Below, piece after piece: positions 1 through 61,575 of a stretch of DNA of 61,575 nt. Both the position numbers and the translations under genes were made by a program. The notes beneath the pieces are model-generated. The model was not told the origin of the DNA and ran no database searches. It saw nothing but the letters and a program-made list of their open reading frames with translations. Every line of letters begins with the position of its first letter. Position 1 is the first letter of the stretch. The stretch is from Myxococcota bacterium (lineage in GTDB: Bacteria > Myxococcota > XYA12-FULL-58-9 > JABJBS01), in contig JAYZAY010000044.1 in NCBI GenBank assembly GCA_036339465.1, forward strand, positions 1 to 61,575, given 5' to 3'.

Positions 1-129
1 CGCCAAATGGGCCTTTTGAGACTTCATCTCAACTTCCTTCACTTGATCGGTCTGAGCCTGATTACTCGCCTCCGAAGCACCTATTTGATGGTATGATCGG
101 AATTGCCCAACCCCCAAAACATTGTCCAT
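1..129 (-). CDS. Partial hypothetical protein (N-terminus; runs off the left edge)
   Basis: ATG at 129 after a G-rich tract; frame MDNVLGVGQFRSYHQ...KAHLA stays open for 43 codons to the window edge; divergent from proB. Confidence 0.4.
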   Translation of the reverse strand, partial: MDNVLGVGQFRSYHQIGASEASNQAQTDQVKEVEMKSQKAHLA

Positions 130-416
130 TCATCCCCCCCCCAACGAGTGTGTTGATTAAAAGATTCCACTGCTGTTTGGTAGTCACTTTAGCAATAAAA
201 AAATTATCATAGGGGATAAGCCCGCACCTTTTTGACCGCCTCTTATCCTATTTTGGCATAACCATCTGTCAGCCCATTACATTACTTCGACTACACACAC
301 CTTCTTTGCCTTTCAACAACCCTGCTTTCCACACGCCCCCCCATTCACACCCGATTTCCTCGCCAATCTCCCGAGAGCATTGACTTTTCGAGTACTTCGG
401 ACACAAGATCTTTTGC

Positions 417-1559
417 ATGACTGAAATCATTGCCCAAAACATTCGGTCCAAGCTTCATGAAAGCAAGCGGCTGGTCGTGAAAATTGGCAGCGCCCTCCTC
501 TCCAGATCCGATGAAACATTTCAGGGCTTTGCAAAAAGTATCAGTGAGTTAAACAGAGCAGGTTATTCTACCTTCATTGTCTCAAGTGGCGCCATCGCCC
601 AGGGACTTAAAGTCATCGGCCAAACAGACCGCCCACAGGACGTGGTCACCCAACAAGCCCTAGCCGCCCTCGGTCAACCAGAGCTTATGGCCCAATGGCG
701 AAACGCCTTTGCGAACCACGAAAAAATGGTCGCACAGATTCTACTAACCCATGCAGACTTAGAAAGTCGTGAACGATTCATTAACGCTCGAAGAGCGATA
801 CTCGCTCTGGAAAACCGGGGTATCATTCCCATTGGCAATGAAAACGATACAACCGCCACTGAAGAAATTCGTGTTGGCGACAATGACCAATTGGCCGCAC
901 ACATCGCCAACTTGGTCTCCGCGGACCTCCTTATTTTACTGACGAGCGTGGATGGCCTACTCAAACCATCCACGACTCAAAGTTCCAATGATACCAGGGT
1001 GCCATACATTCATGATCTCCAAGAAGCTTCAAAATGGGTATTGACCGGTGAAAAATCCAACCTAGGAACAGGCGGTATGCAAACAAAACTAACTGCCGCG
1101 GAAATTGCCGCCAACCGTGGTATCCCAACTGTCATCGCCAACGGGGAAGACCTCAAAATTCTTCAAGCCATCCTTGGAGGAGAAGACGTTGGAACCCTCA
1201 TCGCTCCCACCCAGAAACTCAAAAGCCGAAAACATTGGATCGCCTATACCCTGAAGCCAAAAGGGAAAGTTGTCGTCGATGAAGGCGCCATCGAGGCACT
1301 CGTAAACGGAGGAAAATCCCTTTTGGCAACCGGTATTACCTCTGTCTGCGGCAATTTTTCTCGCGGTGCAATGGTTGAGGTCATAGGAAAAGATGGCCAA
1401 AGCTTGGCCCGTGGCTTGGTACAATACAACAGCCAAGAACTCGACCGGATCCAAGGACTCAACACAGACGAGATCGTAAAACAATTGGGCTATCTCCCCA
1501 CCCAAGAGGTGATTCATCGCGACGATTTGGTCATTATTCCCCCCCCACCCGAGCTATAA
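417..1559 (+). CDS. proB: Glutamate 5-kinase with C-terminal PUA domain
   Basis: VVKIGS, VSSGA, NENDT, GDNDQLAA, GTGGMQTK motifs; VIHRDDL C-terminus; adjacent to proA. Confidence 0.97.
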   Translation: MTEIIAQNIRSKLHESKRLVVKIGSALLSRSDETFQGFAKSISELNRAGYSTFIVSSGAIAQGLKVIGQTDRPQDVVTQQALAALGQPELMAQWRNAFANHEKMVAQILLTHADLESRERFINARRAILALENRGIIPIGNENDTTATEEIRVGDNDQLAAHIANLVSADLLILLTSVDGLLKPSTTQSSNDTRVPYIHDLQEASKWVLTGEKSNLGTGGMQTKLTAAEIAANRGIPTVIANGEDLKILQAILGGEDVGTLIAPTQKLKSRKHWIAYTLKPKGKVVVDEGAIEALVNGGKSLLATGITSVCGNFSRGAMVEVIGKDGQSLARGLVQYNSQELDRIQGLNTDEIVKQLGYLPTQEVIHRDDLVIIPPPPEL

Positions 1560-1562
1560 ATC

Positions 1563-2825
1563 ATGACGACCTCACTCAAAGAAACGATCAATAACCTTAC
1601 CCGGGCCGCTCGAGCGTGTTCACCAACGGTAGCCCGGGCTTCTGCCCACATTCGCACAAGCGCTATTAACGCCATGGCCCAAGAATTGAGACAACGAATG
1701 GACCTCGTTGTTCAAGCAAACGGCGAAGATCTGAGGCAGGCTGAAACAAACCAATTGTCCGCTGCCATGAAGGATCGGCTGCGACTCGATCAAGTAAGAA
1801 TCGAAAACCTGGCCATAGCACTTGAAAATATCGCGGCTCAACGGGATCCAGTGGGCACGAGTACCCAACACTGGACCCAAGAAAACGGGCTTGAGGTCCA
1901 TAAGGTTCGACTCCCCCTTGGAGTCATCATGATGATTTACGAGTCACGCCCCAATGTCACCTTGGATGCCGCAGCACTTTGCCTTCGAAGTGGAAATACC
2001 GTGATCCTCAGAGGGGGGAAGGAAGCTTTTCAGACCAACCAAGTCTTTGGAACACTCATTGCCGATGTCCTGAAAAGTCATGGACTCCCCGAATGTGCAG
2101 TCCAGCTCGTGCCTACCACTAACCGAGCCGCCGTACCTCTACTTCTCCAAGCATCGGATCATATTGACCTAGTCATCCCGAGAGGGGGAGAAAGCCTAAT
2201 TCGTAATGTCGTGGCACAAAGTAGGATCCCTGTGGTTCAACACTACCAAGGTATTTGTCATGTCTACATCGACGGTGAGGCAGATCCAGTCAAAGCCAAA
2301 GCAATTGCTTACAACGCTAAAGTCCAACGACCTGGTGTTTGTAATGCTATGGAAACATTGCTTATCGACAAGGCAATCGCCGAAACCATCCTGCCCGAAA
2401 TCGTCGCGGAACTTGAAGATGCCGGGGTTGAAATTAGGGCATGTTTGGAATCACTCCAAATAGCGCCCAACTTAAATCAGGCATCTGAATCGGACTGGGA
2501 TACTGAGTTTCTTGATCTCGTGTTGGCAATTCGACTTGTAGGCGGATTGGAAGGAGCCATTGCTCACATCGATCGGCATGGCTCAAATCACACCGCAAGT
2601 ATCGTCACCGAAAACCTGGTACGAGCCGAACAATTCCTTATGGAGGTGGACGCAAGCTGTGTTCTTCACAATGCCTCAACGCGTTTTAATGATGGTGGAG
2701 AACTTGGCCTAGGCGCTGAAATGGGAATCAGCACAACCCGGATTCACGCCTACGGCCCCATGGGAGTCGATGCTCTAACGGCTGAAAAGTTTGTGGTTCG
2801 GGGCAAAGGTCATATTCGGACCTAA
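1563..2825 (+). CDS. proA: Gamma-glutamyl phosphate reductase
   Basis: IYESRPNVT, PRGG, CNAMETLL, NASTRF, GAEMGIST, GPMG motifs. Confidence 0.97.
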   Translation: MTTSLKETINNLTRAARACSPTVARASAHIRTSAINAMAQELRQRMDLVVQANGEDLRQAETNQLSAAMKDRLRLDQVRIENLAIALENIAAQRDPVGTSTQHWTQENGLEVHKVRLPLGVIMMIYESRPNVTLDAAALCLRSGNTVILRGGKEAFQTNQVFGTLIADVLKSHGLPECAVQLVPTTNRAAVPLLLQASDHIDLVIPRGGESLIRNVVAQSRIPVVQHYQGICHVYIDGEADPVKAKAIAYNAKVQRPGVCNAMETLLIDKAIAETILPEIVAELEDAGVEIRACLESLQIAPNLNQASESDWDTEFLDLVLAIRLVGGLEGAIAHIDRHGSNHTASIVTENLVRAEQFLMEVDASCVLHNASTRFNDGGELGLGAEMGISTTRIHAYGPMGVDALTAEKFVVRGKGHIRT

Positions 2826-2844
2826 TTACCCTCTCAGAATATCC

Positions 2845-4284
2845 TCAAACATTCACACAAATATTCTGCGGCTCGCTATAAAATGAAAGAGAATAAGCCC
2901 CACCTTCTCGGCCCATACCACTTTCTTTAACCCCGCCAAAAGGTGTTCGTAAATCTCTCATGAGCCAAGTATTGATCCAAACCATACCCGCCTCAAGACT
3001 CTGAGCAAATCTGTGCGCCCTGGCCAAATCTCGAGTCCAAATCGAAGCCGACAGTCCATACTGAACGTCGTTGGCCAAGGCCAAAGCTTCCGCTTCCCCC
3101 TTAAAGGGATGTAGCGTCACCACTGGCCCAAAGATTTCCTGTTGCACAACCTCACAACCGTGGTCCAATCCCACAATCACCGTAGGCTCATAAAAAGCAC
3201 CGTCCTTATGGGGCGCTTCCAAACGAGGAGACTTCCCCCCCACCAAAACAGTGCCCCCTAAAGCCCTCGCCTTTTCTACGAATCGCGATACCTTGTCTCG
3301 ATGCTCCAGTGAAATCAACGCCCCCACCTGGGTTTCCCAATCCCCTGGATCTCCAACCTTCATGGCCTTAACCTTCGCCACAAAGGCATCCACAAAATTA
3401 TCCCAAATCGACTCATCGATTAGAAGACGTGACCCACAGAGACAAACCTGCCCCTGATTAGCAAAACCAGCACGAACAGCACCATCCACAGCGGTTTCGA
3501 AATCCGCATCCCCAAAAACAACCGTGGGATTTTTCCCGCCCAATTCCAAACTGAGCTTCTTAAATTTAGGGGCGGCGCATGCTGCTACGCGCCCCCCCGT
3601 CTTCGTACCCCCCGTAAAAGAGATCGCCGCGATCCCGTCGTGGTTTACCAGCGGTTCACCTACTTCATTTCCAAGACCATGGATCAGATTGTAGAGCCCA
3701 GGTGTAGGACTCAGTTTGTTGATAACCTCCCCCAAAAGGGTCGCAGTCGTAGGCGTCATTTCACTGGGTTTCGCCACAATCGCATTTCCCATGGCAAGGG
3801 CAGGCGCCACTTTCCAAGTCATCAAATAAAGTGGCAAATTCCAAGGAGTGATAAGCCCCACAACCCCCAAGGGCTTACGGATCGTATAATTCAACCCCGC
3901 TTGCCCATGAAAAGCCTCTCCTTTCTCCTGCCTGATAGCACCGGCAAAAAACCTAAAATTTGAAATAGCCCGGGGAATATCCAAAGTTGATGCCAGGCTA
4001 ATGGGTTTACCGGTATCTCGGCTCTCGGCCTCCGCAAACTCATCCAGACGAATATTGATCTCATCTCCGATGGCCTCAAGAAAATCAGCCCTTTCCCTCA
4101 CATCGGTTACCCGCCACAGCTTAAAAGCAGCCCCTGCAGCATCCACCGCACGATCCACGTCGGGGCCATTGGATCTCGGAATCGTTGAAATCACCTCTTG
4201 ATTGGCGGGATTGATATTTTCCAACACCTCTCCCCCTAAGGCAGGCGTAAATTCTCCTCCAATAAGATTACTCAACTTCAACAT
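2845..4284 (-). CDS. Aldehyde dehydrogenase, 2-amino/2-hydroxymuconate-semialdehyde dehydrogenase (ALDH8-like) type
   Basis: ITPWNLPLYL, FTGGT, LELGGKNP, GQVCLCGSR, EIFGPV, RDLRTPFGG. Confidence 0.88.
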   Translation of the reverse strand: MLKLSNLIGGEFTPALGGEVLENINPANQEVISTIPRSNGPDVDRAVDAAGAAFKLWRVTDVRERADFLEAIGDEINIRLDEFAEAESRDTGKPISLASTLDIPRAISNFRFFAGAIRQEKGEAFHGQAGLNYTIRKPLGVVGLITPWNLPLYLMTWKVAPALAMGNAIVAKPSEMTPTTATLLGEVINKLSPTPGLYNLIHGLGNEVGEPLVNHDGIAAISFTGGTKTGGRVAACAAPKFKKLSLELGGKNPTVVFGDADFETAVDGAVRAGFANQGQVCLCGSRLLIDESIWDNFVDAFVAKVKAMKVGDPGDWETQVGALISLEHRDKVSRFVEKARALGGTVLVGGKSPRLEAPHKDGAFYEPTVIVGLDHGCEVVQQEIFGPVVTLHPFKGEAEALALANDVQYGLSASIWTRDLARAHRFAQSLEAGMVWINTWLMRDLRTPFGGVKESGMGREGGAYSLSFYSEPQNICVNV

Positions 4285-4436
4285 GTTATTTTCCTCGGCC
4301 GCTTGCGAATTCGAAACTTCGACATCCTAGCGTTGTCACCGGTCACCGGCAACCCGTTGTCCAAAATGTTGGACGAAATGCCGTTGGATTCTGGTGTTTA
4401 TTGGGGCATCAAGACATCTGATTTCAAAGGAAACAC

Positions 4437-5093
4437 ATGGCCCATTTAGAATTCACAAATCCCCACCTCGAACTCGGAGATGGGGCTAAAATTTCTTACT
4501 ATCCCAATTTTATTTCCACCACCGAAGCCTCTTACCTTTTTGAGAGAATCCACAGTGAGGAAACTTGGGAGCACCGCGCCATCCAAGTTTTTGGACGAGA
4601 AGTGTTGCAACCAAGGCTCATATCATGGGGGGGAAATATTCCCTATCGCTATTCCGGCCAGGTTCTCCCCCCACGTAAATTAAGTCCACAGCTGAAGGAA
4701 CTTAAGGCACACATTGAGAATCAAACAGACACAGTGTTTAACCACGTTTTGCTGAATTACTACCGAAACGGGTCGGACAACATGGGAATGCACTCAGACA
4801 ATGAACCGGAACTCGGTAAAAATCCCGTTATTGCGGCGCTTTCCCTGGGTGCTCCCCGCAGATTTCAGCTAAAAAGAAAAGCCGCAAAGAAAGGTGAAGC
4901 GCCCAGCACCATCATTCTCGATCATGGTAGCCTCCTGGTTATGGGGGGCAATACCCAGCATACCTGGCGCCATGGTGTGCCCAAAGCGGGGCGCCTTGTG
5001 GAGCCGAGAATCAATGTTACATTTCGACAGCTACTTCGGCCGCCCCCTGATTCTACACATTCTGGCTCGCCAAAGATCCCTCCCCCCCCATGA
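4437..5093 (+). CDS. AlkB-family 2OG-Fe(II) dioxygenase (ALKBH2/3-like)
   Basis: LLNYYRNG, HSD...H iron triad, RINVTFR. Confidence 0.9.
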   Translation: MAHLEFTNPHLELGDGAKISYYPNFISTTEASYLFERIHSEETWEHRAIQVFGREVLQPRLISWGGNIPYRYSGQVLPPRKLSPQLKELKAHIENQTDTVFNHVLLNYYRNGSDNMGMHSDNEPELGKNPVIAALSLGAPRRFQLKRKAAKKGEAPSTIILDHGSLLVMGGNTQHTWRHGVPKAGRLVEPRINVTFRQLLRPPPDSTHSGSPKIPPPP

Positions 5094-5341
5094 GGTGAGC
5101 ATAAAAACCGTGATTTACCCTTGAAATAATGAATACATTCACTTGACCTAAAGTAAATTCTCAGCGAGACATTCACTACAACGGCGCCGCTGTCCGAAAT
5201 CTGGTCATTAACTTATCATGTCCGAAGGATGGCAGAGCCACGACTAGTTAAAAGAGGTTCTTCTAACGAAGAACAAGAAACACGTCGGTCCTCAGGTAAC
5301 ACCATTTTGTGTGCACGGGAGACCGGGAAGAGATAAAGAGA

Positions 5342-5689
5342 ATGTCAAAGAAACTGTATGTAGGTGGAATTAGCTGGGGAACAACTGACGAAGGTTTGCG
5401 AGCGGCTTTTGAGGAATTTGGAGAAATCACGGAAAGCAAAGTGATTACGGACCGCGACACTGGCCGTAGCCGAGGGTTTGGTTTCGTTACTTTCAGCAGT
5501 CCAGCGGATGCAGACAATGCAATCGATCAGATGAATGGTGCTGAACTCGACGGACGTAGCCTAAAGGTTAATGAAGCTCAGGATCGTCCTCGCGGCGGCG
5601 GCGGCGGCGGTGGACGCGGTGGACGCGGCGGCGGCGGCGGCGGCGGTAACCGTGGTGGCGGACGTGATGACTACAATTCACGATGGTAG
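5342..5689 (+). CDS. RRM RNA-binding protein with Gly/RGG-rich tail
   Basis: RNP2 LYVGGI, RNP1 RGFGFVTF; start placed at ATG 5342 (MSKKL). Confidence 0.95.
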   Translation: MSKKLYVGGISWGTTDEGLRAAFEEFGEITESKVITDRDTGRSRGFGFVTFSSPADADNAIDQMNGAELDGRSLKVNEAQDRPRGGGGGGGRGGRGGGGGGGNRGGGRDDYNSRW

Positions 5690-5714
5690 TCAATCAGTAG
5701 AATAATCATAAATC

Positions 5715-5737
5715 AGGACGCTACGGCGTCCTTTTTT
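5715..5737 (+). terminator. Intrinsic terminator after the RRM gene
   Basis: AGGACGC-TACG-GCGTCCT stem-loop followed by a T run. Confidence 0.85.
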
Positions 5738-5828
5738 ATGTGGAAAGGGTAGGAACTCGGCCGTCGTCGAAGACGACCGGGAGTGTAGGTCTCATCAGGA
5801 CGATTTTAGCGCGGCCTACCTAACTTGC

Positions 5829-5962
5829 TGGTTAGATGCCAATGGTTGGATGCCAATGGTTAGATGCCAATGGTTGGATGCCAATGGTTAGATGCCAATG
5901 GTTAGATGCCAATGGTTAGATGCCAATGGTTAGATGCCAATGGTTAGATGCCAATGGTTAGA
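5829..5962. repeat. 14-bp tandem repeat TGGTTRGATGCCAA, 9 full copies plus a partial
   Basis: Read directly; copies 2 and 4 carry A>G; the final partial copy contains the ahpC stop codon. Confidence 0.97.
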
Positions 5963-6581
5963 GTTTGCCTGCATTTTCCGTAAGATACGAAGCAACACCT
6001 GAGGCGGTCGTGGTCATACCCGCATCACCCTTGTTCCAACCCGCAGGACAGACCTGACCATTTTCTTCGAAGAATTGTAAGGCTTCGACAATTCGAACCA
6101 CCTCATCCATATTTCTTCCGAGGGGCTCATCATTCACCACTTGATGACGAACAAAGCCTTTTTGGTCGATCACGAAGGTCGCCCGCATGGCGACTCCGGC
6201 TGGATAATAAGAGTCACCGCCATCGGACTCGATTCCATAGGCCTTTGCAATCTTGTGGTCCATATCCGCCGCGAGGGTGTACTTAACAGGGCCAATGCCA
6301 CCGTTATTCACATCAGTGTTTCGCCATGCATTGTGTGTATGATGAGAATCAATTGATACCCCAATCACTTCAACGCCCAAGTCTTTGAATTTATCCACCC
6401 GGTGATCCATAGCAATCAGCTCAGAAGGACATACAAAAGTAAAGTCCAGTGGGTAAAAGAAGACCACCGCATACTTACCTTCAATCTCCTTTGATAAACT
6501 GAACTCTCCGGTGATGGTGCCATCACCAAGCACTGCATGTGTGTTAAAGTCCGGTGCCTTCTTGCCAACTAAAATCGTCAT
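5958..6581 (-). CDS. ahpC: Typical 2-Cys peroxiredoxin (AhpC/TsaA)
   Basis: FYPLDFTFVCP and VCPAGW motifs; GRNMDE; start at MTILVGK after GGAG. Confidence 0.95.
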   Translation of the reverse strand: MTILVGKKAPDFNTHAVLGDGTITGEFSLSKEIEGKYAVVFFYPLDFTFVCPSELIAMDHRVDKFKDLGVEVIGVSIDSHHTHNAWRNTDVNNGGIGPVKYTLAADMDHKIAKAYGIESDGGDSYYPAGVAMRATFVIDQKGFVRHQVVNDEPLGRNMDEVVRIVEALQFFEENGQVCPAGWNKGDAGMTTTASGVASYLTENAGKL

Positions 6582-6773
6582 TTTTCTTTCTCCATACATG
6601 GGACATTTGCGTCAGACTTAAACGAATCCAAGTTACCTGACCACGAAAAAGGGGCCCTATATCATCCACCGAGCCCCGCCTAAACCGCTGCGAAAATATA
6701 CATTTCTAATCTGAAATCAAGTCCAATAACTCGAACATGCGCATAGATTCACTTGAAAATTGGCAGTAGGTCC

Positions 6774-7625
6774 CTAAGAGATAGAGTCCGAGCTGAGCTG
6801 CTGATAGACAGCTTCCCAAACCTGGGGTTTCAATAAGAAGCCCAAATGGGTGCAACCAGGGCAGGCAATATTTTTTACCCCTGAAACACACGCGCTCTCT
6901 GGGGGCAGTAAAACCATATCCTGGGGTGTCCAAAAACATGTCAACGTCGGAAAATTCTCGTTAGAAGCCCAAGGCAGCTGCCGATTCAATCCATTGAGAA
7001 GATGGGAGTTGGGACGAAGGCTCTGGGCCTTCTTCGTATGGAGATAACGGGCCAATTCAGTCCCTGAATGCGGGGTTGCCAGGGTAATTAGATGATTAAT
7101 TTTCCCTGCAAATTCTGGTGTTTCTAAAGCCACACGTGCCAAGATCCCCCCCATGCTATGGGCCACAATGTCGATGGGCCTTTCCATGGAGAATACGTTC
7201 TCCTCCAACACCGTTTTCACGATGCGACGAAGCTCCCAAGCCATCACTTCCATAGAGGATTTATCTTCAAATCCCAAAGACAATACCCTTTTACGGCCCA
7301 GACACCGGAAGTAAGTCTCCATGGGAATAAAATTTCCTCGGTGTCCACCAAAGCCATGAATGAAAATCACCGCTCGATATCTGTCATCTATAAGTTTCAA
7401 GGAAGGGGTTTTCCCGCTTGCCAGTAAAGTCCCCCCCAACAAAGGCACTTCCGCAAGATGCCTTCTCAACGCGGGGTCTACGGCGTGATACGCCCGATTT
7501 AACCATCGACCAAATCGTTTGAGTCCCTCGGTCAAAGAGGCCCGAGAATGCTCAATTCGCTCTAGAGCTACGGCAGAAGGCTGAGCCTTCGGAAAATAAA
7601 CCATGGAGCTATTTCCCATCAACAC
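6774..7625 (-). CDS. Alpha/beta-hydrolase (lipase/esterase, PGAP1-like)
   Basis: FIHGF oxyanion motif, AHSMGG nucleophile elbow, TLATPHSGT, D and H near the C-terminus. Confidence 0.85.
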   Translation of the reverse strand: MLMGNSSMVYFPKAQPSAVALERIEHSRASLTEGLKRFGRWLNRAYHAVDPALRRHLAEVPLLGGTLLASGKTPSLKLIDDRYRAVIFIHGFGGHRGNFIPMETYFRCLGRKRVLSLGFEDKSSMEVMAWELRRIVKTVLEENVFSMERPIDIVAHSMGGILARVALETPEFAGKINHLITLATPHSGTELARYLHTKKAQSLRPNSHLLNGLNRQLPWASNENFPTLTCFWTPQDMVLLPPESACVSGVKNIACPGCTHLGFLLKPQVWEAVYQQLSSDSIS

Positions 7626-8058
7626 TATCGTCAGGCGACGGTAGGCTAGCCAAACACTTCAAGCACAAAACAGAGCCTTGAGAGATGCCCCCAGAGCTTA
7701 TACCCAGGGCTCCTTTTTCTCCCCGAGGTAGAATCTCATTACAACAAGTGCAGATCGCATTTAGATTTAGGGTGACTTCCTGCCAACCCAATATCGCCTC
7801 AGAAGCAGAGCGGGTCGGCTGACAACTCAGGGGCCTCGAATGCCCGTGGGTCAAGTCCCGAGCAGATCCCGCTACTCTGGCACTGTCGGCCACAATATTT
7901 TCAACTAAATCAACGGTATTACCCAAGACATTTCGTACTAGATTAGACACCGAAATACCCAATTCAGAAGCTCTGTCTTTGAGATCTCGCTCCAAAGCCG
8001 CCGAAACCCGAGTATGCAATACCTTTTCTTTTTTCTTCGGGGACTGACCTTCGTCCAT
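7609..8058 (-). CDS. Putative ribbon-helix-helix regulator with C-terminal CxxC...CxxC domain
   Basis: VLHTRVSAALERDLKDRASELGISVSNLVRNVL fits the RHH pattern; CTCC and CLKC pairs; GGGAGGG RBS. Confidence 0.65.
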   Translation of the reverse strand: MDEGQSPKKKEKVLHTRVSAALERDLKDRASELGISVSNLVRNVLGNTVDLVENIVADSARVAGSARDLTHGHSRPLSCQPTRSASEAILGWQEVTLNLNAICTCCNEILPRGEKGALGISSGGISQGSVLCLKCLASLPSPDDSVDGK

Positions 8059-8081
8059 AGCCTACCCTCCCTACCACTACT

Positions 8082-8123
8082 TGTCACACATCGTGTAATA
8101 CATGGTATCCATCTTGTAACACA
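8082..8123. promoter_or_regulatory. Three TGT-N3-ACA boxes (candidate operator)
   Basis: TGTCACACA 8082-8090, TGTAATACA 8094-8102, TGTAACACA 8115-8123, just upstream of the RHH gene. Confidence 0.5.
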
Positions 8124-8549
8124 AACAGTCAAGATAGTGCGTAGTTTCCTCTCCCCACGCAACCCCATTGCTAGAGTCGTTGCGCCCAAAAAAATAGGAC
8201 GACCGTCATTCCCATCCAGTCGGTTCAAAAGGAACTCTAAAACCGACAGATATTATCCTGCGCAACCTTGATATCCCTAAAGCCGCAGGATCGAGAGTCA
8301 GATGCCCTGTGAACAACCCCTTAGACACACCCTCATTATTCGACCCTTGAACCTCGATCAAAAACGCCAAGGCTCCAAACTTGTCCCCACCTTCAATACC
8401 CGAACCATCAAATATCGGTCAGCAATGCACTTCAATCTCAGGGCCAAAACGACTCCCAATCATATTGCGAAAGGAGAAGTCTAAGGAGTTGACCCGAAGC
8501 CTTGAGCCAGGCATATCTCGCCGACGTTTGAATTTGGAGAAAAAGAGCA

Positions 8550-11429
8550 ATGACGCAAAGTTCCCGTACAAAGAAAGATCCCTTACGCGCAACATTGAAC
8601 CTACCCAAAACCCCGTTTGGCATGAAGGCCAATCTGCTTCAAATGGAGCCTCGTTTCCAAACTCGCTGGGCAGATCAGGAAATTCAAAAAAGGCAAGCCC
8701 ACAGAGACCACCCCAGGGGTAAACTAACCCTTCACGATGGTCCTCCCTATGCCAACGGAAAAATTCACTTGGGTCATTTGCTCAACAAAGTGCTGAAGGA
8801 TTTTGTCGTCCGCTCACGAAACATGCAAGGTTACGATATCGATTGGGTCCCCGGTTGGGATTGCCATGGCCTCCCCATCGAGCACCAAGTCATGAAGAAT
8901 CTCGGCGACAAAGCTCGAGAACTCTCCACCACCCAAATTCGCTTCAAATGTCAAAAGTACGCTGAGAAATTCGTCGGGATCCAATCCGAACAGATGCAAC
9001 GGCTGGGGACCTGGGGCAATTACGAAAATCCATACCTCACCATGAAACCCGCCTACGAAGGGGCCACCCTAGAAGTCTTCTCGAAGTTGGTAGAAGAAGG
9101 GTTGGTCTACCGTGATCTCAAGCCGGTACACTGGTCTATCGCCAATCAAACCGCACTCGCAGACGCCGAGCTGGAATACGAAGACCGGGAAGATACAAGT
9201 GTTTACGTACTCTTCGAGCTGCAGAACACCGAGGCCCTACCCAGTTCTCTAAACGCTCCAAACGATGCCATTCACGTCATGATCTGGACCACCACTCCTT
9301 GGACCCTTCCCGCGAACATGGCCGTCGCCGTTTCCCCCGAAGAAACCTATGGCCTCTACCGCTGGACAAAAGACGGCAAAACCCAACTCGCAATATTGGG
9401 ACAAGCCCTGAATCAAAAAGTTTTGGCCCTCGGCAAAGCGGAAGATATTGAAGAACTCGGTACCTGTATCGGCAAGGAGCTCTATAGCGCTCAACTGGCC
9501 TACCAACACCCATTCGTGGACCGAAATGGCCGCATCTTATTGGCCGACTATGTCACCATGGAAGACGGAACCGGTCTTGTCCATACCGCCCCCGGACACG
9601 GTGAAGATGATTACCGAACGGGTCTCAAAGAAGGAATCAAAATCTATTGTCCGGTCATGGGAGACGGCACTTACGACGACACTGTTCCCGACTGGCTCGC
9701 AGGAAAAGACGTTTGGACCGCCAATGGCGAAGTAACAGAACATCTTCGGCAATCAGGTCACCTATTCTTTGACCACCCATTCATGCACAGTTACCCCCAT
9801 GACTGGCGAAGTAAAACACCCACGATTTTTCGCGCCACAGAGCAGTGGTTTATCTCCATAGATAACCCCGCCAAAACCCACGGTGTATCCCTTCGCGAAA
9901 TGGCCTTAAAAGCCTCTGATGATGGCATCAATTTCATTCCCACCTGGGGACAAAGTCGTCTTCGCGGAATGCTCGAAGCAAGACCAGACTGGTGTATTTC
10001 CCGACAACGTAGCTGGGGCTTGCCCATCCCCGCCTTTATGAAACATGGGCAACAACCACTTCTGACAGCAGCATCGGTTAACGCAGTGGCTAAAGCCGTT
10101 CGAGAGAAGGGGTCTGACCTTTGGTTTGAAGGCACCGTCGCCGAGATTCTAGCGCACTATGACGCAAGTTCTGACAGCGATGCGCCACAATGGATCAGAG
10201 AAAATCCGAAACAAGCCCTAACAGAACTGGAAAAATGCACGGATATCTTTGATGTTTGGTTTGAATCCGGTTCATCATGGAATGCTGTACTCAATGAAAG
10301 AGGCCTAGGGTATCCCGCGGAGCTTTACATCGAAGGCTCCGACCAACACCGAGGATGGTTTCAATTGTCCCTTCTTCCGGCGTTGGGAGCTACAGGCAGA
10401 CCACCATTCAAAACTCTTTTGACCCATGGTTTTATCGTCGATGCCAATGGTCGTAAAATGAGTAAGTCCATCGGAAACACCATCGACGTCGAGAAACTTC
10501 TCAGCAAATACGGCGCAGATATCTCCCGCTGGTGGGTCTTGGGCCTAAATTTCGTGAACGACATCAAAGCCGATTGGAAGTTCATTCAAACGGCGAGTGA
10601 AGAATATCGAAAAATACGAAACACCATCCGATTTCTTTTGGGAAACCTCGAAAATTTTGACGTCACCAAAGACTCCAGACCCCTCCAATCAGGGGATGAA
10701 TCAAGCATCGACTATTGGATTAAACGTGAGCTCGACCTCTGCGTCAACCAGGTCGTGGATGGCTATAAATCGTATCAATTCAGAAAGATAAGAGATGCTG
10801 TCTTTAATTTCTGTAATGATACATTGAGCGCAATCTACATGGCTGCAGTCAAAGACCGGCTCTATTGTGAAGCCCCTGATTCCGAAAAGCGACGCCGGAC
10901 TCAAACGGTGATGTTTGAAATCACCGATACCCTGCTCCGCCTCTTAGCACCCATTATTCCGCACACCGCAGACGAAGCCTTTTTGGTCCTCCATGGCCTG
11001 ACAGAAGCAAACGAGCAATCCATTCACCTCGGAACTCTTCCCGAAGAACGAGACGTGGGTCAAGCCCATGAATGGAATGAAGTTCTCACGTTGCGAAGTC
11101 AGGCACTCAAGGCATTGGAAGATGCGCGAAATGAGCGCGGCCTATCCAACCCCTTGGACGCCGGTGTTCGTATCACCGTAAAAGGTGAGGTCATCAAAGC
11201 ACTTAAGGGTTACGAAGGGGAACTAAGCGATCTTTGTGGAACCAGTCGATTCACCCTCAGTGCTGGAGAGCAATTGGAAGTTGAGATCGACGACCTCAAA
11301 GAAGAACCGCGATGCGCGCGTTCCTGGAAACGGGACGGGACTGTATCCGAACGGAACAACGGGTTACTGCTTTCCGAACGCGACTACCAAGTTGTTAAGA
11401 ACCTCGATCTATCTGGAGACGCAGTATGA
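8550..11429 (+). CDS. ileS: Isoleucine--tRNA ligase (type 1)
   Basis: [57 protein letters not shown]. Confidence 0.98.
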
Positions 11430-13969
11430 AATACACACCGGCAGAGATAGAGCCAAAATGGCAGTCCCTTTGGGAAGAAAAGTCGGCTTTTAAAACCGAA
11501 ACAGATATCGAGAAACTAAAGGGCCGACCTAAATTCTACGCACTTGATATGTTTCCCTACCCATCAGGTGCCGGACTCCATGTGGGACACCCTGAGGGCT
11601 ATACCGCCACAGACGTCGTTTCGCGCCTGAAACGTTTGAAAGGCTTCCACGTGCTACACCCCATGGGCTGGGATGCCTTCGGGCTTCCCGCTGAACGAGC
11701 CGCGGTCCGAGAAGGGATTCACCCCGCCATCATCACCAAACGCAATGTCGATAACTTCCGGCGTCAAATTAAGCGTCTAGGTTTCAGCTACGACTGGGAA
11801 CGAGAAATAAGCACCACATCCCCAGATTATTATAAGTGGACCCAATGGATTTTCCTTAAACTCTACGAGAAAGATTTGGCATACCTAGCGGAAGTTCCCG
11901 TTAACTGGTGTCCTGCATTGGGAACGGTATTGGCCAACGAGGAAGTCAAAGACGGTAAATACGTTGAGACTGGCGACCCCGTCGAGCGACGCTCCATGAA
12001 ACAATGGATGCTTAAAATCACCGCCTATGCAGAAAAGCTCCTCGACGACCTGGATGATCTAGACTGGCCCGAACACGTTAAAGAAATGCAGCGGAACTGG
12101 ATTGGTAAATCCACCGGCGCCGAGGTCGATTTTTCAATCGAGGGCACCGACCAATCATTCACCGTTTTCACCACACGCCCAGATACACTTTTTGGAGCGA
12201 CCTACTGCGTTCTTTCTCCTGAGCACCCCTTCGTATCCCGCATCACCACAGAGCCGCAGAGGGATTTGGTCAACGCTTACGTGCTCGAAACGAAACATAA
12301 GTCAGACCTCGCAAGAACAGACTTGGCCAAAGATAAAACTGGGGTATTCACCGGGGCTTATGCCATCAACCCCGCCAATAACAAACCCACACCAATCTGG
12401 ATCGCCGACTATGTCTTAATGAGTTACGGAACCGGTGCGATTATGGCCGTTCCTGCCCATGACGAGCGGGACCACGCATTTGCTAAAACCTTCGACATCC
12501 CAATCGTGGAAGTGGTCAGAGCCAAAGACCATGACGTACAAGAAAGTGCCTTTGTCGGAGACGGAGTGCTGGTTAACTCCGGTATTCTAAACGACCTCTC
12601 TGTGCCAAAAGCCAAAGACAAAATGACCCGTTGGCTTGAAAATGCCGGCAAAGGTCGTGAGAAAGTTCAATATCGGCTCAGGGACTGGCTCTTCTCCAGG
12701 CAACGTTATTGGGGAGAACCCTTCCCACTCATCCACGGTGAAGATGGAAACGTTTACCAAATTGACGGCACTGAACTCCCCGTAGAACTGCCCCCTGTAG
12801 ACGAGTATAAGCCCAAAGAAGATGGGCAGCCTCCCCTTGCGCGAGCCGGAGAGGATTGGCTCAATGTAACACTCCCCAATGGAGTCAAGGGCCGGCGTGA
12901 AACCAATACCATGCCCCAATGGGCGGGTTCTTGCTGGTACTATCTGCGCTATATCGACCCCAGAAATGAACAAGCACCTTGGGATAAAGCACTCGAAGAC
13001 TATTGGATGCCCGTGGACCTTTATATCGGCGGCGTAGAACATGCCGTTCTTCACCTTCTTTATTCTCGATTCTGGCATAAAGTGCTTTACGATTGCGGTT
13101 TGGTCACCACCAAAGAGCCTTTCCAGAAATTGTTTAACCAAGGCATGATTCTCGCCTATAGCTATCGGGACAAGAGCGGAAAATACTATGCACCCGACCA
13201 GGTCGATGTGACCGGAACCCAACCAAAAAGTAAGGTAACCGGCGAAGAACTCGATTCAAAAATCGAAAAGATGTCGAAATCCAAACTAAACGTATTCAGT
13301 CCCGATGACGTCATCGATCAGTACGGTGCGGATGCCATGAGGCTCTATGAACTTTTCATGGGACCGCTCGAGCAGGTTAAACCGTGGCAAATGGCTGGCG
13401 TGGATGGGGTTTTGAGATTTCTTCAAAGGGTCTGGCGCCTGGGTGTGGATGAAACCACAGGAAACTTAAATGGAAAAATACAAGACGTACCCGCCAGTTC
13501 CTCCCCTGATCTACAGAAAATCCTACACCAAACCATCCAAAAGGTTGAAGAAGACAGCGAAAACCTCCGGTTTAATACCGCAATTTCGCAAATGATGGTC
13601 TTCTCTAATGAAGCGACCAGCGCCCAGATCTTGCCGAAAGAAATCCTGGCAGACTTTCTCAAAGTGCTAAGCCCCTACGCCCCCCATATTGCCGAAGAGA
13701 TTTGGCAACGATTGGGGCTTCAAGGCCTCGTCTGTCAATCCACATACCCCACAGCAGATCCAAATATCTACCAGGAAAATACAATCACAGTGGTCATCCA
13801 AATCAATGGGAAAAAACGCGCCGATTTCCAAGCCCCTGTGGAAGCAGAAAAAGCCGCACTGGAGAAAATGGCCTTGGAAACCGAGGGTATTCAGAAGTAT
13901 CTGGAAGGAAAAACAATCCGTAAGGTCATCGTCGTGCCCGGCCGCCTCGTCAACGTCGTCGCCACCTAG
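11426..13969 (+). CDS. leuS: Leucine--tRNA ligase
   Basis: MFPYPSG, HVGH, MQRNWIG, FTTRPDT, SRQRYWG, GGVEHA, KMSKS. Confidence 0.98.
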
Positions 13970-14020
13970 ATATCCAGCAGACAGATATCCAGCAGACAGA
14001 TGTCCAGCAGACAGAAATCC
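13968..14020. repeat. 15-bp tandem repeat AGATRTCCAGCAGAC, 3 copies plus a partial
   Basis: Read directly; begins inside the leuS TAG stop and fills the gap to the convergent cyclase gene. Confidence 0.9.
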
Positions 14021-14024
14021 TGAG

Positions 14025-15767
14025 CTAGGAAAGATTAACCTGATAGCACTTCACCGGATCTACTCTGTTCTTAACCTGTAGAGGTTCCAAGCATTGAAGT
14101 CGGAATGAACCCTCGACTTTTTCAAAAGTACCCTCACCGATCACGACCCCATTATCTGGCGCCTTCCCCTCTAACCGAGAAGCCACATTGACCACGTCAC
14201 CCATCACCGTAAAATCGCGCCGTTCACTGGTTCCAACGCTTCCTGAAACAACCCTACCGCTCTGAATTCCAACCCTTATGGCCAGGGCGCCCAATCCATA
14301 AGAGGACCATTGCTCTTGAAACTCGCGCACCTTGTCAACCATATCGATCCCACACCTAACAGCCCGAGCTGCCTCATTATCTGCCGCATTTTTTGGGACA
14401 AAAATAATCATAATGCCGTCACCAACAAACTTGTCGAGAATTCCCCCACATTTTTTGACGACTTCGTACATCAGAGATTGATAGCTATTTAATGCCCCGA
14501 CAATTCTCTCCGGAGACGCCCCTTCCACCATCCGCGTAAACCCTTTAATGTCCGAAAAAATAATGGTGGCCGAAATCAATCTGGTCGGCAATGCAAGTGC
14601 ATCCTCACGTTGAGATTTAATTCCTTCCACCACCGACTCAGGCACATAGCTCCCCAATTTATCCCTTTGTAATGTTAACCATCGTTCGCGCTCCAAAGCT
14701 TGCCGAAGTTCCCCGGCAACTTCCCGCGCTTCCTCCAATAATTTCGCATTGTGAATTGCGATGGATGCATGTCGGACAAAACTGGTGAAGGTTCGTAGGT
14801 CCTTAAGATCAAAAGCCTTCTTATGGATGGGGTTCAAAACTTGAGCCACCCCCATAATCCCCGATGAAATTTCTAGGGGTACACATAGAATCGAGGTCGC
14901 TCGAAGCCCGGACTTTTCATCAAAATCAGGGTCAAAGCGAGGATCCTTATATGCATCTTCCACCACCGCAGGCTTCCCATATTCGGAGACCCAACCCACC
15001 AAACCATGCCCCGCTTTAACCATCCCCTCCGTTAATCCATCGGCATGTTCGTCACTCGTAATATAAAACCGCAACGCATCGGAATCTTCTTCTTTTAGAA
15101 TGAGGCTACTCCCCTGAGCCTGCATGATCTCGCAGCTTGTTTGCATTGTCATTCTAAGAATTTGCTTGAGTTCCAAAACGGAACCGATGCCTGTCGCCAC
15201 TTCACTTAAGGCAGAAACCCCTGTCAACCTTTGAACAAGTTCGAAACCTGTCTCGTCGACCATTCCCGATACGTCCCCATTCATTAGCATCAACCGCTCC
15301 GAGAGCCTCCTGTTCTGCTCGTTGATGGCTTCAAGTTCCCGGTTCCGTTGAGCCAACTTTTGACTCAATTCGATGTTTTCCCTGCTCATCAACCGATATT
15401 TTTGGGCCTTAGCCACACCATGAACCACCTTCGTGGCCAATTCATGGTCCTTAATAATATAATCGGAAGCCCCGAGCCTCATGGCTTCAATCACCTTGTC
15501 AAATCCCGCATAGCTGCAAACCGCTAGGATAGGCACGTCAATCCGCAAGTCCCTCAGGGCCTCAATCAATTCCAATCCATCCATTCCTGGCATAGCCAAA
15601 TCCGTAATGATGGTCGAAAAACTCGTATTTAAAGCAGCCCTAAGCCCCAAAGCCCCATGCTGGAGCGTGGAAACTTCACAGCCGGCTTTTTCCAGAGCCA
15701 CCCTCAGCAATTTACAAATGGTCAGGTCATCATCCACAATCAGGATATGTGGTTTTTCCAACGTCAT
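14025..15767 (-). CDS. Receiver-coiled coil-GAF-class III adenylate cyclase
   Basis: ILIVDDD / TDLAMPGMDG receiver; DPRF..FDEKSG GAF; FSDIKGFT, DKFVGDG, GDVVNVASRLE cyclase motifs. Confidence 0.9.
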   Translation of the reverse strand: MTLEKPHILIVDDDLTICKLLRVALEKAGCEVSTLQHGALGLRAALNTSFSTIITDLAMPGMDGLELIEALRDLRIDVPILAVCSYAGFDKVIEAMRLGASDYIIKDHELATKVVHGVAKAQKYRLMSRENIELSQKLAQRNRELEAINEQNRRLSERLMLMNGDVSGMVDETGFELVQRLTGVSALSEVATGIGSVLELKQILRMTMQTSCEIMQAQGSSLILKEEDSDALRFYITSDEHADGLTEGMVKAGHGLVGWVSEYGKPAVVEDAYKDPRFDPDFDEKSGLRATSILCVPLEISSGIMGVAQVLNPIHKKAFDLKDLRTFTSFVRHASIAIHNAKLLEEAREVAGELRQALERERWLTLQRDKLGSYVPESVVEGIKSQREDALALPTRLISATIIFSDIKGFTRMVEGASPERIVGALNSYQSLMYEVVKKCGGILDKFVGDGIMIIFVPKNAADNEAARAVRCGIDMVDKVREFQEQWSSYGLGALAIRVGIQSGRVVSGSVGTSERRDFTVMGDVVNVASRLEGKAPDNGVVIGEGTFEKVEGSFRLQCLEPLQVKNRVDPVKCYQVNLS

Positions 15768-15943
15768 CGTAAGTCCTCTCCAAGAATGTCTCTACTCGAA
15801 GCAAAATTTTGTTCGATCCCCCAACCCTTATGAGTAGGTGTACTTCCAGAAACCTTCTAGGCGCAAGCAACTCAAAATGGTCCAGAAAAATTCACCTTCA
15901 CGGTAACGGCGTCCACAACATTGATTGGCGTTCAACCTGCCAA

Positions 15944-16834
15944 TTAAACTCCAAGATCCACCGCTTCTATTTCCTGAGTCTCCATAAGACTCTTATTGTC
16001 CAACTCAATCGAAACCAAAACAGCCCGGATAGTCTCCAACGCTCGACTCCCAAAATTCGAAGTGAATTGCTTAACCCCCGCCACAGACCGCAACTGCTCC
16101 CGTAGGGGCGCCGTTAAACGGATAAATAGCTCAGAGAATTGTTGCTCTCGAAACTCCCAATGCTCGAATGAGCCGGCTTCAGGCGTTTTTTCAAAAGGAG
16201 CGAGGTGTCGATTGACAAACGAAATGTACCACGATTTACGCCGCGTATAATGCTCGAAGGGAACCAACAAAGCCACCAAGATTTCTTCGACAGCCCTCGT
16301 AACCAACTCACTTGCGACCAAGCTTCTCCAAACCGCCGGGTCTTCGAGGTCCCGGCCATTTTTCACGATGACTCGATGAACTTTATGAAAATCCCTTTGG
16401 ACATCCTCTAATAGGTCTTGCCCCACCAAAGTAAATACTGAGCGCAAAAAAACAGAGACAAAGGAACGCGGGAATCCCAATCGTCCGTCAACCCCATCCC
16501 GACCCTCCAACATATTCTCAAAGGTGCTTACCAACACACGCCCCAATAAATTCTGCCTTTCGTCCCGGTCACTCAATCTCGTTGTTCGCCAAACAAGGAA
16601 TTCTCGCAGCATGGTTTTCGTCGGCATCTGCCAAAAATCCGTGTCCTCACCCACTTCACGAAGACATGACTCAAAATCAGATGCCCGGATATTTCCTCCA
16701 TCGCCCCCCCGTCGCGAACTTAAAACACGGTCACGGAACCGCTCCAGAATGTGGGATCGCCATTGGCTGCCCAACTCCTCTAGAAATTGTTCGAGATCCT
16801 CGTCAGTCAGTCGAGCCCGCATCCGTCCATCCAA
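15944..16834 (-). CDS. Hypothetical protein
   Basis: 296-aa ORF co-oriented with the cyclase; protein-like helical composition; start uncertain. Confidence 0.7.
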   Translation of the reverse strand: MDGRMRARLTDEDLEQFLEELGSQWRSHILERFRDRVLSSRRGGDGGNIRASDFESCLREVGEDTDFWQMPTKTMLREFLVWRTTRLSDRDERQNLLGRVLVSTFENMLEGRDGVDGRLGFPRSFVSVFLRSVFTLVGQDLLEDVQRDFHKVHRVIVKNGRDLEDPAVWRSLVASELVTRAVEEILVALLVPFEHYTRRKSWYISFVNRHLAPFEKTPEAGSFEHWEFREQQFSELFIRLTAPLREQLRSVAGVKQFTSNFGSRALETIRAVLVSIELDNKSLMETQEIEAVDLGV

Positions 16835-17197
16835 GTTTCAGTTTCGTCCAGCTATCCCTGCCTACAAATATCCATTAAATTCCCTTTCTCGATAAATTTC
16901 AACTTTCGCCCAATGACAGCAGCAATGGTCATCAGAGGACGCAATCTATTGCTGCGAGCTCAGACTTCATCTTACGCCGATAAACTCGCCACAGACATCA
17001 TCCTATTAACCAAAGAGCCCCATTTATGGCCCCAAACTTGATGCCACCAATAAGGCCCATGCCAGACTGCATTGTCGTGATGGTCATCTCTCTCAAGGCA
17101 TCCCCCAATGGTTTAGGGATCCAAGGATTTCGAGCCCCCTCAAGAAAACTGTTTTAAGCAATCCACAACAACCTTCGGATTCATTTGACCTTGAGCA

Positions 17198-18565
17198 TTG
17201 AAAGCCCTAAACACACTAAATATGAATCGAGCACCCATCAGCCGCTATCGTGGTCTATCAGTGAATTCGCTGCTTATTCTCTTGAGCACCATTCACTGCA
17301 CCAACGAGTCTTCAACCGCCCCCAAAACACACTCACCTGCCCCCACAATACTACCAGCCATCCAAAACCTTACATCCCAAGCTCACGATCAATGGTTGCT
17401 TCTCGCCCACGCCCATTTCATCTATGAAACCGACGCTAAAACAGGCAAGACTTTGCCCCCAAGGCCCGGCCCCTCAAAACTGACCATCGTAAAGTTTGAG
17501 GGCGACCAAATTCAAACCGAAATCCTCCAAGATCCAGAAAGCCGGGTATTTCACAAAACCACCTGCAGTCCTAAAGCAGATGGCTCCATCCAGCTCACGA
17601 CAATTTCAGCCAGTAAAGCACAACTTAAAAAATGGCTTCCTAGCTCCAAAGGTTGGCAGGCCAATCTACTCTGGGAAGCGAGTTTCGGTGGAAAATGGGA
17701 CAGACTTCGCGATTTTGAATATGCAGACCTCGACAAAGACGGATTCGATGAAATCATCGTCGGCACCCACGACCAGGGCGTCATCGCCATCGGCAAACGA
17801 GCCAAGCAAGGCTGGAAATTTCGAGAACTGCACCGCGAGCCCGACATCTTCATTCACGAAATCGAATCCGGAGACATCGATGGCGACGGACTTCTTGAGT
17901 TCTTCGCCACGCCCTCAAGGCCGAACCGAGTCGGGCATTCCCAAGGGGGTCGGATCATCGGCTTCAACCGCAAACGGGGCGGACAATGGCATCCGTTCGA
18001 AGTTGCGAACTTTGAAAAGCGACATGCCAAAGAAATCCTCGTCACCGATATCGATGAAGACGGAAAAGACGAGATCTATGGGGCTATCGAAGCACAAAAA
18101 CAAAAAGACAGCAGCGGCACCAAGATTATCGCCCCCCTGCAAATCAAACGTTATAAATGGAGTCCCAAGGGCATTAAGGGAAAACTCATCGCGACTCTTA
18201 AGGGGGGGATTCAAGCTCGATTTATCATTGCCGGAAAATTCTCAACCCGGGATCGAAATCAACTAATCGTAACCACAATGCGAAATGGGGTCTGGTTACT
18301 CACCCCCCCAAGGAAAAGATTAACCAAGTGGCAAGTAGAGCAGCTAGACGCCGAAACCAGTGGATGGGAACACGCCGCAACCCTCGCCGATCTGGACGCA
18401 AACGGCCTCCACGAACTCTATACCACCCCCGATGATCAAGATGCTCTTTATCGCTACCATTGGACCGGCCAAAAAACGCAAAAGACAAAACTCATCGACT
18501 TGGAAAAACATGACCTCACCTGGGCCATAGAACCCTGCTTTCCCCCCTTGCCAAAGACTCAGTAA
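17198..18565 (+). CDS. Secreted FG-GAP/VCBS repeat (beta-propeller) protein, possible lipoprotein
   Basis: Repeats ADLDKDGFDE, GDIDGDGLLE, TDIDEDGKDE, ADLDANGLHE; hydrophobic N-terminal segment ending STIHC; start may be 17222. Confidence 0.8.
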   Translation: MKALNTLNMNRAPISRYRGLSVNSLLILLSTIHCTNESSTAPKTHSPAPTILPAIQNLTSQAHDQWLLLAHAHFIYETDAKTGKTLPPRPGPSKLTIVKFEGDQIQTEILQDPESRVFHKTTCSPKADGSIQLTTISASKAQLKKWLPSSKGWQANLLWEASFGGKWDRLRDFEYADLDKDGFDEIIVGTHDQGVIAIGKRAKQGWKFRELHREPDIFIHEIESGDIDGDGLLEFFATPSRPNRVGHSQGGRIIGFNRKRGGQWHPFEVANFEKRHAKEILVTDIDEDGKDEIYGAIEAQKQKDSSGTKIIAPLQIKRYKWSPKGIKGKLIATLKGGIQARFIIAGKFSTRDRNQLIVTTMRNGVWLLTPPRKRLTKWQVEQLDAETSGWEHAATLADLDANGLHELYTTPDDQDALYRYHWTGQKTQKTKLIDLEKHDLTWAIEPCFPPLPKTQ

Positions 18566-18622
18566 AACCCCATCCTGCCAGTGGGGACGAATACTCCATT
18601 CGCCCTAGGAAGGACCACAAAA

Positions 18623-19324
18623 ATGCGTGACGGCGTTGTCGCTTTACGAGGCGTAACCAAAGACTACCCTCTTGGAAAGCAAGTAGTGCATGCCCTTCGT
18701 GGTATCGATTTATCCATCGCTCAAGGAGAATTTACGGCCATTGCTGGGCCCTCCGGAAGTGGGAAAACAACCCTTCTCAACCTTATCGGGTGCGTGGATA
18801 CCCCAAGCCAAGGATCGGTGAGGGTCGACGGCCACGCCGTAGAAAGCTTAAGTGACTCACAACGCACGACATTGCGCCTCCAAACCCTCGGCTTTATCTT
18901 CCAAAGTTTCAACCTAATCCAAGTCCTCGACGTTTTTCAAAATGTGGAATTCCCACTTTTACTCCAACGAAATCATACCGCCACCGAACGAAAAAACCGA
19001 GTCAAAGAAATTATCGACGCCGTGGGGTTGAGTCCACAAATTAGGCAACGTCCCAACGAACTGTCGGGTGGCCAAAGACAACGGGTCGCCGTCGCTCGAG
19101 CCCTCGTCACCCAACCCAAGATCGTCATGGCCGATGAGCCCACCGCCAACCTAGATTCCGCCACGGGACAAACCATTATCGACCTTATGCGCGATCTGAA
19201 TGCCCGCGAAAAAACCACCTTCATCTTTTCTACCCACGATCCCCAGGTGATGGAAAATGCGAGCCGAGTTATCCATCTTCACGATGGCATCATTCCCGAA
19301 AAACAGCCTGGGGCCAACCATTGA
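18623..19324 (+). CDS. ABC transporter ATP-binding protein (LolD/MacB-like)
   Basis: GPSGSGKT, LSGGQRQR, ADEPT, THD; GFIFQSFNL. Confidence 0.95.
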   Translation: MRDGVVALRGVTKDYPLGKQVVHALRGIDLSIAQGEFTAIAGPSGSGKTTLLNLIGCVDTPSQGSVRVDGHAVESLSDSQRTTLRLQTLGFIFQSFNLIQVLDVFQNVEFPLLLQRNHTATERKNRVKEIIDAVGLSPQIRQRPNELSGGQRQRVAVARALVTQPKIVMADEPTANLDSATGQTIIDLMRDLNAREKTTFIFSTHDPQVMENASRVIHLHDGIIPEKQPGANH

Positions 19325-21384
19325 TGTTTAGAGTCATTCTTAACATCGCAATCAGAAATCTCATCGCCCACCGCCGAAGTTCTGTCATCGTGGGGTCGAT
19401 TATCGCCTTTGGAGCATATCTCGTCGTACTTGGCACCGGCATTGTCGATACTGTGGATCGCGGACTCTCAAAAACGATTACAAAGAGCATTGGAGGCGAC
19501 CTCCAACTCTATTCGGCCAACGCAAAAGATAAGCTGGCTATCTACGGACAAGGGATGATGTCTCAGAGTGAAATCGGAAAAATCGACAATTTTGGCACCG
19601 TCCGAAAAAAAGTGGAAGCGCTCGATTATATCGAGGCCGCTGTACCCATGGGCGTAACCATTGCCAACTCCTTTGCAGGAGGTAACTACATCGACCAAGC
19701 CATTACCTTTCTTCGAAAGTCACTAAAAACGGGCGACAAGATCTCTCAAAAAGAAGCCTTAACACGCATACAAAAAATCGCCATGGACATGCAAAAAGAG
19801 ATAGAAAATCAAATGGCGTTGGTCACTGAAACCGAGGAACTGAAGAAAAAACTCGTGGTACTCAATCAAGTCACCTCAGAGAACTTCCAGGATAAACTCG
19901 AGGCCCTTCCCACCGAAACCCTCATGTTTCTCGAAACGAAGCTGGCCCCACTGGAACAACCCTCGAGGATCCTCTATTTACGGACCTTTGGTACAGACCT
20001 TAATCGCTTCCCAGATTATTTTTCCACATTTGAGATCACCCGAGGAGAAATGGTTCCTGAGAATCACCGCGGATACTTAATCTCCGAAGTGGTCTATGAA
20101 AAATACTTGAAACATAAAGTAGCAAGAGAACTCGACGTCATTCAATCCGAACGCAATACCTACAATCGTCTGATCGCAACAGACGCGGCTCAAGGATCAA
20201 GAACACGACTCTTACCCAATCAATATAAGCGAATTTCATACGAACTGACTTCGGCGGGAGCACAAGTCATCAAAGATTTTCTACAGATCTATCTAAAACA
20301 AACTCAAAACTCTCTCGATGCGTTACTCAAGGAGTTCCTCACAATCGATGACGATAACTTCGATGAGCGCTATAACATTTTTTATGAACATATCGCTCCG
20401 CACATCGAACTTTACTCATTTAATATTGGCGATACCATGACCCTGCGAAGCCTCACCAAAGCTGGTTACTTCAAAGCCATCAAGGTCAAGCTCTACGGGA
20501 TCTTTAAATTCAAAGGTTTGGAAGATTCGGATTTAGCCGGCGCTTTCTGTCTCACGGATCTCGTAAGCTTCCGGGAACTCTATGGAGTCATGAGTCAAAG
20601 TCTCAAAAACGAATTATCGGACCTCAAAGCACTACTTCAAGACGTTGATGTCGATGACGAAAATCTAGAAGACGCATTATTTGGCGGCGACACCACACTC
20701 GAGCAATCCGCTACGGGATTTTCTGATGCCACCGAGCCATTGAAAATCGAGCGTGAAAATCTGCCCCCAACATATGAGAAGACAGATATCGACCAAGGGC
20801 TATCACCTCATATCGCCATTATCCTCAAAGACAATGTCGACCCATCAGAAAGTGAAATCGCATTAAAGGAATTTATCGCCACATCCAAACTCGAACTTCA
20901 GACCAGCACTTGGCAGGAATCTACGGGCTTAATCGGCAGCTTTGTCATCGTGCTCCGAATCGTTCTCTACGTGGCGATTTTCATCATCTTTTTGGTGGCA
21001 TTGGTCATCATCAATAATTCAATGGTGATGAATACCTTCGAGAGGGTCCCCGAAATCGGAACCATGCGAGCCATTGGCGCACAGAGAATTCACATCTTGG
21101 CCCTCTTTTTATTGGAAACCTGTATTTTAGGGATCTTCAGTGGAGTGGCTGGCATGCTTTTGGGCATAGGAAGTATCGAAATCCTAGGAGAAGTGGGCAT
21201 CCAAGCTCCCACGCGAGAAATGACCTTCATGTTTTCTGGCCCTCGACTTTATCCACAACTCGAGTATTCCAGTTTGATTGTCGGTTTCGTCATCGTCGTT
21301 GGTGCCAGTATTATTTCGACTGTCTACCCCGCCACGGTGGCCGCTCGGATCGAGCCCGTCATTGCCATGCAACCGAAGGAGTAA
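19321..21384 (+). CDS. MacB/FtsX-type ABC permease with large extracytoplasmic domain
   Basis: IAIRNL..HRR start, one N-terminal TM, ERVPEIGTMRAIG, C-terminal TMs, PA..AARIEPV. Confidence 0.88.
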   Translation: MMFRVILNIAIRNLIAHRRSSVIVGSIIAFGAYLVVLGTGIVDTVDRGLSKTITKSIGGDLQLYSANAKDKLAIYGQGMMSQSEIGKIDNFGTVRKKVEALDYIEAAVPMGVTIANSFAGGNYIDQAITFLRKSLKTGDKISQKEALTRIQKIAMDMQKEIENQMALVTETEELKKKLVVLNQVTSENFQDKLEALPTETLMFLETKLAPLEQPSRILYLRTFGTDLNRFPDYFSTFEITRGEMVPENHRGYLISEVVYEKYLKHKVARELDVIQSERNTYNRLIATDAAQGSRTRLLPNQYKRISYELTSAGAQVIKDFLQIYLKQTQNSLDALLKEFLTIDDDNFDERYNIFYEHIAPHIELYSFNIGDTMTLRSLTKAGYFKAIKVKLYGIFKFKGLEDSDLAGAFCLTDLVSFRELYGVMSQSLKNELSDLKALLQDVDVDDENLEDALFGGDTTLEQSATGFSDATEPLKIERENLPPTYEKTDIDQGLSPHIAIILKDNVDPSESEIALKEFIATSKLELQTSTWQESTGLIGSFVIVLRIVLYVAIFIIFLVALVIINNSMVMNTFERVPEIGTMRAIGAQRIHILALFLLETCILGIFSGVAGMLLGIGSIEILGEVGIQAPTREMTFMFSGPRLYPQLEYSSLIVGFVIVVGASIISTVYPATVAARIEPVIAMQPKE

Positions 21385-21387
21385 ATA

Positions 21388-22728
21388 TTGATCTTCTTTA
21401 AGTTGGCCCTTCGGAATCTCATTCAAGCACGCCGCAAAACCCTATTGATCGGCAGCGCCCTAGCCACAGTCTCACTCCTATTGGTTATCCTACTTGGACT
21501 CACCCAGGGCATGTCCGAAAACATGCTCCGTTCGGCCACCACCCTTGTAACAGGGCATGTAAACATCGCTGGATTTCATAAAACGAGACCACAAGACTCA
21601 GCACCCATGATTACCGACAGTCCCAAATTGCGTAAAACCCTCGAAGACATCGTGAGAGACCGGGCCACCATCGTCGACCGAGGTCGTGGGTGGGGCAAGA
21701 TCATCAGTGAAACATCAAGCTTCCAAGCCGTCCTTACGGCTATCGATATCGAATCCGAATCCAACCTTAAAAAGCGTGTCCCCCTGGCTCCCCAAAACAT
21801 ATATAAAGAAAACGGTACAGACAAAATCCTTGGTGACATGAGTCGATTGTCCAACCCCAACACGGTGTTGCTCTTTGCAAGTCAAGCAAAACGACTCGGC
21901 GTAGATGTTGGAGACATCGTGACCATCACCATGGAAACGGTAAGAGGACAGAGAAATACGGTCGATGCAGAAATCGTGGCAATCGCCCGAGAAATGGGCG
22001 CATTCTCAAGCTGGAATATTTTCATACCGAAAACGTTGTATCGAAACCTCTACAAATTAACAGACACTTCCACAGGCGCATTCTATTTGTATCTTGACGA
22101 TATTCATGAAGCCGCCAATGTTAGGGCAGAACTTCAAACGAAGCTTGAAGAAGCGGGTTATCGTGTGATGGAATATTCGCCCAAACCATTCTTTCGGAAA
22201 TTCGAAATTGTCGGAGGTGAAGATTGGACTGGTCAGAAACTCGACCTCACCATTTGGGAGGACGAGATCACCTATATGGCTTGGGCCAACAAGGCCTTAG
22301 ATGGCTTGTCATTCACATTGATTGGCATTTTGCTCATTATCATTATTGTGGGGATTATTAATACAACCTTCATGGCGGTTCGGGAGCGCATCCGCGAAAT
22401 TGGCACTGTCCGAGCCATGGGTATGCAGCGTCATCAAGTCCTTACTCTCTTCCTCATCGAATCCATGGTCATGGGAAGCGTCTCTTCTCTGGCAGGTAGC
22501 CTGCTCGCAAGTTTACTCGCATTGGTGGTCAACAGCGCTCACATCCCACTACCGTCAGAAGCGCTCCAGGCTGTGCTTATGAACGACACGCTATTTATCT
22601 CGGTACATCCCACCCAAATCCTACAAACCGTTGTCTTATTTACCCTACTGACAACCGTCGGTGCTATCTGGCCTTCCTTCAGAGCCGCAACCCTAGAACC
22701 GGTGCGGGCCCTACAGCATACACGTTAA
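21388..22728 (+). CDS. MacB/FtsX (LolC/E-like) ABC permease
   Basis: LALRNL, ERIREIGTVRAMG, PSFRAATLEPVRAL. Confidence 0.9.
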   Translation: MIFFKLALRNLIQARRKTLLIGSALATVSLLLVILLGLTQGMSENMLRSATTLVTGHVNIAGFHKTRPQDSAPMITDSPKLRKTLEDIVRDRATIVDRGRGWGKIISETSSFQAVLTAIDIESESNLKKRVPLAPQNIYKENGTDKILGDMSRLSNPNTVLLFASQAKRLGVDVGDIVTITMETVRGQRNTVDAEIVAIAREMGAFSSWNIFIPKTLYRNLYKLTDTSTGAFYLYLDDIHEAANVRAELQTKLEEAGYRVMEYSPKPFFRKFEIVGGEDWTGQKLDLTIWEDEITYMAWANKALDGLSFTLIGILLIIIIVGIINTTFMAVRERIREIGTVRAMGMQRHQVLTLFLIESMVMGSVSSLAGSLLASLLALVVNSAHIPLPSEALQAVLMNDTLFISVHPTQILQTVVLFTLLTTVGAIWPSFRAATLEPVRALQHTR

Positions 22729-22746
22729 ATATCTGGGAGCATAAGC

Positions 22747-23505
22747 ATGAGCATGTATGGAATCAGCACGGTACTCTATTTCCTAAGCATCGGACTATCC
22801 CAAGGAGAAATGATTTCCCTTCTAGAGCTCATCGACAACCGCCAGAAAAACAGTGGGGACTACCGCGCCGTCGCCATTATTGAACAAAAAGAAAGAAACA
22901 AAACAGACCTCCTCTACGAATCGGTGATTTATCGCCGAGACGAGGAAGACAAGCTTATTATCCTATTTTCCAAGCCCAAAACAGAAGCAGGAAAAGGCTA
23001 TCTGAGAATTGACCGGAACTTGTTTATGTACGACCCCACCGTCGGAAAATGGGAACGACGTACAGAACGCGAACGCATCGGCGGAACAAACTCCCAACGA
23101 TCGGATTTTGATGAATCACGGTTGGCTCTTGAATACACCCCAGAATTCAAGGGCAACGAGAAATTGGGAAAATACGAAGTGCATCGCATCAAACTCAGAG
23201 CCAAACCCAAAGTCGACGTGGCCTATCCAGTGCTAGAAATGTGGGTCGATAAAAAAACGAAAAATGTACTCAAGCGACAAGAACGCGCCCTCTCTGGCCG
23301 GCTGATGCGAACCTCTTATTACCCCCGCTGGAACAAACTTTACAGTGAAAGCAAGAAAGCGGAGATCTACTTTCCCAAAGAAATTCGTATTATTGATGCG
23401 CTTGAAAAAGGAAAGCGCACCACCATCCTGATGCGCAAAGTGGACCTAAAGCCATTGGACAAAAATATCTTCACAAAAGCATGGCTCGAAAGCCAAAGCC
23501 GTTAG
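22747..23505 (+). CDS. LolA-like outer-membrane lipoprotein-sorting family protein
   Basis: F..P..EAGKGYL, IGGT..DF, ALSGRLMRT, IFTKAWLE pattern typical of the family; operon context. Confidence 0.75.
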   Translation: MSMYGISTVLYFLSIGLSQGEMISLLELIDNRQKNSGDYRAVAIIEQKERNKTDLLYESVIYRRDEEDKLIILFSKPKTEAGKGYLRIDRNLFMYDPTVGKWERRTERERIGGTNSQRSDFDESRLALEYTPEFKGNEKLGKYEVHRIKLRAKPKVDVAYPVLEMWVDKKTKNVLKRQERALSGRLMRTSYYPRWNKLYSESKKAEIYFPKEIRIIDALEKGKRTTILMRKVDLKPLDKNIFTKAWLESQSR

Positions 23506-23574
23506 TTTTTTATAAAATCCGAAAACCAAGCCAGCCCTCTGGCAATGCATTCATCTTTGGAGACAGAATAAAAC

Positions 23575-25020
23575 ATGAAATCATCGTTCTTCTCGATTCA
23601 AATACTCTTTCTCGGTGTCCTTTTTTCTCAACCTACTCTCGCCACCGATAAAACCGAATCCTCTAAGCCCATGGCCACGCTCAAACTACGAACGCAGAGC
23701 ACTGACCCTTCATCCCCTCAACCCATAGAAGAGGCCAATACTTTCGAAGAAAATTTATTTGGTGGTGGCCAAGAAGAATCCACCGACATCGATCAAAGAC
23801 TTGAAGATGCCCTAGCCGAAAAAGAAAACACCACCACCATTGGGGGTTATCTCTACCTTCAGAGCCATTTAAAAGGAAATGAGGCCAGCACGCTCCGCAA
23901 CATTCCCTTCCAATTCCCTGCCCTACTCGACCTCTACACCGACGCAAGACCCAGCCCGACTGTCAGAGCCTATGCCCGAGCACGATTGCGGCATCAATTT
24001 AGTAAGCCAGCCCTCGTTTTTTTAGGGGTCAACCCAAGTCAGCAGTCAGCCCAGACCAAGATAGTCCTCGACCAACTCTGGCTCAAATTCTCATGGCAGG
24101 ACACCCTCTATTTCACCATGGGACAACAAGCCATCCGTTGGGGAACCGGACGTTTTTGGAATCCTACGGATTTTCTCCAGAATCAAATCAGAGATCCGCT
24201 AGCGGTATTCGATGACCGAACGGGAATTCCCTTATTGAAAATCCATTTCCCAATCGAAAGTTTGGGTTGGAACTTATACAGCATCCTAAACTTTGCCGAT
24301 ATAGAAGCCCCAAAAGACCTCGGGGCAGCCCTAAGAGCAGAACTGCTTCTCGGAACCACAGAAATCGCCATCAGTGCCTCATTCAAGCATGCCGGACCCA
24401 CCCAATATGGCTTTCAATTTTCCGCCGGGCTCTTTGATTTTGACCTCTATGGAGAATTTGCCTACCAAACAAACCTCAACCGAAACCTCTACAAAGGAAA
24501 TTTCAACCTTACCAAACTCGAGTTCCCAACCACGGTCTCCAAAAGCGGCGAATGGGAAATCCAAGCCCTCGCTGGCCTTGAGTACGCACTCAAACTCAAC
24601 GACAAAGACACCCTTACTTTTGGGGTGGAATATTTCTACAATCAATGGGGCTACAACGATCCCGCACTCTACCCATGGCTCCTCATTCACTCGGCCTTTC
24701 GACCACTCTACCTTGGGGAGCATTACCTAGCCGCAACCGCGGTACTACCCCAACCAGGCGCTCTAACGAATACAACCTTTATCCTCTCAAGCCTCCTCAA
24801 TTTGAGCGACCAAAGTGGATTGGCACGCCTAGATATCCGCACAAATATCGATACATTCATTCAGCTAAGCTTCTACACGACCTCGTATTTCGGGAAATTG
24901 GGCGAGTTTAATTTCTCCATCTCTACTCCCCCCATACCCCAAATACCTGTGCTCACCGCTGGCCTCGACATTCCCTCCCCAATTTTTGATGCCGGTGTCG
25001 GCCTTTCTCTCAATCTCTAA
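23575..25020 (+). CDS. Probable outer-membrane beta-barrel protein
   Basis: Signal peptide; GQQAIRWGTGRFWNPTD motif; alternating amphipathic beta strands. Confidence 0.7.
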   Translation: MKSSFFSIQILFLGVLFSQPTLATDKTESSKPMATLKLRTQSTDPSSPQPIEEANTFEENLFGGGQEESTDIDQRLEDALAEKENTTTIGGYLYLQSHLKGNEASTLRNIPFQFPALLDLYTDARPSPTVRAYARARLRHQFSKPALVFLGVNPSQQSAQTKIVLDQLWLKFSWQDTLYFTMGQQAIRWGTGRFWNPTDFLQNQIRDPLAVFDDRTGIPLLKIHFPIESLGWNLYSILNFADIEAPKDLGAALRAELLLGTTEIAISASFKHAGPTQYGFQFSAGLFDFDLYGEFAYQTNLNRNLYKGNFNLTKLEFPTTVSKSGEWEIQALAGLEYALKLNDKDTLTFGVEYFYNQWGYNDPALYPWLLIHSAFRPLYLGEHYLAATAVLPQPGALTNTTFILSSLLNLSDQSGLARLDIRTNIDTFIQLSFYTTSYFGKLGEFNFSISTPPIPQIPVLTAGLDIPSPIFDAGVGLSLNL

Positions 25021-25210
25021 TCCCTCTACCCACATTGCCTTGTTCGACCTCGCTCAACACCTCACAACCCCCAGTTGAGTGTGGGCCTCCCGGCACTTCA
25101 CCCCCCGTAAGCCTCAAGCCCCAAATCACTTCCCCTCGTCTAAAGTATACTTTGATGCAAAAACAGTGTCTTTAAATTGACCTAAAGCTTTGAACCTGAT
25201 TGGAAAAATC

Positions 25211-25236
25211 TTATTCATTCAGCTTATTCATTCAGC
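25211..25236. repeat. 13-bp direct repeat TTATTCATTCAGC x2
   Basis: Read directly; abuts the AGGAG upstream of aguB. Confidence 0.8.
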
Positions 25237-25249
25237 AGGAGTTATTGCC

Positions 25250-26116
25250 ATCACCAATCCAACCATCGGGCTTGTCCAAATGGAGGCCCAAGAGAGTTTG
25301 CAAGACAATCTAGACACCGCTCGCCAAGGGATTGTGGCTGCAATCAAAGACGGCGCCAAGCTCGTGTGCCTCCAAGAACTGGTCAGTACAAGATACTTTT
25401 GTCAGGAAGAAAATTACACGCATTTCGAAAAAGCCGAACCCATAGACGGGCAGACAGTCTGTTTTTTTGGCCGCATTGCAAAAGAAGAGAAAATAACCAT
25501 TGTGGTTCCTTTCTTCGAGCGCCGCGCCTCAGGTGTCTACCACAATTCTGCTGCGGTCATGGGACCCGATGGCTCACTCTTGGGTCTCTACCGAAAAATG
25601 CATATCCCCGATGACCCCGGATTCATGGAGAAGTTTTATTTTGCTCCTGGAGACCTCGGTTTTAAAACCATCTCCACCCCCGTAGGACGGATCGCAGTGT
25701 TGATTTGTTGGGACCAATGGTTTCCAGAAGCAGCCCGGTTAGCCACCCTATCGGGCGCCGAAATGATTTTCTATCCAACGGCCATCGGTTGGTCTCTCGA
25801 AGAACCCGAACGCCGAAAAAAATATCTAGAGGCTTGGAAAACTGTCATGCGTGGCCATGCAGTGGCCAATGGTTGCACTATTGCTGCCGTCAATCGGGTC
25901 GGCCAGGAAGGCGAACTCAACTTTTGGGGAAATTCATTCATCGCCGGTCCCTTGGGGGAATGGATTGCACAAGCGAACCAAGATCCTTGCCACCTCACAG
26001 CCACCCTAGACCTCAAGGCTCAGGAAATCGTTCGTAGAGAATGGCCCTTCCTCAGAGACCGGCGCATCGACGCCTATGCCCCTCTTCAGAAGAGATTTAT
26101 CGATGAAACAGATTGA
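25250..26116 (+). CDS. aguB: N-carbamoylputrescine amidase (carbon-nitrogen hydrolase)
   Basis: Catalytic triad in LQEL, YRKMHIP, ICWDQWFPE; WPFLRDRR; paired with agmatine deiminase; start ambiguous (TTG 25190 or ATC 25250). Confidence 0.9.
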   Translation: MTNPTIGLVQMEAQESLQDNLDTARQGIVAAIKDGAKLVCLQELVSTRYFCQEENYTHFEKAEPIDGQTVCFFGRIAKEEKITIVVPFFERRASGVYHNSAAVMGPDGSLLGLYRKMHIPDDPGFMEKFYFAPGDLGFKTISTPVGRIAVLICWDQWFPEAARLATLSGAEMIFYPTAIGWSLEEPERRKKYLEAWKTVMRGHAVANGCTIAAVNRVGQEGELNFWGNSFIAGPLGEWIAQANQDPCHLTATLDLKAQEIVRREWPFLRDRRIDAYAPLQKRFIDETD

Positions 26117-27245
26117 AACTCCACCCGGAAAATCCGGCTTTCGAATGCCTGCAGAATGGGAACCCCATGAAGCGACCTGGCTCGCATGGCCGTCATCCCC
26201 CGAAACATTTCCTAATGAACTCCGCTCGGCCAAAAACACCCTGGCTAGGTGTGCTGCCGCCCTCACGCAGCCCCATGGAGCGACCCATGCCTGGGAGCGA
26301 GTTCGACTTCTCCTGCGCCAGGAAGCAGAAGAAGAGGCTCGAGAATTGATTCGCTTTTGGGATGGTCGTCTAGATCGCGTTGACTTGATTCATATTCCCA
26401 CCAATGACGTGTGGATCAGAGATTACGGGCCCATCTTCTTGGTAAAAGAAAACTCAGAAATCCCAAAAATCGTCTTAGACAATGAATTCGATTCTTGGGG
26501 CGGCAAGGGCACCGAATATTACGGCGACATGGACGGTTTGGACAATCAGGTTCCAAGCCATGCTGCTGAATTTCTTGATCTGCCCCTATATCAGACCCGC
26601 CAACTCATCGAGGGCGGCGCATTCGACACCAATGGGCAAGGCTTGGTATTAACAACCACAAATTGTCTTATTGAACGTGACAAGAATGCCCCAACAAAAG
26701 AGGAATTCGAAAATTATTTCCGTGAAAATCTGGGCATTGAGAAAACCATATGGTTAGACGGCATCGACTTCCCTGGAGATGACACCGAAGGGCATGTTGA
26801 CAACGTCGCGCGTTTTGTTGCCCCAAATAAAATAGCTCTCGTACAAGCCAATCAAAAGCAACCAAAATGTCAGGAAAGGCTACGAAAAATAGCCCGCCAG
26901 CTTCGACAACAAACCACCCTCACCGGTGAAACAATCGAGGTTGTCGAGTTGCCACTCCCACAACCCGTCAGACATTTCACAACGCGCGATGGGCAACTCG
27001 ACAACCATGACTACCCTGCGAGCTATGCAAATTTTTACATAGGAAATGGTGTCGTTCTGGTACCAACTTACGGTGTAGCGGAAGATATAGAAGCGCTCAC
27101 AACGCTTCAGGCCCTCTTCCCAAATCGCGACATTTTAAATATCGACTGCAGTATCTACATCCTCGGACAAGGGGCTATCCACTGCTCAACCCAGCAAGAG
27201 CCTAAGGTTAGAGAAGGCGCCCAAGAAATTGTTCCCACTGCTTAG
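26103..27245 (+). CDS. aguA: Agmatine deiminase
   Basis: RMPAEWEPH, DVWIRDYGP, EGG, DDTEGHVD, ASYANF, GAIHCSTQQ. Confidence 0.93.
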   Translation: MKQIETPPGKSGFRMPAEWEPHEATWLAWPSSPETFPNELRSAKNTLARCAAALTQPHGATHAWERVRLLLRQEAEEEARELIRFWDGRLDRVDLIHIPTNDVWIRDYGPIFLVKENSEIPKIVLDNEFDSWGGKGTEYYGDMDGLDNQVPSHAAEFLDLPLYQTRQLIEGGAFDTNGQGLVLTTTNCLIERDKNAPTKEEFENYFRENLGIEKTIWLDGIDFPGDDTEGHVDNVARFVAPNKIALVQANQKQPKCQERLRKIARQLRQQTTLTGETIEVVELPLPQPVRHFTTRDGQLDNHDYPASYANFYIGNGVVLVPTYGVAEDIEALTTLQALFPNRDILNIDCSIYILGQGAIHCSTQQEPKVREGAQEIVPTA

Positions 27246-28332
27246 CCCGACGACTCCAAACATAGTTGGCATTGGCATATTGGACCATCTCCCAAGTTCG
27301 CTGCACCGACTTTGAATTCCCACCTAAGAGGTGCTCAATATACGTGTCCACTCGCTCAACAAACGCATCTTCGTATTCTTTGGTTCGAAGCCCAGCATCG
27401 ATCAACGACCCAAACCCTGCGGTAGTCTCAGGCAAAGCCCCCAATACGCTCGTTACAGGCCACGCCCCACTGGCCATTGCTTCCATGGCCACAATGCATG
27501 CTGTTTCCGGCACAGTGTTAGGATAGGCCAGCACCCATGAGCGACGCATACACGTCGCCAATTCGGGTTGTGGTACGCTCCCAATATAGTCAACTCCATC
27601 GGTCCTCTGACATAGCTCATAGAGCCCCTTAAATGGGTCATCCGCTTCTGCCAATTGGTAAACCTTCAAACTAGAATAGACCTCTAGTCTCGCCGAAGTA
27701 TGATTGGCTTTTAGCCGGGGAAACCATCGCAATAATTCCGAAAGTCCACGCTCTGGTGTGCTGGCGTAAAGCATGGTGGGGTAAGAGGTTTTGACTGCAA
27801 CCATTTCTTCGGCTGAAGAAAAAAGATTCTCAAACTTCGGAGAAATAGCCATTCCCAAATTGACCGCTTTTGCTTTATCCAATCCAAAACGTTCGCAGAC
27901 GGTCTTCAACTGCCAAGTCCCCACAAAAGCAAAAGCGTCCCAAGCTTCCCGACACAGTGGATCCTCGAGGGGTTTATAGTGAGCTTGATAGTATCCATGA
28001 CCAGACCAAAGAACCGTGGGAACCGTAGCCGGCAGAATCGTTTTCAACTGCACCGCCACTTCCGCGCCTGCAACCACAACCACCACATCAGGAGAAAACT
28101 CCTGAAAGAGAGCAATTAACCGTTCACCCTCGTGCATCATGGGAATACACATAACCCCCCGAGCCACGGTGGGTTGATCCACATGATTCATCAACGCCAC
28201 CTTATGTCCTAGTTTCCCAAGGGATTCAGTAAGATAGCACACACCGGATTGGTGGCCTCCGAAGGGGCGTTCATAGACCGTATCGGGCGTATAATTCCAA
28301 TAGATGGTATCCACAAAAAGAATGTTCACCAA
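27208..28332 (-). CDS. Glycosyltransferase, GT-B fold (GT4-like)
   Basis: GG loop near the N-terminus, YASTPERGL, ETACIVAMEAMASG (EX7E), GALPET. Confidence 0.85.
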   Translation of the reverse strand: MVNILFVDTIYWNYTPDTVYERPFGGHQSGVCYLTESLGKLGHKVALMNHVDQPTVARGVMCIPMMHEGERLIALFQEFSPDVVVVVAGAEVAVQLKTILPATVPTVLWSGHGYYQAHYKPLEDPLCREAWDAFAFVGTWQLKTVCERFGLDKAKAVNLGMAISPKFENLFSSAEEMVAVKTSYPTMLYASTPERGLSELLRWFPRLKANHTSARLEVYSSLKVYQLAEADDPFKGLYELCQRTDGVDYIGSVPQPELATCMRRSWVLAYPNTVPETACIVAMEAMASGAWPVTSVLGALPETTAGFGSLIDAGLRTKEYEDAFVERVDTYIEHLLGGNSKSVQRTWEMVQYANANYVWSRRAKQWEQFLGRLL

Positions 28333-28373
28333 GCTCTTTTATCAGAGGCTAGAGCACGAACCAATTCTAAAAG

Positions 28374-29138
28374 TCATCGGACAAAAATCCAGTCTTGCTC
28401 GTTGGAAAGATCTGGACGAAAAGTGTACCCGCCCTCATTAAAGCCGCGGATGCCTTCGGGCTCTTCTATCCGATTCTTAACCATAAAACGGGCCATCAGT
28501 CCCCGGGCGCGCTTGGCAAAAATCCCCACGACTTTGAGCTTTTCCCCTTTCGTTTCCTTAAAAACAGGCGTTACAATATCAGCTTTTAACGCCTTGTCTT
28601 GCACCGACTTAAAATACTCGTTGGAGGCACAATTCACGATCACCTTATGCTTATGGCCCTTCAATTGCTGATTGATTTGCTTTGATATTCGGTCATCCCA
28701 AAACGAATACAAATCTTTGCCCCGACTGTTTTTAAATCGGGTTCCCATTTCCAAACGATACGCCTGTATGAGGTCTAGGGGCTTCAACAATCCATAGAGC
28801 CCCGATAATATCCCCACACTTTTATCGGCATACTTGATTTCAGCGTCACTGAGGGTTTTGGCATCAAACCCAACATAAGTATCCCCACTAAAGGCCCAAA
28901 TTGCTGGCTTCGAATTTTCCTGAGTAAAAGGCGTCGAGAAATGCCGAAAACGCGCCACATTAAGGGCCGCCAATTTAGAAGAAATCCCCATGAGTTTCTC
29001 GAGATCCGACGCTAAAAGTTGCCGGGCCTCGCCGACCAAGGCCTCAGTATCCTCCATCAGCGCAGGTGTGGAAAATTTGAGATTCATCGGATATTCGGAA
29101 AAATCTAATTTCTTCGCGGGTGAAAGCAAAGCCAACAT
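28374..29138 (-). CDS. yaaA: Peroxide-stress protein YaaA (UPF0246)
   Basis: LSPAKKLD, LSGLYGLL.P.D.IQAYRLEMG, ASNEY, AKRARG. Confidence 0.95.
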   Translation of the reverse strand: MLALLSPAKKLDFSEYPMNLKFSTPALMEDTEALVGEARQLLASDLEKLMGISSKLAALNVARFRHFSTPFTQENSKPAIWAFSGDTYVGFDAKTLSDAEIKYADKSVGILSGLYGLLKPLDLIQAYRLEMGTRFKNSRGKDLYSFWDDRISKQINQQLKGHKHKVIVNCASNEYFKSVQDKALKADIVTPVFKETKGEKLKVVGIFAKRARGLMARFMVKNRIEEPEGIRGFNEGGYTFRPDLSNEQDWIFVR

Positions 29139-29168
29139 CTACACAACCTCCTAATTATGGAAGTTCAC

Positions 29169-29972
29169 TTAGTAGAGGGAGACAACAATATCCACAACAA
29201 TCAAAATGACAATATACCATTCAACCCGCAGGCTCCGCTGGTTGGTTAATAATTCGAGCAACGTTTGAACCGTCCTTGAATTGAGTTCCAATTTTCGTTC
29301 AAGGACCAAATGGCGTTCTCTCAATTCAAACTCATCCTCTATCCGTAAATAGAGACCCTCAAGGCTTGGGTGTTCCCAGAGAATTTCAGGTTTTTCCAAA
29401 ATCTCCACACGACCAATCATTTTGTGTTCACCTAAGAGCCCAGCCCCAATATGCCTCAGGAAAGTACGGGCGCTCCGGCCGCCCTTCCCCGTTTCCTTAA
29501 GCTGGCGAGCCAAAGGTTCAATGCGCTCAAAAGACTCTGCTATCTCGGCTTCGTAGTGGTCTAGAATCACACTTTTAGCCAGAACATGGGCAATCATTTG
29601 TAAACGTTCTAAAGAGAAATGATTCAAACGCAAGACACCATTAAACAATCCCTGCCGGTAGGAGGGATCAATTTCGAGCATCAAAGTTTCAGTCTCGACC
29701 GCTTTATACTCCCCATGAATAAACCCACCCAAACGCGCTAGAAAAACAGCCTGGTCTTCCGGTTTCACCCCCACAAAGACCACCACCCCATAGCGAAAAA
29801 TGACCGTATACCCGTGGCCATGGGATTCTACGACCAGTGGATTTTGGGCCAACGCCTCCCAATCCTCGAAGGGTCGGATGTCGATACGTTCACCGACAAG
29901 TAAGGCCTTTAAACCCACTTTTGCACTCAACTCTTGGTCCCCAAAATGTAGCTGAGTCTCTATCGAGTCCAA
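29169..29972 (-). CDS. RMD1/YagE (DUF155) family protein
   Basis: FRYGVVVF, LAKSV.L, PEILWE, FELRER, LRVEWYIVILI. Confidence 0.88.
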   Translation of the reverse strand: MDSIETQLHFGDQELSAKVGLKALLVGERIDIRPFEDWEALAQNPLVVESHGHGYTVIFRYGVVVFVGVKPEDQAVFLARLGGFIHGEYKAVETETLMLEIDPSYRQGLFNGVLRLNHFSLERLQMIAHVLAKSVILDHYEAEIAESFERIEPLARQLKETGKGGRSARTFLRHIGAGLLGEHKMIGRVEILEKPEILWEHPSLEGLYLRIEDEFELRERHLVLERKLELNSRTVQTLLELLTNQRSLRVEWYIVILIVVDIVVSLY

Positions 29973-30091
29973 TTAAACCCCCTTATCACTGGGTTGACAG
30001 TTACGGGATTAAATACAAGCTTAAGAGAAAGAGTGCCGCGGGGAGATGGCAATATTTTTGTATCACCCATCCCAATTCGACTCATCCATGA

Positions 30092-30445
30092 AGAACTGGA
30101 CAGAAATATAAGCGCCACCATCAAAAACGACCTACGCTAAACACAGATATCCTCCCAATCAGCCTATCCGTAAACTGGGTAAGCGCGATTCTTAAACCAT
30201 GGCTAGACCATACCAAAATCGAGGGGCCGTCTCCAGAAAACGCGGAAATATCCCAAGAGCAACTCCTGGTCATAGCTGGAAAAATAGATGCTCTATTCTT
30301 AGCTTACCAGGGACTGGAATATCAGTGTCAATCAAGAAGCTATGCTACCTTGAATCAATCCTTGGTTAAGGCAAAAACAATACTCGACAATTTAATTGAA
30401 CAATTTGAAAAATTGGGCCCGAACCGTATTCTAAGGAGCGACTAG
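30092..30445 (+). pseudogene. Start-less open frame of about 117 codons, possible gene remnant
   Basis: Stop-free frame ...TDILPISLSVNWVSAILKPWLD...KTILDNLIEQFEKLGPNRILRSD*; upstream GGGAG-ATG at 30046 is out of frame. Confidence 0.35.
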
Positions 30446-30774
30446 GATAAAACGGTCAAGGGCAAACACGTAAACCTTTGAACCCATTGCATCGTGAAAA
30501 ACGGTCCAACTGGGAAGGATTCATAAATATCTGGTCAAAAAATACCCTATTTCGAAATCAATTCCGTGTAAATCCGGGACTGATAACAAAGGTTGGAGCA
30601 CTCTTATCCTTGCTGCCTCCACGAATAAAGTTCGTAAGCACTCACTTTATTCGTTGAAATAACAATTTCGCGATGTCGGTAATGATCGGCGTAATATCGG
30701 GCGAATACCGAAGCATCGAAAGTTCGACCCCGAGTCTTGAATTCGCTTTGTTTCTAGAAAACCTGTGAATTGAA

Positions 30775-31491
30775 CTAAGAGGAAACCGGCGAATGAATGG
30801 TTGCATTGGCCTGCCCCCCCCTAAGGAGCCCCCAAAGGATATAGAGATTCAAAATCGTAAAGAGGGTCGTTCCGCCCGGTCCCCCCAGCCCCAACAGCAC
30901 AAATCCACTTAATATACTCCCAAAAAACATAATCTGACCCAATTGAGTCTTAAAAGATTTGAAAGAAGGTAGCAGGATAGAAGAAATCATTCCTCCGGCG
31001 AGAAAAAGGACGTACAAACAATAGGCTTCGCCACTTCCAAATACGGACAACCCCGTCTCACCAGATGCCATAATCCATGTAACCACGCACATGGCCGCAG
31101 TAGGAGATGGAATCCCCGCAAAAAAACCGGGCCTTACACTCGTATCCAAGTTAAACCGTGCCAATCGAATCGCGGTACACATAACAAAAATGATGGTGGC
31201 CACCATCGGCCAAACAGGGCCAAAGCCCAATTCGTCCCGGGCAAAATGAAAAGCCACCAACGCAGGAGCAGCTCCAAAGGAAACAATATCAGTCAAACTG
31301 TCCAATTCCTTACCAAAATCGCTGGTTACACCGAATTTTCGAGCCAAACGACCATCGAGCATGTCACAAAGCGCGGCTCCAATAATGGCCAAAGGAGCCA
31401 CCACCTGTGGCGAAGTCGAAGCCATAACAAGTGCTATGAACCCACAACACAACCCCAATAAAGTTATTACACTGGGGAGTTTTTCCCGCAT
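30775..31491 (-). CDS. pssA: CDP-diacylglycerol--serine O-phosphatidyltransferase
   Basis: D.LDG.LAR, G.ELDSL.D.VSFG.AP, RLARFN, F.GIPSP. Confidence 0.9.
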   Translation of the reverse strand: MREKLPSVITLLGLCCGFIALVMASTSPQVVAPLAIIGAALCDMLDGRLARKFGVTSDFGKELDSLTDIVSFGAAPALVAFHFARDELGFGPVWPMVATIIFVMCTAIRLARFNLDTSVRPGFFAGIPSPTAAMCVVTWIMASGETGLSVFGSGEAYCLYVLFLAGGMISSILLPSFKSFKTQLGQIMFFGSILSGFVLLGLGGPGGTTLFTILNLYILWGLLRGGQANATIHSPVSS

Positions 31492-31623
31492 GCGCCACCT
31501 CGCTTAGCCCGCGGTGGGCATACCCCAAGCTAACCAGCTAAACAAGTAAAACTCCAATTAGCCAGTTGTTCTAGACTCCAAAAGCTTGTTAAGCTAAAAG
31601 GGGATTAGTGGTGGAGGTAGCTC

Positions 31624-32064
31624 TTGCAGGCATCGACTGTTGAACTGAGAACATTGTTGAAAGCCATCCAAGGATGCGACGTCGGTACAAGTCGTTGGGG
31701 GTGGGATCGACATTACAGAGCAGCACTAATTGTGACCGATTCAAAAACAGGTTACGCCTTGGATGAAGTGGTCAATAATATTCTTCCCGAAACCTGGAAG
31801 GAAAACCCAGAAACTCCCCCCCCAGAAAGTATTGCCAATTTAATTGCGTACCTCTCGGGATTAAGGCCCGCTCAACACCTGCACACCAAAATCTTAGACG
31901 ACGCCAATGTCCTTTTCGGCGCCTTTTGGCCTTGGGATAATGAATCTCTGGTCTCTATTCGAATCGGCATCATTCAAAACACCCCTACGCTTGAGTCGAC
32001 CTACGAGCAGCAACGTCTCGTATGCGGAATATTCTGCCCCGGTGAACTCCCAAGGCTGCACTAG
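31624..32064 (+). CDS. Hypothetical protein
   Basis: 146-aa ORF with GGAGG RBS before a TTG start; FWPWD motif. Confidence 0.65.
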   Translation: MQASTVELRTLLKAIQGCDVGTSRWGWDRHYRAALIVTDSKTGYALDEVVNNILPETWKENPETPPPESIANLIAYLSGLRPAQHLHTKILDDANVLFGAFWPWDNESLVSIRIGIIQNTPTLESTYEQQRLVCGIFCPGELPRLH

Positions 32065-32166
32065 TTTCCTTACTTGCCTATTGAATTGCGCCCCCATAAG
32101 GGTGGTCTGAATTTATAGTGGCTATTTCCGCTATGAATGGATTTCTACCCAGGGAGAACACACAAC

Positions 32167-33429
32167 ATGTGGTTTAGAAGATTGCTCCGAGTAAGCTACG
32201 GAGTGCTCATATTCGTGCTCTTTGTACCACAATCAGCTCATGCACACTTGGGTCCTCAAGGTCAAAGAGTCTTTCTGGATGCCACAGGAAATATCAAAGG
32301 CGCATCAACTTCGATCGGGTTCATCTTTAGGATCGACGGAGAGTTGACCCTTAAGTCCCCATATAATTTCACCGGTTTCCCCCTTTGGTCTCTCATGCCA
32401 GACAGCCAACATGCGATCTCCGGCACAACCAGCGGAATCTATGAATCGACAGATTTCGGTTGTACTTGGAACCCCATTGTCGAGGCCCCACTCACAACCT
32501 ACTATGCTCATGCCAATCGTGGAAAAGAAATAATGGCCATAGGCCGAAAAGACGAAAAATACGTCATTTTCCATTCCATCGACAACGGAAAATCCTTTAA
32601 AGAAAAACCCGTTCCTCCCCTGGAAGGAAACCTCGTGGGAATTCACCACAACGAAAATCTTAAAACGACCTGGATTTTTTCTACAGACAACAACAGCATT
32701 CTCTACGGTTATGCCTTGGATGAGCACCTGAACCGGCTCGAATCCAAAGATTTAGAAATCACCATTCCACAAAACCTGGTACTCATGAACATCCCTCCCC
32801 TCATTTTAGCTGGCCAAAAACTTCTCGCCAACGCCTACGACATCTCCCAAGAATCACCCGACAGTGGCTCTGAATCAATCCCTATTCACTCGGCCATAGA
32901 AATCCCCCTAAGCAAGGAGGATGAATCCGGCACCCTGGAGGCGAAAAAGCTCTTCCATTTAGAGGGTGGAGAACGAATCATGGCCCTAACCTATGACCAA
33001 AATGCAAATATCTGGGTTTATACAAACCGAGAGGCACTCTATTATTGGACCGAAACAACCCTAAGCAAAACAATAGGAGGGCCTTATCACTGTCTAAGGA
33101 AATACCTTGATAGCGAAAATCTTTTCAGCTGTGGCTCTCCGTCCGTTGACGAAATGTTTCTCAATTTGGATTTTTCTGGAGCAGCGAAAAAGAACTTAAC
33201 CTACTCAGAAATCAAGCTAAAGGCTTGTGAAGGCCAAGAGATTCCCGACGACCCTTTCCAGCTAAAATCAACAACCCCTGCCCCAGAGCCAACCACCAAA
33301 CCTGCTATCGAGGGGGGATGCCAAACCACTCCCTGGCCCCTGGGACTACTACCTATAGGCCGTCGCCGTCGGAGAAAGGGTTTGAAAAATCCGGGTCATT
33401 TAAGAAAGATTCATCGGTCAGACTCTTAA
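32167..33429 (+). CDS. Secreted BNR/Asp-box protein with MYXO-CTERM-like tail
   Basis: Signal peptide ending AHA|H; Asp-boxes STDFGCTW and SIDNGKSF; Pro/Thr linker, GGC, short hydrophobic stretch, RRRRR. Confidence 0.65.
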   Translation: MWFRRLLRVSYGVLIFVLFVPQSAHAHLGPQGQRVFLDATGNIKGASTSIGFIFRIDGELTLKSPYNFTGFPLWSLMPDSQHAISGTTSGIYESTDFGCTWNPIVEAPLTTYYAHANRGKEIMAIGRKDEKYVIFHSIDNGKSFKEKPVPPLEGNLVGIHHNENLKTTWIFSTDNNSILYGYALDEHLNRLESKDLEITIPQNLVLMNIPPLILAGQKLLANAYDISQESPDSGSESIPIHSAIEIPLSKEDESGTLEAKKLFHLEGGERIMALTYDQNANIWVYTNREALYYWTETTLSKTIGGPYHCLRKYLDSENLFSCGSPSVDEMFLNLDFSGAAKKNLTYSEIKLKACEGQEIPDDPFQLKSTTPAPEPTTKPAIEGGCQTTPWPLGLLPIGRRRRRKGLKNPGHLRKIHRSDS

Positions 33430-34492
33430 GAAAACTCAAGACATCTTCTTTTTCCTCGGCTGTCAAAACAAATCCCGGAACAAATTGACTCTTATTGGGA
33501 TTCGTAGAACCGACGCCCTGATTTGGGCCCGTCAGAATGGTTCGCCCCCCTTGCCCATAATGATCAACAACGCCCTCTAAGGTCTCAATACTACCGTCAT
33601 GCATATAAGGCGCAGTCACCTCGATATTTCGGAGCGTTGGTGCTTTAAAGCGCCCTTTATCCGCATCGATTCCCGTCAGTTCAAAAATACCTTGATTTCC
33701 CTCTGGATAACTTCCCAGATCATCCAAATGATAGAGGCCATTGTTATGAAACGAGATCTCCTCCAAGGCTTTTCCTTGGTGGCTCACAGAATCAGAAAAA
33801 TTAAAATTTCCGTGACAATGAAAACACTCTAACCGCTCGTCAAAAAAAAGCGTCATTCCCCGTTTGGCACTCGAACTAAGAGCGGTTTGGTCACCTTGAA
33901 TGTAACGGTCATAAGGTGAATTAGAAGAAATCAAAGTTCGTTGAAAACTCGCGATTGCCTTCGTCAAATTGTCGAGCGTGAACGGATCGTCTTGTTCGGG
34001 AAATGCCTTTGGAAACAATTGCATATAGCGAGTATCGGACCGAGCCAGGGCCAACATCTCCTCTTCTTTCCCTGCCATACCCATCTCCACCGGTTGCTCA
34101 CCAAACAGAGGAACCAGCATCTGGCTTTCTAGATCTCCCAACAAATGGTTCGCCCAGGTTAATCGAGCGCTGAAAACAATATTTGTTAAACCCATGGAGC
34201 TGCGCGCAAGGACATCGCCGGTGGCGCCTACAGCCAATGCCTTACCGTCAGTAAAGGCCAATTTCTGCTGATGGCAACTACCACAAGATGTCGTACCGTT
34301 GACCGATAACCGGGTATCGTAAAAAAGATACCGTCCAAGTTCAATCTTGGACAAAGTCATGGGGTTCGATTCTGGGATCTGGGGCTGAGGAAAATGCGAG
34401 GGCAAATCAAATGCATATCTCTCTTCAGATTCCGAACAATGAACTGCCCCAAGAACGCTCAGGAGAAATAAAATGTAACGTTTGTAAGTCAT
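33353..34492 (-). CDS. mbnH: MbnH-like di-heme cytochrome c peroxidase/MauG family enzyme
   Basis: CGSCH and CFHCH heme motifs, LGRYLFYDTRLS, FKAPTLRNI..TAPYMHDGS; paired with mbnP. Confidence 0.85.
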   Translation of the reverse strand: MTYKRYILFLLSVLGAVHCSESEERYAFDLPSHFPQPQIPESNPMTLSKIELGRYLFYDTRLSVNGTTSCGSCHQQKLAFTDGKALAVGATGDVLARSSMGLTNIVFSARLTWANHLLGDLESQMLVPLFGEQPVEMGMAGKEEEMLALARSDTRYMQLFPKAFPEQDDPFTLDNLTKAIASFQRTLISSNSPYDRYIQGDQTALSSSAKRGMTLFFDERLECFHCHGNFNFSDSVSHQGKALEEISFHNNGLYHLDDLGSYPEGNQGIFELTGIDADKGRFKAPTLRNIEVTAPYMHDGSIETLEGVVDHYGQGGRTILTGPNQGVGSTNPNKSQFVPGFVLTAEEKEDVLSFLKSLTDESFLNDPDFSNPFSDGDGL

Positions 34493-34497
34493 ATCAA

Positions 34498-35289
34498 CTA
34501 CTTCACATAAAATAGACCGTCTGCACCCTTATGCCCCTCATTCAGGCCTAAGACATCAAATATTGGGTCACAATACCTACTCCCAGGATCTCCCATACAG
34601 GCAATAGAATCATCTTCAACAGCAAAATCCATGTTACTCAAGAGAACATTGAGATCTATCACCACTGAATCCCCAAGCATAAAATCAGAGAGAAGAAATT
34701 CTGGTCGGTTTGGAGAAGTGCAACTGTGGATCGCACCAATGGTTCCCTGACACCCCACACTTCCCAAATGGAAGAAAAAATCCTTATCTCCGACGGTAGC
34801 ATCGAGACGCAAGAACTTGTACCCACCTTGCCAACTCCAAAACATAGAAGAAAGATTCAAAGGGGATTGGGCAGTGGCAACATTGGCATGATTTAAATCG
34901 AAAGGAACACCCAATTTGAATTTAAGCCCCTTGTAGTTGCCATCAGGAATGTGGCCAAACACCTCCGCACGCATCTCAGAAGTTCCATTTGTGCAGTCTT
35001 CATAATCCAAAAGAGCAACCTCGCCATTCTGCCAAATTCCATCATCGACCAATTCTATTTCAACCTCGGCTCCAGAATCAGAAATTAGGCGAAGTTCGTG
35101 TAGGTAGAAGCGAAAATCGGTCGCCGTAAAATCCGAGGAAGAGATTCCCACTCCCTCCACCCGCTCACCACAGCGAAAGGTTTGGTCGGCAAAGTTCGTC
35201 TCAAACGTGATCGTAACGGGTTCGTCCCCATCACATCCAGCCACAGAAAAGAGCAAAGCCCAATAACTTATTGCTAACAGCCGCATCAT
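34498..35289 (-). CDS. mbnP: MbnP family copper-binding lipoprotein
   Basis: Lipobox VAGC, DFRFY, LGVPFDLNH, MFWSWQGGYKFLR (WxW), HLGSVGC. Confidence 0.85.
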   Translation of the reverse strand: MMRLLAISYWALLFSVAGCDGDEPVTITFETNFADQTFRCGERVEGVGISSSDFTATDFRFYLHELRLISDSGAEVEIELVDDGIWQNGEVALLDYEDCTNGTSEMRAEVFGHIPDGNYKGLKFKLGVPFDLNHANVATAQSPLNLSSMFWSWQGGYKFLRLDATVGDKDFFFHLGSVGCQGTIGAIHSCTSPNRPEFLLSDFMLGDSVVIDLNVLLSNMDFAVEDDSIACMGDPGSRYCDPIFDVLGLNEGHKGADGLFYVK

Positions 35290-35718
35290 AACCCATCCAT
35301 TTCAAACAACCTCACCCAAGAAAACCGTCATTATCCGTACGTTTCATGATTTAGGCGCACAAACAACTGAGGGGCAAACACACAGACAAATTGGCCCGTG
35401 GTCTGTCTATCCCCGTGGGTTTTAACGGCGCTACCGAAAGCAACACCCAAGTGGCCCTCGACACCATAAAATCAATCGCAAACCCACACGCCTCTTCGGA
35501 ATCGTCGACCGAAAACGCTCTGCCATCATTCACACCACCTGCAATAAAACGCTCCGCATGGTGCTTCGAGGCCGAATCGGGAGAGCCTAATATCCCTGGC
35601 ACCTTGGCCTTGCACCAACGTCGAAGTTCAAGAAGTAACGGAAAATCCTCGTGCCATCATGGATGACTCTCGTCATTTCCATAGACATTCTAAAGACAAC
35701 CGGGCATCAACCTAAGCT

Positions 35719-36492
35719 ATGAGCCCACTCTTTACCCCTATTGATAAAAAAAGGATGAACGAAAAGCTCGTTGCGCCGGATACGGTTGAATACGGGGGAT
35801 TCTGCTCTCAATGCAACATCGCCCATACTCTGAAAAATGATGCCCTAAGCCATCAGCTACTTAAAGAAGTCGTTTCTGAGATAGCCAACCCAAAACACCC
35901 TGATCATCCAGGAGAAATGAAGACCATTGGCGTCCTGCTTGCGCAAAAATCAGCCCACAACCAACTGGGTTATCTAAAAGCATTTTCCGGAAGCCTTCAT
36001 CAAGGGTGGAACCGCGAAGGATGGTGCCCGACTCCCGCCAAACTCGAAGAATTTGAGGCCGACCGACCCACCATCGAGGCTGAAATCGGCACCCTAACTC
36101 TTAGGGTAAAAGAAATGCGAAGCCAAGAAAAGCAGTGCACAGAAGAGTATCGACTGTTAAAAGAAGAACGGGCCAATATCTCCCGTGCCCTCACCCAACG
36201 GATCCACCGGGCATATGCCTTCGGGAATTTTCAAAGGCAACACGCTCAAATGGTGAACATCTATCTCAATCACACCGGAAAACGACCACCCACGGGCACC
36301 GGCGAATGTGCGGCACCCAAATTAATTCAGAGCGCCATAAAATTAGATTTAAAACCCATCTCAATATGTGAAGCAGTTTATCAACCTTCCAAGGGTGGTA
36401 AACATACATTATCAGCACCAACAGAAGCTTGCTCTGAACGTTGCTACCCCATTCTAGGATTTATGCTATGCGGCCTAAACGGCGCCCAATGA
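35719..36492 (+). CDS. Stand-alone homolog of the N-terminal (deaminase-like) domain of long RluA/TrcP proteins
   Basis: GVLL...GYLKAFSG, PPTGTGECAAPKL, AC...C.PILGFML; extra N-terminal CSQC..AH; coupled to rluA. Confidence 0.7.
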   Translation: MSPLFTPIDKKRMNEKLVAPDTVEYGGFCSQCNIAHTLKNDALSHQLLKEVVSEIANPKHPDHPGEMKTIGVLLAQKSAHNQLGYLKAFSGSLHQGWNREGWCPTPAKLEEFEADRPTIEAEIGTLTLRVKEMRSQEKQCTEEYRLLKEERANISRALTQRIHRAYAFGNFQRQHAQMVNIYLNHTGKRPPTGTGECAAPKLIQSAIKLDLKPISICEAVYQPSKGGKHTLSAPTEACSERCYPILGFMLCGLNGAQ

Positions 36493-37175
36493 TTGGCTTT
36501 AAGCCACCGAACATGAGACATGTCCCCCTTCCTATCGTGGCCAAAGGCGATGATTACGTGGTCGTCAATAAACCCCCTGACCTTTTGTCGGTGCCGGGAA
36601 AAAACCCCGATTTAAGCGATTGTGTAGCCAATCGAGTCAGGCAGGCCTTTCCAGAAGCTACCGGCCCATTGATTGCACACCGTCTCGACATGGCAACCTC
36701 AGGCCTCTTAGTGCTTGGTCTCACGCCTGCCGCCCAGCGACATCTCTCCATGCAATTTGAAGCCCGCCAGGTATTCAAACGTTATGAAGCCGTCGTGGAA
36801 GGACTGCTCGAAGAAGAAACTGGCCTCATTGAATTGCCCCTACGACTCGATTTTTATCAACGCCCCCTACAAATCTACGACCCCATCCACGGAAAGCGCT
36901 CTGAAACCAAATGGGAATTGATAAAACATCAGGAAGACGCCACCCATCTAAACCTTTTCCCCATCACAGGTAGAACCCATCAGCTAAGGGTCCACATGGC
37001 CCACCGATTAGGACTCAACGCCCCTATTTTGGGAGATCGACTCTACGGTGATCAGCAGAAAGCGAAACGATTAATGCTTCATGCAGCCGAAATTCACTTT
37101 CACGAGCCAAGCACTGAGCAACGCGTGGAATTTAAGGTCGCGCCCTCCTTTATAACGCCAACGACTCCACCATAA
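36489..37175 (+). CDS. rluA: RluA-family pseudouridine synthase
   Basis: VNKP..LLSVPG, HRLDMATSG (catalytic Asp), TGRTHQLRVH, PILGD.LYG; ATG 36489 overlaps the upstream TGA. Confidence 0.93.
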   Translation: MIGFKPPNMRHVPLPIVAKGDDYVVVNKPPDLLSVPGKNPDLSDCVANRVRQAFPEATGPLIAHRLDMATSGLLVLGLTPAAQRHLSMQFEARQVFKRYEAVVEGLLEEETGLIELPLRLDFYQRPLQIYDPIHGKRSETKWELIKHQEDATHLNLFPITGRTHQLRVHMAHRLGLNAPILGDRLYGDQQKAKRLMLHAAEIHFHEPSTEQRVEFKVAPSFITPTTPP

Positions 37176-37326
37176 AAGTGCTCTGGGCACCTCTCGGCTT
37201 TTCAATTGGCGCAGACTAAGTGCTCAAAAAATACTTTCCAGCCGGTGCAGCCGTCATGTAAAACCGGGCCCCAACCCACCTTAAAAGAGCGGGTTCCATC
37301 CAAACAAGACTATAAATGAGGAATAC

Positions 37327-37575
37327 TTACTTATGACGATAGACAATTCGGCCACGGGTCAGATCGTAGGGAGAGAGGGCAACAACCACTCTATCTCCAG
37401 GCATAATTCGGATCCTAAACTTTCGCATCTTCCCTGAAGTGTGGGCCAAGGCCGTATGACCATTGCCAATATCAACCTTAAATGTAGCATTTCGAAGTTG
37501 CTCTAATACGGTACCTTCGACCTCAATCGCGTCTTCTGATCCACCACCGCCTTCTTCTTCTTCATTGGAAGCCAT
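37327..37575 (-). CDS. infA: Translation initiation factor IF-1
   Basis: [35 protein letters not shown]. Confidence 0.97.
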
Positions 37576-37776
37576 TCGTTATCCTTTGTAAAACTGCATA
37601 TCTCCACAAGCAATCTCTTGTGAACTCGGGCTCTCGTCTATAGGGCTTTCAACTCATTGTCCATATCATAAGGATGATTACCCATTATTTCGGAATGGCC
37701 TCAACCCAAATAAAAGCGGGGGCCAGAAGATAAAAACATTTGCAAAAACGTTGTATTATAAGAACTAAAGAAATCT

Positions 37777-38100
37777 TCAAGAGGGGGTTTTCCGAGGAAT
37801 CAGTTTGCTTAACCTGCCAACTGTTCGTTTTTCAAAGTTCCAAAAAAAGTCAAAAAGACCAAAGGGAATTGAAAAAACAAGTAGTAAGACCTGATATAGC
37901 ATGAAACACAAAACCAAGGACAAAACCAAGGTCACAAATGACGGTTCCCACTTATCGAGTCCCGTCAAAACCATAATCCAACGCCGTAAATAGACTGTCG
38001 CTGAACCGGTTAGGGAGAAAACCACCAACACAAGAATCACTTGCCTCGTATCTCTTAAATCCCAACGTTGCTTCAGCTTAGCAATCCACCCACTGTCCAT
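37777..38100 (-). CDS. Small two-TM membrane protein (DUF6787-like)
   Basis: KLKQRW..., VFSLTGS, YQVLLL, FG.F.FFW.FEK pattern. Confidence 0.65.
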   Translation of the reverse strand: MDSGWIAKLKQRWDLRDTRQVILVLVVFSLTGSATVYLRRWIMVLTGLDKWEPSFVTLVLSLVLCFMLYQVLLLVFSIPFGLFDFFWNFEKRTVGRLSKLIPRKTPS

Positions 38101-38163
38101 GCTTAATGATCCCTTAATTCTGACGGTCTATCGGTCGCCTGGGTCTTATACTACATAATTCAC

Positions 38164-38187
38164 AAAAAAAAAGGGTCTACGCGACCC
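38164..38187 (-). terminator. Intrinsic terminator on the minus strand with no annotated gene upstream
   Basis: Minus strand GGGTC-GCGTA-GACCC followed by T9. Confidence 0.7.
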
Positions 38188-39137
38188 ACGAGGCATCCCG
38201 TTCGTCGCCTTTCTGTAGATTCTTAAGCTCTCAATCCAGAGATCTCCGCCCAAGCACCTAAACCAAATAGCCACCATCACACTGCCTCAAATGGGGCTCA
38301 ATTTCTATGGGTAACCCCATCTGCCGCAGTTTGTCGTGCCTCAGTCGGGCTTTAGGTTGGTTTAGCCATGTAAAAACTCCCTTGAGTGAACACTCCCGAT
38401 GAAACAAATCTCAGAATTCGATGCCAAAAGGTCCAAGCTTTGATGCAATTGACGCGCGCAAAAAAAAAGCAAAATCGCTGTATCATATTTTATGTCAAAC
38501 CAACAGTTGCGTTCAGCTAGAACCGCACCCAGGAAATCCGAATGCCAACGGTCGTAATAACCCGCACCAGCACCTTCACCCCGTCTGCCACTCAGAAAAA
38601 TCGTCAGACGTCTTCGTCTAGAGTGCGAATATTAGAACCGAGTCCCCCCCTATCCTAATCTGCCCACACACTCTCCAAAAACCTCCCTTAAACACACAGT
38701 CTGGTACAAATACCAGATAGAAAGAAAATTTCATGTCTAAATGACACCCATTCGTGGACCATTCAAAGCTTTAAGGGGAAATTTTATGGTCATTTTTCAG
38801 GCAAAATCCCCTAGCCACTCCGCCAAATGCAGGTAAGGTGTCCAGCGAATTCCTGTGGAATTTTCTCAGAAGAAATTCCAGGGATAGAAAGCGACCGTTT
38901 TCACTAAATTACCAATATCGGTCTGGATAAATGTGTTTCACCGTAGCCAACATGGCCCAAAAAGAACCCATGAGTGCGATCAACCAACGATTACCCAATC
39001 AAGAAAATTATACTAGGATTACACAAGCTCGTTGCCCCCCAACAAATGGGCACTGAAATCACTAGATGCGCTATCCCCAACCGACGAAAAACTGCCACTG
39101 ATATGGCCGCCTCCACACCGATACCACTAAAGAAAGA

Positions 39138-39152
39138 TGGCGCCACACTTGC
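39138..39152 (+). promoter_or_regulatory. Candidate sigma-54 (-24/-12) promoter
   Basis: TGGCGC-CACAC-TTGC matches TGGCAC-N5-TTGC spacing, about 50 nt before the 39201 start. Confidence 0.4.
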
Positions 39153-39200
39153 CAGGAGTGGCACAACCTAATATTTTATGATTAGAGGAGGGAACAATCA

Positions 39201-40085
39201 ATGGGGCGAGATATGTTTGGGCAGTATCTTTTGATTGAGGGCGTCGTAACCAAGCAGGAACTGGAAAAGGCCAACTCCATTATCGAACAGTCCCACCAAA
39301 CCATTGGGCTACTCGCTATCGAAGCTGGCTATATGCGCCCCACAGAAGCACAAGCTCTCAACCAAGAACAGCAGAAGCGCGATATGCCATTTGGGCGCTT
39401 GGCTGTGGAACAGGGAATCCTGAGCGACAATCAGCTGCAAGAACTATTACTCCGACAAACCCAACAGCACGTCGCCCTGGGGGAAACATTGATTCAATCG
39501 GGCTGCCTCTCCCAATTCGAATTCGAGCAAAGTCTTGCTGCATTTGCCGCCCATGGCTCCCAATATAAGGAGGTCCTTTCTCAACTCGAAAAAGAACTGG
39601 GTTCAGAACGCATCATCGAAAAAGTCATCGAGGTATTTCCACGACTCACCATGCGAACCACTAAAATTCTTATTAAGCTTGGCACCCCAGAAAGCTTTGG
39701 AACACACCGCCCCTCTCCCTACATGGCACAGATTGGCCTTAATAAATCAAATGACTTTGGTGTAGGTAACAACAATGCCATATATATCGGCCTTGGCGCC
39801 GACAAAGCGTTCTGTAGGAGAATCATGGATGGGATGTCTCGTGTCATGGCAGGGGGAGATTCAAATTTCGACTATGGAGACACTTCAGAAGATTTCGAAG
39901 ACCTTTTAGGAGGCTTCTTAGATATGGTTGTAGGGCACGCCCTCAAGCAATTATCGGCAGACGAAAAGACCAACTACAACATCGAACCACCAACCTACGG
40001 CCAGCCCTCAGGACATGGATGCGTTTTGTCATTGGAATCAACCGCTGGCGATGCATCTATTTTTGTATTGAAGTCAATCCACTGA
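39201..40085 (+). CDS. MshEN-like repeat protein with C-terminal CheX-like domain
   Basis: Four (F/I/L)G..L...G.....L repeats; DLLGGFLDMVVG and IEPP resemble CheX; strong AGAGGAGG RBS. Confidence 0.65.
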   Translation: MGRDMFGQYLLIEGVVTKQELEKANSIIEQSHQTIGLLAIEAGYMRPTEAQALNQEQQKRDMPFGRLAVEQGILSDNQLQELLLRQTQQHVALGETLIQSGCLSQFEFEQSLAAFAAHGSQYKEVLSQLEKELGSERIIEKVIEVFPRLTMRTTKILIKLGTPESFGTHRPSPYMAQIGLNKSNDFGVGNNNAIYIGLGADKAFCRRIMDGMSRVMAGGDSNFDYGDTSEDFEDLLGGFLDMVVGHALKQLSADEKTNYNIEPPTYGQPSGHGCVLSLESTAGDASIFVLKSIH

Positions 40086-40109
40086 TTACCCAACCAAAAC
40101 TCCACTGAC

Positions 40110-41195
40110 TTAATCACCCAACCAGGTAGGTTCCCTAATTAAAGTAACCTGAAAAAGTTCATGGACCCGATCTCCAATGGTATTGGCCAACGCCAGAATA
40201 TCCGTGGCACCTGCCTGCTCCGCGTTAATGATTGCTAGGGTGTGCTTTTCCGACAACCCTGCGCGCCCCATTCGATACCCCTTACTGAAACCAGCTTTCT
40301 CTATCAACCAGGCCGCAGGTACCTTAAACCGCTTCCCCCCTTCAGTGGGATAAAGAGGTAAACTCTCTTCTAAAATACCCATGCGGGATAATGCTGATTT
40401 AAGAGAGCGTAGCTCAGACTCGTCGACCACAACATTCGTAAAAAACGAACCAGCACTTTTCGAATTGAGATCATGGTCGTCTATCACCATGGATTTCTGC
40501 CGACGAATATTCAGAACACATTTTCTAATTTCAGACAGGTCATCAACCACTGTTTTCCCAAAAGCTCGAATCAAATCACGATAAACCAACGGCTCTACAC
40601 GTGTCTTACTTAAGCAAAACACAACTCCGGTGACCAAGTATTTCCCGAGCCAGTCCTTTTTAAAGTTACTTTCGCGGTATCCAAATCCACAGGCGTCACC
40701 TCTTACCAAAAATGACTGGCCATCCACCAAAGACATGACTTCAACTTCTTGGATTGAAGATGAGACTTCTTGGCCATAGGCGCCAATATTTTGAATTGGC
40801 GCGGCTCCAACCCACCCAGGAATACCGCTCAAGCACTCGATACCCGCAAAACCTGCCTGTACAGAGTGGGAGACAAAATCATCCCACACAACCCCGGCTC
40901 CCACCTTGATTCTCACTTCATTGTCGTCTTCTTTAATCACATCTAGGTTTTTCAACGCGGGCACAACCACCAAACCTGAAAGCCCCTGGTCTGAGATCAA
41001 AACATTACTGCCTCCCCCAAGGATGGTCACTTTCCATCCCTTACCCCGAGCGTAAGCCAAAGCAGTTTGCAATTCCCTCACAGAACCAAATTCACCAAAA
41101 AACTCGGCTTCCCCACCAATCCCAAAGGTCGTTCGTGGAGCTAAAACAACGCCATGCTGAATCGCGAGGTTCCTCGTTTTATCGGTCATACCCAT
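40110..41195 (-). CDS. murB: UDP-N-acetylenolpyruvoylglucosamine reductase
   Basis: TTFGIGG, LGGGSN, LSGIPG..GAAPIQNIGAYG, FGYRES, SAGSFF.N, KH.L, EP. Confidence 0.96.
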   Translation of the reverse strand: MGMTDKTRNLAIQHGVVLAPRTTFGIGGEAEFFGEFGSVRELQTALAYARGKGWKVTILGGGSNVLISDQGLSGLVVVPALKNLDVIKEDDNEVRIKVGAGVVWDDFVSHSVQAGFAGIECLSGIPGWVGAAPIQNIGAYGQEVSSSIQEVEVMSLVDGQSFLVRGDACGFGYRESNFKKDWLGKYLVTGVVFCLSKTRVEPLVYRDLIRAFGKTVVDDLSEIRKCVLNIRRQKSMVIDDHDLNSKSAGSFFTNVVVDESELRSLKSALSRMGILEESLPLYPTEGGKRFKVPAAWLIEKAGFSKGYRMGRAGLSEKHTLAIINAEQAGATDILALANTIGDRVHELFQVTLIREPTWLGD

Positions 41196-41270
41196 TCCTA
41201 ACCTGTGACCAACCGAAAGTATTCAGTCAATACAACATGATGAAATATTATTGAAGACACTTGAAAAGTC

Positions 41271-42005
41271 ATGAACCTGTACATCTACACCCTCTCCAGT
41301 TATTTGAAACCCTACATGCTAAAGGGTTTTCTTTTTATCTGGCTGATGCTCACCACACCAACAGTCGAAACCGACGAGGTGGACCCAAACACTGAAAAGT
41401 ATACCCTTAAGGAAAATAAAACCGATATTCCAGCCGAAACCCTCTGGGATAATCCCGGCTTTCGATTGCAACTTGGCCTAGGTTATCATCAAGGCCATGT
41501 CCAAGTCCTCGATGAGCCAACCCGCGGCTTTGGCTTCATGGTCCAACCAGCCTATCATTTTGGTCGCTATTTAACCACGAGTATCACCCTGGGCTACGAA
41601 GTGCTCATGAACGAAGTAACGGGCATCCGATGGTTTAGCACCGCTGACATCGGATGGAAGGTATGGCGGGGTCTCCAAATTTCCCTGGGACTCGGATTCG
41701 GGGGACTTATGTCTAAGTGTAAAAGTGATGCTTGCTATGACCGCATGATGAATTACGCCTACAATAAGTTGGAACCAATCGTTGATTGTAACAATTCCGG
41801 TCTTGCCTTGAGCGCAGAGCTTTCTTACCTTTTCGTCGTGGGCCCAACCTTTAGCACCGGGCCAGTCATCTACACAGACTGGCAATTCACAACCTGTGAA
41901 GAAGGCATTGGCTTACACGACCCTGAAACTGGGCGTGAAGTTACCCAAAAAGAAGATTGGACTCACTTCGGTATATTTAGTGGCTGGTGGTTGGCATGGC
42001 GTTAG
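41271..42005 (+). CDS. Hypothetical outer-membrane beta-barrel-like protein
   Basis: N-terminal hydrophobic segment, amphipathic beta strands, aromatic C-terminus (GWWLAWR), Cys pairs. Confidence 0.6.
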   Translation: MNLYIYTLSSYLKPYMLKGFLFIWLMLTTPTVETDEVDPNTEKYTLKENKTDIPAETLWDNPGFRLQLGLGYHQGHVQVLDEPTRGFGFMVQPAYHFGRYLTTSITLGYEVLMNEVTGIRWFSTADIGWKVWRGLQISLGLGFGGLMSKCKSDACYDRMMNYAYNKLEPIVDCNNSGLALSAELSYLFVVGPTFSTGPVIYTDWQFTTCEEGIGLHDPETGREVTQKEDWTHFGIFSGWWLAWR

Positions 42006-44560
42006 GACAAATCTACACCGGCCTCCTGATTGCCATATTCATGTCATCCTCCGCCAAAAGGGAAACAGCACCCCAACAAAATGCCGTCACACCTCCAATT
42101 CCCCTCCATTCAACAGAGATCCCATATCCAAAGCACCGACCTTCAAATCAGAAACTTTTAACCGTCGTCGCTCGAATGACCATCGACGAAGAAGGCCTCA
42201 TCACTCAGGCAACGATTATTCAATCTGCGACGCCAAAACTCGATGCATACGTCCTGGAGAAAGTTGCGTGGTTTAGATTTTCTCCAGCCACCGACAGAGG
42301 AAAACCCGTTGTTGTTGATATTGATTTCAAAATAGAATTTCCTCCCCCATTGACTCCTTCAGCAGAGCCAAAGCCAAAGCCAAAAACGCCACCACCAACG
42401 GGGAAAATACATGGCCTCCTTTTAGAACAGGGAACAGGTAAGCCCATCATTGGAGCCACCATATGGGTAAGACGCGAAGGATTCTCCCAAACTAAAACAT
42501 CAAACGAGAAAGGTCTATTTTCCATCGAGCTCACCCCAAGAGACTATGTTCTCAAAATAGATGCACCCGGATACTATCTCTTTACAGGCAAAGAAGAAGT
42601 GCGTCTCAATGAAGAGCTCAAAATAAAATACCTACTGGCACGCCAAAGTTACAAAAAATACCACAGTTACATGTACGGCAAACGCAATCGACACCTCATA
42701 TCCAGAGTCGCCCTTCGAGAAAACGAAATCAAAAAAATCCCAGGCACCTTTGGTGATCCATACCGCGCAATTTCAAGCATGGCAGGCGTAACCCAAGCCA
42801 TGTCACTTCTTCCCTACCCGATGATACGTGGCACCAGCCCAGGACAATCCGCTCTCCTCCTCGACGGTCTAGAAGTCCCCCTCCTCTTTCATTTCTTCGT
42901 ACTAAACGCAGTCATACATCCAGAATTTCTTCGAGGCATTGATTACTTCGCCTCCAACGCGCCCGTTGAATACGGTGGCGTTACCGGAGGAGTCATCGAT
43001 GGCAAAACCTATGGGTGGCGAATCCCCGATAGATTCACCATCGATGCCGATCTAAATCTCTTTCAAGCCGGAGCCTACCTACGCTATCCCCTCCCAGAAC
43101 AAAAACTTAACATTGCCGCATCCTTTAGGCAGGGTTACCCAAGTTTTTTAATGAACCTCTTAAACTCAGAAACCCGATCCTCCTATTGGGATTACCAGAC
43201 CCAAATATCCCGTGGCACGCCCCGTTCCGGTTGGTCAATTCTAGTATTAGGAGCGGGCGACACTGCTTACACGCTCCGGCATGCCGAGGATTTCCCGCAG
43301 TCAGCACCCACTTCTAGCCCTGAAAAGATACGAAAAAATATATTCCTCGGTTCCTTTCATCGCCTTGACACCAGATACCATCACCAATTCAAGGGCCATC
43401 GATTCCGACAACGGTTGACCTTCACCTACGAACAGACCGACGTCTTCTCCGATTCAAACCGCACCATGAGTCTATCCATACGACCTCAATCCACCTGGGA
43501 AAAACGGTGGCTAGAGCAACTTAAAACCATCGTCTTCACCAAAGCCCAAGTCAAAAGCCTCAAATCCCCATCATCGTTGGCATCCGCAGAATCAAGTGAA
43601 TCCAGTGGCTTCGTGCCAGAAGAAGGTCAACGCTTTATCACAACCGGGGGCTTCGACTTGATTTGGGAACCCAATGAAACACTTTCGAGTTCATTGGGAT
43701 TTCGAATCGATTGGTATAAACAAGATGACATCGACCACCTTGCTTATGACCCCCGACTTCGAACCTCAATCAAATTGGGCACTCTTTACGACATGCCCTT
43801 TTTCCTCAACACAGGGATTGGTATTTATCATCAAGCCCCCCGGTCAAGCATTCCTATTCCAGGCCTACAAATAATCGGACTCAACATGGGGCTGATCCGG
43901 TCCTACCAGGGGACACTGGCAGTGGTAGTAGAACCCGCCCTCAACTGGCAAGTGTCGCTCGAAAGCTACTACAATCATTTGAACCCTCTCTATGTGGATT
44001 TTGGACTCAACGAGCTTACCTGGGAACAAGAGTACGACGATGACATTAATGACCACATATCAAACGAGAACAAGCAAACCGACACCCAAAACAACCCTAC
44101 CTTGGTAGGCATCATCGGTGAACGTAAAGGGCGGTCCTATGGTTTCGAACTCACCCTACGTAAGAAGACATCAGGAAACTTCTTCGGTTGGCTTAGCTAT
44201 GCCTGGGCCAAAAGCCATCGAAATAAAGGAGAAGGCTGGTTTCGTTTTGATTTTGACCGAAATCATATTATCAACTGTGTTGCCGGTTTCAATCTGCCCA
44301 ACAATTGGGAGTTTGGCCTTCGCTTTTCATTTCAATCGGGAACGCCACTCAACACTTCAAATGGAATCAATACGGGTCAAAGCGCCCCCCAGTATAGGCT
44401 CGACTTGAGAATCGACAAGAGAGCCGTGTGGAATAACTGGCTACTAGATTTTTATATAGACATCCTGAATGCATCCTTAAGTGGAGAAACAGGCGGCACC
44501 CTCTCAAATGATACCTTTCGTATCATCATCCCAACCATCGGCATGAGAGCCATTTTCTAG
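41987..44560 (+). CDS. TonB-dependent receptor with N-terminal TonB-C and carboxypeptidase-regulatory-like domains
   Basis: YP...IDEEG...FRFSPA TonB-C domain; PGTFGDP plug; IRG.SPG; GRSYGFE; FDR.H; C-terminal Phe. Confidence 0.85.
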   Translation: MVGMALGQIYTGLLIAIFMSSSAKRETAPQQNAVTPPIPLHSTEIPYPKHRPSNQKLLTVVARMTIDEEGLITQATIIQSATPKLDAYVLEKVAWFRFSPATDRGKPVVVDIDFKIEFPPPLTPSAEPKPKPKTPPPTGKIHGLLLEQGTGKPIIGATIWVRREGFSQTKTSNEKGLFSIELTPRDYVLKIDAPGYYLFTGKEEVRLNEELKIKYLLARQSYKKYHSYMYGKRNRHLISRVALRENEIKKIPGTFGDPYRAISSMAGVTQAMSLLPYPMIRGTSPGQSALLLDGLEVPLLFHFFVLNAVIHPEFLRGIDYFASNAPVEYGGVTGGVIDGKTYGWRIPDRFTIDADLNLFQAGAYLRYPLPEQKLNIAASFRQGYPSFLMNLLNSETRSSYWDYQTQISRGTPRSGWSILVLGAGDTAYTLRHAEDFPQSAPTSSPEKIRKNIFLGSFHRLDTRYHHQFKGHRFRQRLTFTYEQTDVFSDSNRTMSLSIRPQSTWEKRWLEQLKTIVFTKAQVKSLKSPSSLASAESSESSGFVPEEGQRFITTGGFDLIWEPNETLSSSLGFRIDWYKQDDIDHLAYDPRLRTSIKLGTLYDMPFFLNTGIGIYHQAPRSSIPIPGLQIIGLNMGLIRSYQGTLAVVVEPALNWQVSLESYYNHLNPLYVDFGLNELTWEQEYDDDINDHISNENKQTDTQNNPTLVGIIGERKGRSYGFELTLRKKTSGNFFGWLSYAWAKSHRNKGEGWFRFDFDRNHIINCVAGFNLPNNWEFGLRFSFQSGTPLNTSNGINTGQSAPQYRLDLRIDKRAVWNNWLLDFYIDILNASLSGETGGTLSNDTFRIIIPTIGMRAIF

Positions 44561-44636
44561 ATATTATCAACACCCATACCCGAAAACCCTTGCCCTGCCA
44601 GCGTCGCCTAAGCATCCCCTTGGGTCCAAACTCAAC

Positions 44637-45617
44637 TTATCGCTTTTCATCCTCTTCATCCACCGGTACTGGTTGTGGTGAAGGCGCGGTTGGGTCGTAC
44701 GGCTTTTCCGGAGATTGCGGAACAACGTTGCGCATTATCTTCAAACGATAATCCTCGGTTCGGATATCAACACTCCCCAAACCAGCCTCCGGTGAATCCT
44801 CACTTAGGGACACGACCTTGGAACATAAGCCACCGCTTTCCTGTTGCAGAAAGCTAATGGCATTGCCATCCATAGGGCGACATTCACTTGAGTATCGCTT
44901 CTCCAGCTCCAAGTGAGCGTAGTTATCTGAAAACACAACCTTTCGGAAATCTGTAAGATCTAGTTCGACATCGGCCAAAAGACGTTTGCAAAATGACTCA
45001 ACAGTATCGATGGAACAAATCCTTCGAAGTGCCGCCCTTTGCACCTCCTGAAAATCGTCAAAAGCCTTAAGTTTCACAAGAAAATCCTTAAACGAAATAT
45101 CAAAAATACCATTCACTTGTGCAACCGATCTGTCTCCCGGGAGACGATTGGGGGAAAATTGGTCCCTCAAAAGCTTTTGAATCGCTTTTTCCAACGCCAA
45201 AACAGCTTCTCGATTATCGACATGTACTGTGGGAGCAATTTCGGTCAGCTGCACAAACGTGGGTAAATCAGAACGATCTCGAAGTTGGTTTAAGGGAACC
45301 CGAACCTCCCCATTGAGATACTCCCCCTCTAAATAACGGTCTTTTATTGTTTCACTGGCCACGACCCATGCCCGTGCTTTCTCGGCGCTTTGATCGGTAA
45401 AAGTGGTCATATCTCCGCCGCAACCACCGACACTAGCCTCTCGGCTCATAGCTTGGTCTGCCATCGTACCAGATGCACCCAATTCCCCCAAGAATGCCAC
45501 CATCAACATGGCAACGGTCACCACCACACCACCCTGAATGGGCCTGTTTTTTCTATTCCTCATTCCCATTCTCCAATCGAGGTAAACGACCCAAAAAAAG
45601 TAAAAGTATATACCCAA
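44637..45617 (-). CDS. Hypothetical secreted or membrane-anchored protein
   Basis: Long ORF with a signal-like segment; true start probably downstream (MGMRNRK). Confidence 0.6.
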   Translation of the reverse strand: MGIYFYFFWVVYLDWRMGMRNRKNRPIQGGVVVTVAMLMVAFLGELGASGTMADQAMSREASVGGCGGDMTTFTDQSAEKARAWVVASETIKDRYLEGEYLNGEVRVPLNQLRDRSDLPTFVQLTEIAPTVHVDNREAVLALEKAIQKLLRDQFSPNRLPGDRSVAQVNGIFDISFKDFLVKLKAFDDFQEVQRAALRRICSIDTVESFCKRLLADVELDLTDFRKVVFSDNYAHLELEKRYSSECRPMDGNAISFLQQESGGLCSKVVSLSEDSPEAGLGSVDIRTEDYRLKIMRNVVPQSPEKPYDPTAPSPQPVPVDEEDEKR

Positions 45618-45824
45618 AACTTAGTGCATATACTGGGCCAAATTGGAGGGAGCTTTGGATAATATTATTTAACCACTCATATTAATCACTTAAAATAAAA
45701 GGGGCTAAAAACGGCAATTAAGAATAGAAAAAGATGAACATCTCGTTCATTATTTCAGAGAATATACACCAAAAATACGTAAATACTGAATAAAACGCTT
45801 CAAAATAAGAAGATATTCCCCCCC

Positions 45825-46421
45825 TTAGAGCAAAAGGGAATCCAACCCTTGCTTGCGAAGCAGTGAAGCGAGCGTTACCATGGGCAAGCCAGAAATAGCA
45901 CCTTCTTCAGCGCCACACACCTCCTCGAAAAGAAGGTAACCATGCTCTTCAAAAACATACCCTCCAACACACCCCACGGGATTGTCCTTGGAGAGATAGT
46001 TGTCAATCATCTCCTCGGTCAGAGGCCGCATACGAAGATTAACGGTGACCACTTCCGTCAAGCAAGTACCCAAAGAGTCATCCCAGAGAGCTAAACCGCT
46101 GTGCAACTGGTGCTCCTTCCCTGACAACCGCACCAGTTGTTCTTTTACCTGAGATAAACTTGAAGGTTTGGTCAACAACCCTAAATCATCTTCCGCAGTT
46201 TGGTCCGCACCGATGATCAGGGCGTGAGCAAAAGAACTCGACAAGGATTTCGCTTTTCCCATTGAATAAAGACGGGCCATATCCACTGGCGCCAAAGCCT
46301 CATCGTGGTTTTCTTGAAAATCTGGGGAGGCATATTTGATAGGAAACCCCAAGCGTTTCGAAAGTGCTCGCCGCACCATAGAGCTGCTTCCCAATATGAC
46401 CTCTCGTTTTCGTTCTTGCAT
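45825..46421 (-). CDS. maf: Maf-family nucleoside triphosphate pyrophosphatase
   Basis: ILGSSS..R, KA.S, IIGADQ, KP, LSG.EH, G.Y..E, GLP. Confidence 0.9.
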   Translation of the reverse strand: MQERKREVILGSSSMVRRALSKRLGFPIKYASPDFQENHDEALAPVDMARLYSMGKAKSLSSSFAHALIIGADQTAEDDLGLLTKPSSLSQVKEQLVRLSGKEHQLHSGLALWDDSLGTCLTEVVTVNLRMRPLTEEMIDNYLSKDNPVGCVGGYVFEEHGYLLFEEVCGAEEGAISGLPMVTLASLLRKQGLDSLLL

Positions 46422-46694
46422 TAATCATCCTCTCTAGACGAATCATTCACCCTCCTGCAATAAAAGCAGACGAGTGTACAGACTTTCTTTCGCAAAGCGA
46501 TTCGTCCGTTATTGTACACACCATCCCTTTACTGCCAAATAAACAACGCTTCCCAAAATATTTTTTATCAGCTCTTCTTCATTGTGTTCTGATTCAGAGA
46601 GGGGTCGCATCAGCCGCACCGAAACATTTACCCCTGGCCACTGAGTGCACTGATCACGTTGGGCCTCACCAAGGAAGAAGGCAAAGGCAGAAAC

Positions 46695-46729
<35 letters not shown>

Positions 46730-47898
46730 TAACCAACGGAGGCGTAAAACCGATAATGTTTCCGTGGGTTGGTTTCGCTATCAATCCATTGTCCTTAATC
46801 CGAAGACACTGCCCCCAAGCAGCAGAACTTTCGCGACTGTCATCGATAACAAGTGAATTTAAAAGTCCCCGTCCCCTCACCAAAGAGCTCATGTCGTGTT
46901 CTTGAGCGAGTTCATTCATCCGGCTTCTAAAAATATATCCAAGTCGTTCAGCGTTCTCAGTCATCTTTTCAGACTTCAGCACTTCCAAAGCAGTCAGCGC
47001 CATGCGGCAGGCAAGTGGGTTTCCACCGTAGGTAGAGCCGTGCTGTCCGGGCTTAATCGTCAACATAATTTCATCCCGAGCCAAAACCGCCGACACCGGC
47101 AAAGCCCCACCGGACAGAGTTTTTCCCAAGATATGAATATCTGGTTTCACTTCATAATGGTCACAACAAAGCAATTTCCCCGTTCGACCAATACCCCTCT
47201 GCACTTCATCGGCAATAAGTAAAACATTGTGGCTACGACAAAGCGCGTAAACCTTCTTCATGTAACCCTCTTGGGGTACCACCACACCTGCCTCGCCCTG
47301 AATCGGTTCAACCCATAAAGCCAGCCACATTTTCATATTGAAGGGCTTTTTCCAGTGCTTCGAGGTCATTGTAGTCAACCATTTCAAAACCGGGCGTATA
47401 TGGGCCATAGCCTTCGTGACAATCCCGGTCGGTAGAAGAGGAACACCCAGCAAGAGTGCGTCCCCAAAAGTTATTATTCGCAAAAAGGATTTTTGCTTTA
47501 TTCAGCGCCACACCCTTGACTTGGTAGGCCCATTTTCGGCAAAGCTTGACTGCCGTCTCGCCACCTTCAACGCGGTATTCATAAGAAGAACTCTGTCGTA
47601 ACCGAAATAGTCAGTCACATACCGTTCATACTGCCCCAATACGTCGTTATAGAAGGCCCTAGAAGTCAGGGTAAGAACTTCGGCTTGTTCACCTAGGGTT
47701 TGTAGTATTTTAGGATGGCAATGCCCTTGATTCACAGCCGAGTATGCCGAGAGAAAGTCGAAATACTGTTTACCTTCTACCTCCCAAATTTTCGTCCCAA
47801 GTCCTTTACTCAAAACAACCGGTACTGGGTGATAATTATGAGGGCCATACTTGTCTTCTAAGGCCATGAGTTCTTCCGAGGATAGACTTTTTTTGCAT
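46730..47898 (-). pseudogene. rocD: Ornithine aminotransferase, frameshifted and C-terminally truncated
   Basis: [55 protein letters not shown] spread over shifted frames; shifts near 47573 and 47313. Confidence 0.9.
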
Positions 47899-48092
47899 TT
47901 CACCACACACACTCATGAATAACTCCGAATCAATCGGGCTGTTAGGACCTTCTAGCTTAGAAATGACCCAGCTAAAAGCCCTGTCCAAGAAACGATTAGC
48001 TCGAAAAATGTGCCACGATTTCAGCAAAATCGGCGAGTTTGACCACTTCTATTTGCACTCTAATGACGCAGTGCTCTATAATAGAGATAAGG

Positions 48093-48803
48093 ATGTATGT
48101 TTTGACCGACGATGAGCATGAATTCTCCCACGAACTTTTCAAGGCCTATCCGTCTGAAAAAAGGGGGGTGGTAGAGAGAGTCACTGGGCTAACAAGCCGA
48201 GCCATGAAGCTGGCTAGTAGCGCAAAAGGAGTCTCCTATCGGGTCGGTAAAGCCATCCTAAATTCGCCGGATCACATTAAGGCCATGCAAGAGGCAGGTG
48301 CCTACCTCAAAGATCTCAGGGAAATCGCCGGCCTCACCACCCACGAACTCAACGAAGCCCTAGAACTTAAAGACAAAGATTTGATCGCGGCAGCTGAAAA
48401 CGGGACGGCGATCCTCTCATTCGAACTTATCCTTCGATTGGCCGCCCTCGTAGCAAGACATGACCCCATCCCGTTCATCATGAAAGCCGTGCGTGCCTAT
48501 AATCCCGACGCTTGGGAAATTCTCGAGGCTTGGGGCGTCTCCAAAATTCCACTCCACATAGAACGCGAAAGGGAATTCATCAACATATTCCGAAGTTGTG
48601 ATGCAGCACGAGAGCTGAGTGACAAGTCCTATCAAAAGGTTCTCGATTTTACGAAGAGTGCTTTTAATATGGCCATTCAGTTGCATCAGGACGTAGCAAA
48701 TCCCAAAAATCCAACAGACTCTGAAGTAAAGGAAAAGTCCGGAAAAATTAAAGAGACACCCAGTGCAACTCCCCCTTCATCTCAGAACGAACCAAACCCT
48801 TAG
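48093..48803 (+). CDS. XRE-family helix-turn-helix protein
   Basis: GAYLKDLREIAGLT..EL...L...I.AAENG pattern; start uncertain. Confidence 0.75.
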   Translation: MYVLTDDEHEFSHELFKAYPSEKRGVVERVTGLTSRAMKLASSAKGVSYRVGKAILNSPDHIKAMQEAGAYLKDLREIAGLTTHELNEALELKDKDLIAAAENGTAILSFELILRLAALVARHDPIPFIMKAVRAYNPDAWEILEAWGVSKIPLHIEREREFINIFRSCDAARELSDKSYQKVLDFTKSAFNMAIQLHQDVANPKNPTDSEVKEKSGKIKETPSATPPSSQNEPNP

Positions 48804-48833
48804 CCCCCCAAAAAAACCGCATTACCCAAAAGA

Positions 48834-49289
48834 CTAATCGAACCCCTTGAGACGTTTGACGTGCGCATAGGCTCGATTGAGATCTCGCATCATCTTGGAA
48901 TCACCTCCATTACGGTCTGGGTGGTGCAGTAGGGCCAAAGAGCGATAATTTTGCTTAATCGTTCGAGGATCATCGGTCCGTCGAACACCGAGCAATGAAA
49001 AAGAGCGCTCACGCTCCGGCAACAAAAGAAACTCCAATTCGACCACAGCCCTGCGAAAACCACGGAGCATCAATTTTCGTAGGGGCGTGGTTGGCAAGCG
49101 CTCCAATTCCGCTAAACCGTCGTAAAGAGGCTTTAGAATAGAATCCACTTCACCTTCCGAAAGCTGGCCACGAACCCCTAAGGCCGCCAACTTCGTCTCA
49201 GCAAACTCCTTCATGAGTTTTTTAGGGGATTTTACTCCAAACATCGCGATCAGAAGGCTTCCTTTCGTTTTCCCTAGCCCCATACACAA
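48834..49289 (-). CDS. Small protein with C-terminal J-domain
   Basis: LLGV......IKQNYRSLALLHHPDRNGG...M..LN.AY. Confidence 0.8.
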   Translation of the reverse strand: MCMGLGKTKGSLLIAMFGVKSPKKLMKEFAETKLAALGVRGQLSEGEVDSILKPLYDGLAELERLPTTPLRKLMLRGFRRAVVELEFLLLPERERSFSLLGVRRTDDPRTIKQNYRSLALLHHPDRNGGDSKMMRDLNRAYAHVKRLKGFD

Positions 49290-49361
49290 GATATCCTGAA
49301 TCGCCGGTGATACAAGGATAGAAAGGAAAGGAACACAGCTTTTACCGAATCTTTACACCCC

Positions 49362-50543
49362 ATGTTCCAAAAGACTCTTTTAGGAAATTTTATGCCCCAA
49401 AACGACGATACAATCCATCAAACCGCTCCTTTATACCTCACCAATATCGCACACGAAGAAAATCCTGAAATACACAAGAGTCTCAGTGATTTTCTGAAAC
49501 ACCTTGAACTACTTTGGAAGAGGGTAACAAACCACCCAGAAAATCCACTCCATGAAATCTATGGTTATGCAAACCTTCGGAAATCCCTCATTCCATGGTT
49601 TCAAACCCAAGAAACAGAAAAATACGGCCGTGAAAAACAACTTCTTGAAATTTTTCCTGCCGCAAAGCTCATTCACCAAGTCCACGATAAAGCCTTCGCA
49701 CTAAAATTTACACAGTCCCACGTCCTAGAATCGCAAGACCCATTGAGCCACATGGCCAAAATAGTCGACGTAGAGCATTGCCAATCCAAGAAATTGCTTC
49801 AAACCACAGTTTCCAAGCATATTGAGAAATGGCCCAACTGGGCACAAACAAGCTTCACCCTTAAGCCACGCATCGGAACCAGCGGAAGAGGACGCCTACA
49901 AGGACAAGCGGGACGGATCATCTTCCCAAAAAAACTCGACTTCGATATTCTCCGCGCGGAAACCTCAGGTTTTATTCTCGAACCTTGGATAAAACGCGAT
50001 TCCGATTTTAGCACTCAATTCGTTATCGGTCCCGATGATTCTATCAGGGTCTATGCCATTCAGGATCTCATCAACACCCGGGGCGGGATTTATAGAGGTA
50101 ATGCAGGACACACAATCAACGGTTCGATCCAATCTATCCACGACTGGCCTCGGGTTCCACCTAACAGCCTGCGTATAAAGTTCCTCCAAACCCTTCGCAG
50201 TCTGGGATACAAAGGTCCGGGAGGAATCGACAGTTTCACATACCACCTCCAGGACAACCCTAAACAGTTGTATCAAAGAGATGTTGTCGAACTCAATGCA
50301 CGATTTACCGTGGGCTATATTGCCGCGAATCTGGCCAACCAAACCCTCGGAAAAACACCTACCAAACCCTTTTGGCTCTTTCTCTTGAACTTCACCACAA
50401 ACATCGCGAAAAAACTCACACACTATCAGGATCACGTAGAATGCTGTCCCTTCCAAACAGACTTTGGAAAATCCGTGCTTGTGACATCTGAGAATCGAGA
50501 CATAATCACAACAATGATGCGCTTCGCCACCGAATCAAAATGA
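49362..50543 (+). CDS. ATP-grasp-like hypothetical protein
   Basis: LKP..G.SGRG, ILEPW, GPGGID, VELNAR motifs. Confidence 0.65.
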   Translation: MFQKTLLGNFMPQNDDTIHQTAPLYLTNIAHEENPEIHKSLSDFLKHLELLWKRVTNHPENPLHEIYGYANLRKSLIPWFQTQETEKYGREKQLLEIFPAAKLIHQVHDKAFALKFTQSHVLESQDPLSHMAKIVDVEHCQSKKLLQTTVSKHIEKWPNWAQTSFTLKPRIGTSGRGRLQGQAGRIIFPKKLDFDILRAETSGFILEPWIKRDSDFSTQFVIGPDDSIRVYAIQDLINTRGGIYRGNAGHTINGSIQSIHDWPRVPPNSLRIKFLQTLRSLGYKGPGGIDSFTYHLQDNPKQLYQRDVVELNARFTVGYIAANLANQTLGKTPTKPFWLFLLNFTTNIAKKLTHYQDHVECCPFQTDFGKSVLVTSENRDIITTMMRFATESK

Positions 50544-50585
50544 TAGTAACCCAGAAAACACCTACCCAAAAAAACGTGTGCCCCC

Positions 50586-50624
50586 AAAAAAAAGGGGACC
50601 CACCTATTGGTGCATCCCCTTTTT
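50586..50624. terminator. Bidirectional intrinsic terminator
   Basis: A8-GGGGA..CACC-TATT-GGTG..TCCCC-T5 between convergent genes. Confidence 0.8.
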
Positions 50625-50651
50625 CAATCAATCCGTGCGTTATTACCAAGA

Positions 50652-51704
50652 CTAATCGATATTACAAACAGTCTTCAGGAGGATTGCACTTACTTCATAG
50701 GGATCGATATTCGCACAAGGTCGACGGTCCTCTAAATAGCCCTTACCCTCAGCCTGGACATGTGCAGGAATTCGGATAGAGGCCGTTCGGTCACCAACTG
50801 CGTATCTGTATTCTCGGAAACTACAGGTTTCGTGCCGACCTGTTAAACGAGATTCCAAACCATCACCATAAACCTCAAGATGCGCATCAATTCTTTGGCC
50901 AATAGCTTCACACGCTGCTTCGATAACCTTGATTCCGCCCTCTTCTCTCATAGCCTTTGTAGAAAAGTTGGTGTGGGCCCCGGCACCGTTCCAATCACCC
51001 GGAACAGGCTTCGGATCGAGCGTCGCTGTCATGCCGTAATCTTCACCGATTCGGTACAGCAACCAACGGGCCAGCCATAGATGGTCACTCACCCTTAAAG
51101 GATCACCACCGGGACCACCGATCTGGAATTCCCACTGTCCTGGCATGACCTCTGCGTTGATTCCACAAAGTAACAATCCTGCGTGTAGGCAAGCTTCCAT
51201 ATGATCTTCAACCAAATCACGACCAAAAACTTCGTCGGCGCCTACCCCACAATAATAAGGTCCTTGGGGTGCAGGAAAACGCCGCTCACTTGGAAAACCT
51301 AGAGGCGCCGAACCTTTAAAAATTGTATATTCTTGCTCGATACCCATCCAAGCTTCTGCCGCCGCACCACCTGCATCTAGAACGCGCCTCAACCCCGCCC
51401 GAGTGTTGGTGGGGTGCATTTCATTGGTAGCAGGGTTCAATACTTCGCATAACACGAGATAGGCCTCACCACTCCTCGTCGGATCCGGCACAACGCGAAC
51501 TGGGTTCAATTTACAATCGGAAGCCTCACCCTCCGCTTGCCCTGTGGAAGAGCCATCAAATCCCCAATCGGGAAATAGACCTGCTTCAATTTCACCGCTT
51601 TCGGTCGCTTTTAACTCAAGGTCGAGGAGCACCCTTGTTTTTGAACGAAGCTGACGAGTCGGCTCCCCACCATCAAACCAAATGTATTCAGCTATAACTG
51701 TCAT
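50652..51704 (-). CDS. glnII: Glutamine synthetase, type II (eukaryote-like)
   Basis: AEYIW.DG, LRSKTR, W.FDGSST.QA, QGPYYCGVG, GINAEVMPGQWEFQIG, DWNGAGAHTNFST, GYLEDRRP; about 350 aa; AAGGGAG RBS. Confidence 0.92.
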   Translation of the reverse strand: MTVIAEYIWFDGGEPTRQLRSKTRVLLDLELKATESGEIEAGLFPDWGFDGSSTGQAEGEASDCKLNPVRVVPDPTRSGEAYLVLCEVLNPATNEMHPTNTRAGLRRVLDAGGAAAEAWMGIEQEYTIFKGSAPLGFPSERRFPAPQGPYYCGVGADEVFGRDLVEDHMEACLHAGLLLCGINAEVMPGQWEFQIGGPGGDPLRVSDHLWLARWLLYRIGEDYGMTATLDPKPVPGDWNGAGAHTNFSTKAMREEGGIKVIEAACEAIGQRIDAHLEVYGDGLESRLTGRHETCSFREYRYAVGDRTASIRIPAHVQAEGKGYLEDRRPCANIDPYEVSAILLKTVCNID

Positions 51705-51884
51705 TATCATCTCCCTTAATGCTGCATCACGGCGAGAGGCGGTGTCATCACCACGACAATTGAGCGCGTCTATTTCGGGATCCTTCGTTGGCTGCCCCCA
51801 ACCGAACACCTATTCTAATCCACTCAATCGCTCCCAAACCTAGTTTCATACATCGCTGGCTATCACGATTGCTTCGTGAGTCAA

Positions 51885-51916
51885 ACCAAAACAAGACCAA
51901 AACAAGACCAAAACAA
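51885..51916. repeat. 11-bp tandem repeat ACCAAAACAAG, about 3 copies
   Basis: Read directly; upstream of the glutamine synthetase gene. Confidence 0.8.
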
Positions 51917-52154
51917 CCAATCCAAAGTTGAGCTAGACTGCGCTATGAAAGCAATAAGGCAGCAACCTACCCGCTTGTAGGTCAAAACCGATGGGATCTA
52001 CCAATACGTTGTAGAATGCCCATCCTCACGAGCCATGGACACCGCCCCAAAACGAGTCGGCTGAACCAATCAAACCAAACATTGAACAAAGGTTCTTTCG
52101 GAAAATGAAAAACTGAGTTTGCCAATGAATAAAATAACCCGAGCCCTCGAAGAT

Positions 52155-54125
52155 TCACAAGTAACCATCCTCGGCAGAAAAAATCATAAGATGCTGTCCC
52201 TGGGCTACCTGCTCACCGATGGCGACCATGATTTCTTCTAATATACCATCCCTTGAAGCGCGAATCGGATGCTCAATCTTCATGGCCTCAATCACCGCCA
52301 CGACATCCCCTTGGGTTACCTCAGAACCCACGGAAACATTGAGCGCGGCAATGCGACCATCTATGACCGCGCGTATTCGCGACTGGGCACCATCCTCTGG
52401 GCTAATCTTGGGAATCGCTGTCAAGTCAAGGCATTCATAAACTTCCGCTTCAACCTTAATACTCCAGCGCTCTTTATCGGCAAAAGATTGGAATTCAACC
52501 AGTGCGTCATCGAATCGGCAAAGCGTTGTATCCTCTTGATGACAAACAATCGCAAAATTAAAGTGGGAATCACCTATTCGAACATTCCCCTCCCTCCCAC
52601 TAAAACTGAAAGCTACATCAAAAATCTCTTCGTTAATTTTCCAGGAACCGTAGAATTCACGGCTTCCCATACTCGTCCAATCTCCCAATTCAGAGCATGT
52701 ATATCTCTCACCCACCACGAGATACTTTCCGAGGGTCGCCATCAAAGCAACCGTGGACAGACGACGGTCCCGGCGCGCAAAAACATGGTGGCGCTCGGCG
52801 AGAAAGTGAATGTTAAACAAACCATCGATGAAATCAGGGTCCCGAATAATTCTCGCCAGATAGCCCTGATTGGAACCAATGCCGTAGAGTTTCACTCCCT
52901 CTACCGCCTTCAATAAACGCGTTCTAGCAACATTTCGAGTCGGACCCCAGGCAATGATTTTCGCTATCATTGGGTCAAAAAATGACGTAACTCGAGCTTT
53001 CGATTCTATGGCATGGTCATACCGAACGCCCTCTACCATCGGAATGTCCCAATTTGCAATCACTCCTGTCGATGGCAAAAAGTCCTTTTCTGGTTGCTCG
53101 GCATATAGCCGTACCTCGATGGCATGCCCAGAGTACTCTACATCATCCTGCCCCAGTGGCAACGGTTCCCCTTGAGCGATTCGAATCTGCCACTCAACAA
53201 GATCTATACCTGTTATCGCTTCAGTAACCGGATGCTCAACTTGGATCCTAGTATTCATTTCGAGAAAATAGAAATCGTTGTCACTCACCAAGAATTCAAC
53301 CGTCCCGGCTCCGCAATACTCACAGGCTTTCGCTGCATCCACTGCCGCTTTTCCCATCCTTTGCCTAAGTTCATCGGAGACAGCCGGCGACGGAGCTTCC
53401 TCCACCACCTTTTGGTGTCGACGCTGCAAAGAACACTCGCGTTCACCTAAGTAAATCGTATTCCCATAACTATCCGCAAATACCTGAATCTCAATATGAC
53501 GGCCCGTCTCTATGAATTTTTCAAGTAGCAATTCATCCGATCCAAAGCCAACTTTCGCCTCCGATTGCGCGCGTTTAACCCCATCAGCCAGATCACCATC
53601 ATGCTCAATCTTGCGCATCCCGCGCCCACCACCCCCGAATGCCGCTTTCAGCAAGACGGGATAGCCGATATCAGCCGCCGCATCACGAACAACACTCAGA
53701 TCATCAAAGCTTCCCTCATAGCCAGGCACGCAGGGAACAGCCTTGTTTTGAACGCACCGCTTAGCCGATATTTTGCTCCCCATTAAAGCAATGGATTTTG
53801 GAGACGGACCAATCCAAATGAGACCAGCATCACTACAAGCTTGGGAAAATTCAGGATTTTCCGAAAGAAAACCATAACCTGGGTGAATAGAATTCGCACC
53901 TGTTTTTTTAGCGGCATCGATGATTGTTTCAGCCGAAAGATAGATCTCACTTGGCGACATCCCCGATATTTCCAACGCTACATCCGCCTCCCGAGTGAAA
54001 AGAGAGTCGGCTTCCACCGGTGAATACATTGCTACGCTACGGATCCCCATGCTTCTCAAAGTACGAAAAATACGGCGCGCAATCTCACCTCGATTTGCCA
54101 CCAAAACCGATTCGATCCGACTCAT
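52155..54125 (-). CDS. atuF: Acyl-CoA (geranyl-CoA-type) carboxylase, biotin carboxylase/BCCP subunit
   Basis: ANRGEIA, HPGYGFLSEN, GGGGRGM, ERECSLQRRHQK, EMNTRIQVEH, EAMK biotin site; cluster order. Confidence 0.8.
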   Translation of the reverse strand: MSRIESVLVANRGEIARRIFRTLRSMGIRSVAMYSPVEADSLFTREADVALEISGMSPSEIYLSAETIIDAAKKTGANSIHPGYGFLSENPEFSQACSDAGLIWIGPSPKSIALMGSKISAKRCVQNKAVPCVPGYEGSFDDLSVVRDAAADIGYPVLLKAAFGGGGRGMRKIEHDGDLADGVKRAQSEAKVGFGSDELLLEKFIETGRHIEIQVFADSYGNTIYLGERECSLQRRHQKVVEEAPSPAVSDELRQRMGKAAVDAAKACEYCGAGTVEFLVSDNDFYFLEMNTRIQVEHPVTEAITGIDLVEWQIRIAQGEPLPLGQDDVEYSGHAIEVRLYAEQPEKDFLPSTGVIANWDIPMVEGVRYDHAIESKARVTSFFDPMIAKIIAWGPTRNVARTRLLKAVEGVKLYGIGSNQGYLARIIRDPDFIDGLFNIHFLAERHHVFARRDRRLSTVALMATLGKYLVVGERYTCSELGDWTSMGSREFYGSWKINEEIFDVAFSFSGREGNVRIGDSHFNFAIVCHQEDTTLCRFDDALVEFQSFADKERWSIKVEAEVYECLDLTAIPKISPEDGAQSRIRAVIDGRIAALNVSVGSEVTQGDVVAVIEAMKIEHPIRASRDGILEEIMVAIGEQVAQGQHLMIFSAEDGYL

Positions 54126-54126
54126 C

Positions 54127-54954
54127 TCATACCTCCGACCACCGAGGTTGCCTTTTTTCTATAAAGGCCATTGTTCCTTCAAGCCCTTCTGGGCCCGTGA
54201 CCGCAGTGGCAAAATCTTGCGCAGCTTGGTCCAAAACGTCAGATAATGGAAGCGTTTCAATCTTCAATAACAACTCTTTCGTTTTCCGAAGCGCTCCTGG
54301 CGCCGCCAATCGAAGCCTTGTCTTGATTTCCTCAATCCCCGCAACCAATTCTTCATCACAGCGAAAGATTCGATCAACCAAACCCAAATCAAATGATTCA
54401 CGCCCGCTTAGGCGCCGTCCCGTCAAAGATAACGAAGCCGCTCGCGACCTCCCCACTTTCTTTACCATGAATGGCAAGATCTGAGCAGGAATAACACCCA
54501 ATGTAACTTCAGGCATTCCCAATTTAGAATTCTCGTGAGACCACGTGGAATCAGAAGCGATCGCCAATCCTAAACCTCCACCAAGGGCAGTTCCCTCAAC
54601 AATCGTCATCGTAAACACCTTACAATTGGACCACGCTTCGATTAGCGAGCCAAATTTACGATTCAAATCCGCAAAAGCCTTCCTGCCAAGTTCAGCATCA
54701 TCGGACATTTCTCCCCGAGCTCGAGCCATGTCTTGAATGTCTCCGCCAGCGCAAAAATGGCCACCGCCACCTCGGAGAAACAGCGCCCGACACGTAGGAC
54801 TCTCTTCAACACGCCGTAAAACCAGCAAAAGTTCATCCACCATCTCGACACTCATGGCATTTCGAACCTGAGGTCGATTTAATTCAACCTCAATAAATAT
54901 TTTATCATCCACAAAATTGAGCGTGTTAAAATCTGTCATGCTATCCCCAATCAT
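54127..54954 (-). CDS. atuE: Enoyl-CoA hydratase (isohexenylglutaconyl-CoA hydratase-like)
   Basis: LNRP..RNAMS, FCAGGDI, GGG.GL, PE..LG.IPAQI, EG..AF.EKR.P.W. Confidence 0.78.
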   Translation of the reverse strand: MIGDSMTDFNTLNFVDDKIFIEVELNRPQVRNAMSVEMVDELLLVLRRVEESPTCRALFLRGGGGHFCAGGDIQDMARARGEMSDDAELGRKAFADLNRKFGSLIEAWSNCKVFTMTIVEGTALGGGLGLAIASDSTWSHENSKLGMPEVTLGVIPAQILPFMVKKVGRSRAASLSLTGRRLSGRESFDLGLVDRIFRCDEELVAGIEEIKTRLRLAAPGALRKTKELLLKIETLPLSDVLDQAAQDFATAVTGPEGLEGTMAFIEKRQPRWSEV

Positions 54955-54958
54955 CGGC

Positions 54959-56119
54959 CTATTTTTTCTTTGCCCGTGGCAAAATGCCCATCAACTTGCA
55001 CACAATACCAAGCATAATCTCGTCAGCTCCACCACCGATAGAAGTTAGTCGGCTATCCCGATACGATCTGGAAACAATGTTGTCCCACATAAACCCCATA
55101 CCTCCCCAATATTGGAGACAAGCATCCGTAACCTCACGACTCAGCCGACCAGCCTTAAGCTTAGCCATCGAAGCAAACATCGTCACGTCCTCACCATCCA
55201 CATAGTGCTCACAACACCGATAAATAAGAGAACGAAGCATTTCTATTTCGGTTTGAAGTTCCGCCATTCTGAAATGAATTGTTTGGTTATCAATCAACGC
55301 TTGGCCAAAAGTCTTTCGGTCCTTACAATACTCAATGGTGGCATCGATGCATTGCTGAAGTCCATTTAATACACTCGCTGCCGCAAACATCCGTTCCTCT
55401 TGAAACTGAATCATTTGCATAGCAAAACCGAAGCCTTCTTCACCCAACCTATATCGCTTTGGAACTCTCACATCATCAAGAAAAACCTGGGCTGTATCCG
55501 AAGACTTCATTCCCAATTTACGCAACGGTTTCCCCATTGAAATACCTTTGGTCTTCATCGGCACAATAATCAAAGATTTGTTTTGGTGAGGCTTCCCCTC
55601 ACTGGTATTGGCCAAGAGGCACATCCAATCGGCCTGAAGTGAATTTGTAATCCACATCTTGGTCCCATTGATAACATAATCGTCGCCATCCTTGAGGGCG
55701 GTGGTTTTCAAAGCTGCCACATCGGAACCACCCGTGGGTTCACTCACACCAACACAAGCAACCATGTCCCCCTGAATCGCGGGTGTTAGAAATTCTTTGC
55801 GAAGTTCATCGCTACCGAATTTAGCAAGCGCCGGAGTCGACATATCTGTTTGAACGCCGATGGCCATGGGGATTGCCCCACAGTGAATCCGACCTAACTC
55901 CTCAGCGATAGCCATGCTGTAAGAATAATCAAGCCCCATTCCTCCAAACTCTTCCGGCTTACTAACACCAAGAAGGCCTAGATCACCCATTTTCTTAAAG
56001 AGCTCATGTGCGGGAAATATACCTGCTTCCTCCCATTCATCAACGTAGGGATTAATCTCGTTATCAATAAATGTTGCAACGGTTTTTCGAAGCGCATAAT
56101 GCTCTGGCGTAAATTTCAT
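54959..56119 (-). CDS. atuD: Acyl-CoA dehydrogenase (citronellyl-CoA dehydrogenase-like)
   Basis: GVSEP.GGSD, NGTKMWITN, SSDTAQ, QFQEER, CLQYWGGMG, IGGGADEIM. Confidence 0.82.
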   Translation of the reverse strand: MKFTPEHYALRKTVATFIDNEINPYVDEWEEAGIFPAHELFKKMGDLGLLGVSKPEEFGGMGLDYSYSMAIAEELGRIHCGAIPMAIGVQTDMSTPALAKFGSDELRKEFLTPAIQGDMVACVGVSEPTGGSDVAALKTTALKDGDDYVINGTKMWITNSLQADWMCLLANTSEGKPHQNKSLIIVPMKTKGISMGKPLRKLGMKSSDTAQVFLDDVRVPKRYRLGEEGFGFAMQMIQFQEERMFAAASVLNGLQQCIDATIEYCKDRKTFGQALIDNQTIHFRMAELQTEIEMLRSLIYRCCEHYVDGEDVTMFASMAKLKAGRLSREVTDACLQYWGGMGFMWDNIVSRSYRDSRLTSIGGGADEIMLGIVCKLMGILPRAKKK

Positions 56120-56144
56120 CTTTTGTTCTCCTCGTCACGCAAGT

Positions 56145-57755
56145 CTACTGGCGCCCAATTCCAAAAGTGTTCGTTTCGACTGGGCGACTATCCCCCTCTA
56201 AGGTGATGCTTAAGGTAAATCCTAATACCTTTCTTGTATCCCGTGGATCAATAATTCCATCATCCCATAAATGGGCCGTCCCAAAGAGAGCAGTTGATTC
56301 TTCATTGATCTTATCGGCAGTGGATTGTTCAAGAGCATCCAACATCGCCGGGTCCGGCGTCAAACCCACGTTTGCGTGTTTTTGTTCAGCGACAATCCGT
56401 AGCACCTTACCTGCCTGCTCCCCTCCCATGACCGCTGTCTTGCTATTGGGCCAAGTAAATATAAAACGGGGATCCAACCCACGACCACACATAGCATAAT
56501 TACCTGCGCCGTATGAACCACCGATTAGAATTGTAATCTTTGGCACCCGCGCATTGGCCACCGCTTGAATCATTTTGGCACCCTGTTTGATAACACCGCC
56601 TTTTTCCGACCGGGTTCCAACCATGAACCCCGTGGTGTTTTGGAGAAAGACCAGCGGTGTTCCTACCTGGTCACAAAGCTGGATAAATTGAGTCGCCTTA
56701 GCCGCACCCTCGGGGTTTATCGGTCCATTATTCGCCAAAACACCACATGAAAACCCCATAATCTGGGCGAAACCACAAAGAGTTTGATGGTCGTAATCAG
56801 CTTTAAATTCGCTAAACTCTGAACCATCCGTTATTCGAGCAATAATTTCACGCGCATCATAGGGAATTTTGGAATCTGTAGGCACAATCCCCAAAAGGTC
56901 TTCCTGAGAATAACACGGTTGCTCGTATTGATTCGGTATCGGGGCAAAGATTCGCCAGTTCAAATCTTTCAAAACTTGTCGGGCTAGCCGAATCCCATCT
57001 ACATCATCTTCCGCAAGATAATCTCCCGTGCCGACCTCTTCGCAATGAAGCTCCGCCCCCCCTAAGGATTGCTCATCTGTTTCCTCTCCAATTGCAGCCA
57101 AGACCAAGGGAGGTCCCGCTAAAAACATTTTGGCCTTCTTTCTCACCATAATCGTATAATCGGCTAAAGCAGGTTGATAAGCTCCACCGGCTGTCGCATT
57201 ACCGAACACGACCGTTACCTGTGGTATCCCAGCCGCCGACATTCGTGCTTGATTGGCGAACGTCCGGGCTCCATCAATAAAAATATCAGTGGCGTAATTA
57301 AGGTTGGCCCCACCGCTTTCTGCGAGTGAAATAATCGGTAGTTTGTTTTCTCGAGCAATACTTAGTAGGCGCAAAGACTTGTTCAATCCGGCCGGATTGA
57401 TGGTGCCTCCTTTAATTGCGCTATTATTTGCACTGACCAAAACTCGTTTACCCTCAACATACCCAATTCCCGCAATAAGACCTCCGCCGGCATAAGATCC
57501 ATCGCGGTCGTCGTGCATTTTGCGCCCTGCCAAGCTCATCAATTCCAAAAACGGACTCCCTGGGTCCAAAAGCCTAAAGATGCGCTCCCTAGGAAGTAAT
57601 TTTTCCCGACGAATAAATTTCTCGCGAGCTTTCTCTTCGGTATTGTAAATCATCGCCTCGGCCTCCCGAAACTCATTCACCATTTCAAGCATCACCGCTT
57701 GCCGAGACAGGAAATCCGCAGAGTTAGGCATTAACTCCGAAGTAATACGCACCAT
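56145..57755 (-). CDS. atuC: Acyl-CoA carboxylase carboxyltransferase subunit
   Basis: LLPRER, ESGGANL, TAGGAY, AGPPLV, QNTTGFMVG, SYGAGNYAMCGR, DDGIIDP. Confidence 0.82.
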   Translation of the reverse strand: MVRITSELMPNSADFLSRQAVMLEMVNEFREAEAMIYNTEEKAREKFIRREKLLPRERIFRLLDPGSPFLELMSLAGRKMHDDRDGSYAGGGLIAGIGYVEGKRVLVSANNSAIKGGTINPAGLNKSLRLLSIARENKLPIISLAESGGANLNYATDIFIDGARTFANQARMSAAGIPQVTVVFGNATAGGAYQPALADYTIMVRKKAKMFLAGPPLVLAAIGEETDEQSLGGAELHCEEVGTGDYLAEDDVDGIRLARQVLKDLNWRIFAPIPNQYEQPCYSQEDLLGIVPTDSKIPYDAREIIARITDGSEFSEFKADYDHQTLCGFAQIMGFSCGVLANNGPINPEGAAKATQFIQLCDQVGTPLVFLQNTTGFMVGTRSEKGGVIKQGAKMIQAVANARVPKITILIGGSYGAGNYAMCGRGLDPRFIFTWPNSKTAVMGGEQAGKVLRIVAEQKHANVGLTPDPAMLDALEQSTADKINEESTALFGTAHLWDDGIIDPRDTRKVLGFTLSITLEGDSRPVETNTFGIGRQ

Positions 57756-57778
57756 ACTTGGCCTCCTCCTTTAAAGAC

Positions 57779-58651
57779 TTAATCCTTATTTAAGATTTCC
57801 GGTGTTTCGGCTCTATGAAATCCTTGATACTCCGCAACATTCTTGGCAACTGTCTTCCAAGGCCAAACGGCCATATTTCCAACAGATGCGCCTCCATCAA
57901 TTCGTATGGTCGCACCATTTATAAACGAGGCTGCTGGGCTCAAAAGAAAAGAGATCACAGAACTCACTTCGGACTCATTGGCCAGACGTCCAATTGGCAC
58001 TGCATCTTTCAATTTTGGAATGAGTTCCCGGATTGGGCCTTGATAGGTATCCATCCCACTCGAAGCCACCCAGCCCGGCGCTACCGCATTGACCCTCACC
58101 CCAAACGGGCCCCATTCGAAGGCTGCCGTCATTGTAAAATTAGTCATGCCCGCTCGAGCAGCTCCAGAGTGCCCCATGCCAGGCATGCCTCCCCAGTGAT
58201 CCGCGCTCATGTTTACAATAGCCCCCCCCCCATCACACATGGATTGAGAAAAGACCTCCCGCGCCATTAAGAATCCACCCACAAGATTTGTTCGAATGAC
58301 GGTCTCAAATCCCTTTTGATTGATGGTCGCCAAGGGTGCAGGAAATTGTCCCCCCGCGTTATTCACCAAGCCATGAATCTGCCCGTATTCCCCACAAACC
58401 CAACGCACCGCCTCTTGAACTTGCTCTTCCATACGGATGTCACAGACACGTTGCGATGCTTTTCCTCCATCCTCCTCAATTTCATGAAGCACTTTTGCGA
58501 GCTTTTCCTCCTTGCGCCCCATGATAATGACAGTGGCGCCAAGACTCACCAGTTCATGGGCCAAACAACGACCAATCCCGCTGCCTCCCCCTGTAATCAC
58601 AATGGTTTGACCTTCAAACAGGTCCGGCCTCAACACGGAATTGTATCCCAC
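57779..58651 (-). CDS. atuB: SDR oxidoreductase (AtuB-like)
   Basis: TGGGSGIGR, NNAGGQF, HSGAARAG, VNAVAPG; GTG start at 58651 (MGYNSVLRP). Confidence 0.8.
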   Translation of the reverse strand: MGYNSVLRPDLFEGQTIVITGGGSGIGRCLAHELVSLGATVIIMGRKEEKLAKVLHEIEEDGGKASQRVCDIRMEEQVQEAVRWVCGEYGQIHGLVNNAGGQFPAPLATINQKGFETVIRTNLVGGFLMAREVFSQSMCDGGGAIVNMSADHWGGMPGMGHSGAARAGMTNFTMTAAFEWGPFGVRVNAVAPGWVASSGMDTYQGPIRELIPKLKDAVPIGRLANESEVSSVISFLLSPAASFINGATIRIDGGASVGNMAVWPWKTVAKNVAEYQGFHRAETPEILNKD

Positions 58652-58691
58652 TCCAGTCTCCCATTCCTTGTTCCGTCGGAACTCACATGCT

Positions 58692-58713
58692 ATACCAAGC
58701 AAGCGCTTGGTAT
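58692..58713. promoter_or_regulatory. Palindromic TetR (AtuR-like) operator
   Basis: ATACCAAGC-AAGC-GCTTGGTAT, a perfect 9-bp inverted repeat between divergent atuB and the TetR gene. Confidence 0.8.
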
Positions 58714-58749
58714 GTTATTTTAGCGCTTCCTAGGAGAAGTTCAAGGTCC

Positions 58750-59397
58750 ATGCCGCATTTAACCAAAGCTGAAGCCATCACTGTCTCCCCATCCGTACAG
58801 TCACTCATTCAAGAAGGGCGAATTACCAACCCTGGCACTCCTCGGGGTCGACTCCTAAGAGCCGCCGCACATTTGTTTCGGGAAAAAGGTTATCATCGAA
58901 CAACCGTGCGCGATATTGCCTCGCTGGTGGGCATTCAATCAGGAAGCCTTTTTCATCACTTCAAAAGTAAAGAAGACATTCTAATCCAGGTCATGAAAGA
59001 AACCATTTTGATCTGTACCGAGCATCTGAAGACGGCAATCGGGGATTTGACCGAACCAGTTCAACAGCTTGAAGCTCTAATTCGAGCAGAATTGGAATGT
59101 GTGCTAGGAGAGACCGGCGAAGCAATGACTGTGTTGGTACAAGAATGGACCAGCCTATCATCTGACCCAAAAGAAAATCTTATGGATCTCAGGCAACGTT
59201 ATGAATCGATTTGGATTCAGGTGCTCGCTTCTGTCGATAAGGATGTTCCACTGTCCATGGACCCCACTATTTTGAGGAAACTTCTGACCGGAGCTATTGC
59301 CTGGGTGATCAATTGGTTTAACCCGCAGGGCACGATGAATTCAACTGATCTTGCCAAAGAGGTCCTAAAGTTGGCAATATCTTCCCATAGAAAGTAA
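58750..59397 (+). CDS. atuR: TetR-family regulator (AtuR-like)
   Basis: AA.LF.EKGY..TTVRDIA..VGIQSGSLFHHFKSKE.IL; divergent from the atu-like genes. Confidence 0.82.
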   Translation: MPHLTKAEAITVSPSVQSLIQEGRITNPGTPRGRLLRAAAHLFREKGYHRTTVRDIASLVGIQSGSLFHHFKSKEDILIQVMKETILICTEHLKTAIGDLTEPVQQLEALIRAELECVLGETGEAMTVLVQEWTSLSSDPKENLMDLRQRYESIWIQVLASVDKDVPLSMDPTILRKLLTGAIAWVINWFNPQGTMNSTDLAKEVLKLAISSHRK

Positions 59398-59459
59398 CTT
59401 TTCCCCTTGGATATAAAAGTTTCCTCAGTTACACTCGCCTCGAAAGAGTCTGATTCAAA

Positions 59460-60713
59460 ATGACGCCAGTGAATGAAAACGATCTCTCGATTCGTTCGAG
59501 GCGCGCGCAACTTGAAAGGCTCTACGAGCTGCTCCTGCGGGCTCGCCACAAGCTCTTCTTTCCTCCGTTCTATGAAAGTCAGTTCCGCAAATATTACGCG
59601 AAAGAATTCGAGTCCGCCCGTAGAGTGACCATCTGTATCGGCGCAACCATCTGTCTGGCAATGGGAATTCTAGACAAGTTCTTTTTGGGAGAAAACTGGA
59701 TTTACCTTATTTTATTCCGGCATATCGTGGCTGGTTCCCTTTTGGTAGGAAGCGTCTTATTCACCTTCACGCAACATTTTCGCCAGAATCAGCAACTCAC
59801 TATTGTGGCCGTGCAGGCCATTGTAACCGTAGTTCTGACCAGTTTAATCGCGGTAGCCCCCCAACAAGCAGCCCTCGTCTATTTCTCAGGTCTCATTCTA
59901 CTTGTCCTCTTCAGCACCGCGGTCGCCAGACTCCACCTCGTCAGGGGACTTATTAGCACACTCATCATCGGATTGACTTATTTCTCGGTCATCGTATGGT
60001 TCGACAAATTCCCAGTCGAAATTCTCTTTGGACATCTGCTCTTTTATCTCGCCGCAGCAATCCTCGGTTTGGCCGCAGAATATTTGATGGAACGAAGCGT
60101 CAGAGTTGACTACCTCCAAAATAGAATTGTCACCCTCCTCAATGAAGAACTTCACCAAGTCAATGCCCAGCTTAGCCAGCAAGCCAAACAGGACGGTCTC
60201 ACCGGTCTCGCCAACCGTTTTCATTTCGACCAGGTCCTAAAAAAGGAATGGTTACGGGCTCAACGCGATAACTTCCCCCTCAGCCTCCTATTACTCGACC
60301 TAGATTATTTCAAAGCCTACAATGATACCTACGGACATCAAGCCGGAGATGTTTGCCTAACCCAAACCGCACAACAGATAAAACAAGTTGCCCGCCGGCC
60401 AGGGGACCTCGCAGCTCGATATGGAGGCGAGGAATTTGTCGTTATATTAACAGACACCGACCTAAATTCCGCAAAGCTGCTGGCAACCCAAATTAACTCA
60501 GATATTTTCCATCTTGGAATCCCCCATTCCAACTCCAGAGTTGCGCCCTATGTTACAGCCAGTGTCGGCTGCGCGACGATCATCCCCACCAACACCGACC
60601 AACCAGAGGAACTTATAGAACGAGCGGATCAAGCACTCTACACCGCCAAAACCAATGGGAGAAATCAAATCTGGCAATACGCCAACAACCAATACGCATT
60701 GAAGAGTTCCTGA
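59460..60713 (+). CDS. Membrane-bound diguanylate cyclase
   Basis: About 6 TM helices, DGLTGLANR, DLDYFK.YND.YGH..GD, RPGD I-site, GGEEF. Confidence 0.93.
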   Translation: MTPVNENDLSIRSRRAQLERLYELLLRARHKLFFPPFYESQFRKYYAKEFESARRVTICIGATICLAMGILDKFFLGENWIYLILFRHIVAGSLLVGSVLFTFTQHFRQNQQLTIVAVQAIVTVVLTSLIAVAPQQAALVYFSGLILLVLFSTAVARLHLVRGLISTLIIGLTYFSVIVWFDKFPVEILFGHLLFYLAAAILGLAAEYLMERSVRVDYLQNRIVTLLNEELHQVNAQLSQQAKQDGLTGLANRFHFDQVLKKEWLRAQRDNFPLSLLLLDLDYFKAYNDTYGHQAGDVCLTQTAQQIKQVARRPGDLAARYGGEEFVVILTDTDLNSAKLLATQINSDIFHLGIPHSNSRVAPYVTASVGCATIIPTNTDQPEELIERADQALYTAKTNGRNQIWQYANNQYALKSS

Positions 60714-60716
60714 TAT

Positions 60717-61091
60717 ATGGACCCAAATGAATGTATCTGTCAGTCTACTATAGCAGCAATAGCCAAGAGTAACCTCAAGGCAAAAGCCTCCAGCTTCCAA
60801 CAAATCCTCGGCGATACGAAGCAACTTGGTACGCTCGTCGAAAAAGCGAAGGCGATCCGAAACGTATTCAACCAAATGGGCGCGGGCCTGTATTTGATTC
60901 AGGGAGGCTGGGCCATAGACCGCGCGCAATACTCTAATCCTGGCACGAATGAAAACAACGATGGTTTGGTCCAACCAAAGACAAAGACAGGAGCGAAGCA
61001 GACAACTGAAATCTGTGTAAATATCCCTGAAGCAAGCACTCAAATAGTAAAAAAGAGGACCACAAGCCCCCATGTCCAACCGATACTTTGA
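60717..61091 (+). CDS. Possible hypothetical protein
   Basis: Fills the gap between two + strand genes; no motif; competes with an antisense ORF. Confidence 0.3.
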   Translation: MDPNECICQSTIAAIAKSNLKAKASSFQQILGDTKQLGTLVEKAKAIRNVFNQMGAGLYLIQGGWAIDRAQYSNPGTNENNDGLVQPKTKTGAKQTTEICVNIPEASTQIVKKRTTSPHVQPIL

Positions 61092-61575
61092 CGCATTGGC
61101 TCATCTAGATGACAAACGTGTGACGTCTCCAATAGACTACTTGAAACGGGCGGCAAAAAACGGGGTTCACTACATCCTTAATACTGGTGTAAACCCTCAA
61201 CAAGAGAGCTCAATTCAACCTCTATCAATCCTCCAAACCAAAGGGATACCAACCCTACTGAGCGCCTTCGGTTTGCACCCAAGCCATGCCAATACGATGG
61301 ACGCCAACAGACTTCTCCCCACCTTAGAAGAGCGAATCAGCACCTCACCTTACCCCTGTGTCGCATTGGGAGAAATCGGCTTAGACCGTCGTCTGAATCA
61401 ACCTGCCCTCGAAACTCAACTGAGGGTGTTCACACTCCAGCTTGAATTCACGAAAGCGCACGGTCTACCTTTTATAATCCACGGCGTAAAAAGCACCCAA
61501 ATAATGCTAGAGACATTAACAAAACTAGGCCCCTATCCCAGAGGAGGTATGTGGCACAGCTTTGGGGGGCCAAGT
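61072..61575 (+). CDS. tatD: TatD-family hydrolase (partial; runs off the right edge)
   Basis: Manual translation MSNRYFDALAHL...FGLHP...ALGEIGLD...Q..VF..QL...LP.IIH...GMWHSFGG. Confidence 0.88.
   Translation, partial: MSNRYFDALAHLDDKRVTSPIDYLKRAAKNGVHYILNTGVNPQQESSIQPLSILQTKGIPTLLSAFGLHPSHANTMDANRLLPTLEERISTSPYPCVALGEIGLDRRLNQPALETQLRVFTLQLEFTKAHGLPFIIHGVKSTQIMLETLTKLGPYPRGGMWHSFGGPS

Follow-up and report, generated by a model that had tools for sequence, protein, structure and literature searches.

The window, a stretch of 61,575 nucleotides from a Myxococcota bacterium (contig JAYZAY010000044.1), contains an overlapping gene pair encoding two separate proteins, a deaminase-like protein (ORF A) and an RluA-type pseudouridine synthase (ORF B). 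The pair is probably a self-contained bicistron for a naturally split TrcP-type editor, which would convert C to pseudouridine (Ψ) in tRNA. What the sequences themselves show is homology to TrcP, conservation of the catalytic residues and of the gene coupling, and a split that is genuine. ORF A most likely acts on C32 of a tRNA, and ORF B would turn the resulting U32 into pseudouridine. TrcP (VCA0104) of Vibrio cholerae is an editor converting C32 of tRNA-Tyr to Ψ32 and is composed of one 570-aa chain (PMC9553926).

Organization of the gene pair

ORF A occupies positions 35719–36492 and ORF B positions 36489–37175; these and the sequence elements of the pair described below are located on the forward strand. 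ORF A, a stand-alone TrcP-type cytidine-deaminase-like protein delineated from the ORF list and its homologues, has 257 aa, or 245 aa from an alternative start at ATG 35755, which is also the length of the database gene call (P0001). ORF B has 228 aa from ATG 36489 and contains three in-frame ATG codons, at 36468, 36489 and 36513, the first of them with an AGGA 8 nt upstream. Each gene has more than one candidate start codon, and neither start is fixed. The stop codon of ORF A (TGA, 36490–36492) overlaps the ATG at 36489–36491, which belongs to the reading frame of ORF B, forming an ATGA stop/start overlap at 36489–36492 that is read directly from the window sequence. The first-pass annotation had described this overlap between ORF A and an intact RluA gene, in agreement with the junction seen here and with the PF00849 domain and HRLD motif of ORF B. 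Given the stop/start overlap, the two proteins would be made together.

A second in-frame ATGA is located at 36513–36516, 24 nt downstream of the first, and serves as the junction in a strain variant. The X1 contig (record 4, 36288–36893) differs from the window by A36489G and G36491C. In our hand reading, the ORF A stop changes from TGA to TCA, extending ORF A by eight codons to a new stop (TGA, 36514–36516), and the ORF B ATG at 36489 becomes GTC. The ATGA junction is kept at the new site and the two frames stay unfused.

Fused forms occur within the same phylum (G025, G029 with two copies, and G034), a point in favor of reading the split as an artefact, or as a fused TrcP-like gene recently turned into a pseudogene by a frameshift. 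The probability of this explanation is negligible, and the artefact is rejected, because contigs of the DNA runs X1, X2 and X4, which belong to three studies (one run may be the window's own source), span 36480–36500 without any insertion or deletion. In addition, the stop/start overlap is clean, neither ORF is broken and the active sites of both are conserved, and 42 other loci are split alike. The first-pass annotation had favored a real split over an assembly frameshift, and these contigs, together with the 42 of 80 loci built in the same way, agree with it.

A weak terminator-like hairpin lies at 37183–37197, 8 nt past the ORF B stop, with a 5-pair stem followed by CTTTTCAATT; it is considered weak because the region holds four such sites against a chance expectation of 3.2. 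A promoter scan of the region found no sigma-70-like promoter upstream of ORF A, the single promoter-like site being located elsewhere, with 2.6 expected by chance. Metatranscriptome contigs identical to the window cover 35638–35788 and 35992–36252 and hint at transcription of the region, DNA carry-over being another possible source.

Relationship of ORF A to the TrcP deaminase domain

Pfam and NCBIfam give nothing over threshold for ORF A, and a sequence search against PDB chains returns only coiled-coil noise (E 0.26–0.32). Sequence search of proteins identifies 119 relatives of similar length and 174 longer ones, and a profile built from the family retrieves representatives of 1,246 clusters at E ≤ 1e-10, a similarity far beyond chance. 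The 174 longer proteins align through their N-terminal regions (best E 1.5e-21), and PF00849 is carried by all 120 of them that are among the matches listed. Members of Nostoc, Picosynechococcus, Sphingobacterium and Bacteroidales encode long RluA-family fusions that match ORF A with E values down to 1.5e-21. Nostoc, Synechococcus and Bacteroides are named as hosts of TrcP homologues in the text of the TrcP paper, and Sphingobacterium is included in its Supplementary Data 7 (PMC9553926). Moreover, ORF A matches P0064, which is WP_028576555.1, at E 1.1e-18, and the same protein is given in Supplementary Data 7 as a BLAST hit of the TrcP N-terminal domain (NTD) at E 7e-19 (PMC9553926). Through this indirect chain and the long fusions, ORF A is assigned by sequence to the TrcP N-terminal deaminase family, supporting the first-pass annotation, which had taken it for a homologue of the TrcP deaminase domain. 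The motifs quoted there are all found in the translation: GVLL at residue 71, GYLKAFSG at 84, PPTGTGECAAPKL at 190, AC238SERC242YPILGFML, and C29SQC32...H36.

Active site, helical hairpin and putative second zinc site

The catalytic core codons of ORF A lie within 36307–36471 and specify C197 (in GECAAPKL), E218 and C238-x3-C242 at invariant alignment columns, together with C251. C197, E218, C238 and C242 are invariant both in alignment A1 (22/22 split and fused sequences) and in alignment A2 (79/79 stand-alone sequences). Their spacing is 21/20/4, compared with 21/21/4 for C282/E303/C324/C328 of TrcP, the mapping between the two proteins resting on spacing and fused homologues. Editing by TrcP requires every one of its three Cys as well as the Glu (PMC9553926). 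Aligning the zinc-binding Cys residues, as the earlier annotation had suggested, thus gives three Cys and a Glu that are invariant and similarly spaced, and ORF A is predicted to carry the TrcP-type set of zinc ligands and the catalytic Glu.

In a rival view, on which this conservation bears, ORF A would be an inactive accessory subunit that binds tRNA and does no more than redirect RluA to a new one, in the manner of the fused TrcP NTD. A precedent exists in a chimeric TrcP-NTD-RluA, which gained activity on U32 of tRNA-Tyr (PMC9553926), and ORF A is divergent, with a branch length of 3.28 against a median of 0.4 in the family tree and with 12 of the 54 family positions conserved at ≥90% changed (42 are kept). 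We regard a dead accessory as highly improbable, since all four catalytic/zinc residues are invariant, the window included, and the tRNA-Tyr gene encodes C32, not T32, which would leave a retargeted RluA no uridine substrate unless C32 is deaminated.

The AF2 model of ORF A (mean pLDDT 90.8, pTM 0.89) contains a two-helix hairpin formed by residues 108–165 (36040–36213), with R151 invariant and S155 near-invariant. The hairpin is the short counterpart of the long helical domain of TrcP (residues 115–249), and corresponds to the "much shorter helical insert" reported earlier. According to this model, the helical domain inserted in the deaminase is present in ORF A in shortened form and represents a candidate tRNA-binding element; a short basic α-hairpin would take the place of the long helical tRNA-binding domain of TrcP. 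Foldseek gives no match for ORF A at E ≤ 0.001, and the VIA-align rows cover the hairpin only, not the deaminase core. As the helical hairpin dominates every search, fold comparison is uninformative on a BSD-like fold. The TrcP authors folded their deaminase domain with the helical part left out.

At the N-terminus, ORF A possesses a zinc-knuckle-like motif, C29-x2-C32-x3-H36 (35803–35826), identified from alignment and model on a β-hairpin with strands at residues 24–29 and 34–39. The motif, which had already been pointed out as an extra N-terminal CxxC..H, is invariant in 79/79 stand-alone sequences. Among 226 family proteins, CxxC..H and Cys251 occur together in 94 and are both absent from 118, Cys251 is found alone in 13, and CxxC..H alone in one. 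In the short-hairpin subfamily, C29, C32, H36 and C251 probably build a second zinc site, likely a structural one, with C251 as the candidate fourth ligand.

ORF B as an RluA-type synthase

ORF B matches PF00849 with E 7.7e-28 (98.1 bits, cut-off 26.8), and its catalytic Asp, D67 (codon 36687–36689), lies in an HRLD motif and is invariant in 40/40 aligned partner RluAs. By sequence, it belongs to the RluA family of pseudouridine synthases and has an intact HRLD motif. Its top PDB match is E. coli RluA (2i82; E 5.4e-40, aligned residues 14–218), the synthase of tRNA Ψ32 and 23S Ψ746. ORF B shares HRLD and other conserved blocks with E. coli RluA, and differs from it in being coupled to a deaminase gene and in its sub-equivalog score, with 149.3 bits against NF007543 (RluA equivalog), under the cut-off of 286. 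The genome, which is 92.8% complete, contains five PF00849 genes. ORF B is the best match to the RluA model, with 149 bits versus 111, 91 and 85 for three RluA-subfamily paralogues, and the fifth gene (L084) has no match to this model at E ≤ 1e-10. ORF B may simply be the housekeeping RluA of this genome.

Split, fused and lone forms of the deaminase

The first-pass annotation had suggested comparing split with fused forms in related genomes. In 42 of 80 related loci, the deaminase and RluA are separate genes with RluA immediately downstream, whereas another 23 loci have no RluA within 3 kb and 8 are fused; judged from these loci, the split is genuine and common in bacteria. In 41 of the 42 split loci, the distance from the stop to the nearest in-frame start is between −26 and +12 nt (L054 has no start called), and 18 have a 4-nt overlap, comprising 14 ATGA, 3 GTGA and 1 TTGA. 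On the unrooted tree, 16 or more switches of the architecture label are needed, in which fusion and fission look alike. Cultured carriers include Desulfobulbus alkaliphilus DSM 24258 and Desulfogranum japonicum DSM 18378 with the split form, and the isolates Maridesulfovibrio sp. FT414 and Pedobacter sp. N36a with a lone gene.

The two proteins of the window have mean identities to the other 39 pairs of 28% (ORF A) and 46% (ORF B). The A-minus-B identity gap is −17 for the window versus −14 (sd 3.9) for the other pairs, inside the spread. ORF A and ORF B thus appear to have co-diverged, and accelerated evolution of ORF A alone is ruled out by the equal divergence of ORF B.

The survey also bears on a reading in which ORF A is an autonomous deaminase, independent of ORF B, with either RNA (C to U in a tRNA or another RNA) or a nucleoside-like compound as its substrate. 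ORF B would then be an ordinary RluA making Ψ32 in several tRNAs and 23S Ψ746, and the adjacency would reflect a shared theme or regulation, with neither complex formation nor a compulsory two-step route. As the 23 RluA-less loci show, the deaminase can do without an adjacent RluA. Within the window's own family, an RluA-less locus is present in G001 (L086) and probably in G003, where the ~1.5 kb downstream are RluA-free. Furthermore, among the 150 top-scoring family representatives, 80 extend no more than 60 residues past the CxxxC motif, and ORF B being the best RluA-model match of its genome also suits an ordinary RluA. A Pfam analysis of 42 flanking ORFs at 22 lone loci (L086 and all but two of the 23 RluA-less loci) found no conserved partner, the neighbors being lineage-specific (glycosyltransferase 9, GreA, RecQ, GNAT, YaeQ and others). 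Likewise, the isolated TrcP NTD makes U32 unaided, whereas the C-terminal domain (CTD), added as a protein separate from the NTD, failed to turn U32 into pseudouridine (PMC9553926). Against independence, the tight coupling in the split loci and the repeated fusion of the deaminase and RluA modules argue for a functional partnership, and the X1 strain variant preserves the ATGA junction. Taken together, we consider an ORF A working independently of ORF B to be rather unlikely, though a serious alternative.

Substrate and proposed mechanism

The tRNA-Tyr(GTA) gene of this genome has C32 (loop CTGTAAA), and C32 is found in 18 of its 35 tRNA genes. A search of 41 related genomes yielded 30 tRNA-Tyr genes, every one of which encodes C32, with a deaminase homologue found or not, so the comparison at position 32 is non-discriminating. 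The tRNA-Tyr of E. coli has C32 as well, and E. coli is not known to carry a TrcP-type gene. With C32 universal in these genes and present in 18 tRNA genes here, the substrate is not pinned down.

In the preferred reading, a split TrcP-type editor, ribosomes finishing ORF A would start ORF B at the stop/start overlap. ORF A would fold as a compact zinc cytidine deaminase with its site at C197/C238/C242 and E218, and bind a tRNA with a gene-encoded C32, tRNA-Tyr(GUA) being a candidate by analogy. ORF A would deaminate C32 to U32, and ORF B would then isomerise U32 to pseudouridine. Zinc binding, RNA deamination, the substrate and the cooperation of the two proteins are what we infer for the pair. 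Because the TrcP halves fail in trans, a split system would need either a non-covalent complex or an RluA that accepts the tRNA unaided. Prediction of the A–B complex, with alignment input for each protein, scored 0.00 in both runs with no controls and is uninformative either way. For P0129, a short fusion that occurs naturally, the AF2 model reaches a pLDDT of 92.6 and a pTM of only 0.66, and accordingly gives no confident fixed domain interface.

Comparison with known systems

Our literature search found no description of a split TrcP. A 2025 survey still describes trcP as "so far reported as Vibrio-specific" (PMC12588516), and according to the founding TrcP paper every homologue has both halves (PMC9553926). 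The split form, which is natural, common and ancient, and the RluA-less form challenge the statements that both halves are always present and that the reaction is not completed in trans. They offer small, separately expressible deaminases for the study of substrate hand-over, and turn hundreds of "hypothetical proteins" into candidate RNA editors. The cultured carriers of split and lone forms make the idea of a split editor directly testable.

To our knowledge, TrcP is the sole described bacterial C-to-U (C-to-Ψ) RNA editor. No Pfam model covers the short-hairpin TrcP-type family, and RluA is missing from the neighborhood of roughly a third of the sampled loci. We tentatively propose that its stand-alone members might constitute an unannotated, widespread family of autonomous RNA C-to-U editors of ~250 aa, with the second, CCHC zinc site standing in for the long helical tether. 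They could work solo or with a non-covalent RluA partner, possibly on substrates beyond tRNA-Tyr. If true, bacterial C-to-U RNA editing would be far commoner than the single Vibrio case, and these compact editors would provide a natural answer to the failure of the TrcP halves in trans.

ORF A shares with TrcP the deaminase family, the three-Cys and Glu site with similar spacing, and a helical insertion between the deaminase halves, and an RluA-type synthase partner is likewise present, as ORF B. TrcP is a single polypeptide, whereas in the window ORF A and the RluA domain are encoded as two separate chains. The helical insert comprises ~58 residues in ORF A versus 135 in TrcP, and the C29/C32/H36/C251 cluster of ORF A is missing from 110 of the 111 long-insert fusions examined. 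Identity between ORF A and the long fused relatives is only ~30–40% within conserved blocks. Blasticidin-S deaminase (BSD, 3oj6) and CDA-fold zinc deaminases are also counted among the closest known systems of ORF A. The short fused TrcP-like proteins from Kiritimatiellota, Verrucomicrobiota, Omnitrophota and Treponemataceae (for example P0151, P0129, L026 and L048) have a short hairpin like that of ORF A, with the RluA domain directly after the deaminase, and the CxxC..H and C251 cluster is found in six of the 12 short fusions examined. In these proteins the two domains are joined covalently by a linker of ~0 to ~35 residues, whereas in the window a stop codon takes the place of the linker.

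Gene arrangement and authenticity of the split

ORF A (35719..36492, forward strand, 257 aa in the ORF listing) is followed by the co-oriented ORF B, which ends at 37175. The ATGA at 36489-36492 combines the TGA stop of A with an in-frame ATG of B, and the motifs quoted from A are found at residues 29-36, 71, 84, 190 and 237-250, so the two-ORF arrangement of the first-pass annotation is borne out by reading the sequence. Its gene bounds stand as regards the stop/start overlap, whereas the choice of start codons is more uncertain than it implied. The database's own gene call of A has 245 aa, implying a start at ATG 35755. For B, three ATGs are in frame, at 36468 (preceded by AGGA at 8 nt), 36489 and 36513, and its conserved RluA sequence starts only at residue 14, counting from 36489.

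The A-B pair is isolated, with upstream neighbours on the opposite strand and a convergent infA downstream. Upstream of A and divergent from the operon, the reverse strand at 33353-35289 encodes an MbnP-family protein (PF20243, E 2.1e-40) and a di-haem cytochrome c peroxidase/MauG-type protein (PF03150, E 4.4e-47), which we take to be an MbnP/MbnH-like pair linked to copper handling. In addition, a 430-aa ORF at 32137-33429 (forward strand) has a signal-peptide-like start and the C-terminal end EGGCQTTPWPLGLLPIGRRRRRKG, which presumably resembles a sorting signal of the MYXO-CTERM kind.

Marine and seawater metagenomes contain parts of the A-B stretch, in 20 runs belonging to 10 studies. In three DNA runs, each from a different study and one of them perhaps the window's own source, contigs cross the junction without inserted or missing letters. 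X2 record 10 (35748-36698) and X4 record 14 (36399-36623) are identical to the window, and X1 record 4 (36288-36893) carries two substitutions, A36489G and G36491C. The real split proposed at first pass, as opposed to an assembly frameshift, is thus upheld, and an artefact is exceedingly improbable. In the X1 variant (one contig, depth 6.4), the TGA of A becomes TCA and the ATG of B becomes GTC. A is thereby extended by 8 codons to a TGA at 36514-36516, overlapping the ATG at 36513-36515, and the junction becomes a second ATGA (36513-36516) in B's frame, shifted by 24 nt. The shift appears to be compensated, with the overlapping two-gene design and its coupling preserved. Metatranscriptome-run contigs mapping to 35638-35788 and 35992-36252 hint at transcription.

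Homology of A to the deaminase half of TrcP

A matches nothing in Pfam, NCBIfam or a sequence search of PDB chains. A database search returned 119 relatives in the range 141-450 aa, most of them ~250 aa long and labelled 'hypothetical protein', and 174 in the range 451-2000 aa, with PF00849 in 120 of the 120 listed. Hosts of the long relatives include Nostoc, Picosynechococcus, Microcoleus, Sphingobacterium and Bacteroidales; for TrcP, the Vibrio cholerae bifunctional tRNA editor, homologues are reported from Bacteroides, Nostoc, Synechococcus and Myxococcus (PMC9553926). Supplementary Data 7 of that paper, which gives the BLAST hits of TrcP residues 1-339, contains Sphingobacterium RluA-family proteins (E ~1e-96 to 1e-99) and, from Desulfobulbus, Desulfovibrio and Desulfomicrobium, 'hypothetical proteins' (E 1e-16 to 1e-25), among them WP_028576555.1 (E 7e-19) (PMC9553926). 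This last protein is exactly the database homologue P0064, which A matches at E 1.1e-18. A is therefore homologous to the TrcP N-terminal half (NTD) through a chain that does not include the Vibrio sequence itself, and this chain and the 174 longer relatives support the earlier assignment of the upstream ORF to the TrcP-type deaminase region. One of the stand-alone homologues, P0100, comes from a eukaryotic transcriptome assembly (EukProt TRINITY contig) and is most likely bacterial contamination.

According to the available 2022 TrcP text, all homologues contain both the NTD and the RluA-type C-terminal half (CTD), although Supplementary Data 7 of the same paper lists stand-alone proteins (PMC9553926). 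In the accessible full-text literature, namely the TrcP paper, a review of ADAT, a tRNA map of V. cholerae from 2025 and a few passing mentions, we found no description of a split or stand-alone form.

Active site and predicted fold of A

When 22 members, split and fused, are aligned, C197, E218, C238 and C242 do not vary. In 78 stand-alone relatives, 54 positions show conservation of 90% or more, and A retains 42 of them. The AlphaFold2 model of A (79-sequence alignment; mean pLDDT 90.8, pTM 0.89) has an N-terminal beta-hairpin with the CxxC, a mixed alpha/beta body and a hairpin of two helices, 116-135 and 142-164. The zinc cysteines sit where helices 198-208 and 242-249 begin.

The extra N-terminal CxxC..H noticed at first pass is present: C29, C32 and H36, together with C251, are invariant in 79 stand-alone sequences, and the simplest reading is a predicted CCHC structural zinc site. 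Among 226 family proteins having both core motifs, 94 carry the CxxC..H and the Cys at the C251 position, 118 carry neither, 13 the Cys alone (most being N-terminally short gene calls) and one the CxxC..H alone. Insert length between the KAFSG and PTGTG motifs is bimodal, ~80-100 or 160-230 residues. The second cluster accompanies the short hairpin and is missing from 110 of 111 long-insert fusions, a clade-level correlation rather than independent events.

Distribution and divergence of the pair

A pattern scan with one genome per species gave 599 stretches, 593 of them confirmed. Script classification of the best 80 of the 593, a survey of split versus fused forms of the kind suggested at first pass, gave 42 split loci with an RluA gene directly downstream, 23 lone loci with no RluA match within up to 3 kb either side and 8 fused loci (Verrucomicrobiota, Kiritimatiellota, Omnitrophota and Treponemataceae); 5 have <700 nt of downstream DNA and 2 run off the contig. 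One split locus, L054, has no start called; in the other 41, the distance from the A stop to the nearest in-frame B start is -26 to +12 nt, with a 4-nt overlap in 18 (14 ATGA, 3 GTGA, 1 TTGA). The lone loci share no conserved flanking genes. In a Desulfobulbaceae MAG, the lone gene of L031 is directly followed by a weak RluA-like match (L031:3620-3739, C-terminal part only, E 1.2e-6) that may be a decayed partner. A RecQ helicase gene adjoins the stand-alone gene in L086 (G001, from the window's own family), L030 and L031; this may reflect either an accident of lineage or a real link.

When 1.84 billion cluster representatives were searched with a profile, 1,752 matched at E<=1e-3; the number falls to 1,246 with a threshold of E<=1e-10 and to 737 with one of E<=1e-30. 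The best 150 comprise 80 that end <=60 residues from the CxxxC motif, 39 fusions, 25 fragments or variants in which the motif is missing, and 6 of other kinds. An A homologue is found in 10 of 41 related genomes, the window's included. Within the window's family, it is lone in G001 and has no RluA in ~1.5 kb downstream in G003. It is cut by contig ends in G002 and G005, split in G017 (same order) and G040, and fused in G025, G029 (two copies) and G034.

A quick maximum-likelihood tree of 88 rows covered the window, the 73 loci that could be classified, 6 from relatives, and 8 long fusions trimmed to end with the deaminase region; it excluded L089, L091, L092 and the 7 loci without a class. On this tree the label for architecture changes at least 16 times, against a minimum possible of 3, indicating repeated fusion, fission or separation. 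A has a very long end branch (3.28, median 0.4), and its grouping with the G017 and G040 split genes is weak (82), which makes its exact place unsure. Its mean identity to the other pairs' deaminases is 28%, against 45% among those, and B has 46% to the other partners, against 58% among them. B is as divergent as A, so the pair drifted together, and decay of A alone is ruled out. That A is a dead accessory subunit, its catalytic residues notwithstanding, appears very unlikely.

A probable two-protein version of TrcP

PF00849 is recognised in B at E 7.7e-28, and the HRLD catalytic motif that B contains is kept by every aligned partner protein (40 of 40), in agreement with the earlier call of an intact RluA. 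Among solved structures, the best match to B is E. coli RluA (2i82, E 5.4e-40). On the NCBIfam RluA equivalog B scores 149 bits, below the cut-off of 286, whereas RluA-subfamily paralogues in the same genome reach 111, 91 and 85; a fifth PF00849 gene (L084) has no match to the RluA model at E<=1e-10. Scoring of the PF00849 genes in the window's genome (92.8% complete) revealed no separate housekeeping RluA, and B may fill this role.

We favour, with moderate confidence, the reading that A and B are a two-protein version of TrcP. A would bind a tRNA via its hairpin and body and deaminate C32, B would then convert it to psi32, and translational coupling would supply both together. This reading draws on the homology and intact active site, on the conserved coupling and repeated fusion of the two modules, and on the published activity of the TrcP NTD alone as a C-to-U editor (PMC9553926). 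Counted against it are the possible housekeeping role of B, the ~1/3 of loci without an RluA neighbour, the lack of a confidently predicted A-B-type domain interface and, in the available TrcP text, the failure of the TrcP halves in trans to complete the reaction (PMC9553926). An autonomous deaminase beside an ordinary RluA, the main rival, is a distinctly less probable account.

The tRNA-Tyr(GTA) gene of the window's genome encodes C32, a feature shared by 18 of the 35 tRNA genes detected there and by 30 of 30 tRNA-Tyr genes of relatives, deaminase present or not. The C32 pattern does not single out the candidate substrate tRNA-Tyr, which also counts against the two-protein reading. A tRNA-SeC gene (anticodon TCA, G000:C85:45750-45847) indicates that the organism probably uses selenocysteine.

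Editing by TrcP, a zinc-holding protein, requires each of C282, E303, C324 and C328 (PMC9553926). These are spaced 21/21/4, whereas C197/E218/C238/C242 of A are spaced 21/20/4, with a one-residue gap in the second interval; the spacing of the putative zinc cysteines is TrcP-like. TrcP has a 135-residue long helical domain, whereas the model of A places a two-helix hairpin there, matching the much shorter helical insert first described.
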